Positions 1-64,000 of a stretch of 64,000 nt of DNA are shown here, piece by piece (position 1 is the stretch's first letter; each line of letters begins with the position of its first letter). The notes beneath the pieces were generated by a model. That model saw only the letters and a program-made list of their open reading frames with translations, searched no databases and had not been told where the DNA came from. This stretch comes from Octopus vulgaris. Taxonomy: Eukaryota. The stretch spans positions 148,490,001 through 148,554,000 of the forward strand of contig OX597814.1 of NCBI GenBank assembly GCA_951406725.2, given 5' to 3'. Made by a program: the position numbers and the translations under genes.

Positions 1-501
1 GAAAGTCTGGTTGAATTTTATTTTGGGGCGTCTCAAAGTAGTTATTTAAGGGCTTCGCGTAAAGACTAATTAGCGTGCAATTCATTAATTATCCCAAAAT
101 TCTATATCTCTCTCAACTTACCTACTTTTTCACCACACCTCGCATGCATGTTTTATGCCTACTAGGGATCATAGCGACATCTATATGTGTATCTCATTAA
201 AACAGAATTTCCCACGCCCATACATGCCAGACAATACCGTCTGTCCAGCTCCATTTGTGCGCAAATATGTATAGCTGAATAATAACCACGTTTTTGTTTT
301 CATCGCAACAACTTTCTCCATGAATGTAATGGAACTGATCGCGTAAAAGTTATTTTACATTACATAAATTATATAAGTATATATATATATATAGAGAGAG
401 AGAGAGAAAGAGATGGAAGGATGAATGAATGGATAGATAGATTGAAAGATGTACAGCGAAAGAGATAAATATGCATATATATGTACACACACATATATAT
501 C

Positions 502-554
<53 letters not shown>

Positions 555-569
555 ACATATACATACATA

Positions 570-1330
570 CATACAGGCTGCGATGGGTAAATTGTCGCCA
601 TTTGGTACTTTTAATTTCGCGCAAGTGAGTTGTTATATTTTTCATTTGTCGACTATATTCAACACACAAATGTAAGCTGGGCTTTGTTTATAAGAAAAAC
701 TGCACCATGACGTTGTTCACTCTCCCAGAAATTTGGAAACGACATGCTGTACTACTTGGCATTTGCGCTGGAAGCTCCAAACCGAACATTTCATAGTGTT
801 TAGGTGTCAATCTGAGGACAATGTAACATAAGGACGTGTATTGAGAGTGATAAGTATCAAACAGCCAATCGACATCATGGTATTTGTAGTTTTCACTAGC
901 GATGGTGACATTATGCCTCCATTCATCTTCCCACACGGCCTCAGACGCACCACGGAGGCCTACATAATGTGCCTGGAACTGGTAGTGCTGCCCTGAATCA
1001 AGAAGATGGCTACTAGAAGACCAGGTCATGGCTGTCAGGCAATTTCTGCGACCACACTACCCCTATCATCTGGTGATCTAACACGCCAAAGTACAACCGA
1101 CTTGATTATTTAGTGTGCGGTGCAATTGAGCGAGAGACCAACAAAAATTCCTTGTAACACCAAATATGAACTGAAGGCAAAGAAACCTTCCAGAAGCCCT
1201 CCAGAAGAATTGCAGGAGATTCCGAATTTGTCTAGAAGCTGTGTTTCAAGCCAACGGGCGAGTTTATTGAATAAATTTAGTCTTTAGTATTTTAAGATAT
1301 TCATAGAGAAGTTTCGTAAATATATCTGTT
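570..1330 (+). mobile_element. Decayed Tc1/mariner (maT/DD37D-like) transposase relic
   Basis: The + strand from about 855 reads IKQPIDIMVFVVFTSDGDIMPPFIFPHGLRRTTEAYIMCLELVVLP*. Later frames give NRLDYLVCGAIERETNK (degenerate SPDxNPLDY) and CRRFRICLEAVFQANG. Stops, frameshifts and deletions are present; the relic is flanked by (TA)n. Confidence 0.8.
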
Positions 1331-1357
1331 AAAATGTTATTTTCATTTCATATACAC

Positions 1358-1474
<117 letters not shown>

Positions 1475-1849
1475 CATATATATATTATAGTTTTCAGATA
1501 GCCAGATAAGCGAAGAGATGGTGTTGTGGACTTCCATCTCGGCATCCGTAACACAGAGTTTTATCTTGGCTATTGAATAATTGTCACATATTATTTTACA
1601 GATATATATATATATATATACATATATACATACATATATGTACATACCTACATATATATGTATATATATACATGTATATATGGGTAGGGGACATCAAAGA
1701 AACGTGGAACATAATGAGAAATGAGACATACAAAATAAAGAATGTACCCTTTCTTTAGTTGTCCCTGCTTCATATTCTCTGCATTTCGAAGGTAAGGACA
1801 AGACGCGAATTCGTTGAAACAGTCCTTTCCGCAAAGCAAATTAAATTAG

Positions 1850-1907
<58 letters not shown>

Positions 1908-1924
1908 TGTATATATATACATAA

Positions 1925-2570
1925 ATAAATTTAAATAACAAGGGTAAAAAATTGAATATTAATTTGATTAATATCTGACCTAGCATATTGAAAAATTCTG
2001 AAGATTCAGAAAGATTATATTGCATTCATATAAGAGGGATGACCCCCTAATTGGCTAATTGGACATGCTATGATGTTGGCCCCATATGCTCTGATCACTA
2101 AGAAAATACTGTTCTCCACAAAATTCAGCAAACGCCAGAACGTAAGCGAGCAAGTCAAATGAAAAGATATACATTGTAATGATTAGTCACATACCCAATT
2201 TCATTGTTACCACTTACATATTTACTTACGTAAATGTCCGCAATTCATCAGTGTGACCGTCATAGCAAAATATAATTTGCAGAACTATGCACGGAATGTC
2301 CACACGGGATTGAACATGCGTATAGTTTAGCAAATTATATTTGGGGGTATATTTCAAATGTGTCAGTTTTGGCGCGCCAAAGACTGGAAATAATATAATT
2401 GTCTACAGTGAATCCTACCGGTTAGAGAGCATGGTTATTTAAAGTTAAATAATACGGGTAAAAAACATCGAATACTGTTTTGATTAACTATATACATGTT
2501 CAATCTCGTGTGGACGTCCCGTGTATAGTTCTGCATTTTATAATTTGCTGGACGGCCACACTGCTGAAGG
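1925..2570 (-). mobile_element. Penelope-like terminal fragment with fold-back (2245-2328 inverted at 2486-2568)
   Basis: Abuts (TA)n and contains a hammerhead on the - strand. tgcagaactatgcacggaatgtccacacgggattgaacatg recurs in reverse complement as catgttcaatctcgtgtggacgtcccgtgtatagttctgca. Confidence 0.6.
2186..2257 (-). ncRNA. Type I hammerhead ribozyme
   Basis: Minus strand reads gtcaca CTGATGA attg-[34 nt with hairpin]-caat GAAA ttggg TA tgtgac: perfect 6-bp stem I, intact core boxes, stem II. Confidence 0.8.
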
Positions 2571-2660
2571 TAAAAAATGTAATATTAATCACTACTCAAA
2601 TGTTCAAGTTACGTGTCCACAAACAGTTATCAGTGAAATCTCCGTTATATATACCGCACC

Positions 2661-2728
<68 letters not shown>

Positions 2729-5577
2729 TACACAGATATGCATATATCATATTATATTTTATTATATTATTTTGTCTCGTCATTTTTTCCCAAAATTATT
2801 GTGAACATTCTTACGCAGAATATCCAATCTGTCAAACTCATTAATATCTGTTGTACTTAGTTTTATCATTAAAACTTTTGGGAAATAATCCTGAACTCGC
2901 AAACATTATTTCTTTCATTTCTCTTTTGTTTTTGTAAAACTGATAGATGATGTTTCCTGACCTACATACTATTTCTCGAGTGTTTGTCTTTGTACTAATG
3001 TAAGACACCATTCTTTCACCGTTTGATAAATGATGAATCAGTTTCTTTTAAATGCGATTTGTTTCCTCGGAATTACACTAATAAGAAGCTTAAAGTAATT
3101 TTTGTATTCCAGACGTTTTTGCAAGAATACGTTCTTATTCTTATTTTAATTGAGATGGATTTGTTTTTGTTGATTAAACATCTCAGGTATGACGACCAGT
3201 TATATATTTTAAAGAATTAAAAGAAAAAAATGTCACTGCATGTGGATTTAGCAGCAAAATCAATTCCTAAATTAAGAGATCCGAGGGAAAGAATGAAAGG
3301 CTAAAGTGACCTCGGTGGGATACAGTAAAGAACTAGAGTAACAGAACCATATGCTTTGGAAGACGTGGCGGTGTTTTGCCGACACACTGGCCTAATACAT
3401 CTCTTGTTAGCACGCTGTCTAGACTTCGGAAGAACAGTGTTTATAAGAGAAAAGTATCTGCATCGAATATGCTGTGCAGTGAGTTCCTGTAGGACGGATG
3501 CAATATGTTAGCAAAATAGCGGCAGCAAGTCTGTACATAAAATATAGTGTAAGAAACTGAAATGATGAAAAGATCTGATATAGCCTACAGGTTTAAAGGA
3601 CGCCCTCTCTTCCCATGCAAATAATAATATTTGTGCAAAAGTATATTTCCAGTTGACAGTATAATGGGGACGTAATTATATGTAGTAATTGCAAACATTG
3701 CCAAGTAAAAGAGATATAAGACAAAGCACCGACTCACCGTAAATAACAAAAAGATCTTGGGCATATGCTTTAGTAAGTGACAAAGCTACTATAACAGCTG
3801 TCACAATGTCATTCCCTCTTACTAACAATACAGCAGTTTATCTACTTACCAAGCATTAGAAAGCATTTCTAACGCATGCTAACATTGACATCACCGCCAT
3901 ATCACCAACTTACACTCACTAACTACTTCTGTTCCATCAACCGTTAAGAAATAATTATATATCTATCACATATCCTATTATATCGTTAAGCAAGATCTGT
4001 CTCATTTGTTTCAATAACCTTCTGACGAACTTATATCAACCTCCTCTTCCCCTCTCTAACTTCCTCTTTCTCTCTCTCTCACTGTTTCTTTTTATCTCTG
4101 TATCAAATAGTGCAGTATCTATACTTAATGACTCGTGGCAGATCGTAAACTTTCCTGATAGCATCGTCACCGCTCACACCCATGTCATTGTCATCATAAT
4201 CGTCTATCGGCATATCGTCCCAATCATTGGCGACAGCTGCATCGACACCATCATTTTCCACCTGTTCCTCCTCCATCCTCTCTTCAATTTTGTGGTCATA
4301 GTGGTCGTCATCATTATCATCATCACCAGCAGCAGCAGCATCACCACCTCGATTGTATACGCCATTATAGATACAATATTTTACATTCACACATACAACC
4401 AGGAAGCATAAATGCATACAGACACAAACACAAAGTCACACAAGGACGTCGTACAAGCTCACTCATTCATATCGTAGGTATTAATAATGCATGCATATAA
4501 TATTAATATTATTTTGGTATGCCTGAATGAACGATATAAGTGCGTGTGTGTGTGTGAGTTCGTGTGGATGTGTGGATGTGCGTAAACATGTATATATGTA
4601 CCCATGCGTACGTATATATATGTTGGTGTGTGTTTATAGATGTAAATTGATATTCTATTTTACTTGTATCAATCATTAGATTGCAGCCATCCTGGGGAAC
4701 CGTCTTCAAAGGTTTAGTTTGAAAAATCGAACGTAGTACTTACTTCCTTTCAACTTTATTTTAAACTGATTCTATTTGTTCATTTAGGCGAAACGCTAAG
4801 TTACGATGACGTAAATGAACGAAAAAATCGTTGTCAAGTGGCGTTGTGTGTGTGTGTGTCTTACATACGTTTACCGGAATCGTATTGAATATGCATATAA
4901 AGGCCCTTATTCTTTTATACGGGCTACAGCCTAAGGAAGACAACTGGCGATACAAGCTTTTTGGGGTCACATCGAGCTGTACCGAGATAATGTAGGATGA
5001 ATATAATAATAATCATTGGCTGGAATTTATAACTATTTTAATGAATCTTCTATTGAATACGGATTATGATCTTAAGAAACATACGATTTGTCATATATTT
5101 ACATAACTTTAAATTTGTTTATATTTACATGAATATAAATATATGCCCGGCCATACTGTGACCAATGGTTTCGTATACATAAAGCACTTAGTTGTATAAA
5201 CTAAGATCCCAATAACCAGTTTTTGATTTAGAAAAACAAGGCATGCTTTATAAACTTCTCTAGACTCGTGACTCTAAATGATACAGGTCTGTGTGTGTCC
5301 TTGCATGTACATATGTATGTATAATTAAGTGTATATATATATATATGTTACTTTGAAAGATGCAAAATCATTTCAAAGAATAGTTATTCAGTGTCTCACC
5401 TTCCTGTTCGTCGGAGAGTTTTGATTACAAATTTAATCACGAACAGGAACGTGAAACATCGAGAAACAGTTTTTTTTATGTTTTGTAGCTTTAATAAAAA
5501 AAAAAGATATATTACCCTACCTTCAGTATTCGACTACTAGTTTTTCCACCTTGCTTTGCATTTATGTGCTTACTTGT

Positions 5578-5642
<65 letters not shown>

Positions 5643-5700
5643 TGATAAACATGGTAAGAAAACAAAAGAATGAAAGAGACTTCGATATTATGTAATATAC

Positions 5701-5993
5701 ATCTGGAAATGTAATATGTGACATTTATTCGGGAGCCATGATAAAACTCCGAGCTTCCACCTCGACATCCGTAACTCGGAGTTTTATCATGTAGTTGTGT
5801 CGCAATACTACACAGTGGCTGTGCGAGCTACGAAATCCTCGTCGCCACTGTTATGTCGCACGTTCGGTGGACCTCTACTCAACTTCACTCTGCTCCCTCT
5901 ATATCTACGTATTGGGCTAGTCTAATTCATTCACTGGGGGCGTCGACATAACACATGGCTTCCGAATAATTGTCACATATTACATTTACAGAT
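5701..5993. repeat. Fold-back element with about 40 bp terminal inverted repeats between (TA)n tracts; partial relative at 1500-1601
   Basis: atctggaaatgtaatatgtgacatttattcgggagccatg pairs with catggcttccgaataattgtcacatattacatttacagat. Internal perfect hairpin catgataaaactccgag/ctcggagttttatcatg. Confidence 0.7.
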
Positions 5994-6023
5994 ATATATA
6001 TATATACATATGCATATAAATAC

Positions 6024-6060
<37 letters not shown>

Positions 6061-6151
6061 AATATATGTATGTATGTATTTATATGCATATGTATATATG
6101 TATTGTGTGTGTGTGTATATATATATTTATGTATGCATGTATTTATATATA

Positions 6152-6187
<36 letters not shown>

Positions 6188-6863
6188 TGCGCGTGTATAG
6201 AAATATCAATATTACTATTAGTACTACATTTTTAGTTATTACTGTAGAACACTATTTTTTAGGGGAAAATATTTTGGAAAGGTATCACTAACTGTATTAA
6301 TTTCTCGATATACTGAAAATGCTGATATACGACACGTAACCTTAATTTCATTATGCATTAATTGCTGATATTTGTCAATGTAACAAAGGACACTTTTCGC
6401 ATATGTATTAGATTTTTTTCTTTTCCTTTTCCTTTTTATTTCATTACTTTATTTAATCTATTAAACAGTAAGTGTATTAATGAAAAGTGAACTGCTGAAA
6501 AAAAGGACAACTATGATAAGAGAAATAGCAAAAAGAGAAAAAATAAAGAAAACCATGGCGAAGAAAGACAAATTGAATATATAATGGCTGACAACAATAA
6601 TCGTTTTATAAGCTATGTATATATACAGGAGAAAATTGAGCAATACAGGGAGCGAGTGATATGTGTGTATGTGTGCGTGTGTATCTGTGTGTTTGTGAGT
6701 GTGTGAGCGTGTGAGTGCAGAAGTGTACGCATACACATAATTATTTATTTATGTGTGCAATTATGTATTCATGATAGTATGTATTGATATATCTATATAC
6801 TTAAGTACATAGGTATATATCTATCTCTTAATCTCTCCCCGCTCTCTCTCTCTCTTTATATAT

Positions 6864-6909
<46 letters not shown>

Positions 6910-6982
6910 ATGCACACACACATATATATACATATATGTACATGCACTCATAAAAAGCTATATCTGTAAATCTAACTATTGA

Positions 6983-7021
<39 letters not shown>

Positions 7022-7336
7022 TGCGTATGTATGTGTGTATGTATGTATGCATTCATGTATATTATGCATGCACTTACACGTCTGTGTGTGTGTCTGTGTC
7101 TATGAGAGAGTACAAGGGAAATTGGAAGGGAGTGCGAGAAATTTGCTGTGAGAGCAAAATGAATATGATTGAGGAAACGAAAGGTAATGTGAGTGATAAA
7201 AATGAAGATAAATATAATGAGTGAGCGAGATAAATGCTTGGAAATCAACAACGGTAATCAGTTGGAGCAATATGAAAAAAAATATATAGGAGAAAGAGAG
7301 AACTGAATGTAAAGATAAGAGAACGTGAGGGAGATG

Positions 7337-7376
<40 letters not shown>

Positions 7377-7719
7377 GAGAGAATGAAATATATATAAAAG
7401 AATTGAAGGGAAATGGAGTGAGTGAAAGATACTGAAGGAGCAACAATGATAATGAGTCCGAACATTTAAAAGAAGATAAAGCTGAAGTCAACCATGAAAC
7501 AAAACTAAAATTGCTTACTGAAAGCATCGAAGCAGCAAAATACTAAAAAAAAAAAAAATCAAATAAAAAAAAAGGAAAAAAGCGAAGAAAAGAAAGAAAG
7601 AAAGGAGAAAACTTATAATTAGTTTGTCGATATAACTCTAGTAACAAGAGAACATTGTTAGAGTTAACAGCAAGAACAATCAGGATATCAGTAACCATTA
7701 TATTATTTTCGTCATCATG

Positions 7720-7984
7720 GACTCCGTCGTCGTTGTCATAATCATCATCATCATCATCATCATCATAGTATTCATTATCTTCATCATTACCAATATCACG
7801 TTCAACATCATTACCTGCATATTTAACGTTGTTATCGCTGTCCTCATCACTGACCTCCTACTTCGTCTCCACTTCCCCTTCTCTCTCGTTTTGCTCTTCC
7901 TCCTCCTCCTTATCGTAAACATCATCCTAATCGTCATTGTTGCAATCGTAATTCCAATCATCATCCTAATCGTCATTGTTGCAC

Positions 7985-8034
<50 letters not shown>

Positions 8035-8062
8035 CCACCATCATCATCATCATCATCATCAT

Positions 8063-8093
<31 letters not shown>

Positions 8094-8515
8094 GTCGTCA
8101 TCATCATCATCATCACTTGCATACGTACATAAAAAAATTTGTAGCCTTATGCGTACCGTGGAGTTCATTTACTCGACTTCCTTGCCGTGTAAGTATCTAG
8201 TCCGGAAAAGTGAATGGCAAAATCGATTTTGGGAGGGGTTTTTTTTATTGATAATGTAAAGTAAAATTGTAATGTATTTTATTCGGTGTTCTGCCAATAA
8301 CGTTATTAAGTAACCCGCTGTTACTAGTAACAAACCTATTAATTTTCTTCTTCTTACAACTAATGCAACTGCTACCGAACCTTTACTACTACTACCAATA
8401 TTACTACCAATACTACCACTACTACTGCTACTGCTGATACTCCTCCTCCTCCTACTACTACTACTACCTGTATTATTGCTGCGGGTAATACTGCTAATGC
8501 AATTGCTGTTGGTAC

Positions 8516-8601
<86 letters not shown>

Positions 8602-8735
8602 ATAATAATAATAATAATAATAATACCACTACTACTACTACTACTATAAGTAATGATAAGAACAATAATAGTGGTGGCGGTGGTGGTGGTGATGATGATG
8701 ATGATGATGATGATGAGGATGCTGATGATGGTGAG
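7720..8735. repeat. Compound trinucleotide microsatellites (CAT, CTA, CCA, TAA, GAT)
   Basis: Directly visible; explains the poly-D/H/S/V ORFs. Confidence 0.95.
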
Positions 8736-9039
8736 GACTCTTCCATCGAAGACGACGCATGTCTGTTTTGCCGAACGAGCAACACAAATCATTTGCTTAT
8801 AGTGATCAAATGTCTGCACCATACTTTAGCTCGCTCACTCACTCCATCAAATCGACGATAACTGAACAGGTGCACAGAGCAACATAAAATTGAGTGTTTT
8901 GCTCAAGAACCCAGCGCACCACAAAGACTATGAAGCGAAGCCATGGCTTCGTGATTGTGATTTCAAAGATGAAAGGAAGAACAACAGAGAAAATGGAACT
9001 ACATGTTCGATTCATGCAAGTAACCGATAAGTAATGATC

Positions 9040-9800
9040 GCCAGCATTGGCTGATGGATGGAAACTTGAAACGAGAGACAGAAACGTTTATTATAGCCGC
9101 TTAGGAACAAGCACTTAGAACAAATTTGATAACGGCAAAGTCAACAAAACTCAGACAGCGAATGTCGAATCAGCAAGAAAGGAAAGGAGAGTATGAATCA
9201 CATTTTAAGTGAGTGCAGTATATTAGAGCAAAAGGAATATAAGCTCAGCCATGAATGTGTAAGCAAATGAACGAGTTGGAATATTAGCTGAGAGTGTAGC
9301 TTCAAAGCAATAAAAAAGCAGAATGTGATAGAACATGAGAAATACAAGATTGTCTGGGACGTCACCATAATGGTGGACCATATATCTGAGACTAAACGAC
9401 TAATCATGATTAAAGAGGACAAAGTATACAAACAGCGTTAGATAATAAATTTTGCAATTCCCTACGATACCAGCGCTGATACCAAATAAATTGCAAAGCA
9501 AAGAAAAAAATAAAGAAATCAGAAATATCAGAATCTAGCCAGAGAGCTGGGAAGATTGTGGAAGATTAAGACAACTGTTATTCCTGTAGTAATTGTTGTT
9601 CTTCGCACATCTATTAAAATACCGCTTAAAAACTGAAAGAAATTGGAACTCGAACTCGTTTTTTTGTTGATCTGCAGAATAGTACCGTCATATGTTCTGA
9701 AATAATTCACAGAAAGTTTCTCGAGATATGTGGAGACTTGTTCTCGCCAAATCTCAAAATAAAATAACCGCCAACTAAAACAGAGTGAACTAGCGAAATG
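9040..9800 (+). mobile_element. Decayed 3' fragment of an R4/Dong-like RLE non-LTR retrotransposon
   Basis: Reads WLMDGNLKRETETFIIAA*EQALRTN, KYKIVWDVTI, FAIPYDT and KYQNLARELGRLWKIKTTVIPVVI, the C-terminal and restriction-like endonuclease motifs of this clade. Confidence 0.75.
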
Positions 9801-9807
9801 ATAAGGA

Positions 9808-10018
9808 TCCTTTCTACTACAGGCACAAGCCCTGAAATTTGACCAAATGAGGCAAGTCGATTTCTTGGACCCCGCTGCTCGACTGGTACTTATTTCAGCG
9901 ACAGAAAAAAGATGAAGGAGAAAGTCGATTTGGTGGTATTTAATCTCAAGGTATACAGACGAACTAAATGTCGCTAGGTATTGTCCTGTGTGCTAACAAT
10001 TCCGCCGACACATCGCCT
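9808..10018 (-). mobile_element. SINE family A, degenerate copy
   Basis: Reverse-complement similarity to 31168-31394 (ctggtacttattt, gtgctaacaattccgcc). Confidence 0.6.
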
Positions 10019-10058
10019 AAATAAAATAATAATAATAGTAATAGTATTAATAATAATG

Positions 10059-10122
<64 letters not shown>

Positions 10123-13100
10123 TGATAATAATAATAATAATGATGATAATGATGATGACGACGATAATATGAAGCATATTACTTGCCCTTGTTGACAATG
10201 TTGAGAGAAAGTTTACAGATCCATTATATTCACACCACCAAAATTATCACAAGGTATTTGAACAACTGAAGTTTGATCTTAAAGTAGCAGCAATAAATGA
10301 CATACTGATAGGAGATTGATCAACCGTGATGAACAACCATAAAGACGTGCAGCTATATGGCAATATTTCCGCGAAATGGATATCCTATATACAAATAAAG
10401 ATTATGTTTGGACTTGATGCACAAATCTATCGAGAATGTAATAGTGGGAGCAATAAAATTTACGATACGATAAAGGAAGAGGCTTTCGCCATAAGATATA
10501 TCGAATGGAATATCTGCAGCTCCTACTATACAGATGATAAATGTGTGTTATTGTTGACTGTTTGAAGCATTTCCTGAGACAATGCACAACGTTGTATCAG
10601 GATGTCCTGTTCGATCTCCCACTTAACTTACTGAAGGGAATGTAATGCCACTCTAAGTACGCCTACCCACCAAATTACAACTGTTTCAAGAAAATTGTGT
10701 TAATTAGAAGAACCTCAGCCCATCTAATTCAGTTTTAAAATACGATAAGGCTCGATCATACTCCAGTTGAGCAAGACGTACATAACAGTCCTGCTATCAT
10801 TTACTATGAAATTAAACAGGACAATGCCATATTCTTGACACCACAATACCTACTGTCTATAAATTTGCGATGAAATGAGCGGTAAATCTACGTTGCTGAA
10901 ACATGTAGCCGTTAAACTAGATACGTTATGGTAGCTACGTACTGTATCTAACATTTTATTTATAGTTGGTACTAGAGAAGGATACAACGAATATTCTGTA
11001 GATATAGTCATATAGGCCCTCAATTATAGATTCTGTAGATGTCCAGAAAATATAGTAAGACCTGTAATCATTCTTTGGTTTTTCTCGGAGAGCCATATTT
11101 AAAGAATGTGATTGTTGCTGAACATATCTTGTGACTGAACATTTTTCTTTTACTGAAATCTATTTTTATAAACATTGAACTCTTTGTGATTTTCCAGCCA
11201 TATTCCAGAAGGTAGGCATAACACTTGCTCGAAAACTGGAAACTTCTCAAGTAGAATTCTAATTATTATTAGGTGGAGGAGGGGAATATAAACATGGCGT
11301 TCAGTTATCATATAACTCAGTAAACGTGTACACAACACATGTCATTTTATCAGCAACACTCTAAAGCCACAAACATCATATCTAATAAGCGATACCAACA
11401 GAGATTTCCACTCAAATTTTATGCTAACCTTTTACATATGCAATACTAAAATGTTTCTTACGAATAACAGAGACAAAGATCTCAGGTTATTAAAGCTGCG
11501 CATTTTGCAGAAAATATACGCAATACTCATTTTCTTAAATTAAATACCAAAATGAATTATTTCTTCAATCTTTTTAATCACTAATTCACCAAACCTCGCA
11601 CATTTTCAGATCGTATGCACACTTGAATTTCACCTCCCACATATAATCTTATCATTCTCACGTTACAGATGAATATTTCCTCCACATCTACATCAAACAT
11701 TGAGGAGATTGACCTCAAATGAACTGAATTGATATAGTGACTACAAATATTTTCCTAGTCACTAGAAAAATTAGAAAGCATGAAATACAATGAAGAATTC
11801 ATATAAACATATTACCTACTGAAGAAACAAGACTAGGAATTAAATTCAGTGTGTAATGATAACAATATATACCAGACGTTATAAACAAAACAAAACATGC
11901 TAAGTTTCCTCAGCAGATAGAAACTGTAACAGATGTGCATGAACAATCCATGGAAACTATCAAGAATTACGCTATCTTGAATTAATCTTCATTTCATCCT
12001 ATTATAATAACATCCTATTATAAGTAAAATATACGAATATAGACCAGAACACTTCCTACGATAAATATTTGCACGCAGGCCCTACTGTTAGAACACTTAA
12101 ACAATAAAAGAAAATAAAAAATTATACTTGCTGATGAAATATATTGATATCACTACAAGCTGCAAGTTTCCCACACACTGTCTTGTATTATCACGTCTAA
12201 ACAAATAGACCCTTCTGCAATATATCGCATCTCTGAATTTATCTTTCCTGAGGACTCTATCTCTCAATTTCAGGCAAAACAACATGGAGATATAAGCGAC
12301 AGAATCACAGCAGTCTGAGAAACACCAAATACTAATGGGCATGTACAACATGGATCGTAATTTCAAACGAATTGAATATCTTACAATCTAACTGAGCCCA
12401 TTTTCACGCCATAGTAGTGGCCACTACTAGCATCAACAGACTTATAGAAATATGAAGGAACGTTATACATCAGAATCTTAGTGCCATGCAGCTCTTTAAA
12501 GGATTCAACATTGCGTGTCAATGTGTTCAGTGTTATATTCATCGGGGTGAAATCATGGTATATTTGTTTCAATATATCTATGCTTCGTACCAAATAGGTA
12601 ACTCTAAATAAATATCTCTAAGTTTCATATAACACTTCATTTAAATTTAAAATTTTCCACCAAAATATCGATAAGAATTGCAAATATATTTATATCCAAA
12701 TGTATTTAGTTGCAATAACAGCAACAACAATTGTAACATTTGCAGCATCGGTTGAACTATCAACCGTGTCACTGCATGCGGATTCTATGTGCTACAAGCA
12801 GCAGCAAATATTTTTAATAACATTTAACTGTAGATATACACAAATCCAAAATAGAATGTTTTAAATACAGTTCTATATTTAGAATATTTTTGCTCATGAA
12901 TCTCAAATCAGGTCTGAATTGGGACAATCGGGAAAAAAAAACTAACGTCAGTTAAAACAGAAAACGTGACTATAAAACAACAACATATGTAATTTCAACA
13001 ACAATTAAATATGACAGTCATTAATAAGTACTCGATCACGTTGAAGTTCCTGACATAGTGCAGGGCTAAGACTCGGTAGGAGGGTAAATAATTTGAATAG

Positions 13101-14624
13101 ACATACCACAGCATGTGGCTGACTTCAAAGTGTCTTGCATCCTTAAATTAATGAATTACAAAATAAGCTACCGCAACACTTCAAATCCTAACGTATAAAA
13201 TGTAGCTAATGCCCCAGTGCGTTTAATTCTATACCCTATTTCTCTCAGGTTTCTCCCCATTAAAATAGAGTGTGTATCTGTCGGATTAAACAATGAATAA
13301 CGGAGTTGTTTGTTGCATGGACCTGCCTATTCATTGAGTTATTCATTGTTTGTATATTCTACAAACAATTGCATCCCCATATAATCCTCATGTAGAATTA
13401 TTAAGCAATTGTCTGCGATTAGACTGACTGTTTGAATTATAGTAGAGTCCTGTCACATATTTCCATGCAGTGTTCACATGCCCACTTTCATTCGCAAGGA
13501 ATGGATGAAATCAAAAATATAGTTAAATTATAACACGCAGTGGTATACGACCTGTCTACTTTATACCTGAAAGTGGAAATTTCAAACAAACTACCTTGCC
13601 TGTGTTGTCTTGAAATAAATATCTTTGATATATATAATTATATTGATCCCAGTGCTTAAGTGCTAGTCATTCTATCGACATTCAAGGAGTATAAATATAT
13701 GCCTTATTTGGTTGTGTTTAACGACAGGGCGTGGAGATACCTAACTAAAGACTGCAAAAGTAGTATTTGACTGGTTGTTGTATGATGGTATTTACGTGGG
13801 TTCCCACTTTTGCAAAGAAACCTTGCCAAATATCGTCGAAACTTCCCTTTAGCGGAAATAAAATAAGAAAGAAAACTATGAGTGTTAACGACTAGAAGGT
13901 ATTGGTTCATAGATCACTGTTGCGGAATGGCACAAAGATACGTCGAGGTTAAATCGCTATGTTTACTTTTGTACCTGACGGATACTAACGTAGAACTGTA
14001 GAGAAAAGTCGCTTTATCGAGAAAATATCTTGTTTAAAGGGACGTAATTACTTAGAGCACGGTATTTTTTTTCAGCTATTTTAACGATTGGGGTTTCCAA
14101 CAAACAGCTTCCGAATGATACAAAACTAATATCGTTCTTGTTTTTGTTGTTACTGCCGCTATTGCTACAGATAGTGATGATGATAAATATCATTATGACG
14201 TTGATAGGTAAGATAATACAGATGGTGATGGCGATGGGAATGTGGGTGAGTAGGTAATGTTGTTAATAGCAATAACGTTAATGATGGCGATGATGACTAT
14301 GACGCCAATAACAAAAACAGCTGCAGTGATGGTAAGTATGATGATGGGGACGATGTCGAGGATGAGGAGGAGTAGCATGAAGAAAAGGAAGGGTGATGAC
14401 GAAGAAGACATTGATTATGATAAAAAGGAAAAAAATAAACATGAATTTAGGCTGGGTTATTGGTGGGTATTAGAGGTGAGGGAAAAATAGATAAAATTTC
14501 AATTAGAGTCATGCATTGCTGACCTAGGTAACGTGTGGCCAGTCGCCGGGAGTGTGTTTTACTATGAATAGCTAACTCGTAGATAAAATACAGGTCGATG
14601 TTAAACAATTGGCCGCCCAGCCTC

Positions 14625-14656
<32 letters not shown>

Positions 14657-15510
14657 TAAATTAATAACAACAACATAACGACATCAACAATAACAACAAC
14701 GGCGACTACAACAACTAGAGCAACAACAACAACAAGAAACGCAACAGCGACAGCAAGCCAGCATAAACACTAGCTTTACTACCTAGAGTAGCAACAACTA
14801 AGGCAGAAGTGAGTACAGTAGCAGAAGCAAATGCGAAAGCTAAATCAAAAACAACAGCAACAACAATTGCAACTACATCGACAATAATAACAAAAACAAT
14901 ACCATCGAGCGCAACCACAACAACAACAACAACAGCAACAACAATAATAAAAATGGCAGCTCTAGGAGCAAAAGCCATCGTAAAACCGGCAACAGTATCA
15001 AAATCAATGAATCTGCTGGTTTTTCATTTATTAATGTTTCACTTGACACGCCTGATGTATCATCTAACCGGGCGCTTTTCAGCTGAGAAGTTCAAGCCGG
15101 TGCCACTGCGCATGCGTTTATACACATTTGTACAATTATTGGTGTTTTATAGTTTTGCTTTATTTAGTTTTCTTTTCTGTCTTTCTATCGTTTTTTTCCT
15201 CCATATTTGTCTGTGTGCAAACATAGAGATATGATTAGCCAATAGTTGGTTGGATGGTTGGATAGTTCGTTTGTTGTATTTGTTATGTTTTCTTTTTTTA
15301 TGTACGTTTTCTTTGTTTTCTTCAATGAGTGTTTTGGTTTTAGGGTAAATAGTCTTGCATATGTCTGATTATATGTGCGCACGTTTTTCTTTTTTTATGT
15401 GTGTGAATGCGACGGTGTGCTTAGTAGAAGAGTGTATGTGTGTATGAAAGTGTTTATATATGTATGCATGTGCCAATGTGTGTTAGGGCAAGTGTGTCCA
15501 TAATTATGTA

Positions 15511-15578
<68 letters not shown>

Positions 15579-15593
15579 CTGTGTGTGTGTGTG

Positions 15594-15671
<78 letters not shown>

Positions 15672-16944
15672 GCGACCAGTGCTTGGAAATGGCGCATATT
15701 ATTAACAATAGCGGAAGTGTAATGTACGGTTTCAATTCCTCGGTTGAAATGTCCATGCACACCCCCCATCTACGTTTATCATTTTAAAGAAGACAGCAGA
15801 TGGTTGTATATAGGCATGAATATATGAATAGGAACCTATTCTGTTATCGAGTAGCTTTCTGCCATTTTGATATCAAATTTGAACACAAGGCAAAAGCATG
15901 ATTATAAATAAATATGGAATACGAATGTATTCAAGTATGCGTCATTCAACCAGAAGATTTACTATTAGAGAATTTCAACCCTATTATGATGAAGTAAACA
16001 CCTAACTTTAAAGATTATAATTCTAACACATGGCCTAATAATAAATTCGATCAACCGTCAAAATATATATTGAATCAACTAGTGTTGTGGAGATTATCAT
16101 TTGCTGATGTAAATCGGTGACACGATGGTAATGATAATTTTCCATGCTAAATATCACTATGGACTATTTCTATAGATTTTAGAGTGTTAAAAGTATGTCC
16201 TGTTTATACCAATTTCACAATGGAATAAAAGGTATAGATCAGCTAGACAGCACAATTTCAAACGTCATTATACTCCCATGTGCAATAGTTTACCTTACAT
16301 TAACAGTCACTTCGAAATTGTAATTCAAAGCTTTTGTTGCCCCCATCCCCTGTAACCAACTCAGCACTTGAAAAATACTTTGCACAGATTTAGCTTGTAG
16401 TTCTCCTACGTAAATTACTTATGTGTCTACATGTGTACATTTCTCACTGAAACTTACTTTGTGCTTGTATCTATAGGTTTTAGCCGCAAGTGCTTTCCTT
16501 GATTAAAGTATACTTGGTACATGAGACAGACTCAACCGACCGGCATTCCTCAATCTGGGCTGAAAAAGAGGTGTTGAATAGCTGACCATTCACGTATCAT
16601 TATGTTCCCATCTGCCGTTTATTAACCAACATTTTATGTTGATGTGAAAATGTATTTAAAACAACTGTTGTTATGGTTATAACTGCCTCAGATTCATTGC
16701 TAAATGTTTTACTGTTATATCTACTACATAGATGGCTGGCTTACCAGCAAAGCCTATTTCACATGCTGATAATTTTTATCGCGTATATACAAAGAATTTA
16801 ACTGTCACTCTCAACAGTGTAGCTGTGTAAAAGTGTTAAAAGTGTGGAATTGTGGTTTGTACCTGAGTTTGAATTAAATTACGAATACACACACAAACAC
16901 ACAAACATAGGTATATATATATATACATACATATATATTCTATT

Positions 16945-17160
16945 ATACTTTTATTCTTTTACTTGTTTCAGTCATTTAGCTGCGGCCATGCTGCATCACC
17001 GCATTTAGTCGAATGAATCAACCCTAGGGTATACACTTTGTGAGCATAGTACTCATTCTATTGGCTGATTTTGCCAAATCGGTAAGTTAAGGGGGCGTAA
17101 ATACACCAACATCGATTGTCAAGTGATTGTGCGAGGGGGGTGACAAACACAGACACATAA
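16945..17160 (-). mobile_element. SINE family B, 3' half
   Basis: ttcttttacttgtttcagtcatttagctgcggccatgctg matches the reverse complement of 27540-27600. Confidence 0.7.
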
Positions 17161-17242
17161 ATGCATATGTATATACATACATACACACGCACACACACAC
17201 ACACACACACCTATATGTATATGTATACATATATATATATGT

Positions 17243-17340
<98 letters not shown>

Positions 17341-17435
17341 TATCGTCTATGTGGATGAATTGTTGTCGCCTTTTGTATCACCTAGTTGTCCGGATGTTTT
17401 GCGTTATTGTCCTATTTTGTATTTTATTTTATACA

Positions 17436-17479
<44 letters not shown>

Positions 17480-17554
17480 TATGTATATTCTTATGTATAT
17501 ATATATATAACAAATATAACTTTAAAGATAACTATTCTAACATATGACCTGTTA

Positions 17555-17589
<35 letters not shown>

Positions 17590-17591
<2 letters not shown>

Positions 17592-17870
17592 ACTATCGAC
17601 ATTTTCGGCCAGTCAGACCGCTCGTACACTTGTGTGCAACTCCTCTCTATAGATGTTCTGCAACTTTGCATAGGCCATAACTTTGTCATGGTCAATCCGA
17701 CGTTCACATGTTACACACTTTCCTCAACAACGGACGTTAGCTAGAATGTTAAAACAAACTGCTCTTGCACAGCAGGGTTCAAGGTCAATCTGTGCCAAGC
17801 AGCTTCACTGTGTGTGCTCAAGGTTCGTTACTATGACGAGAGAATGCTTACTTCTTGACCATACCTCGTA
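17590..17870. mobile_element. Mariner-type terminal fragment
   Basis: Ends gcttcactgtgtgtgctcaaggttcgttactatgac...cctcgTA, related to the TIR of the element at 57723-58528. Confidence 0.5.
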
Positions 17871-18801
17871 TATATATATATATATATATATATCGCATAA
17901 TACTCTATATGCATAGTTTTATGTATATTTGTAAACATACACACACATACACACAAACGCAAACAGACACACACAAAACACAAACACACACACATACACA
18001 CGTGAGATGTATGTATATATACGGATAATTCTCTGTGCTTATTGTTCATACATTGGGGTATGCAGCAAATTAAAGATTGCATTAATTTTACTTTTACATC
18101 AATTTCATTACCATTTACATTTAATTTTCCTTCAGAGTTAATTATATAATAATATTAATTATGTAATTATCTGATTAATTCACAAAAATACAGAAGTGAA
18201 ATACAGCTAGTGTGCGTATTAGAATGTCGCAGCTAAAATACGTTATCTACTTCTCCACCGACTTCATATGAAGTGACTAGGAAAGGAAAAAAGCGTGTGT
18301 TTATGAGTGAGTCACCTTATTTAAATATGTGTACCTTTTATGTCTGTACGTATGCATGTATGTATGTATGTATGTATGTATGTATGTATGTATGTATGTA
18401 TGTATGTATGTATGTATGTATGTATGTATGTATGTATAAATGTATATAAGTATGTATGCATGTATGTATGAATGTATATGTAAATATGTAAATAATTATA
18501 TTCATAAGCAAAAACGCTAGTTCTAAAATCTCTCTAATATGTACATGTATATGTATATAAAATTGTACGTATATACATAAATATATGTATAATTTTTATT
18601 TACTACAGTTATTTGACAGAAACCATGCTAGAGCACAGCTTTAGTCAAAGAAATCAGCTGCAGAACTTATTTCTTGTAAGCTTAGCACCTATTCATTTGT
18701 TGTTAATACTTTTTTTCTGTTTTGAAAATATCAGCACATGTTTGCAACGGTTTCTCGTATGAGACTGACGAACGAAGTTGAGTATAACCCTCGGCGATAA
18801 A

Positions 18802-18857
18802 AGCCACTGATGAGAATTAAGTTGGTCTACACTAAAATTCAAAATCGCGATACGGCT
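18802..18857 (+). ncRNA. Type I hammerhead ribozyme, probably inactivated
   Basis: agcca CTGATGA gaatt-[17 nt]-aattc AAAA tcgcga TA cggct. GAAA is changed to AAAA and there is one stem I change; both fit CpG decay. Stem III is palindromic. Confidence 0.65.
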
Positions 18858-19044
18858 ATATATGCAAGAGACTTACTTCCCTATGTCAGTCACTAAGTAT
18901 AGTGCTTTAGAGGCTTTGGAGTTAATTAAACACTTTTTTTAGCATAAACGGTGCTTGTCAGCACTCTCTGTCACTTTTGTGATCTCTATCAATGTTGCCA
19001 TTCGGTTCTAATTTCTAATAAGCCATCGTTTTAATTCCTTAATT

Positions 19045-19097
<53 letters not shown>

Positions 19098-19099
<2 letters not shown>

Positions 19100-19254
19100 C
19101 AGGCTTCTTTCACTTTCCATCTACCAAATCTACTCACAAGTCTTTTATCGGTCCGGGGTTATAGTACAAGAAACTTGCTCAAAGTGATATGCAGTGGGAT
19201 TGAAACCGGAATTATATGGTTGGGAAGCAAGATTCATACCACATAGCCACGCCT
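19098..19254 (-). mobile_element. SINE family B, 5' tRNA-like head
   Basis: Reverse complement matches 27131-27283 (ggcgtggctatgtggta...cttcccaaccat...ggtttcaatcccact). Confidence 0.7.
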
Positions 19255-19354
19255 CAATTTTCAACCGGCATCGCAAATAGACAGGGCACAGAAACAAATT
19301 GTAACTTATAAATATATGTGAAAGAATTTTTCTTGGTCTTCTCCTTTTCAGTGT

Positions 19355-19418
<64 letters not shown>

Positions 19419-20023
19419 GTATATATATATAGATGTACATATGTTTGTATGTATGTATGTATGTATGTATGTATGTATGTATGTATGTATGTATGCATGT
19501 ATGTATAATATAATGCTGGTGAATATATGTGTTCTATAAGGTGAGTATTTACATTGGTAATATGTGCGTATTACATCTTATGGCTTTTGCGATATCGCAT
19601 TGCAAATGCATTAGTATGTGAGAAAAGTGGTGTCTAAATGGATATTGCAGGATCCTGTAATCTGTTCAGATAAACATCAAATGTTAATGGTAATAACAAT
19701 GGTTATGATGGCAACCGTTATAACAACTACGATTCATAGAACAGCGAATTTGAGTATAGAGTAACGATGATGGCGATGAAGTTGATGCCGATGGCAAAAT
19801 TCGACAAACATTATTAAAGCGGGCCAAATGGTTAGAAGGATATCTATCAGCTCTTTATTTCTGAATTGAAATGTCACCAATGTCAGCCATTCGGGGCCGA
19901 TGAAAGTGTAGGTGAAGTATTGAGGTGGCTGTAATCGTCTTATGAACTACTTGCTAAAATTAATACTCATCTGGCCACATTTGAAACTAACCTCATCATC
20001 ATTATCTTCACCATGATCATCAT

Positions 20024-20054
<31 letters not shown>

Positions 20055-20132
20055 AGCATCAACATCGTCATCGGCATCGTTGCCATCGTCCCCAGGATCC
20101 TTACTACTACTATCTTATTTTTATACTTCTGC

Positions 20133-20192
<60 letters not shown>

Positions 20193-20197
<5 letters not shown>

Positions 20198-20648
20198 TAG
20201 TTTTATTTTTATAGCGTGCTTTCACTTCACTACCGAGCGCAGCTCTGTGTGCCTTGGTTATGTGCTGTGATTTGTTGTGATGCTCTGATGGTTATTGTAT
20301 GGAAAGTGTTCTGCGTAGGATGTGTGCAGTGCCTAGTAGTGCAATTTTCTGTATGCTATATGTGTTTGTAAGTCCTGGTGTTTTCTTATATATTTGTCTG
20401 AATATTTTTTATCATGCCTAATGCACCTACTATGATAGGAATTGTTTCTGTTTTCAGATTCCACATTCTAGTTACCTCTATTTCCAGGTCTTTGTATTTT
20501 GAGAGTTTCTCCATTTCTTTTAGAGACACGTTGTCATCTGCCGGTATTGATACATCAATTAGAAAGTATTTTTTCTTTATGATCTCTGACAACTATATCT
20601 GGTCTGTTGGCCTTAATTTCTCTATCTGTGTGTATCGGCATATCCCAG

Positions 20649-20650
<2 letters not shown>
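20193..20650 (-). mobile_element. 5'-truncated R4/Dong-like retrotransposon (RLE domain plus 3' UTR) inserted in (TAA)n
   Basis: LWDMPIHTDREIKANRPDIVVRDHK / LIDVSIPADDNVSLKEMEKLSKYKDLEIEVTRMWNLKTETIPIIVGALG (PD..D endonuclease motif); (TTA)n on both sides. Confidence 0.85.
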
Positions 20651-20730
<80 letters not shown>

Positions 20731-20733
<3 letters not shown>

Positions 20734-21316
20734 GTTTGGCTTTTACTTTGTGTTTGTACAAGTTGACTCTAAGTCTCCCCCAGAGACCTCAAGAGATAGC
20801 AAGTTAGAAAATCAAGTTGTTGTTATGACTAGGGTGCCATACATTTGATTTTGAACAGAGTATTGTTCTAGAGAATGTCTGTCAAAAGAACTAAATTACA
20901 AGTTCCTTTGAAAAATAATTTGATAATAAGATGATAGTGTGATGTCAAAATAGCATTAGATATTGTTTGCTATTCGGTAAATTTAAATGTATTTTAACAC
21001 TGTTTATAAACTAAAATATTTGGGTGATTACATAGATAATATTTTGCGTAGGTCATGAACAGTTTTCATAGGCACTAGTTTCTTTTAATTTCTCCCATTT
21101 CTGGATTTCCTGCTATCTGAGCTAAGTAGCAATCACCACGCTTTTTCTATCATTCCTAGGACACCTATGGCAACAGGTATTGTTTTAGTATTGACATTCC
21201 ACATTTTGCCAATTTCTGTTTCAGGATGAAAATACTTTTGGTTGTTCTTGACAGGTACATTTATGGCGATTGGAATAGTTATATCGATGAGGAGGCATGA
21301 TTTTTGTCTGATAAAT
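20731..21316 (-). mobile_element. 5'-truncated R4/Dong-like copy 2
   Basis: CLLIDITIPIAINVPVK...EIGKMWNVNTKTIPVAIGVLGMI; 3' UTR 20731-20850 is homologous to 21333-21450. Confidence 0.8.
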
Positions 21317-21332
21317 ATTATTATTATTATAT

Positions 21333-21860
21333 TTTGGAGTTTCGCTTTGTATTTGTACAAGTTGGCTTCAAGTCTCACTCAAAAACCTCAAAAGACTACA
21401 AGTTAGAAGTTCATACTGGTGTTATGCCTAGGGTCTCACACATTTGGTTTTGCACATAGTATTGTAGGATATTGGCAGTTCCCATGAGCACAATCTTTTG
21501 AGTGTCTGCCAGTTTGGGGGTTTCCTGGTAGTTGAACTAGGTGGCAATCAGCACCTTTTGCTATCATTCCTAGGGCACATATTACAAGACATATTGTTTT
21601 AGTCTTGATGTTCCACATTTTGCAAATTTCTATTTCAAGTTCTTTATAATTACTCATTTTTGGTATGTCTTGACAGATACATTTATGTCGGTTGGGACAG
21701 TCATATCAATAAGGAGGCATGATTTAAGGTCTGAAGTCTTTCAATATAATGTCGCATCTATCTTTTTGTCAGTTTGAATGGTGAAGTTCCAGGGGAGTGA
21801 AATTTGATCATTTTCAAGCACTGGTGGTGGTTTGTCTTCCCACCAGTTTTTATCTTAGGG
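21333..21860 (-). mobile_element. 5'-truncated R4/Dong-like copy 3
   Basis: YKELEIEICKMWNIKTKTICLVICALGMIAKG; upstream WEDKPPPVLENDQISLPWNFTIQTDK; bounded by (TTA)n. Confidence 0.8.
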
Positions 21861-21894
21861 CAGATCTAGATTATTATTAATATTATTATTATTA

Positions 21895-21982
<88 letters not shown>

Positions 21983-21993
21983 CGTTGTCGTTA

Positions 21994-22045
<52 letters not shown>

Positions 22046-22091
22046 CATTATTATTGCTGTTGTTGTTGTTGTTATTGTTGTTGTTGTTGTT

Positions 22092-22193
<102 letters not shown>

Positions 22194-22385
22194 TGGCAGA
22201 ATCGTTAGCACGCCGGGCGAAATGCTTAGAGTATTTCGTGTGTTGCTACGTTCTGAGTTCAAATTCTGCAGATGTCGACTTTGCCTTTCATCTTTTCGAA
22301 TTCGACGAATAAAAGTACCAGCGAAACACTGAGGTCGCTGTAATCGACTTACCTCATCCCACCAAGTTTTAGGCTTTTTGCCTCC
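22194..22385 (+). mobile_element. SINE family A
   Basis: ggcagaatcgttagcacgccgggcgaaatgcttag...gagttcaaattc...gcctttcatc...aagtaccag, as at 31168. Confidence 0.75.
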
Positions 22386-22399
22386 ACCTGAAGGGGTTG

Positions 22400-24960
<2,561 letters not shown>

Positions 24961-25784
24961 CAGCATCATTATCTTCATCATCATCATCACTAACAAAAAA
25001 TGCAACGACAAAAATTTTACACAACTATAATTAGCAAAAACACCAAGAGAGGAACCCTCTATCGATTATATTGCGCAACAACAATATTAATCTACGTTTT
25101 TCTATATCGTGATTTTTATTTTGCTAGCTGGTCATTAATGTATTTTTTCGTTCTTTTAGAGCACAAAGAAATATAGTTAATTATGTTTATCTCTCGTTCT
25201 TTATCCAACTTCTTCTTCCTCGTTTTTTTTGTTTGTTCGTTTTTTTTTTTTACTTTTTGTCATTTTCTCCTGCTACGTATATGAAGAGCCGAAGTGACAT
25301 TGAGAACGAACTCGCGAAAGAGGGGAAAGAGATAGAAAAAGATGACTATTAGTAGTATTGGCCAACCAATAATTATGTACATGGAATAGTTGGACCCTCA
25401 AGAGACAGAAGGGAAACCTACTCCAAATTACACCCTATTGTGCTAGGAAAAGGAATGGGGCAAAGAGTAAAATGCATTCAATATCTTACAATATCTTGCA
25501 GCGGCTACAATATTGCCATGACTCATGACATTTTCCAATATATTTCTACAGAAGTTCTTTGAAGTTTTCTTTTTGAGAACTGTAGTAATTGATTGTGACA
25601 CCACAAAGATGCAGCGATATTATGAGAGTTTTCTTTAATATATCAGTCCATGCGTCTCTCTAATAGTAGCAAGCAGAGATGATGGCGTTAGTGTTTCCAG
25701 GGGGACTTGAAATATGTATAATTAATTTTGAGATATATATCACTTAAAACCTCAACATAACCCAAGGCTATGTGGAGGAATATT

Positions 25785-26040
<256 letters not shown>

Positions 26041-26840
26041 GGAAAAATTTATCAATAGTTATGTAACAATCTGGGAAAGAAGTACTCAGTACAAACTTAT
26101 GCTAAAGTAGTTTACTTAGCTACTTCAGTAGCATTTTTGTTCTTATATCCCTCGGCACACATTTCTGCTGACAAAAGCAATAAGAATAAAAGAAAGAAAA
26201 CAAAAGAGAAAAGAACTACAGGATACAGAGGTATAACTAAATGAAACAACGGCATTAGGTCAAGACCGCTGTAAAACAAACTCAGTAACCCATACACGCA
26301 CACACAAACACACACTCATACGCACGCGCGCGCACTTACACGCAGAGAAATACATAGACACACTGTGTGTCTTTGTGCTTGCTTTTGCCCTACTCTCACC
26401 GCTTTGCAACTGGTGCTGGTGAGTTTACGTCCACGGAACCTACGGTTTCGGCCAAAGTGTCTGTTTACATGATTTCCAGGCTTTGAAAAGATAGATAATG
26501 GTGTCGATACACTAGGCTAAAATTTCTTTGAGCCAGTGCTACAGCATGGCCGCAGCCATAATGACTAAAATAAAAAAAAGATAAAGGTAAGAAAAATATA
26601 CATATATACAGAAATACAGAAATATATAGAAACATATACGTGTGTGTGTGTGCGTGTATGTGTGTATGTATGTATTTATGTATATATGTATATTTTCTTA
26701 CCATTTATTAGCACTGGCTGAAATAAATTTTACTCGAATGTATCGATACCAGTACTTAACTTTTTAAAGGCTGGAACTCAAGTAAACTACTTCAACATAA
26801 GAGTTACTTCCCTTATATTTAATGGGTTTTCGTAGCGTAT

Positions 26841-26919
26841 GTTGCCATTAATAGCTGACGAGAATGTATCGTTGCTCATCACTGCTGCATTCGAAACTGC
26901 GAGTAGTATAATGACAGCA
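26841..26919 (+). ncRNA. Type I hammerhead ribozyme
   Basis: gttgccattaatag CTGACGA gaatgta-[17 nt]-tgcattc GAAA ctgcgag TA gtataatgacagc: intact core, 7-bp stem II, extended imperfect stem I whose first pair is a G-G mismatch. Confidence 0.75.
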
Positions 26920-27021
26920 GTTTATTATTTGATCTAATTTATAACATATATAAATAATCTTCTACTTCACTAATAACGTGGTATCATACTTTTGTTGTTA
27001 TATACTATTATTATTATTATT

Positions 27022-27066
<45 letters not shown>

Positions 27067-27130
27067 GGTGGTAGTGGTGGTGTTGTTATAATCATTATTG
27101 TTATTATTATTATGTGATATATGTAATGTT

Positions 27131-27284
27131 GCAGGAGTGGCTATGGGGCAAGTAGTTGGCTTCCCAACCACATAGTTCCGAGTTCAGTCCCACTAAGTGG
27201 CATATTGGGAAAGAGTCTTCTACTATAGCCTCGAACCGACCAAAGCCTTGTGAGCGGATATCGTGGACAGAAACTGAAAGGATC

Positions 27285-27365
<81 letters not shown>

Positions 27366-27605
27366 TATATGTATGTATGTATGAATATATGTATGCAATT
27401 TGTGTCTGAGATTCTCATCCCAACCTTGCTTGACAACAGAAGTTGGTGTCTTACGTCCCCATAACATAACAGCTCGGGAAAAGAAGCCCACAGAATAAGT
27501 ACTACGCTTACAGAGAATAAGTCCTGGGCTCAATTTGTTCGACTAAAGGTGGTGCTCCAGCATGGACGCAGTCGAAAGACTGAAACAATTAAAAGAATAA
27601 AGGAA
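27131..27605 (+). mobile_element. Full-length SINE family B (tRNA-like head, internal (TA)n, conserved tail)
   Basis: A/B-box-like head (gtggctatggggc...gagttcagtccc), a microsatellite at 27286-27395, and a tail ending gactgaaacaattaaaagaataa. Halves recur at 4660, 16945, 19098, 26370, 47625 and 47949. Confidence 0.75.
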
Positions 27606-28314
27606 TCTAAATCTAAATTGCTAATCGTTTATTTCTACAGTAACGGAGAAACTTTTCAAGGTCAAAAGTGATTTGACACGGGCAGGCATATCCGTGTATA
27701 TGCGCATATATAAGGACACGTAACGTATGCTAACATCCTTCCCTATAATATATAACGCCACCTTGATAAGTAAGTGTGTGAAGTATTCGCAAGTGGGAAG
27801 TAAGTTGTGATCGAGGATGTTACTTTCCCTCTTCTCAAGTTTCATCATGTAAACTACACGATTTGATCTTATTCAAGCAGTGATTTGTAGATTATAACTG
27901 TTTTATGGATACGGTCTTTAGTAGAATATGTAACAATTAGTGAGCTTTTCGAATCTTAAGAGTGGAACGACTCATGGATATAACACCTCACACCATTAAT
28001 TCCGAAATTCTTATTTCTAATAACAATGAGAGCAATATTGGCATAATACTTTTTCTGGAGATCGAGAAAAAGAACTAGTCTAACGTGGTGTATTGGTTAA
28101 CTATTGGGAATTGAGAAGGATAGGCAATCACACGAATAAATATTAATTTGTATGAATTGAGCAGCCATGCCTCCATGAACAACTGCAAGCTGTTGTGAAC
28201 TACTTTTGCCCCAGCTTCAGGGAACATTGGCAGATGCATGCTCAATTCAGCCCTGTGAAATTATACTGTAAATAAGTCCAATGTCGCACTCTTTTGCAGA
28301 AAATTTTTGGCGAG

Positions 28315-28486
28315 CAGGGCAGTCGATTAGATCGACCCCAGTACGCAACCGGTACTTAATTTAACGACCTCGAAAGGATTAAAAGCAAAGTCAACCGCGG
28401 CGGAATTTGAACTCATAACGTAAAGAGGCACTAAATATCGCTAAAAATTTCGCCCGACGTACTAACGTTTCTGTCAGCTCACCGTC
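28315..28486 (-). mobile_element. SINE family A
   Basis: Reverse complement of 31168-31330 (gcggaatttgaactc, ggtacttaattta, aacgtttctgtcagctc). Confidence 0.75.
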
Positions 28487-28795
28487 TTCTGCGCAAAAAC
28501 ATTGGGCATAAATATACACACCCTCTGGTATACGTCAATGAAAGTCTAAACTAATTCTCATATACAGACATACGCACAACTATACATACATGCATACATA
28601 TATATATATGTATATATAGATACATATATATATATATATGTATTTATATATGTATATATATTGGCCAGCGGGCTGGCGTCATTCAAAAGGCTAAAACAAT
28701 GCGAACGCATTGTGACCAGCGATGTGTAGCAACATCTGATGATCTGGTGGGTCACGTGATCACGTGATATATATATATATATATGCGTGCGTATA

Positions 28796-28843
<48 letters not shown>

Positions 28844-29134
28844 TATATCGAAGGCAATCACAAAGCTAATTGGGACTCATTACTTAGCATATAAGTGATT
28901 CTGGCATGCGTGACGCAGGCTTCCTCAGACTTGCTAGCCTCAGTTGGAGCTTCTCTCTCTCTCTCCCTCTCTCCCTCTCTCTCTTTCTCTCTCCCACTCT
29001 CTCTCTCTCTCTCTCTACTTAACTATATATCTATCTATTCCTGTGTATAATCGATGTACCTGATAGGACCCAGACTGATGGGTTGAAACATATGCTGTTC
29101 ACAATAAAGTTTTAATACCGAATATATCTCCTGC

Positions 29135-29187
<53 letters not shown>

Positions 29188-30644
29188 GCACATAGCACTG
29201 TATACTTGCACAAATACATCAATATTTCAGTCAATCGATTATTTCTCAGCAAACATTCTACTGATCCTGTTGTATTTAATTTTTAAACTAGGGCACCTAT
29301 TTTTCTTAGAAGCACTTCTGCTTCGTTTCCTTCGCAACCACTTGAAAATACTGGCTTTTTATTAATAGAACTTCCATGACAAACCACAAGAAGTAACTGC
29401 TGGCATCTCTTCAAGTCTTAAACAAAAACACTAGTGAATGAAATTCTAATAATCTTCCATTAAATATGAATGAATGAATTGTATTTTTGCTGTTTTTTAT
29501 GTGTTTATTTTCGTGGCTGATATTTAATGTTGGCAATTCTGGTAGAATAGTAATAATTTTGCTGTCTTCTTTGTTTGGTCTCAGAGCAGCTCTTATAATT
29601 ACTTGTATGAACGAAAATTATTTCAGCTTTGGCCATCTCATCATATTTAGCGTATCTAGACAGAAATCAAGTTCGCCCGCTTTTTTAAGACAGCGGTATA
29701 TAATTGAAGATGTGGTAGATACATCTAGGAAGTAGGGCAGCCATATAGAATTTTGTCGCATTTACTCAGCTCTATCTATACTGAATTATAATAATTTTTT
29801 TCCAACCATGACCATCGCATTCATTTTGGAATATTCTATATCCAAAGCTAGTCAAAACTACATTATCCAGTCAGCTTCCTTTTTTTAAGAGTGCAGTGTA
29901 TTATTGTGGGCAAACTTCCCGCCACCCCTTGCAGGTCGAACGATCACGCCCAGGCGCTATTGTTGGTTTCATTAGAGTTAGTTGCCTTACTGTTAGTAAT
30001 TCTGGTTGATTTAAAGCTTACTACAATATGAAATTTGTTATTCATAGTTATATTGTTTTAGTTGTTACAGATTCTATTTGCTTTAAGGTTTATTATGACT
30101 ATATGAAATTTATTTCGTAATTATTATTATTAGTTATATTATTGCTCGTTGGTATGATACGGCTATTTGCGTGGTTGTGATCGTTTTAATGAAGATGTAA
30201 TGAGAGTTGCAATCTAATTGACATCTTCGTTTTTGTTTAAATTATCGTGAGCATATTTAATGGAGTGACCATTAAATAACTAATTAAAAATAATTATGTG
30301 GTTAAGAAAACACAAATATTATCACTAAATGACTAACATTTTAATTATTTTGGCAAATATGGAGAACTACCGAATTTTTCGGTATTTTTACGATCTCGCC
30401 GTAGAAGCATATGTTAGCATTCTTGCTGTAGAAAACATACAAGATTGTACACTGGTGGCGTAAAACATGTAGCAACGTTTTCAGGATCAGTCTTACTCTG
30501 AATCGTTGTTGTTATTATTTCCGACATAATTACCCCTGCTGTATTTATGTTAGATATTTTCATCTTAGTGTCATAATGATTACGCGAATTTAGTCGCAGT
30601 TTCAAAATATTATAGTTGCTACGGTAGTTCATATTGATAGTAGG

Positions 30645-30848
30645 TTTCAAATTTTGGCACAAGGCCAGCAATATGAGGGAGAGTTAAGTCGATTTCATCG
30701 ACGCCAGTATTTATCGGCTGCTTACATTAGCGACTCTGAAAGTATGAAAGGTAAAGTAGAACTCGACGGAATTGCAACTCAGACAATAAAGACGGGCGAA
30801 ATGCCGCTGTGTTTGCTGGACATGCTAAAGATTCTGCCAAAACGCCGA
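30645..30848 (-). mobile_element. SINE family A, degenerate copy
   Basis: gacggaattgcaactcaga...gacgggcgaaatgccgct...gattctgcca is similar to the reverse complement of 31168. Confidence 0.6.
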
Positions 30849-31167
30849 TATTTTGATATTGATTGATAGGTACAGAGTTGCTCTGAAGTAGGACAATTAT
30901 CAATGCCGTTACACCTGTAAGGAACCAGACTTTTATACTTATATATTCTATATTAAAGACATCAACTACTAGTGCCCGCCAATAGCTAAATATTATAATG
31001 AATTTTGCATGAAAATCTTTCTGGTAGAGTGATGTTGTTGAGACCTTATTAGCGATTCACAATTTGTTGCTTGTGATGGCACGATAGGAAATAATATGGA
31101 AAATACTGACAACATCAGTGATGACGTCGATGTTGATTGTGGCAGTGGATGTCATGTTGTTATTAGT

Positions 31168-31394
31168 GGCAAGCTGGCAGAAACGTTAGCACGCCGGGCG
31201 AAATGCTTAGCGGTATTTCGTCTGCCGTTACGTTCTGAGTTCAAATTCCGCCGCGGTCAACTTTGCCTCTCATCCTTTCGGGGTCGATTAAATAAGTACC
31301 AGTTACGCACTGGGGTTGATATAATCGACTTAATCCGTTTGGCTGTCCTTGTCTGTCCTCCCTGTATTTAGCCCCTTGTGGGCAGTAAAGAAAC
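31168..31394 (+). mobile_element. tRNA-derived SINE family A (best copy)
   Basis: A-box-like gctggcagaaacgttag, B-box gagttcaaattcc, and central gcctctcatcctttcggggtcgattaaataagtaccag resembling conserved metazoan SINE central domains; at least 6 copies in the window. Confidence 0.8.
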
Positions 31395-32955
31395 ATGTAT
31401 TGGTTGAGGTTTTATTGATATTCGTTGGTACTAGAAGTGTTTGTAGTTACATGTATGTGTTGATAGTGGTATTATTGGTTTGTATGTTGTGCAGCCAATA
31501 GTACTTATGGTGTTGTTGCTAATGCTGTTGCAGTTATAATGCTTCAGATGTATGTCACTTGTCTTTTTGAGGTCATAGGAAGACATTTATAGCAACCTGT
31601 CCTTTTTATTTTCATTACATGATGTAACAATATCCCTGGAAATATTTCATTGTTTGGCAGTTCTACAACTATACTACGACTTGCCAATTATTTTGCTTTA
31701 AAAAAAAACATCACTCGCATAAATGAGCATATTCAACATACGACATCACATAATATACGAGATGACATCCAACTGGGGGAGTGTTCATATTTTCAATTAC
31801 GGAATATATTCTTGGTGCATTCATGATGCTGCTATTATTTGTTGTTACTTAACCACAGGTCATACCTTTTCAGTGTGCAAAGAACTACAAAACCATGTGG
31901 AGATTTTACTTTTAAGATGTGATGTAAGTCGGAAATTTGCTGCTGATGAATGGCCACTGATACAAGCACGTAGAGACGACACCCACTTTTGGCTCGATTT
32001 GTCCCATAATTTATTTTCAGATAATCACCTAAAACTAAATAAATAATCGGACATATTTGTATATAGGTACGTTGGGGATGTTTGTGCATACGTATGTATA
32101 TATGTATTCGTTGAAAACAGATAAGAACACTAAATTGGTAGAAACAATAAAATTGTCAGAATAAATGGTTTCCAGTAATTCATTTTGTTACTCACCATTC
32201 ACATCACGCCTGGCAAGAGTTTGTGTATCATACCTCGAAAATCGATGAAACAGCAACAATAAACCATATAAATGCTGTCGTTCAATAATGTCGAGGTTAC
32301 AATTGGTGGTAGAAGAAGAATTAAAGTGGGTATTAAAGCATACACATTGGTACGTCAATTCACGCAAACATATACACATACACACACACATATGTATATC
32401 ATGTATACACACACATATGTATATCATGCATAGCTGTAAATATATACCTGCGCAAATATTTAAATATATGCATATACATATTATATATTATATATATAAC
32501 AGCTTATTTATAAATTCGTACACACTTAAGTGTTTATGCATATGCATTTATAACATTACAGCATCAGAGTAACCATCAGACCATCATATGCTATTGTGCA
32601 TCGCATATTAGAATATAAATATATATATATATATATTTGTTGGTACTAGAAGTGTTCGTAGTTAAGTGTATGTGGTGATAGTGGTCTGTATGTTGTGCAG
32701 CTAATAGTACTAATGGTGTTGTTGCTAATGCTGTTGCAGTTATAATGCTTCAGATGTATGTCACTTGTCTTTTTGAGTTCATAGGAAGACATTTATAGCA
32801 ACGGCCGGATCGGAGCCATCTCAATATTAATCAGCCGAAATTGCGAGGATGATCCGATTCTTGACTGAAGATTGAAGGCTTCGAATGTCCCGTCCGTGTT
32901 TTTTGTAGTGTCTTCTAAATGTTTTACGTTCTTGTCCCAGTTTGTATTTTTCTAC

Positions 32956-33014
<59 letters not shown>

Positions 33015-33057
33015 TAATTTTCAACCACTTAACATATATATATATATATTATATATA

Positions 33058-33119
<62 letters not shown>

Positions 33120-36100
33120 GAAAAAACTGCGCAAAACTGGAGAGGACACTTCAGTGCTGCTGTAAAAACACGGGAGAAACACGGGAGGTAACAGTCACGA
33201 TTGATAAGTCTATTCAGATTGGCGTAAAATATGGGCGCTACGGGTTACCTCTGACGGTGGGAGGGACTTCCGTGTCTTATTGGTTAGCTACTGCCCACCT
33301 CAAGCTGGGCAGCCCCCAGTTAATAAGGTGCTGACCCGCCACAAGCCGCCTGCTCCATTGGGTGCTTGGAGCTAAGAGTACGACTCGGAAAGCGGCCTGC
33401 AACCTCTGCACCAGGCAAGCAACTAAAAGTCAAGAAAACACCAGTTCTGCGGTTGGCAAGCTGGAATGTCAGGACCATGTGTCCTGGAATATCTGATGAT
33501 CTTCTCAGGATTGAAGACACAAGGAAAACGGCCATCATTGACCGTGAACTAAAGAGGCTCAACATAGATATTGCTGGGCTGCAGGAGACAAGACTTCCCT
33601 CAAACGGCAAACTCAAAGAGCAGGACTTCACCTTCCTTTGGCAGGGAAGAGATCCAGAAGAACCTCGTCAACATGGCGTTGGCTTTGCAGTGAGAAACTC
33701 ACTACCCTCCTCAATAGAACCACCATCGGGAGGCACTGAGCGTATCCTCTCACTGCGCATCTCGACTTCTTCTGACTCAGTACATCAACTCAGCATCTAT
33801 GCTCCCACTCTCTACAGCTCAGAGGAGATCAAGGACCAGTTCTACAAAGATCTCAACTGTGTCATAGAAAATATACCAACGACTGAAAATATCTACCTTC
33901 TAGGGGATTTTAACGCTCGCGTGGGATCTGACCATGATTCGTGGCCCATTTGTGTTGGACACTTTGGTATTGGCAACATGAATGACAATGGTCAGAGACT
34001 ACTCGAATTCTGCACATACCACAACCTGTGCATCACAAACACATTCTTTACCAACAAGCCATCCCACAAGGCATCCTGGAGACATCCAAGATCTCACCAC
34101 TGGCATCAGCTGGATCTCATCATTACACGGAGATCCTTTCTGAATTCTACTCTATTGACCCGCAGTTACCACAGCGCGGATTGTGACACAGACCACTCAC
34201 TAATTAGAAGCAGGGTGAGGATTCTGCCTAAAAAAGTCCATCGCTCCAAGAAAGTGGGCCGACCACGCATCAACACCGCCAGAACCTCGGACCCTACACT
34301 GCGAAAATGTTTTGCTGCTTCTATCAAGGTTGCCCTCAGTAGCTGCCCAACCTCCTCTGCTGAAAGTAGGTGGGACTATATCAGGGAAGCCTTGTATACG
34401 ACATCATTGGATACTTTCGGCATGAGAGAAAGGCAAAACCCAGATTGGTTCAATGCTGGGCTCTCAGAGCTGGAGCCAGTTATCGAAGCAAAGCGTGCAG
34501 CTCTGGTGAAATACAAGAGTGACTCTTCTACAAAGTCACTCGAAGAACTCAGAAGGGCACGAAATAAAACCCAACTGACAGCCAGACGCTGTGCAAATAG
34601 GTATTGGCAGGAAATCTGTCAGAATATCCAATCAGCTGCTGACAGGGGCGACACCCGTGGGATGTATGCCGGTTTGAAGAAGGCCCTCGGTCCATCCGCA
34701 ACCAAGTCAGCCCCTCTGAAATCAACTACTGGAGATCTCATCAGGGATCAAGGCAAGCAAATGGATAGATGGGTGGAGCACTACCAGGATCTCTACTCAC
34801 GGGAGACCACAGTGGCTGAGGCTGCAGTCGAGAGTGTCAAGATCTTGCCAGTCATGTGCGAACTTGACAGTCCGCCATCTATATCAGAGCTCACCAAAGC
34901 TGTTGACTCCCTAGCAAGAAATAAGGCTCCGGGAAAAGACGGCATCCCCTCAGAGATCATCAAAGCCGGCAAAAACACCATCCTGCTTCGGCACCTTCAT
35001 GAGCTTCTGTGTCAGTGCTGGGAAGAGGGTACAGTCCCTCAGGATATGCGGGATGCCAACATCATTACGCTTTACAAAAACAAAGGTGACCGTGGTGATT
35101 GTAACAACTACCGAGGTATATCCCTTCTAAGCACTGTTGGAAAGACCTTTGCCCGCGTTATCCTGGCCAGGCTACAACTACTTGCTTCTCGAATCTATCC
35201 GGAATCGCAGTGTGGCTTTAGAAGAAGCAGATCAACTATCGATATGATATTCTCCATACGCCAACTTCAGGAGAAGTCCAGAGAGCAGAAAATGCCATTA
35301 TATATAGCCTTTATTGATCTAACAAAGGCTTTTGACTTGGTAAGCAGAACAGGCCTCTTCCTCCTGCTCCAAAAAATCGGATGTCCACCAAAGCTGCTGA
35401 GGATCATCAAGTCTTTCCATGATGACATGCAAGGCACCATACAGCACAACGGTTCAACATCAGCCGCCTTCCAAATAAAAAACGGGGTAAAGCAAGGCTG
35501 TGTCCTCGTTCCTACATTGTTTGGCATCTTCTTCTCACTCTTACTTTCACATGCCTTTCGGACATCAGATGATGGAGTGTTTCTGCACCGTAGAAGTGAC
35601 GGGAAACTGTTCAATCTCTCGCGTCTGCGTGCCAAGATCAAAATCAGAAAAGTCCTGATCAAGGAGATGTTATTTGCTGATGATGCCGCTCTGGTAACAC
35701 ACACAGAAGAAGCCCTCCAAAGGCTCATTAACTGTTTTGAGCAAGCATGTAACGACTTTGGCTTAGCTATCAGCCTTAAGAAGACCAACATCATGGGCCA
35801 GGCTACATCAGACATCCCAAACATACACATTGGAGACCACAGATTACAAGAGGTGGAGAAGTTTACCTATCTGGGCTCTACCGTTGCCCACAACCTATCC
35901 CTTGACGCTGAGCTCAATATACGCATTGGCAAGGCAGCTGCTGCGATGGCCCAACTCTCCAAACGGGCTTGGGACAACAATAAGCTGACCAAGACCACGA
36001 AAATGAAGATCTACCAGGCATGTGTACTCAGCACTCTACTGTATGGAAGCGAGACCTGGACGCTATACACACGCCAAGAGCGTCGCCTAAACATCTTTCA

Positions 36101-36705
36101 CCTGCGCTGCTTCCGAAAAATCCTCCGCATCAAATGGCAGAATCATATCCCCAACAAAGATGTCCTCAGGCAAGCAGGAACACCAAGCATGTTTGCACTC
36201 CTCACCCAAAGACGTATGAGATGGCTTGGGCATGTTAGCTGTATGAAAGATGGCAGAATCCCCAAGGACATAGTCTACGGAGAGCTTGCTAGGGGTACTA
36301 GGTCTGTGGGTAAACCGATCTTAGGTTACAGGGATGTTTGCAAAAGGGATATGAAGGCCTGCAACATCAATATTAGCGGTTGGGAGGCAGTTGGCGGCAA
36401 CCGTGGAGAAAGGCGACGTACAGTAAAAGAGGGAATACAAAAAGAGTGACAGAGAGAGAGAGGAGAAATGGAAAGAAAGGAAGAGACGTAAACAAGAGAC
36501 TATGGCACTACAACCAGCCAGGAACAGTCTTCGCTATATTTGCGGTACCTGCCAGAGGGAGTGTTTGTCCAGGATAGGACTACACAGCCACAGCAGGAAA
36601 TGTATCAGGACATGAAATATAAAAGCCGGACTAGACTATAAAAAAAAAAAAATGCGCAACTGCATTGTCTCCCGAGACAGAAAGGATGCCAATACAATAC
36701 AATAT
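33120..36705 (+). mobile_element. Near full-length RTE-clade LINE inserted in (TA)n
   Basis: Short 5' UTR, single APE+RT ORF, 3' UTR with a tgtctc-cc-gagaca stem-loop and (AATAC)n tail; (TA)n on both sides. Confidence 0.93.
33366..36449 (+). CDS. RTE polyprotein: AP endonuclease plus reverse transcriptase (start uncertain; C-terminus continues in another frame to 36615)
   Basis: APE motifs WNVRT, LQETR, IYAPT, GDFNA, LDLI, TDH. RT motifs KAPGKDGIP, NYRGISLLS, QCGFR, FIDLTKAFD, GVKQGC, LFADD, FTYLGS, LLYGSETW, RWLGHV. Confidence 0.95.
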   Translation: MELRVRLGKRPATSAPGKQLKVKKTPVLRLASWNVRTMCPGISDDLLRIEDTRKTAIIDRELKRLNIDIAGLQETRLPSNGKLKEQDFTFLWQGRDPEEPRQHGVGFAVRNSLPSSIEPPSGGTERILSLRISTSSDSVHQLSIYAPTLYSSEEIKDQFYKDLNCVIENIPTTENIYLLGDFNARVGSDHDSWPICVGHFGIGNMNDNGQRLLEFCTYHNLCITNTFFTNKPSHKASWRHPRSHHWHQLDLIITRRSFLNSTLLTRSYHSADCDTDHSLIRSRVRILPKKVHRSKKVGRPRINTARTSDPTLRKCFAASIKVALSSCPTSSAESRWDYIREALYTTSLDTFGMRERQNPDWFNAGLSELEPVIEAKRAALVKYKSDSSTKSLEELRRARNKTQLTARRCANRYWQEICQNIQSAADRGDTRGMYAGLKKALGPSATKSAPLKSTTGDLIRDQGKQMDRWVEHYQDLYSRETTVAEAAVESVKILPVMCELDSPPSISELTKAVDSLARNKAPGKDGIPSEIIKAGKNTILLRHLHELLCQCWEEGTVPQDMRDANIITLYKNKGDRGDCNNYRGISLLSTVGKTFARVILARLQLLASRIYPESQCGFRRSRSTIDMIFSIRQLQEKSREQKMPLYIAFIDLTKAFDLVSRTGLFLLLQKIGCPPKLLRIIKSFHDDMQGTIQHNGSTSAAFQIKNGVKQGCVLVPTLFGIFFSLLLSHAFRTSDDGVFLHRRSDGKLFNLSRLRAKIKIRKVLIKEMLFADDAALVTHTEEALQRLINCFEQACNDFGLAISLKKTNIMGQATSDIPNIHIGDHRLQEVEKFTYLGSTVAHNLSLDAELNIRIGKAAAAMAQLSKRAWDNNKLTKTTKMKIYQACVLSTLLYGSETWTLYTRQERRLNIFHLRCFRKILRIKWQNHIPNKDVLRQAGTPSMFALLTQRRMRWLGHVSCMKDGRIPKDIVYGELARGTRSVGKPILGYRDVCKRDMKACNINISGWEAVGGNRGERRRTVKEGIQKE

Positions 36706-36724
36706 ATATATATACATATATATA

Positions 36725-36824
<100 letters not shown>

Positions 36825-37800
36825 ATTTACATACAAGGGCAAACATTGGTAATCTAATCTAATTAATTATTGCGAACCCTACAGTATCGAGATAAATAAA
36901 GCAGGGCATACTATCAGCATTTCTAAATTACTGTTGTCTTTGAGTTTATGGGAGATATATTTACTAATCTTTGTTGAAGCAGTGAGAAAGGCTAAATCAT
37001 GGCAGGTGGATTCCTTCTTCTACGGATGATACACTGAAAAGCATATACGTGATGTACCACAGTAAATACCCTTGACATCGTTTTAAAAAGCATATGGGTC
37101 GTGAAATTACCCCTCTCTAATCTATTATACGGTATAGATGAATGGGAATCCTGTAGGGCTGGTCACCTTCATTATGCCTATAGAATGCTGTCAGTTCCCT
37201 TGCATCGAAAGCAAACAAAAAAAACGTATAAATATATATTTTTATAAACAAGCGTTAATAAACACGTAAACGAGTCGTTTTTGTTTTTCCCGTGGGGAGA
37301 TGATAAACTATTCAGTACCATTTTACACCGGCGAAAATAGCTTTATTAGCAATAAATTCGTGTAAATTGCCTTATGTCTCTAGGCTGACAGTTTTCCGCC
37401 CTCACACACATCTATATGTTTCTGTGTATTTGCGTGTGTCTGTGTGTGTTATAACATATATTGTGTGTACAATTAGATGTACGACTGCTTAAATTAAAGA
37501 GTTCTACTTAAATTACAATCATCCCGTCTACTTCCCTTATAGTGGGTTGACTACCAATGTACTTAGTAATATTACTCGTTAAGATATACAGAGGAAATGC
37601 AGGAGACATTACGAGAAACGCAACCTTATGCTCTTAGTTCCTGCGTACGCCTCACCATTGTGGTTGTTCGGAACTTTGTATTTGACATTCCAATTAAAAC
37701 AGCAAGGAATTATCAGGGACACACTCAGTGACATTTTGGTGCACAGATCTAATGTTTCTCTAATGTTACAGATATTACCTCTCTATAACGTAATGCGATA

Positions 37801-37906
37801 AATTTTCCCCCTGATGATGCCTTGTGACTAAGCATCAATTTGTAAATGGAATAGCTAATATGCGTTTCCAAGGACCAACGCAGGTGAAAAGTACGTAGGG
37901 AAAATT
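37801..37906 (+). ncRNA. Type I hammerhead ribozyme with long stem II insertion
   Basis: aattttcccc CTGATGA t gcct-[about 60 nt including hairpin tgcgtt/aacgca]-aggt GAAA agtacg TA gggaaaatt: 9-bp stem I, near-palindromic stem III with one mismatch. Confidence 0.7.
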
Positions 37907-39169
37907 AGTATAAATTTGTGTTCATCGTAAGTTTTTTACTCACTCACACACATACATTCACACATAGATACACACGCACACACACACAAACTCTTCAAAC
38001 AATGATCAAGGAGTGCAGAAATTCAAAGATGGTTCTATGCGAGTTGAAAATAATAGTAGAGGACATAAGCAAACGTATATTCACTCTCGTATAGTAAGCC
38101 TATTATTTGGCTGCATTATAGAACGTGGACGTATCAGTATAACGATACGAAGCTTTGTCCCATGTGTAGGCAGAAAATGATATTGACAGTTTAATTTGAA
38201 CATTTATTAGCATTTCACCGGAGATCACTTAATTATTCTATCTCTCAAGAAAGAATAATAGCCTATATATATTTCTATAAAAGATAAATTGGTATAAAAC
38301 TAAATTGACTTGCATAATTTGCATAAAAGCGAAGACATTGGCAATGTGAGTTAATTAATTAACATAGAAGTCCGATAAATATAGCTGAATGGGGAATTTA
38401 AGAATGTTTGTTTTAGTGAAAATTGAGAATTTAGTGAGACTAAGAATTACTATAAGGCATCTAGTAAGGAGGTTGATTGTAGTCTCGATGATGTCTTATA
38501 AAATAGATATGAATAAATTGAAGCATCTAAGCTGTCTCCAATAACACACTTGGAGACAGTATATTCAGTCAGATCAGGAAAATTCTCAACAGCAGTGACG
38601 AACAAATTAGTGAATGCAAATAGGATAATACCGTACCCGAACGCGAACCACAATGAAGCAGAAATCGTAGCATAAGCCTGGCGCAATTTCATCAGTCCAC
38701 CACCGTGGTCAATACCTTATTTTATCGAACTTGCTGGGATTTGAACTGAGAGCGGGAAAAGAAAACCGAAAACATAACATAAAGCTTCCCATCTAAATGT
38801 ACTGATACCAAAGTCATTGTTCAATTCAAACCGTAACTAAAATGTGAAATTTTACGTAATATACTTTCGCAATTTTGCCTTTCAACTTCATTTACCTTCT
38901 GCTTATATTCTTCACTTATCTTGTGTCTATAAAGTAAATCGTATTACTAATAAATGTATTCCAACGAAAAGGACCAATTTAGTTCAGTCCGAAATGGGGC
39001 ATTCTATAAATACCCGTAAAATGTAATTGACTCTGTTAATGAAACTTGTTAACAGACCAATCACTGTTTTGAAGCTAATAATAAATAAGGATTTTAATTC
39101 GAATTTTTTTTCTGTTAAAGCATTACTACAACTCTCCGAAATTTATGTACTGACTCTACACACACTCGA

Positions 39170-39222
<53 letters not shown>

Positions 39223-39368
39223 TATGTATATAAATGTATGTGTATTTTTTAAATGTGTACAAATAACATGAAAAAAAAAATACTTACCATGAAAGTGCCA
39301 AGGAAGTTACAGCCTAGTTATAGAGATAGAAATTCCAGGGTTAAGTGAAATGTTTTTGATGACAGATG

Positions 39369-40806
<1,438 letters not shown>

Positions 40807-41040
40807 GGATATATAGATATATATGTATATATATATATATATGTATGTACATCCATATATATACATATAAAGACAAAAATGACAGAAATAGTTTGATAAG
40901 ATATTATTTCACAATACGTAAATTCTCTTGTGTCGTATTTTATATTCTATATTACATACAGAGATACATACATACATATATACATACATGCATACATACA
41001 TACATACATACATACATACATACATACATACATACATACA

Positions 41041-41073
<33 letters not shown>

Positions 41074-41196
41074 GCTCATATATATATATATAAGCATTCA
41101 TGCACACACATGCACACACATACAAATATATATACATAAATAAACATATTATTATAAGTGGCGAGCAAGCATAAACCCAAAAAGGTAAATTTATTA

Positions 41197-41377
41197 ATTC
41201 ATAATGAAAGGTACAAGATAGTACTAGATAGTACTAGCGTTGCAAGAAATAAAAGTCGAAATAAATTTAAACAAGCAACAATATTGCTTAATTTTCAGTG
41301 ATATTGTGGCTTATTTGAGTATTTACGGCTCTTATTTCTAGCAATGCTGGTACTATCTTGTACCCTAAATTATGAAT
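41197..41377. repeat. Imperfect palindrome of about 180 bp (fold-back or MITE-like)
   Basis: attcataat..ggtacaagatagtactag..ttgcaagaaataa..aatattgct pairs with agtgatatt..ttatttctagcaa..tggtactatcttgtacc..attatgaat around an 8-nt loop. Confidence 0.75.
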
Positions 41378-41689
41378 AAATATACGCCTATATATAACAA
41401 AGTAAACTTACAAAGTACCGCACGAATGAAAATATATAGGAAAGAGGATTTGAAAATGCAAAGGTATTTGAAAGATGATTATTGACTTGACTGGTTTCTA
41501 TTTAAAAGAAAAAAAATTATCAAAAGTAAAATGTAAAGCTTGGTATAAGCTTTGTTGTGTTATACAAAGCTTTTACAAAGTTCTACATTTTATTTTTGAT
41601 AATCGTTTTTTTTCTAAAGTGAAACCGATCGAGTCAATAAAGATATTTAAAAGACTTTTGCATTGTCAAACCCTCTTTCCTATTTATAT

Positions 41690-44600
41690 ATATACGTGAA
41701 GATATAGACTCCTTCTGGAGGGAAATCTGGAGTGAGAGAGAAGGAATTTAACCAAGGTTTTCTTTGGCAGAAAGAAATCGGAAAAAGTTATTGCTCCTGC
41801 ATTATATCCAATACACACATCATCCATGGTGAAACACTTGCAACTGTGATCCAGATACTCCAGGATGGAAAGGCACCTGGAAGAGACTTGATTCTTGGAT
41901 ATTGGCACAAGAAGCTAAAATTCTACCGACCGTATCTTAACAATCTGTACCAGCAACCTTTTATTGGGGAGAGTAGCATACTACACTGGTTAGGTCTGGC
42001 AGAGACAAAATTCATCCCCAAATGCAGAACCATCCACATGGCAAAATCTACCGGCTATTAGCATGCCAGAACTTAATGTATAAAATATATACAGCATGTT
42101 TAAACCTCTTCATCCAGGATCATTGTGTGAAACCAATAACATTATCTCGACAGAACAAGCAGCTTGGAAGAAGAAAATCTGGGGATGTGCCGAGCATTTG
42201 TTACTCAACAAAACTATGATGTCAGATGTGCGAGATCATAGGAGGGAATTAGTTTCAATGTGGCTAGACAACAAGAAGGCCTTTGACACTCTTCCCTACA
42301 CATGGATGCTAGAAGCCCTTCAACTTGCTAAAGTTCCAGTGAGAATAGTCAAAGCTATAGCGGACTTGATCGTGGGTCATCATCTTGAAATTAAACACAA
42401 AGAGTGAATGTATTATCAACGATAGAATATAGTATCGCTAAGGCATATTCCAAGGAGACAGACTCTCTAATGCTGCTTATACTTTCTATAAACCCCTTGC
42501 CAATCATGTTAAGGAAGTCTGAAGGATATCTCACTGGTAAACATTTTTCTTTGTAGATGACTTAAAACTGTATGCAAAGAATATGCTTGAGATGAAAAGA
42601 GCCTTGACCTAGTTATAACATACTTGAGGGATGCAGAGTAGGGGTTTGCACAGGCTAAAAGGTGATATATGGTTGTGAAACTATAAACCAGATTAATAAC
42701 ATTTCCATCAATGATTAGACTGTTTCCCCTCTATCTGACGAGGAATGTTACAAGTATCTAGGGGTGGATGAAAATATATCTTACAGTGGCACCTGTAACA
42801 AAACACGTGTCACTAAAGCATATTAGAGCCGAATAAAAAAAATGGATCTCAAAATGCTCTGCATTTCAATAAAACAGTGGCCCACAATGTTTTGCAGTGC
42901 TAGTACTCATACCAACATTTGGGCTGTTTGATTGGACGCTTGATGAGATCCGAGCCATTAATGTGATATCCCCAAAATACTAACAAGCACACATGATTTC
43001 CACATAAACAGTGATGTAGGCCGCCTCTAACTAAAACGAAAACAAAGTGGAAGAGGCTTATCGAACTAAAATGCCTTTGAATGTAGCGTCATATCCCTCC
43101 GGCAACATCTTTTAACCACCAAGTTTCGAAATGCATCCCTTGACCAAGTTTGCATACATAAGGCTGATATCATAATACGACTTGGAGGGCAGCTGCTTGC
43201 GCAACACTCTTTGCAAGATAACCTAGAATACATGCCCAAAAATGTCGAACGACTCTACTGCAAACTGCCATCAAATGGAAGGATGACCCTATATGAGCAG
43301 AAGATATGTTACTAGAAAGCTCCGTGATAATAGTAAGATCATGAAAGCAGTTAATCATGGACCAAGAGTTGGATTACTACATCCCACTTTGAAGGGTATG
43401 CGTTTGCAATGCAGGAACAGAAAATATGAACCTAGTACCTGATGCACAAAAGGATAGAGATGTAGGTAAAGCAGTAAAGTTCACACAGAAGATAGCACGC
43501 TCATCATAAGCAGTTGTCTAAAATGTCATCACGGTATTATCTACCAACGAGATATGACGTTGTAGCTAGGACACTCTATAATGAAATCTCTCAGAAGGAT
43601 AATCCCGGGGACAAAGAAATAAGAAACCACAATGTGGTAGAAGCCATAGCTACTCGTAATGAAAAAGAATACTGGTGGAATAGACCAGTGAAGACCTCAA
43701 TAAAATGTAAGCACAATAGCTCTTATATAATGATTTGTGAGAGAGAAGTGGAGAGTTGTGGAAATTAGCTACCCATAGGATGTTAACATGAAGCTGAAGA
43801 TCAATGAAAAAGAGCTTAGCTATGCTGAACTATTGAGAATTCTGCAGTTACGCTATCCAGGTAACAAGTTCAGCTATATGCTTGTAATTATTGGGGCCCT
43901 TAATACCAATTTTGAGAAATTAGGCTTCTCAAAGACAGAAAGGAGAAAGCTAATTTGAAGACTATAGATCCAATCCATCACTGGAACTGTAAAAACCTGT
44001 AAAACTTTCCAGAAGTTTATCATTTAAATATATATGAGCATGTCTAGATATGAAACTATATGCATGAGAATATATACATAAAAAATGCAAATTTGCACAT
44101 AATACCCTGCTGCTGATGTTGAAATTCCAATGAAGGTTACTGGGATCTAGGTTAGAAACCGTGTTTTTCTCTGTTGACAAGAAATCTTGAAATACACTCT
44201 ATAATGGCATACATACATATAGTGAAAAGAAAATATCTACTGCAGATCAGTGAAAAAGAGATTACCTACGCTGAACTATTGAGAAATCTGCAATTACACT
44301 ATCCAGATCCCAAGTTCAGGTTTATACCTGCAATCATTGGAACCCCGGGATATGTACAACGCTGCCTAAATACCAGTCTTGAGAAATTAGTCTTCTCAGA
44401 ACTAGAAATGGAAAAGTTAATTCAGAAGACTACAGATCCAATCCATTACTTGAACTTTAAATATCTGTAAAACTTACCAGAAACCTATCATTCAGATATA
44501 TATGAGCACGTCTAGATATTCAAGTGTATGCATGGGAATACATACATTAAGCAAAACATACAAATCTTCATATATACATACATACAAAAATACTGTGTGA

Positions 44601-44700
44601 TGTTGAAATTCCAAATGGAGGAGCCTTCGATCTAGATTAGAAACCGGCTCTTTCTCTATTGGCAAGAAATCTTGAAATAAAACTGAACGATGACATATGT
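41690..44700 (+). mobile_element. Pseudogenised R4/Dong-like RLE non-LTR retrotransposon with duplicated 3' end
   Basis: Collinear motifs across frames: KAPGRDLILGYWHKKL, YRLLACQNLMYKIYT, GCAEHLLLN, WLDNKKAFD, GIFQGD, FFVDDLKLY, YKYLG, FEGYAFAMQEQ, RYDVVAR, WWNRPV. Many stops and frameshifts. Confidence 0.85.
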
Positions 44701-44799
44701 ATCTATGAATGACTCTCCCGTCTCAGATGACATATGAGCATTCAGTTCTTTTTTTTTTTTTTGCCGAATGACCTACACAAACGATTTGATTATATTGAT

Positions 44800-45012
44800 G
44801 AAATGTTCGTGCCACACTTTAGCTCACTATCTCCAGCAAATCGTCGTTGTCTGACCAGGTGCAGAGAGTTCCACTCACCAGGTGTCGAAGTGATCGCAGA
44901 GCAACGGGAGAGGGGATGTTTTGTTGAAGAACACGAGGTACCACCCGATGTAATACCTGAAACCCCGATCTCGAGATCACGAGTAAATCAACGTAACCAC
45001 TACGCTATGCGC
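44800..45012 (-). mobile_element. tRNA-derived SINE head, third family (related copy at about 8840-8960)
   Basis: Minus strand starts gcgcatagcgtagtggtta. cagagcaac...tgttttg[t/c]t.aagaac.c is shared with 8875-8915. Confidence 0.5.
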
Positions 45013-45755
45013 TCACACATACTCGCACAAATACACATACATATATAGTTATGGAAAATACGCAGACAAATAGATAAATAGAGAGAGAAACCGAGAGAGA
45101 CAGAGGGAAGTGTGTACATATGTGTATATGCCTGTGAAGACATAATTGTTTAAAAGGTATATTGATATATAAATCCGTATAGATATGAAAATAAATACAG
45201 CGCATTTGATTAGAGGATAATATGATGGAAACCATAACACTTGTACTTTCGAACGAAATCATTTGTTTTGAATTTATATGAATAAAAGAATATTTTTGTG
45301 AAAAGTATCTTCTTAATAATTCTATGGATCACCCACCTCCAAAAAAAAAAAAAGGAGAACGTTAAAGATTTTTTTATAAATCAACGCAATGCACAGATAT
45401 TATGATCGCTTTTCAAGAAATCCTTAATAAAACAAAAGATATAATATCTGCTATTCATGTTTCTTCTAACGCAAATACTCGAAAGAAAAGAGCACTTTCT
45501 TTGGCAATATTCCGAACTGTTTGAGAAGAAAGCCGTTATTAATAACTTTCCATCTCCAAATATTTATGTGGTAGCAATTATTGTAATATAATTGCCAATA
45601 TAAAAATAACACAGTGTATATTAATTCCATTCACCGTCAAAAAGTTATTTTTCTAACATGACAATAAAATACCTCTCTGTCATTTAAATGAGGTAATATA
45701 CGATTGAACAAATTACATCTTTATCGCGGGTATACAAAGCGGCATAAACACACAG

Positions 45756-45799
<44 letters not shown>

Positions 45800-45813
45800 C
45801 ATACATATATATA

Positions 45814-45849
<36 letters not shown>

Positions 45850-46224
45850 TGTATGTATGTATGTATCTCTCTCTCACTCTGGCTCTCTCTCTCTCTCTCT
45901 CTCTCTCAATATATATTTATATATATATATGCACGCACATAGAGATGGAAAAACAACGCGAAGTAGATACATAGGATAACAGATACTTGTATTTATGTGT
46001 CTATGTTTTCCTTAGCGAGGATATTTCATGTGTATATGCCTGTGTATGTAAGCATTTAAGTATTGTTTTATTCTTTTACAGGTATGATGCCGTGGGCATT
46101 TTCATTCAGTAAATCAAATCAAAAGTATCACTCACTTCTGTTTGCGACATATTTTATTTTAGACATTCGAATCCATACGTTAAGTACATTTGGCAGGACA
46201 CAAACTATGCATTTGAACAGATAA

Positions 46225-46957
46225 TCTTTATATATATAAAACTGAGAATGTGTGTCTGTCTGTCTGTCTGTGTGTTTCCCTAAAACTTGAGTACTACACA
46301 ACCAATTTCATTCAAATTTTACACATGCCTTACTTAGGGTCCATGTAGTTTCATGGGCAAAAAAAAAATGTTCAACTTCTTGCCTAGAGCGAGCCCATAG
46401 CAATATCATATCTTCTCCACTATTTCAGTATTACGTGTTAAAAGTGAAACAAAAATATTTCACTATTTTATGTCAGATGCATTCACTTTAACAATAAAAA
46501 TAATAATAACAATTGAATTATATGTAGTAAGTAATAATTAATATCAAACTAAAGTATAATATAATCGTAACATACAAAAGTAAAAATAGCAATTGGTATA
46601 AAATTGCATCAATGTTTTGAACTTGAATAAGTGGTTTCACATGAATGGGAATAAATCAAAAATAAAATTAGCGTGAAGAAATGGAATAGTCCAGATGGAT
46701 AATAAAAAATTAAATTAAAGAAAAGACTATTGCCTATAGAGTATACAATGTAGAGAAAAAAGAAGAGCTAACAATTCCAGTCTGTTATATATTTTGAGTA
46801 TTTTTATCACTAGCGATATCAAGATATAACTTTGTATTTTGCATTTTATGTGTAGATGTATATATATAGATGTACATGTAATATGTACACATATATATAT
46901 ACACATATATACATGCACTAGCACTATGACCCGGCAACGACGGGTCTTTAATGGTAG
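46225..46957 (+). mobile_element. Non-autonomous Helitron
   Basis: 5' A|TCtttatatatataaaactgagaatg plus (tgtc)n; 3' hairpin gacccg-gcaacga-cgggtc (46928-46946) 7 nt before gTAG|T (degenerate CTAG); A/T target and no TSD. Confidence 0.7.
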
Positions 46958-47278
46958 TCTTTTATAGAATGACCGAAGCGTACGTATAAACAAACTCGCA
47001 TGTAGAACAAAATTTTAAAAAACGCACGGACACACGCATACACATACGTGCGCACAGGCACACATACATGGACGCACACAAATATATGCATTTGTATATA
47101 ACAAAAAGTTACTAATACATAAAATAAGTAGTATTGAAGAAATAAAGCTAAAAAGGCATAAACTGTATGGCACAATAAATATATTTATACGGTTTTCCAA
47201 ACGTGTAAGTTTTGAGGGTAGTAAAACTGTACTGCTCTCTCCCTCTCACTCCCCCCCTCTCTCTCTCTCTCTCTCTCT

Positions 47279-47315
<37 letters not shown>

Positions 47316-47592
47316 CGATCAAACATACACAATGCAGTTCGTTTCAGGTACATGATATCGATAGGCCACATAAAAGCCAAAACATAGGTGTCAATCACTC
47401 CTGAATAGGATTTGAGATGAATTCTTTCACCGGTCTATGACATTCAGATGTTTTGAGTGTGCCATCTCCACCGCTCAAACCCGCATGCTACCAGCAAAGA
47501 AGAAGAGTATATACGTTGAATATGTGTGGGTATCGTGGATATGGTTTATAATATTAACGCTACTCCCCGTTCATATATGAGGTGGGGGGTGA

Positions 47593-47624
<32 letters not shown>

Positions 47625-47628
<4 letters not shown>

Positions 47629-47835
47629 TTTTAATCTTTTACTTGTTTTAGGCATTTGACTGCGTCCATGCTGGAGCATCTCCTTGAAGGGTTTTTAGTC
47701 CAAAAATTTGAGCACAGGATGTATTCTTCGTACTTAATATATCTTCTTGTTCTGCCGAACTACTAATTTACGGGAACATAAACAGACCAACATCGGTTGT
47801 CAAGTGACGGTGTAGGCTGACACACAGACAGACAC
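47625..47835 (-). mobile_element. SINE family B, 3' half
   Basis: cttttacttgttttaggcatttgactgcgtccatgctggagca matches the reverse complement of the tail at 27540-27600. Confidence 0.7.
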
Positions 47836-47872
47836 TGACACGTAAATATTTACATGTATATATATATGTATG

Positions 47873-47948
<76 letters not shown>

Positions 47949-47951
<3 letters not shown>

Positions 47952-48100
47952 TTGTGTGGTGAGTAGCTTCCTTACGAACTACATGGTTCCGGGTTCAGTC
48001 CCACCGCGCGGCACCTTCAAGCACGTGTCTTCTTCTATAGCCTCGGGCCGACCTAATCCTTGAAAGTGGATTAGGTAGACGGAAACTGACACAAGCCCGT
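47949..48100 (+). mobile_element. SINE family B head; its downstream TA tract abuts the palindromic Penelope-like element
   Basis: gtggttgtgtggtgagtagc...ccgggttcagtcccac...tcttctatagcctcgggccgacc...gacggaaactga, as at 27131-27283. Confidence 0.75.
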
Positions 48101-48112
48101 TATCTATATATA

Positions 48113-51100
48113 TATAAAATATTATTAGGGACAAAACCACTATTTTGCAAAACAAACAAGGAAAGACTTAATCAATACATAAAATTTTAATAAATAGTCA
48201 AAAAAACCGCCACTACAATTGTTTCTTGTCTTGATCGACAATCTTCAGGTGGACTTCCAATCTAAAATATCAATATTTTAAAATATAAAAATAATAATTT
48301 TAAAATAATTAAAGTATTAATGAAAAATATAAATATATAATCCATATATAACCTATATATAATCCATATATAATCAATATATAAACAATATATAAACTAA
48401 AATAAACCTATCAACAATTAAATATAAAATATAAAATATAAAATATAAAATATAAAACAAAACAAAAAAATAATAATAATATAATAATAAACTATATATA
48501 CACCCATACACATATAAATAATTATATATAACCATATCTAACTACATACACTAAATCACACACCTATATATATATCCCTATACATACACATAAAAACGTC
48601 TAGGCAACTATAAATAAATAAAATAGCTAAATACTTCAACACAATACTTATTCATACTCCCACACACACACATACAACCCACAATCCCGCTCTAGAAACG
48701 GACATCACTTAAAATTATGAACGGAGAAATGGAATAAATGGAATTAAACATTATATTCACTTGGTAAAACGAACACTACTTAAAAATTATGAATGAAACA
48801 ATGCAATAAAACAACAGACATCGCAAATAGACACAAATTACTACGAATTCCTTAACAAACCTACCATGATAAACCAAAACTCATAAAAACATAAAATGAT
48901 AAAATCTCCCTTTACTAAACTCTATAACATACCTATATAGCAATCCCCCTAACCTAAACATTCACACACAAATACACACACGTAAACCACACACCCACGA
49001 CATATACAAATACCCACCCCACTTACACATACCTATACATACATATAAACCTCAACATATACTCCAAAAACCCACTCAACCCCACACAGACAAATAAACA
49101 CATACATCCCCAAACCTAAATAGCAAACCCATAAACACATTCACACACAAATATACATACGTAAAACACACACCATATACATATACATACTCACACAAAC
49201 TTGACATATACAACAATATTAACACACCCACATTCATACAGATAAACAAACTACACAACCAAAATACGCACACACTCACACACAATCCCACATACATAAA
49301 CACTCCAAAGAAAAACAACATTATTACACATAATACGATATATAAAATACATCGTAAGTAACCAGAATATCAAAAATAATAATATGACATAAGGAGAAAT
49401 AATATACATACTTTCAAGTCAGTTTCAAAATATGAAGTGAAATTAAATTCTAATCCGTTAAAAACATCAAACCAAATTACGTTACCATAGGAACATAACT
49501 TATGTATAAAAAAAGAATACGCTCTATGGAAGCAAACCTCACTTAAAATTATGAATGGAGAAATAGAATAAATGGAATTAAAAATTATATACACGCGGTA
49601 AACCAACAATATTTTTAAAAAATTATGAATGGATTCTTTTATAAAACTACCATGATAAACTAAAACTCACAAAAACATAAATGATAAAACCTCCCTTTAC
49701 TAAACACTATAACATACTTATATAGCAATCACTTTAACCTATACATTCACACACAAATACACACACGTAAACCACACACCCATAACAAATACAAACACCC
49801 ACCCCACTCACACACACCCACAAGTACATATAAGCCTCAACATATACACCAAACAAAATTACGTTACCAAGGAACTTAACATATGTATAAAAAGTATTAC
49901 CGCTCTGTAAACGAACATCTTTTAAAATTATGAATGGAGAAATGGAATAAATGGAATTAAAAATAATATTCACGTGGCAAAACGAACACCACTCAAAAAT
50001 TATGAATGAAACAATGTAATAAAACAACAAACATCGAAAATAGACAAATTACCACAAATTCCCTAAAAAAACCGTGATAAACCAAAACTCTTAAAAACAT
50101 ATAACGATAAAATCTCCTTTGCTAATCTCTATAACAAACCTATATAGCAATCCCCCTAACCTAAACATTCACACACAAATACACACACGTAAACCACAGA
50201 CCCACGACTTATACAAATACCCACCTCACTCACACATACCTATACTAACTTATAAACCTCAATATACACCAAAAACCCACTCCCTCCCCACACAGACAAC
50301 TTAACACATACATCCCCAAACCTAAATAACAAACCCATATACACATTCACACACAAACACACACACACACGCAAAACACACACACACAACAGATACATAT
50401 ACTCCCTCACATATACGCATATACATACTCACTAAACTCGATATATACAACAATATTTACACACCCACACTCATACAGATAAATAAATTATACAACTAAA
50501 AACTCACACACAATCTCATATACATAAACACTCCAATGAAAAACAACATTAAATACATCGTAATTAACCAGAATATCAAAAATAACAATATGACATAAGG
50601 AGAAATAAAATACATGCTTACAAGTCAGTTTCAAATTATGAAGTGAAATTAAATTCTAAGCCGTTAAAAAAATCAAACCAAAATTACGTTACCATAGAAA
50701 TATAACTTATGTATAAAAAGAATACGCACCATGGAAAGTAAACGTCATTTAAAATTATGAATGGAGAAATAGAATAAATGGAACTAAAAACTATATCCAC
50801 ATGGCAAACCAACACTACTTAAAAAAAAAAAATTCATTCACAATTTAAACGACGTTCGCCTCCACAGCGCTACGTATTAGCCTCAATATATACACCGGTG
50901 ATTCGCTTTCACATCCGTGCGGATGGGTGAGAGTATACATTGAGTGTAGTGATGGGGCTCCCTTTACTATACACATTTGTACCTGTGTGGTAGTCTCCAT
51001 GTGTATATTCACGCACGGGTATAAATGCGGGGGGTACACGCGCACGGCATGTGCGTGTACCCCCTCACATGTACATGTGCATGCTAGTTGGGCTCGATAT

Positions 51101-51838
51101 GTGCAACGGTGTAATCGCGCCCGCATACATGCAGATGGGCGAACTGCACAATCAAAATACGCACACGTGTGTGTGTGCGTTCCTTGGTTGTGCAGTTCAC
51201 CCATCTGGGTGTGAGTGGGTGTAAGCGTATTGCTGTGGATGTCGAGCTTAATACGTATGTATATGAGTGTGTATTGGGGGGTTGTACGTATTTGTTGTGT
51301 GCATGTGCTTCACGCACGTGCGTCCGTGTATGGATGAATATATGGGGATTGCTATGTGGGTGTAAATTGGGTATGGAGGGGGGAGTTTTGTCATTGTATG
51401 GGTGTGGGTTTCATTTGTGATGGTGGTTTGTTGGTGATTTTTGGTATGTTCTGTATATTTGGGTTAGTTATGTATTATTCTTGTGTGTATAATTGTATAC
51501 ATATATGATTGGTGTGAGTGGGATTGCGCCCATTTTTGGGGATGTATGTGTTCATTTGTCCGTGTGGGGCGGGAGTGGCCGTTTGGTGTATATGTTGAGG
51601 CTCACTTGCAATTCCAGGTACGCGCGAATGAAGTGGGCACTTATATTTGTTATGGGTGTGTGTACTTTATTATAACAGACAATACCCAAATAAAATCTGT
51701 CAATTCAACATACCAAATAAAAAACAAAGGGATCGTAAACATTCACACATACATACAAAACTCAATAAATACACCACTAAATAACACCCATCAACATATA
51801 AATATATCCTCCAAAATACATATAACAAATGCATAATA
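48113..51838. repeat. Left arm (3726 bp) of the inverted repeat; internally repetitive 3' UTR/pLTR
   Basis: Mirror of 53609-57533. Internal modules such as aaattatgaa[t/c]ggagaaat[g/a]gaataaatggaa recur near 48710, 49545, 49925 and 50750. Confidence 0.95.
48210..48252 (-). ncRNA. Minimal type I hammerhead ribozyme (sense to the ORF)
   Basis: ccac CTGAAGA ttgtc-gatcaa-gacaa GAAA caattg TA gtgg on the - strand: intact core with palindromic stem III. Confidence 0.9.
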
Positions 51839-52092
51839 AAAATACATAATAAAATAAAATAAAAATAAAAAAATATATAATTAAAGAAAAAAAAAAAACC
51901 TAATATAAATTATTAAAGTTTTAACATACCATAAACTGTTATATTAATATACATTAAAAATGAACTAATTAAAACAAAGAAATATCAATAAAGACTAACT
52001 ATAATTAAAGCCTAGACTACATAACCAAATAAATATAATTATCTAAACTAATTTAAACTAAACTAAAGTAACCTAATAGGGAACTATTAATG

Positions 52093-53608
52093 CTATTTAT
52101 CATGAAACTTATTATATAGGTAAAGTAACTTATGTCTGCATTTTATTTTGCGCTCTTCACCAGTATTAAGTAAATTATCATACTTATAAAATAAAATTTC
52201 TTTAAACTCATTAGAGCATAAATAACAACAATTAGCTCCTATAGTATATGATTTAGTTTTACAAATTATTTCCCAAATTAAACTATAATTAATATTTAGT
52301 GATTTAAGACTCCAAATGTACTTACTAAGTCCGGTTGAGTTGATTAAGTTTTTATTTTTAAAAGAATTCATATGTTGTGCGATTCTTAGTTTTATTTTTG
52401 AGGAAGTAGAACCTATATAAACCGCTTTTGGGTAATTATTATTCTTAAAGTTATTATCATGTAATGTAACTATACATTTATACACTACATCGTTAATATC
52501 ACAATTATTATTTAATATACAATTAGATTTATCTCTACATGTACAATTAATATAAGTCTTATCATTATTAATATTATTATCAAATAATTTCTTTTTATAA
52601 AAATTATTCAGTTTATATTTATTAAATGAAGAAATAATGTTACCAACATTATTAGTGGTAGAATAACCTACTCCAAAATTATTAAAAGAGAAAATGTTTC
52701 TATATTTACGATTATCTCTAATAAATAGTTCTATAACATCTAAAATCTCTTTAATAATATTCGTTTTTACTTGATCTCCATAAGGAACTATTAACCAAAT
52801 TTTATTCTTATTAACCTTATTATTATTATCATTATTATAAATATATTTATAATTCTTTATTTTATTAAAATTATTATCAGAATTATATCTATGTACAGCA
52901 TTTAAGGAATTATTAATATTATTAATTTTATCAATATAATTATTATAATAATTATTAAATTTATTTTTATTTTTATTATTCTTACTTGTATTATTATTAT
53001 TATTATATTTATTATTATTATTATTATTATTCTTATTTATATTTTTATCATTTTTATTATTTTTTTTATAATATCTATTATTTTTACCACTAAACCTAAC
53101 AAAATTATAATTATTATTAGAAGTATCTCGAAAATTATCATTTAAATCTTTATCACTAATATTATAAAATTTAATATTCCTATTATAACCTGCCCCTCTA
53201 AGGGCCTCATTATAATAATTAGCATGTTTATTAAAAATCTCTATATCATAAGAGAGTAATGAAATACGTTTACTTATATTATTAATCAACGATTTTTTAA
53301 TAGAAAATTGGTGATTACTATTAACATTTATATATCTAAGGTTCTCATTAAGTTTATGATATGGTTGTGTTTTACCTGTAATAAGATTAAAATTAACATC
53401 TAAATAATTAACATTATAATTCTCCTTATATATAGTAATACTTAAACCATATCTTTTAAAGAAACTATATAGTTTTTTCTTATATACTTCTAGATTCCTA
53501 GAAGTATTCTAGATTCCTTGAATAAATTTATAACGATTTTTATCTTTAATATTATTAAACCATTTCAATGTATTGTTATTACTAAACCATAATTTTAATA
53601 TAAAATAA
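52093..53608 (-). pseudogene. Penelope-like ORF relic: RT motifs 6-7, thumb, Asn-rich linker, CxCx5C, GIY-YIG endonuclease; RT core deleted
   Basis: The frame is open from 53508 to 52093 (471 aa): KKKLYSFFKRYGLSITI, VNYLDVNFNL, PYHK..RYINVNSNH, YNEALRGAGY, CTCRDKSNC, VVYKC..YIGST..KLRIAQH, LSKYIWSLK, CYLCSNE, KCRHK. Upstream LKWFNNIKDKNRYKFIQ is followed by a stop at 53511-53509. Confidence 0.9.
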
Positions 53609-56600
53609 TATTATGCATTTGTTATATGTATTTTGGAGGATATATTTATATGTTGATGGGTGTTATTTAGTGGTGTATTTATTGAGTTTTGTATGTATGT
53701 GTGAATGTTTACGATCCCTTTGTTTTTTATTTGGTATGTTGAATTGACAGATTTTATTTGGGTATTGTCTGTTATAATAAAGTACACACACCCATAACAA
53801 ATATAAGTGCCCACTTCATTCGCGCGTACCTGGAATTGCAAGTGAGCCTCAACATATACACCAAACGGCCACTCCCGCCCCACACGGACAAATGAACACA
53901 TACATCCCCAAAAATGGGCGCAATCCCACTCACACCAATCATATATGTATACAATTATACACACAAGAATAATACATAACTAACCCAAATATACAGAACA
54001 TACCAAAAATCACCAACAAACCACCATCACAAATGAAACCCACACCCATACAATGACAAAACTCCCCCCTCCATACCCAATTTACACCCACATAGCAATC
54101 CCCATATATTCATCCATACACGGACGCACGTGCGTGAAGCACATGCACACAACAAATACGTACAACCCCCCAATACACACTCATATACATACGTATTAAG
54201 CTCGACATCCACAGCAATACGCTTACACCCACTCACACCCAGATGGGTGAACTGCACAACCAAGGAACGCACACACACACGTGTGCGTATTTTGATTGTG
54301 CAATTCGCCCATCTGCATGTATGCGGGCGCGATTACACCGTTGCACATATCGAGCCCAACTAGCATGCATATGTACATGTGAGGGCGTACACGCACATGC
54401 CGTGCGCGTGTACCCCCTGCATTTATACCCGTGCGTGAATATACACATGGAGACTACCACACAGGTACAAATGTGTATAGTAAAGAGAGCCCCATCACTA
54501 CACTCAATGTATACTCTCACCCATCCGCACGGATGTGAAAGCGAATCACCGGTGTATATATTGAGGCTAATACGTAGCGCTGTGGAGGCGAACGTCGTTT
54601 AAATTGTGAATGAATGGGTGGAGTTGGGAATTGTAACCGGGTGGTGGGCTAGCGTTGCTTAGAATTGGGAATGGAATAGTGTAGTAGAATGGCAGGCATC
54701 GAGAATAGACTTGGGTTACTGCAAATTGTTTGTTAGAGCTGCCAAGATGAGCTAAAGCTCATAAATGTATATAATAATTTATCATGGTAGTTTTATTAAA
54801 GAATCCATTCATAATAAATTTTTTTAAGTAGTGTTGGTTTGCCATGTGGATATAGTTTTTAGTTCCATTTATTCTATTTCTCCATTCATAATTTTAAATG
54901 ACGTTTACTTTCCATGGCGCGTATTCTTTTTATACATAAGTTATATTTCTATGGTAACGTAATTTTGGTTTGATTTTTTTAACGGCTTAGAATTTAATTT
55001 CACTTCATAATTTGAAACTGACTTGTAAGTATGTATTTTATTTCTCCTTATGTCATATTGTTATTTTTGATATTCTGGTTAATTACGATGTATTTAATGT
55101 TGTTTTTCATTGGAGTGTTTATGTATATGAGATTGTGTGTGAGTTTTTAGTTGTATAATTTATTTATCTGTATGAGTGTGGGTGTAAATATTGTTGTATA
55201 TATCGAGTTTAGTGAGTATGTATATGCGTATATGTGAGGGAGTATATGTATCTGTTGTGTGTGTGTGTTTTGTGTGTGTGTGTGTTTGTGTGTGAATGTG
55301 TATATGGGTTTGTTATATAGGTTTGGGGATGTATGTGTTGATTTGTCTGTGTGGGGAGGGGAGTGGGTTTTTGGTGTATATTGAGGTTTATAAGTTAGTA
55401 TAGGTATGTGTGAGTGAGGTGGGTATTTGTATAAGTCGTGGGTCTGTGGTTTACGTGTGTGTATTTGTGTGTGAATGTTTAGGTTAGGGGGATTGCTATA
55501 TAGGTTTGTTATAGAGATTAGCAAAGGGAGATTTTATCGTTATATGTTTTTAAGAGTTTTGGTTTATCATGGTTTTTTTAGGGAATTTGTGGTAATTTGT
55601 CTATTTTCGATGTTTGTTGTTTTATTACATTGTTTCATTCATAATTTTTGAGTGGTGTTCGTTTTGCCACGTGAATATTATTTTTAATTCCATTTATTCC
55701 ATTTCTCCATTCATAATTTTAAAAGATGTTCGTTTACAGAGCGGTAATACTTTTTATACATATGTTAAGTTCCTTGGTAACGTAATTTTGTTTGGTGTAT
55801 ATGTTGAGGCTTATATGTACTTGTGGGTGTGTGTGAGTGGGGTGGGTGTTTGTATTTGTTATGGGTGTGTGGTTTACGTGTGTGTATTTGTGTGTGAATG
55901 TTTAGGTTAGGGGGATTGCTATATAGGTTTGTTATAGAGTTTAGCAAAGGGAGGTTTTATCATTTATGTTTTTGTGAGTTTTAGTTTATCATGGTAGTTT
56001 TATAAAAGAATCCATTCATAATTTTTTTAAAATATTGTTGGTTTACCGCGTGTATATAATTTTTAATTCCATTTATTCTATTTCTCCATTCATAATTTTA
56101 AGTGAGGTTTGCTTCCATAGAGCGTATTCTTTTTTTATACATAAGTTATGTTCCTATGGTAACGTAATTTGGTTTGATGTTTTTAACGGATTAGAATTTA
56201 ATTTCACTTCATATTTTGAAACTGACTTGAAAGTATGTATATTATTTCTCCTTATGTCATATTATTATTTTTGATATTCTGGTTACTTACGATGTATTTT
56301 ATATATCGTATTATGTGTAATAATGTTGTTTTTCTTTGGAGTGTTTATGTATGTGGGATTGTGTGTGAGTGTGTGCGTATTTTGGTTGTGTAGTTTGTTT
56401 ATCTGTATGAATGTGGGTGTGTTAATATTGTTGTATATGTCAAGTTTGTGTGAGTATGTATATGTATATGGTGTGTGTTTTACGTATGTATATTTGTGTG
56501 TGAATGTGTTTATGGGTTTGCTATTTAGGTTTGGGGATGTATGTGTTTATTTGTCTGTGTGGGGTTGAGTGGGTTTTTGGAGTATATGTTGAGGTTTATA

Positions 56601-57533
56601 TGTATGTATAGGTATGTGTAAGTGGGGTGGGTATTTGTATATGTCGTGGGTGTGTGGTTTACGTGTGTGTATTTGTGTGTGAATGTTTAGGTTAGGGGGA
56701 TTGCTATATAGGTATGTTATAGAGTTTAGTAAAGGGAGATTTTATCATTTTATGTTTTTATGAGTTTTGGTTTATCATGGTAGGTTTGTTAAGGAATTCG
56801 TAGTAATTTGTGTCTATTTGCGATGTCTGTTGTTTTATTGCATTGTTTCATTCATAATTTTTAAGTAGTGTTCGTTTTACCAAGTGAATATAATGTTTAA
56901 TTCCATTTATTCCATTTCTCCGTTCATAATTTTAAGTGATGTCCGTTTCTAGAGCGGGATTGTGGGTTGTATGTGTGTGTGTGTGGGAGTATGAATAAGT
57001 ATTGTGTTGAAGTATTTAGCTATTTTATTTATTTATAGTTGCCTAGACGTTTTTATGTGTATGTATAGGGATATATATATAGGTGTGTGATTTAGTGTAT
57101 GTAGTTAGATATGGTTATATATAATTATTTATATGTGTATGGGTGTATATATAGTTTATTATTATATTATTATTATTTTTTTGTTTTGTTTTATATTTTG
57201 TATTTTATATTTTATATTTTATATTTAATTGTTGATAGGTTTATTTTAGTTTATATATTGTTTATATATTGATTATATATGGATTATATATAGGTTATAT
57301 ATGGATTATATATTTATATTTTTCATTAATACTTTAATTATTTTAAAATTATTATTTTTATATTTTAAAATATTGATATTTTAGATTGGAAGTCCACCTG
57401 AAGATTGTCGATCAAGACAAGAAACAATTGTAGTGGCGGTTTTTTTGACTATTTATTAAAATTTTATGTATTGATTAAGTCTTTCCTTGTTTGTTTTGCA
57501 AAATAGTGGTTTTGTCTCTAATAATATTTTATA
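53609..57533. repeat. Right arm (3925 bp) of the inverted repeat
   Basis: Mirror of the left arm plus about 200 bp (about 54616-54815) that the left arm lacks. Confidence 0.95.
57394..57436 (+). ncRNA. Minimal type I hammerhead ribozyme (identical mirror copy)
   Basis: ccac CTGAAGA ttgtc gatcaa gacaa GAAA caattg TA gtgg. Confidence 0.9.
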
Positions 57534-57612
57534 ATATTTTACTATAAAATTGGATTTAATCCTAAATCTGATTTTTTTCCCTGTAAATTTGGATTTATTC
57601 CCTAATATTTAT

Positions 57613-57670
<58 letters not shown>

Positions 57671-57722
57671 TTTGGATGCATTTTCTGTTCAGGTAGGTGT
57701 TTCAAAAAATTGTCACATATAT

Positions 57723-58528
57723 ATACAATCGAGGTCAGATCCGCCTGTTATCATAGTAATGAAACTAAACCACGCAAAGTGTAGCCCCCCGGCAATGATT
57801 GACCGTGAAGTTAGTTGTTCATGCGCACTAAATTCCAGTTCAATGCCCTCGCTTACAGCAGTGCTTGCAGGGATTGTAGCGTGTGATCGTCGCATTGACC
57901 ATGACAGAGAAAGTCTTCATGATAGTACCATCTAATAAGCCTGCGAAAAGTTGCAGAAGGTGTATGCAGAGGTGTGTATGAGCCGCACACAAGTGTGCCT
58001 GCGGTTCACACGTTTCCAAGATGGCCGTAACATGTCGGTATTTTTGAACGTTCTTAGAGACCAACAAGCAGTATATCTGAGAAAAGCATTGCATGTGTGC
58101 GTGCGGCTGCGAGCGGAATAGTCAAATTACGGTTCAGTTCAGTCAATTATCACTGAAGATATGAATATGAGACACGTGTCTGCCAACTTTGTGCCAAAAC
58201 TGCGTTCAGCTGACTAAAGAGAGACTCGGGTTTTAGTTGCACAAGATTTTCTCGATTGTGCCGAGAACGATGAAAATTTTTTGAAAACATTGTGAAGGCC
58301 TCTGAGCAGGTTTCACCAATCTTTTCCCAACATTTGATGCAGATTCTCTACATAATTTTCTCTCTCATGGTCTATGCGACGCTCCCACGTTACACACTAT
58401 CATTCTAAGCACTTCTGTATACAGTGGAAGTGAGTTCGAACGTTAAAACTCAGTGCACATGTAGGGCGGAGTTCAAGATTAATATGAGCTAAGCGGCTTC
58501 ACTTCGCGTGCTTTAGCTTCGTTTCTAT
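57723..58528 (+). mobile_element. Internally deleted mariner element
   Basis: Imperfect TIRs atagtaatgaaactaaaccacgcaaagtgtagcc and ggcttcacttcgcgtgctttagcttcgtttctat. Internal ITEDMNMRHVSANFVPKLRSAD*RETRVLVAQDFLDCAENDENFLKTL (WVPxxL linker-like) at about 58150-58292. Confidence 0.75.
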
Positions 58529-60157
58529 ATATATATTCAATTGTCACAGGTTTTAATCGAAAATACAAGTTTAATATGGTTTCTCGTTTAGAATACATTT
58601 ATTTAGTGAATATTTTTTAATCACAAATTTTTCTGAGACAACTTCGAGTTAAGAGAAATGTTTATTTCAGTTAATGAGTTGCTTTTAATTACATAGGATA
58701 GTTTCCCACTATCATTTCTATTCTGTAGTTCCAAATATTTTTATTTAGGAGTTGATTATGCTTTAAGTAATTGTATCCCTGTTAGTCTACAATTTTTCAA
58801 TGAACCACTGTACAGTTGTGCATCTATCAATTGCACCCAAATACTCAAATGATTTGCATTCTGTCTGTCCCTGCTTGCCGGTTGCTTAAGAAGACTTCAA
58901 GTTCGTGGAACCTAGGTGATATAATTTTTTTTTTTATTTCTCGTTACTTCGCCGATTTTGTAATTGTCTACTATCTCACTGTTGATTACTGGCAACATTT
59001 TTATGCTACTTTACTGAAGTAGTCACTCTGCTATATAATTTATGTATTGCTATTTCATATTTAAAATCCGTAATGTTATTTTCAATATTTCAGAACACAA
59101 TTTGCATCTTTCTTATCTGATAATTTAAATTTGTCTTTCATTTCGCTGGAATATTTTCTTATGTTGATTAATATCCCTCTGACGCTAAAGTCTAATATTT
59201 TCACTATGGGCGAATCATCAGATAAGATTTTTACCCTGTGTGCTGAAAAGACTTGTTGCTAAAATTTAATTTATTTTGTGTTAATATTTGCAACGCAATA
59301 TTAGTTAATTTTCTCTTTCCTTTCGAGAGCATTTTTTTACTATTTTGTTATATTTTTCTTCAAGTTATCTCTGTCTATATTTTAGAGTAAAAAAAAATGA
59401 TGTTGTCTGCTATTGTGCACTGTATGTTTATGGATATATTATTTCCAATTTATGCTGACATCATGCTATTTCCAGACAAGCACATACTGTATCTGTAATT
59501 AATTTTGAACTTTCCGCTTCTTGACATGATGTAATTTTTGTCTAGTTGTTTGCTCCTTTGAATATCGTTACCTTCAAGATGACAATTTTTTTAAACATCT
59601 ACCTGAACAGAATATGCATCCAAAAGGAAGATTTTACCTTCATGAAAACATTAATGCAACGTAAAACTGTTCAAGAATTCGTTTTACGATAAAAAAAAAA
59701 GAAAAAGAAACACAGAAAGAACCACAGCGACGGACAAATACTACTTTCAAATTCACCTAACTAATTAAAAATATTCTTTGATTGGATTTCAAGAAAGTAA
59801 AAATATTTCTGAAATGTCTTAACTAAATTATGTACGTTACCATCAACCAATTTGTTGTGCTTCAGTATTATTAACCTAATTATAAAATATTAACCAATGT
59901 ACCAATCTAATTCTTACATACACACAAACACACACACACAAACACACACACACACACACACACAACCCCGCACACAAACATGTATATATATATATATGCA
60001 TGCATACATATGTATGAATATCTCTCTCTCTATATATATATATATATATACATACATATGTATGCGTATATGTGTGTGTATGTATCTATTCATTGTGTAT
60101 GTATATATATTAACATGTATAAATATATATATATATATGTATATGTATACATATATG

Positions 60158-60269
<112 letters not shown>

Positions 60270-63200
60270 AAAGTCATATATATAGAGAGAAACACAGACA
60301 GGGTATCTGAATGTAATGTAGCGATCAAGAAAATGATAATTGTACAAGTCTCTTAGCTTTCCTTTTATTTTTCTACTATTTACACTTAATCACAAAACGA
60401 TTAATTAAAAGATATCACAGAACAATAACTGATTTTCCAGTTTCTTGATATATTATATAGTATACCAACACAGACACAAATATTTCAACACTAATTTCTA
60501 GAGTGCCAATAATCCGCAATAGAAAAGTAACAGATCTTGTAAAAAAACTACCCTTATTCTATTACTCAAATACCTCAGTCGCAATGATTTTGTGAAATAC
60601 TGCTAAATGTTAAATAACTTGCATTCTTTTGAAAGGTGAACATTTTAAATTCCATACGTATAGTTAATACAATTTTGACGGTAAACCACATTTATTTTAA
60701 TAACATAAAAATTTCCTCCACGGAAAAAATGAACTGGAGTAGGCAAGTCTTTGTTTTCATCTATAAGCTACATATTCCAACATCTGAGATATAGAAACAT
60801 TTTCTTTCTTTAAATCCATGAAGTAGAAAAGAAAACCATTCACGATAATCCTTCAGGTAAGAATCCTATTAGCTTTAGTTGACGCTACGATAGTACAATC
60901 TTTTTCGTACGGTTAATATTCACCCGAACATCTGTTTCCGATATGTGCTTGCTCGTATAGTGACATCATTCTTTATATATTTTGTCTATTATATTTGAAT
61001 TCGTATAAAGCAAAGTAAGTTATCTCTGAGGCTATTCTGTTTCCATTTGCTGATACAATTTTTGTAGTCGCTTAACAATTGAAAGACCGTAAGTATCCCT
61101 TACATTTTGGCTTTTTATAATTCTATTTTTCATTTCCATTTAGATCATCAATATATAACACTAGGCGGTATAACTTTTTCCTTAGTTATTTCTGAGCGTT
61201 CTGAAAAGCTTGACATTTATTCAAGAACTATAAACTTTCAGAAACGTCACATTGGTGCCTAAAAGCTGACATAACTCGGAGGTTTATTCGATAAACACTG
61301 TGTCACCGTTTGAATTTAAGGAAAGATGACACTGTTTTCTTATTTTTTCAACTCTTTTCACTTATTTGAGTAGTCCATGTAGGCTTGAGATATGTACAAT
61401 TTCTACGTTTCCAGTGATGACCAGAGCAACTGAAATGTCATAAATCTAATGAATACCGACGCATTTTCATATTAAATTTTCTATTGAAATAAAGCATGGC
61501 CATTATTTGTTCCCTATACGAGTAAATAATTATTTTTTATATGGGAACTAGGCTCAACATGATGAAGGAAATTGATGAGTAGAAATGCGTTCCTACACCA
61601 TTCAGTTTACATCTTATTCGAATCCAAATGAAATAAACTGAATTATTCATTGAATCTGAATTAAAGTTTCTGTTAAACGGAATCGTTTTCTACATGATCA
61701 ACCTTTTCCTATTTTTTTTTAACTACGCACAACAATTAATTTTTTTAATGATATGAATACAAGTTTGTTACGTATGTGTATATTTCTGAGATATTACGAT
61801 AGCATGCACGTGAAGTATGCTTCGATTATTTGATTTAAAATGTCACAGAAATATATTTGGTTACAATTAATCATTCCGTTTAAAAGTAGAAATATCCCTA
61901 GTGAAATTCTAGTAGCGAAATATTTAAAACTCTATTAGATGTCTCACAGAAATAATTAATAATGTACATCTCTGTAATTGAATCCAGATATTAAAAGTTG
62001 ATTTAGAATTTATTGATGAATTTGAAATATAGAAACTATAGCATTCCTTGTAATAATTTGTTTGTACGTCAGTGTGTTTCTATTTGATGTGTTCTCTATC
62101 ACTTTACCAACAGAGTTAGCTTCATCAAGCAACGTAGGATACATGATACTTAAAAAGAAAAGTCAAAAGCAGAGAAAAAGGGAACAACAGAAAAATAAAT
62201 TAGCTATATGCTATCATTCATTTGCAACTAATTTTGAATTATAGAATATCACTTCCATTAGCAAATTACGGAGAATGATAAAGAGCGTCGTAAAACTGAG
62301 CTGTTATTCTTGCTAAAGAATAAACAATATAATGACAGTTATGGAGAACAAAAAAAAAACATTACAATAATATTCTGATTTGAAAATTAGCAGCAGTCTA
62401 ACTTTTGCAGATTCTGTAAAATAAATACAGAAATATTTTACGTAAATCTTCTATACTCTGTATTATATATTTGCTTGTCAAAAGAGAATGGATTTCAACG
62501 AAACAGTATTCTATTATTAACGGCATACGTTAGCTAATTATGTCTCTGAACACTTCAACATTTATCACGTTTCATATATGTTTCGCTGTACTGGGATGTG
62601 CTTATGTGAGGATATAGGACTATTGTAAACAACGTCCCCTTAAACATTTCAATCCGTATTCTTAGTATACCGGAAATTTCAGAATTAACACTCTGCAGAA
62701 CTACTACGATGGTTTGACTGAGAAGAACCTTTTCAAGAAATAAGCCGAAGAGAAAATGATACATCAGTTAAAATAATGAATTTTCGTGCTTGCAATATTT
62801 AGTTTCATTACAAATATCTACTCAAAGATAAGTGCTATGTCGAATTAATTTTTTATTAATTCTAACCACGCTGCGAAGTTCATTAGAACCGGACACTTTT
62901 GAGAAAGGACTGCTAATGTATAGGATCTACACACCTGCAGATATTCAATAGGAATTATACCTCGGTCAAATAAATCCATAAGACCATTGAAAATTAAATG
63001 ATCAATATCAACTTTTGAATATGAAGACGAAATGGGAGGTGGTAATATTTTAGAAACAGATTTATAATATGCCACAAAGGTTTCCCTATCAAAGTGTAAT
63101 ACTGGAATCAGATTCAAGTCTTGTTACCTTAAACGCGAGTCTAAGTTTTTATATGTTTCTTCCCAGTTCTTTTCAATAAATATTTTCCTAATTGTAGAAT

Positions 63201-64000
63201 GTGAGTTATAAAGTGTATTAGCTGCCCATTGGCTAGGGCTGACAGGACTCCACAATTCAGAGCAAACGACTGCTTTACAAATGTTCCTTTAAATCATTAT
63301 CTCTCTAATTTAAAAAACGGATAGTACAAAGACCATCACACAAATGAGAATTTAGTTTTTTTTTATTTGTTGAATCTTATCTAAATGTTTAAATCACTAG
63401 ATCTCAACAATCTAAACCTTAAGGACTCATTTGATTCCGATTTTACCCTTCTGGACCTGAATAAGCATTTCATGTTTTATAAAGTATCATTATACTTTTG
63501 TAATATTATAAGGAAATAAGTAACACAATGGCTAGAATATTGGTGCATTGTAGAAGTACAGCCAATTTACTGCACGTAAACTTTAACAGCACACACATAC
63601 ACATGCACACACACATGCATATATATATATAGTGTCTGTGAGAGAGAGAGGGGGAGGGATGGACAGAGGGTGGAGAGAAGGAGAGACAGAGAGAGAGATA
63701 GAAAGAGAGAAAACAAAGACAGAGAGAGAAATATAGTTATGGCCGGTGACCTATAAACTATCTTCAAAATGGAGGGAGAATGCCACGTGGCTAGTTTTTG
63801 AATACATACACAGACATACAATAAAGGTCAAGTGCATGGGAATATGTCTGTCTTCAGCCACGATCTGGAACCTACCCAGTCAGCTTGTGGGTACCAGGAT
63901 TTCAATAGGAATCGCCTGATGTTAAACAGTGTCCGAAGACTGTTCTGTAATTTAAGATTTTCTCCCGGCTGAGGGATTTCTTTGACATCGTCACCCGGTC

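Follow-up and report, generated by a model that had tools for sequence, protein, structure and literature searches.

The window, a 64,000-nt stretch of the Octopus vulgaris genome (contig OX597814.1, positions 148,490,001 to 148,554,000), contains a 9.4-kb DNA palindrome whose two arms (48113-51838 and 53609-57616) are 99.4% identical. Self-BLAST of the window resolved the repeat into two inverted blocks, one of 2,724 nt (48108-50827/54819-57537, 99.05% identity) and one of 1,007 nt (50832-51838/53609-54615, 99.5%). When aligned with each other, the arms differ by 22 substitutions and five indels of 1-2 nt, and the left arm lacks a 199-nt segment present in the right arm (54616-54818). These analyses confirm an earlier note on this DNA, which had described near-identical inverted arms around a GIY-YIG-coding loop. 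The lesions of the arms are reciprocal, with each arm keeping the family state where the other is altered. The parts of the locus are as follows (positions in the window).

48102-48112, no strand: left (TA)n target remnant, preceded by adjoining sequence that we take to be SINE-like
48113-51838, minus: left arm (long, ORF-linked), 3' UTR/pLTR in element sense; no tail; 199 nt lost at 50828-50831
48210-48252, minus: left type I minimal hammerhead, CUGAAGA core, palindromic stem III
48262-50621, minus: left pLTR intron, retained, 2,360 nt, GT-AG; donor GTAAGC at 50621, acceptor AG ending at 48262
50622-50644, minus: putative left first exon, 23 nt; putative start site at 50644 facing outward (left), placed from the stop points of spliced arms
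51839-52092, minus: loop, unmirrored first 254 nt of the 3' UTR
52093-53506, minus: C-terminal part of the ORF (from about residue 370 of ~840 aa), with RT thumb, Asn-rich linker, CxCX5C, GIY-YIG, CxxC, and CxH
53507-53608, minus: compound junction made up of a small templated insert, 85 nt derived from a preceding stretch of the ORF (53518-53603), and a linker of 5 bases
53609-57530, plus: right (inverted) arm, 3' UTR/pLTR in element sense
55002-55024, plus: putative right first exon, 23 nt, starting at the A of TCACTT; putative start site facing outward (right)
55025-57384, plus: right pLTR intron, retained, 2,360 nt, GT-AG; donor GTAAGT
57394-57436, plus: right type I minimal hammerhead, predicted cleavage after 57432
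57531-57616, plus: tail, 86 nt, corresponding to the start of the element body; right arm only
57617-57664, no strand: right (TA)n target remnant; the flank beyond it is unrelated to that on the left

The right pLTR intron contains internal repeats of ~1.2 kb that are about 84% alike. A patch of ~45 nt in the right arm (55902-55945) resembles a neighbouring internal repeat and is conversion-like.

A Hydra-clade Penelope-like family

Within the loop, a frame of 471 aa runs from stop to stop (52093-53508, minus strand) and includes a GIY-YIG-type motif, AVYIGST; the RT catalytic core is missing from this remnant. Intact relatives contain frames of 838-852 aa with both YRDD and AVYIGST, a single ORF combining RT and GIY-YIG endonuclease. 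Pfam returned no passing match for either the window remnant or the ORF of an intact relative. Within the window's own frame we found CTCRDKSNC (CxCX5C), CYLCSNE (CxxC in its E/N context), and CRH (CxH), and no CCHH. The Hydra-clade RT signature appears in intact relatives as RIKWK, one residue off RWK, and as SDKT (DKG changed to DKT), and homologs carry RMRWK and DKT. As in the Hydra clade, insertion into (TA)n was seen at the window flanks and at nearly all fetched ends. In the manner of EN+ Penelope-like elements (PLEs), the pLTRs lie in partial tandem and/or inverted arrangement with an optional tail, and they contain a type I hammerhead that matches published Hydra hammerheads in motif and layout, its cleavage being predicted. 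Judged by these sequence features, with the named references compared by eye, the family belongs to the Hydra clade. The earlier identification of a Penelope-like element with hammerheads and an inverted pLTR at a 5' truncation is supported.

The Hydra clade was described by Craig et al. 2021 (PMC8557442) and includes Hydra-1_Obim and Penelope-13_HM, the latter listed with a 966-nt inverted 5' copy. The clade and the Octopus family have in common the C-terminal GIY-YIG, DKT, CxCX5C, CxxC, CxH, the lack of CCHH, (TA)n targets, and the hammerhead layout. In contrast, the Octopus unit measures 6.3 kb in one copy (6,310 nt in L031) and is longer in others, compared with 1.1-3.0 kb in the listed Hydra families and a descriptive clade size of <3 kb. 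A 3' UTR of at least 3.6 kb with a multi-kb intron, and arms of up to 6.6 kb, further distinguish it from those families. Because its hammerhead sequence differs from that of Hydra-1_Obim (compared by eye), we regard the Octopus family as another family.

The window locus is a dead, broken, single-junction copy of this young family. Its arms had been thought unusually long, a view that does not survive comparison with 40 other young copies: 26 have an inverted arm, 8 of these arms are at least 2.8 kb, and the longest reaches 6.6 kb. The arms are long because the pLTR holds the 2,360-nt GT-AG intron. At a further locus (L095), as in the window, the short arm retains sequence missing from the long arm, and at another (C3pair) the ORF is present in both arms.

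Outward hammerheads and the hairpin

A shared 43-nt hammerhead of type I faces outward in both arms (57394-57436, plus; 48252-48210, minus). The earlier statement that each arm ends in such a ribozyme holds for its identity and orientation but not for the termini, since ~95 nt of pLTR lie beyond the hammerhead in each arm, plus the tail on the right. Rfam misses the hammerhead because its core reads CUGAAGA, and there were 0 matches in the window at the gathering score. The CTGAYGAN pattern gave 3 chance-level matches in the window, none of which is the ribozyme. Free folding of the ribozyme alone yielded no hammerhead (z about 0). Stem III is predicted only in a dimer, with a monomer pairing probability of 0.002, and the complement in the other arm is predicted to bind the ribozyme at -114.5 kcal/mol; on this modelling the hairpin would zip up the ribozyme. 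These predictions argue against the self-cleaved 3' end that had been proposed for a read-through hairpin. Arm truncation was scored as a possible trace of ribozyme cleavage in vivo. The truncated arms made up 8/8 matches at the cleavage site (7 loci), 8/10 at +1, 2/4 at +2, 5/6 at -1, 7/10 at -2, and 0/1 at -5; with only one distant control, this amounts to a weak step, not a sharp peak.

These observations also bear on the reading of the palindrome as a hairpin element, functional or able to spread by itself, with read-through RNA that cleaves itself and serves as a source of endo-siRNA or a substrate for ADAR. We consider this interpretation very unlikely. Host read-through across the locus would produce RNA paired over about 3.7 kb, which might yet have an siRNA or ADAR role, and C1 alone contains 24 outward pairs, 7 of them spanning at least 5 kb, some of which may lie in introns. 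However, a genome-wide search found the 53609 junction once in 2.8 Gb, contrary to the suggestion of a hairpin-type element spreading with this junction, and the ribozyme is predicted to require a dimer and to be zipped by the opposite arm. The start sites that we infer in the pLTRs point outward in both arms, and the element's own transcripts would hold one arm only. In genomic copies, A>G changes amount to 114 per 1,000 A columns, against 78 for T>C, 249 for G>A, and 367 for C>T; none of the copies is hyper-edited, and an imprint of A>G hyper-editing is thus lacking. No host exon was evident among ORFs of at least 170 aa.

Concordant arms and single tails

Splicing was read from genomic copies. 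Exactly spliced ends number 510 in the genome, compared with 451 that are unspliced, and the spliced class typically sits in mini-palindromes of ~400 bp. GTAAGT and TTTTAG mark the exact splice boundaries, and some copies show an alternative donor at +4. Among 51 endonuclease-selected loci, none was scored as having a spliced end. Nearly all spliced arms (89/91) end within 23 nt of the donor, 12 of them at exactly 23 nt, and a non-genomic G, as a cap would leave, is present in 8 of 11 arms ending at the 23-nt position. Several of these 8 bases could come from the partner arm. The upstream pLTRs of tandem copies are unspliced, and that of L031 begins upstream of the inferred start site; therefore, other templates (read-through or circular RNA) must exist. 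In 11 copies, the upstream pLTR and the 3' end differ at 0-5 of about 464 positions, a range that overlaps both within-arm and nearest-copy values and fits a circular as well as a linear template.

The two arms of a palindrome agree in splice class. Chromosomes C1 and C2 and the initial 64 Mb of C3 yielded 46 outward pairs, of which 26 were unspliced/unspliced and 20 spliced/spliced, with 0 mixed pairs against 22.6 expected; neighbouring ends facing inward or lying in tandem were absent from this set. Subfamily variants were common to both arms in all 16 scorable mini-palindromes. The centres of the mini-palindromes are diverse, 16 being different among 17, and many are near-perfect hairpins. 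Concordance of the arms is also compatible with fold-back copying or later arm-to-arm conversion.

Exactly one arm is tailed in 106 of 107 palindromes, which, like the rest of the family evidence, come from one assembly. The first set contributed 79/80, including 22/22 for which the rule had been predicted beforehand, and the second contributed 27/27 two-armed loci among 40 further loci, from which 13 single-arm or complex loci were left out. L160 is the sole palindrome with both tails. The counts leave out two endonuclease-selected copies without a 3' end (L057 and L075), the older C6 pair, and two loci missed by the tail detector (L035 and L116), both of which have one tail in the other analyses. 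Among 24 endonuclease-selected palindromes, the tail was divided evenly between the inverted arm (12) and the ORF arm (12).

Given that more than 100 other loci obey the same rule with different junctions, an assembly or fold-back read artefact is an exceedingly improbable source of the window palindrome. No listed contig bridges 53609 in four sets searched over 51900-53800, as an artefact would predict, but these short-read contigs of other samples are uninformative for a repeat family. The unrelated flanks, the reciprocal arm lesions, and the 1.8-kb loop with its compound junction and a tail on one side also speak against an artefact.

Taken together, the lack of mixed pairs (0/46), the single tail (106/107), and the 510 spliced ends favour one sense RNA that served as template for two priming events. 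Matching arms might also result if one donor locus supplied two separate RNAs, or if gene conversion between the arms evened them out afterwards. Near-identical copies do exist elsewhere, the median difference from the nearest other copy being 2 of about 464 nt, similar to within-locus values. The window also holds a conversion-like patch. Nevertheless, spliced and unspliced ends are about equally frequent and no mixed pair was found, and two independent RNAs would not give one tail per palindrome, making this origin quite unlikely.

The origin of inverted pLTRs, one-sided tails, and intron retention in PLEs has been stated to be open (PMC8557442, PMC3846280), with PMC3846280 favouring an antisense template. 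Self-priming on antisense RNA, proposed for rotifer Penelope from palindromes at inversion junctions (PMC3846280), would produce head-to-head arms and also explain intron retention. In the Octopus family, the sense-strand splice junction is present in 510 genomic ends and on both arms in 20/46 pairs, and spliced ends stop at a sharp 5' edge. These sites would not support splicing of an antisense transcript, so an antisense origin is disfavoured for the spliced class, and as a general account we find it highly improbable. Antisense priming could still hold for unspliced products, given abundant antisense RNA that ends at the pLTR.

A proposed double priming on one sense RNA

We propose that the arms in the window were probably reverse-transcribed from one unspliced sense RNA, primed 86 nt apart by both cut (TA)n ends and joined head to head. 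In this mechanism, a protein dimer would cut both target strands. Two RTs would act on one sense RNA, one of them starting from the pLTR end and the other from the tail end, and the second would trail the first by means of strand displacement. Annealing of the cDNA 3' ends, by microhomology of 0-3 nt or via short inserts, would then let each cDNA prime second-strand synthesis on the other. Priming at the cap-proximal site of spliced mRNA would cause both cDNAs to run out after about 170 nt, giving mini-palindromes of ~400 bp, whereas priming on unspliced RNA would give multi-kb palindromes, such as the window locus, and full-length copies. Introns probably persist because short dead products are all that a spliced template can give.

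Alternatively, one cDNA could fold back and copy its own strand as the second arm, with the endonuclease later trimming one tail. Fold-back accounts for the concordant splice class and shared variants, fits the many near-perfect hairpins at mini-palindrome centres, and agrees with the literature in ascribing the tail to endonuclease resolution (PMC8557442). It is harder to reconcile with the 12/24 palindromes in which the tail lies on the short arm and is absent from the long, would-be template arm. The short arm also keeps sequence that the long arm lost in the window and at L095, which later deletion could explain. On balance, we consider fold-back unlikely.

Extended from the window to the family, double priming carries a judgment only slightly better than even: that the family is a natural record of Penelope transposition, in which a dimer primes both ends on one sense RNA from obligately paired start sites, the cDNAs complete each other, and hundreds of cap-to-tail spliced mini-palindromes show that introns are removed from templates and persist only because those templates lead to dead ends. 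If this is true, intron retention, the inverted pLTR, and the one-sided tail would all follow from one mechanism. More can be learned from the family than from the window locus, which is one dead product among hundreds of mirror-image insertions.

In L1 twin priming, one RNA is primed from both target ends, microhomology joins the resulting 5' inversion, and the two cDNAs copy non-overlapping parts. By contrast, the two cDNAs of the Octopus family would copy the same stretch, resulting in a palindrome.

Double priming resembles the in vitro behaviour of PAc (Poseidon of Anolis), a predicted dimer that cuts and extends both strands at AT-rich targets, with two internal start sites bounding the tail, and for which hammerhead cleavage is not needed (PMC11167929). 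PAc belongs to another clade, and its study does not address inverted arms; strict one-tail pairing is a property of the Octopus genomic copies. The in vitro start sites showed no strand difference (PMC11167929), which counts against strict start-site pairing.

The passages on Drosophila virilis Penelope in PMC2377424 and PMC4209133 describe a pLTR with a start site and, just downstream, an intron ending at hammerhead helix I, as well as partial tandems flanked by inverted repeats of variable size with an optional tail, all as in the Octopus family. In those passages, the intron is 75 nt, versus 2,360 nt here, and genomic copies are described as retaining it, whereas about half of the scored Octopus ends are spliced.

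The genome carries some hundreds of near-perfect palindromes, which constitute a list of candidate dsRNA loci. The mini-palindromes among them resemble non-LTR retrozymes in being short, non-coding, PLE-related units with type I hammerheads (PMC7229834; bioRxiv 10.64898/2026.07.22.740005). Retrozymes are head-to-tail tandem repeats, however, whereas the Octopus mini-palindromes are head-to-head pairs with varied centres and appear to be made anew from spliced mRNA.

Structure of the palindromic locus

Two inverted arms, each with an outward hammerhead, were described in the earlier note as enclosing a GIY-YIG loop, and the arm alignment, reading frame and motif agree with this description. Positions are those of the window, which corresponds to G000:C1:148490001-148554000; the features of the locus and its surroundings are as follows.

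48113-51838: left inverted arm
53609-57533: right inverted arm; an extra 86 nt (the tail), on this arm only, reach 57616
47950-48100: repeat, which we take to be SINE-like, whose (TA)n end is the insertion site
57900-58300: decayed sequence, presumably resembling a mariner-type transposase fragment
33327-36449 (+): open LINE frame of 1,040 aa encoding endonuclease and RVT_1 domains, presumably RTE-like and apparently young

The arms differ by 22 substitutions over 3,731 nt and by five indels of 1-2 nt; in addition, the left arm lacks a 199-nt segment of the right. Both palindrome ends lie within (TA)n. The reading frame in the loop spans 471 aa and has a GIY-YIG-type end; this copy begins near ORF residue 370, the RT core is gone, and upstream of the ORF remnant lies a compound junction in which a short templated insert is combined with 85 nt derived from a preceding part of the ORF. 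The outward type I hammerhead (43 nt) is identical in either arm. An Rfam search detected neither hammerhead; their layout is like that of the Hydra hammerheads in PMC8557442.

An assembly or fold-back artefact is an unlikely source of the palindrome, given that its two flanks are unrelated, the tail is on a single side, and more than 100 loci are of analogous build. The lesions are also reciprocal, with a deletion in the left arm and a patch like a neighbouring repeat in the right, the opposite arm having the family state. Although genuine, the locus is a dead product, and the element that gave rise to it is of a type already known. Its central junction occurs once in the whole genome (2.8 Gb, 227 contigs searched), which leaves the earlier suggestion of a hairpin-type non-autonomous retroelement unsupported.

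The family and its inverted arms

A genome search with the endonuclease region gave at least 152 matches, with 150 scored of 16,997 candidates; among those scored, about 50 had at least 97% identity. Regions of 17 kb spanning the 40 highest-ranking other copies were retrieved. Several relatives retain intact frames of 838-852 aa with RIKWK, DKT, YRDD, an Asn-rich linker, CxCX5C, CxxC and CxH, and none of these frames has a CCHH motif. The motif set of the element ORF is the Hydra-clade signature in PMC8557442. Argonauta hians and Octopus bimaculoides are the species of the named protein homologs, in keeping with an octopod host. At 6,310 nt, the unit in relative L031 is about twice as long as the Hydra families listed in PMC8557442. 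The family is a Hydra variant with a long pLTR and an intron.

Inverted arms are present in 26 of the 40 other copies and range from 36 to 6,604 nt. Eight are at least 2.8 kb and three at least 3.6 kb; thus arms of this length, considered unusual in the earlier note, are normal in the family. At one additional locus, the ORF is present in each of the two arms. Exact genomic matches to a 24-nt pattern for the ribozyme end number 1,218. Of these, 93 are on contig C1, where inspection by eye gave 24 outward-facing pairs with members no more than 20 kb apart, and none facing inward. Most junctions have an overlap of 0-3 nt or contain a short insert. An older subfamily (about 90% in the ORF) is also arranged head to head at L114-L115 (G000:C6:107965465-107976931), and because this pair shows the same layout, the head-to-head habit predates the young burst.

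Individual loci vary in structure. The 14-kb insertion L112-L113 (G000:C3:63968411-63982664) carries the ORF in each arm and a tandem unit as well, and all its pLTR ends are identical across ~464 nt. A ~510-nt unit occurs three times in the inverted arm and once in the direct arm of L053, and a triple 1.75-kb repeat is common to both arms of L103 (span ~14.8 kb). Between the arms of L142 (520-675) lies a captured piece of a repeat resembling that at window 47950-48100, suggesting template switching to another RNA.

Splice class, tail and priming

Thirteen of the 24 outward C1 pairs are just 70-130 nt apart. In these mini-palindromes of ~400 bp, a point 2.36 kb upstream is joined straight to the ribozyme; the window sequence absent from them is bounded by GTAAGT at 55025 and TTTTAG at 57384, its counterpart in the other arm extending from 50621 to 48262. 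Its boundaries identify this gap as a GT-AG intron, the end of which lies 9 nt ahead of helix I. An alternative donor 4 nt downstream is seen in some copies, a choice that spliceosomes also make. Genome-wide, there are 510 exactly spliced and 451 unspliced ends, and no end was called spliced in the 51 endonuclease-selected loci, in which some arms are unclassifiable. In 80 short loci, 89 of 91 spliced arms end within 23 nt of the donor, 12 of them at exactly 23 nt, the A of TCACTT. G replaces the genomic C in 8 of 11 arms ending there, some Gs possibly being partner-arm bases. These ends probably reflect an mRNA that is capped, spliced and initiated within the pLTR, as in D. virilis Penelope (PMC2377424). 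Since 17 mini-palindromes have 16 different centres and several subfamily variants are represented, they look newly made each time rather than derived from one spreading lineage; the variant was common to both arms in 16/16 scorable cases.

The two arms agree in splice class. Among 46 outward pairs in the region common to both end lists (C1, C2 and the first 64 Mb of C3), 26 are unspliced/unspliced, 20 spliced/spliced and none mixed, with 22.6 mixed pairs expected if arms were independent. The tail is on exactly one arm in 79/80 palindromes, including 22/22 in a subset with the prediction written beforehand, and in 27/27 two-armed loci among 40 more. The sole exception, L160, has both arms tailed. 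Among endonuclease-selected copies, 12 carry the tail on the inverted arm and another 12 on the ORF arm. Where such copies have no inverted arm, the 3' end is untailed in 12/14 cases; the pLTR-end start site appears to be the default when a single cDNA is fixed.

We infer that one sense RNA primed twice is the simplest fit to both rules. One target end would prime at the pLTR end and the other at the tail end of a single sense RNA, a second enzyme would follow the first by strand displacement, and the cDNA 3' ends would anneal, each priming the other. Near-cap priming on spliced mRNA would yield mini-palindromes, and priming on unspliced RNA long palindromes and full-length copies; the intron would be inherited because these longer products stem from unspliced RNA. 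In vitro, a purified PLE protein both cleaves and extends the two strands; it initiates at two internal sites bounding the tail, has no need of ribozyme cleavage, and is predicted to dimerize (PMC11167929). Fold-back copying of one cDNA also fits the splice-class concordance but misfits the confinement of the tail to the short arm in half of cases, and an antisense RNA template (PMC3846280) cannot yield sense-spliced ends. Against the twice-primed RNA count the both-tail case, unspliced upstream pLTRs needing another template, the absence of a strand preference for start sites in the in vitro work (PMC11167929), a circular-versus-linear template comparison that favoured neither, and the derivation of the family evidence from one assembly.

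Published work on PLEs (PMC8557442, PMC11167929, PMC3846280, PMC4209133, PMC2377424, PMC7229834, bioRxiv 10.64898/2026.07.22.740005) already describes pLTR introns, inverted pLTRs and a tail that is often present at one end. Our literature searches turned up no report in which genomic spliced PLE ends form a major class or in which the splice-class and one-tail rules are given as counts; older Penelope structure and intron papers and preprint supplements may bear on the novelty of both. The family copies let the PLE mechanism be counted and tested.

Hammerhead pairing and double-stranded RNA

Stem III is palindromic and is predicted to pair between two ribozymes (co-fold -22.0 vs -6.5 kcal/mol for one), in agreement with metazoan PLE hammerheads, which act as dimers with low activity (PMC4209133). 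Predicted stem III pairing within a single ribozyme has a probability of 0.002, and if a read-through hairpin formed, its other arm is predicted to bind the ribozyme at -114.5 kcal/mol. Both predictions argue against the self-cleaving read-through hairpin envisaged earlier. Because the inferred start sites, 55002 (+) and 50644 (-), point outward, double-stranded RNA would need an outside promoter. The genomic copies compared carry no hyper-editing imprint.

Truncations at the predicted hammerhead cleavage site show a weak excess, a hint that some templates are ribozyme-cleaved. Very short palindromes at L173-L177 start at or next to this site, in both arms at L175, as does a tandem pLTR at L101:7250. 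Predicted stem II pairing is ~0.06 for the unspliced form (window 57354-57454) vs 0.74 for the spliced form (L134); splicing may thus gate the hammerhead.
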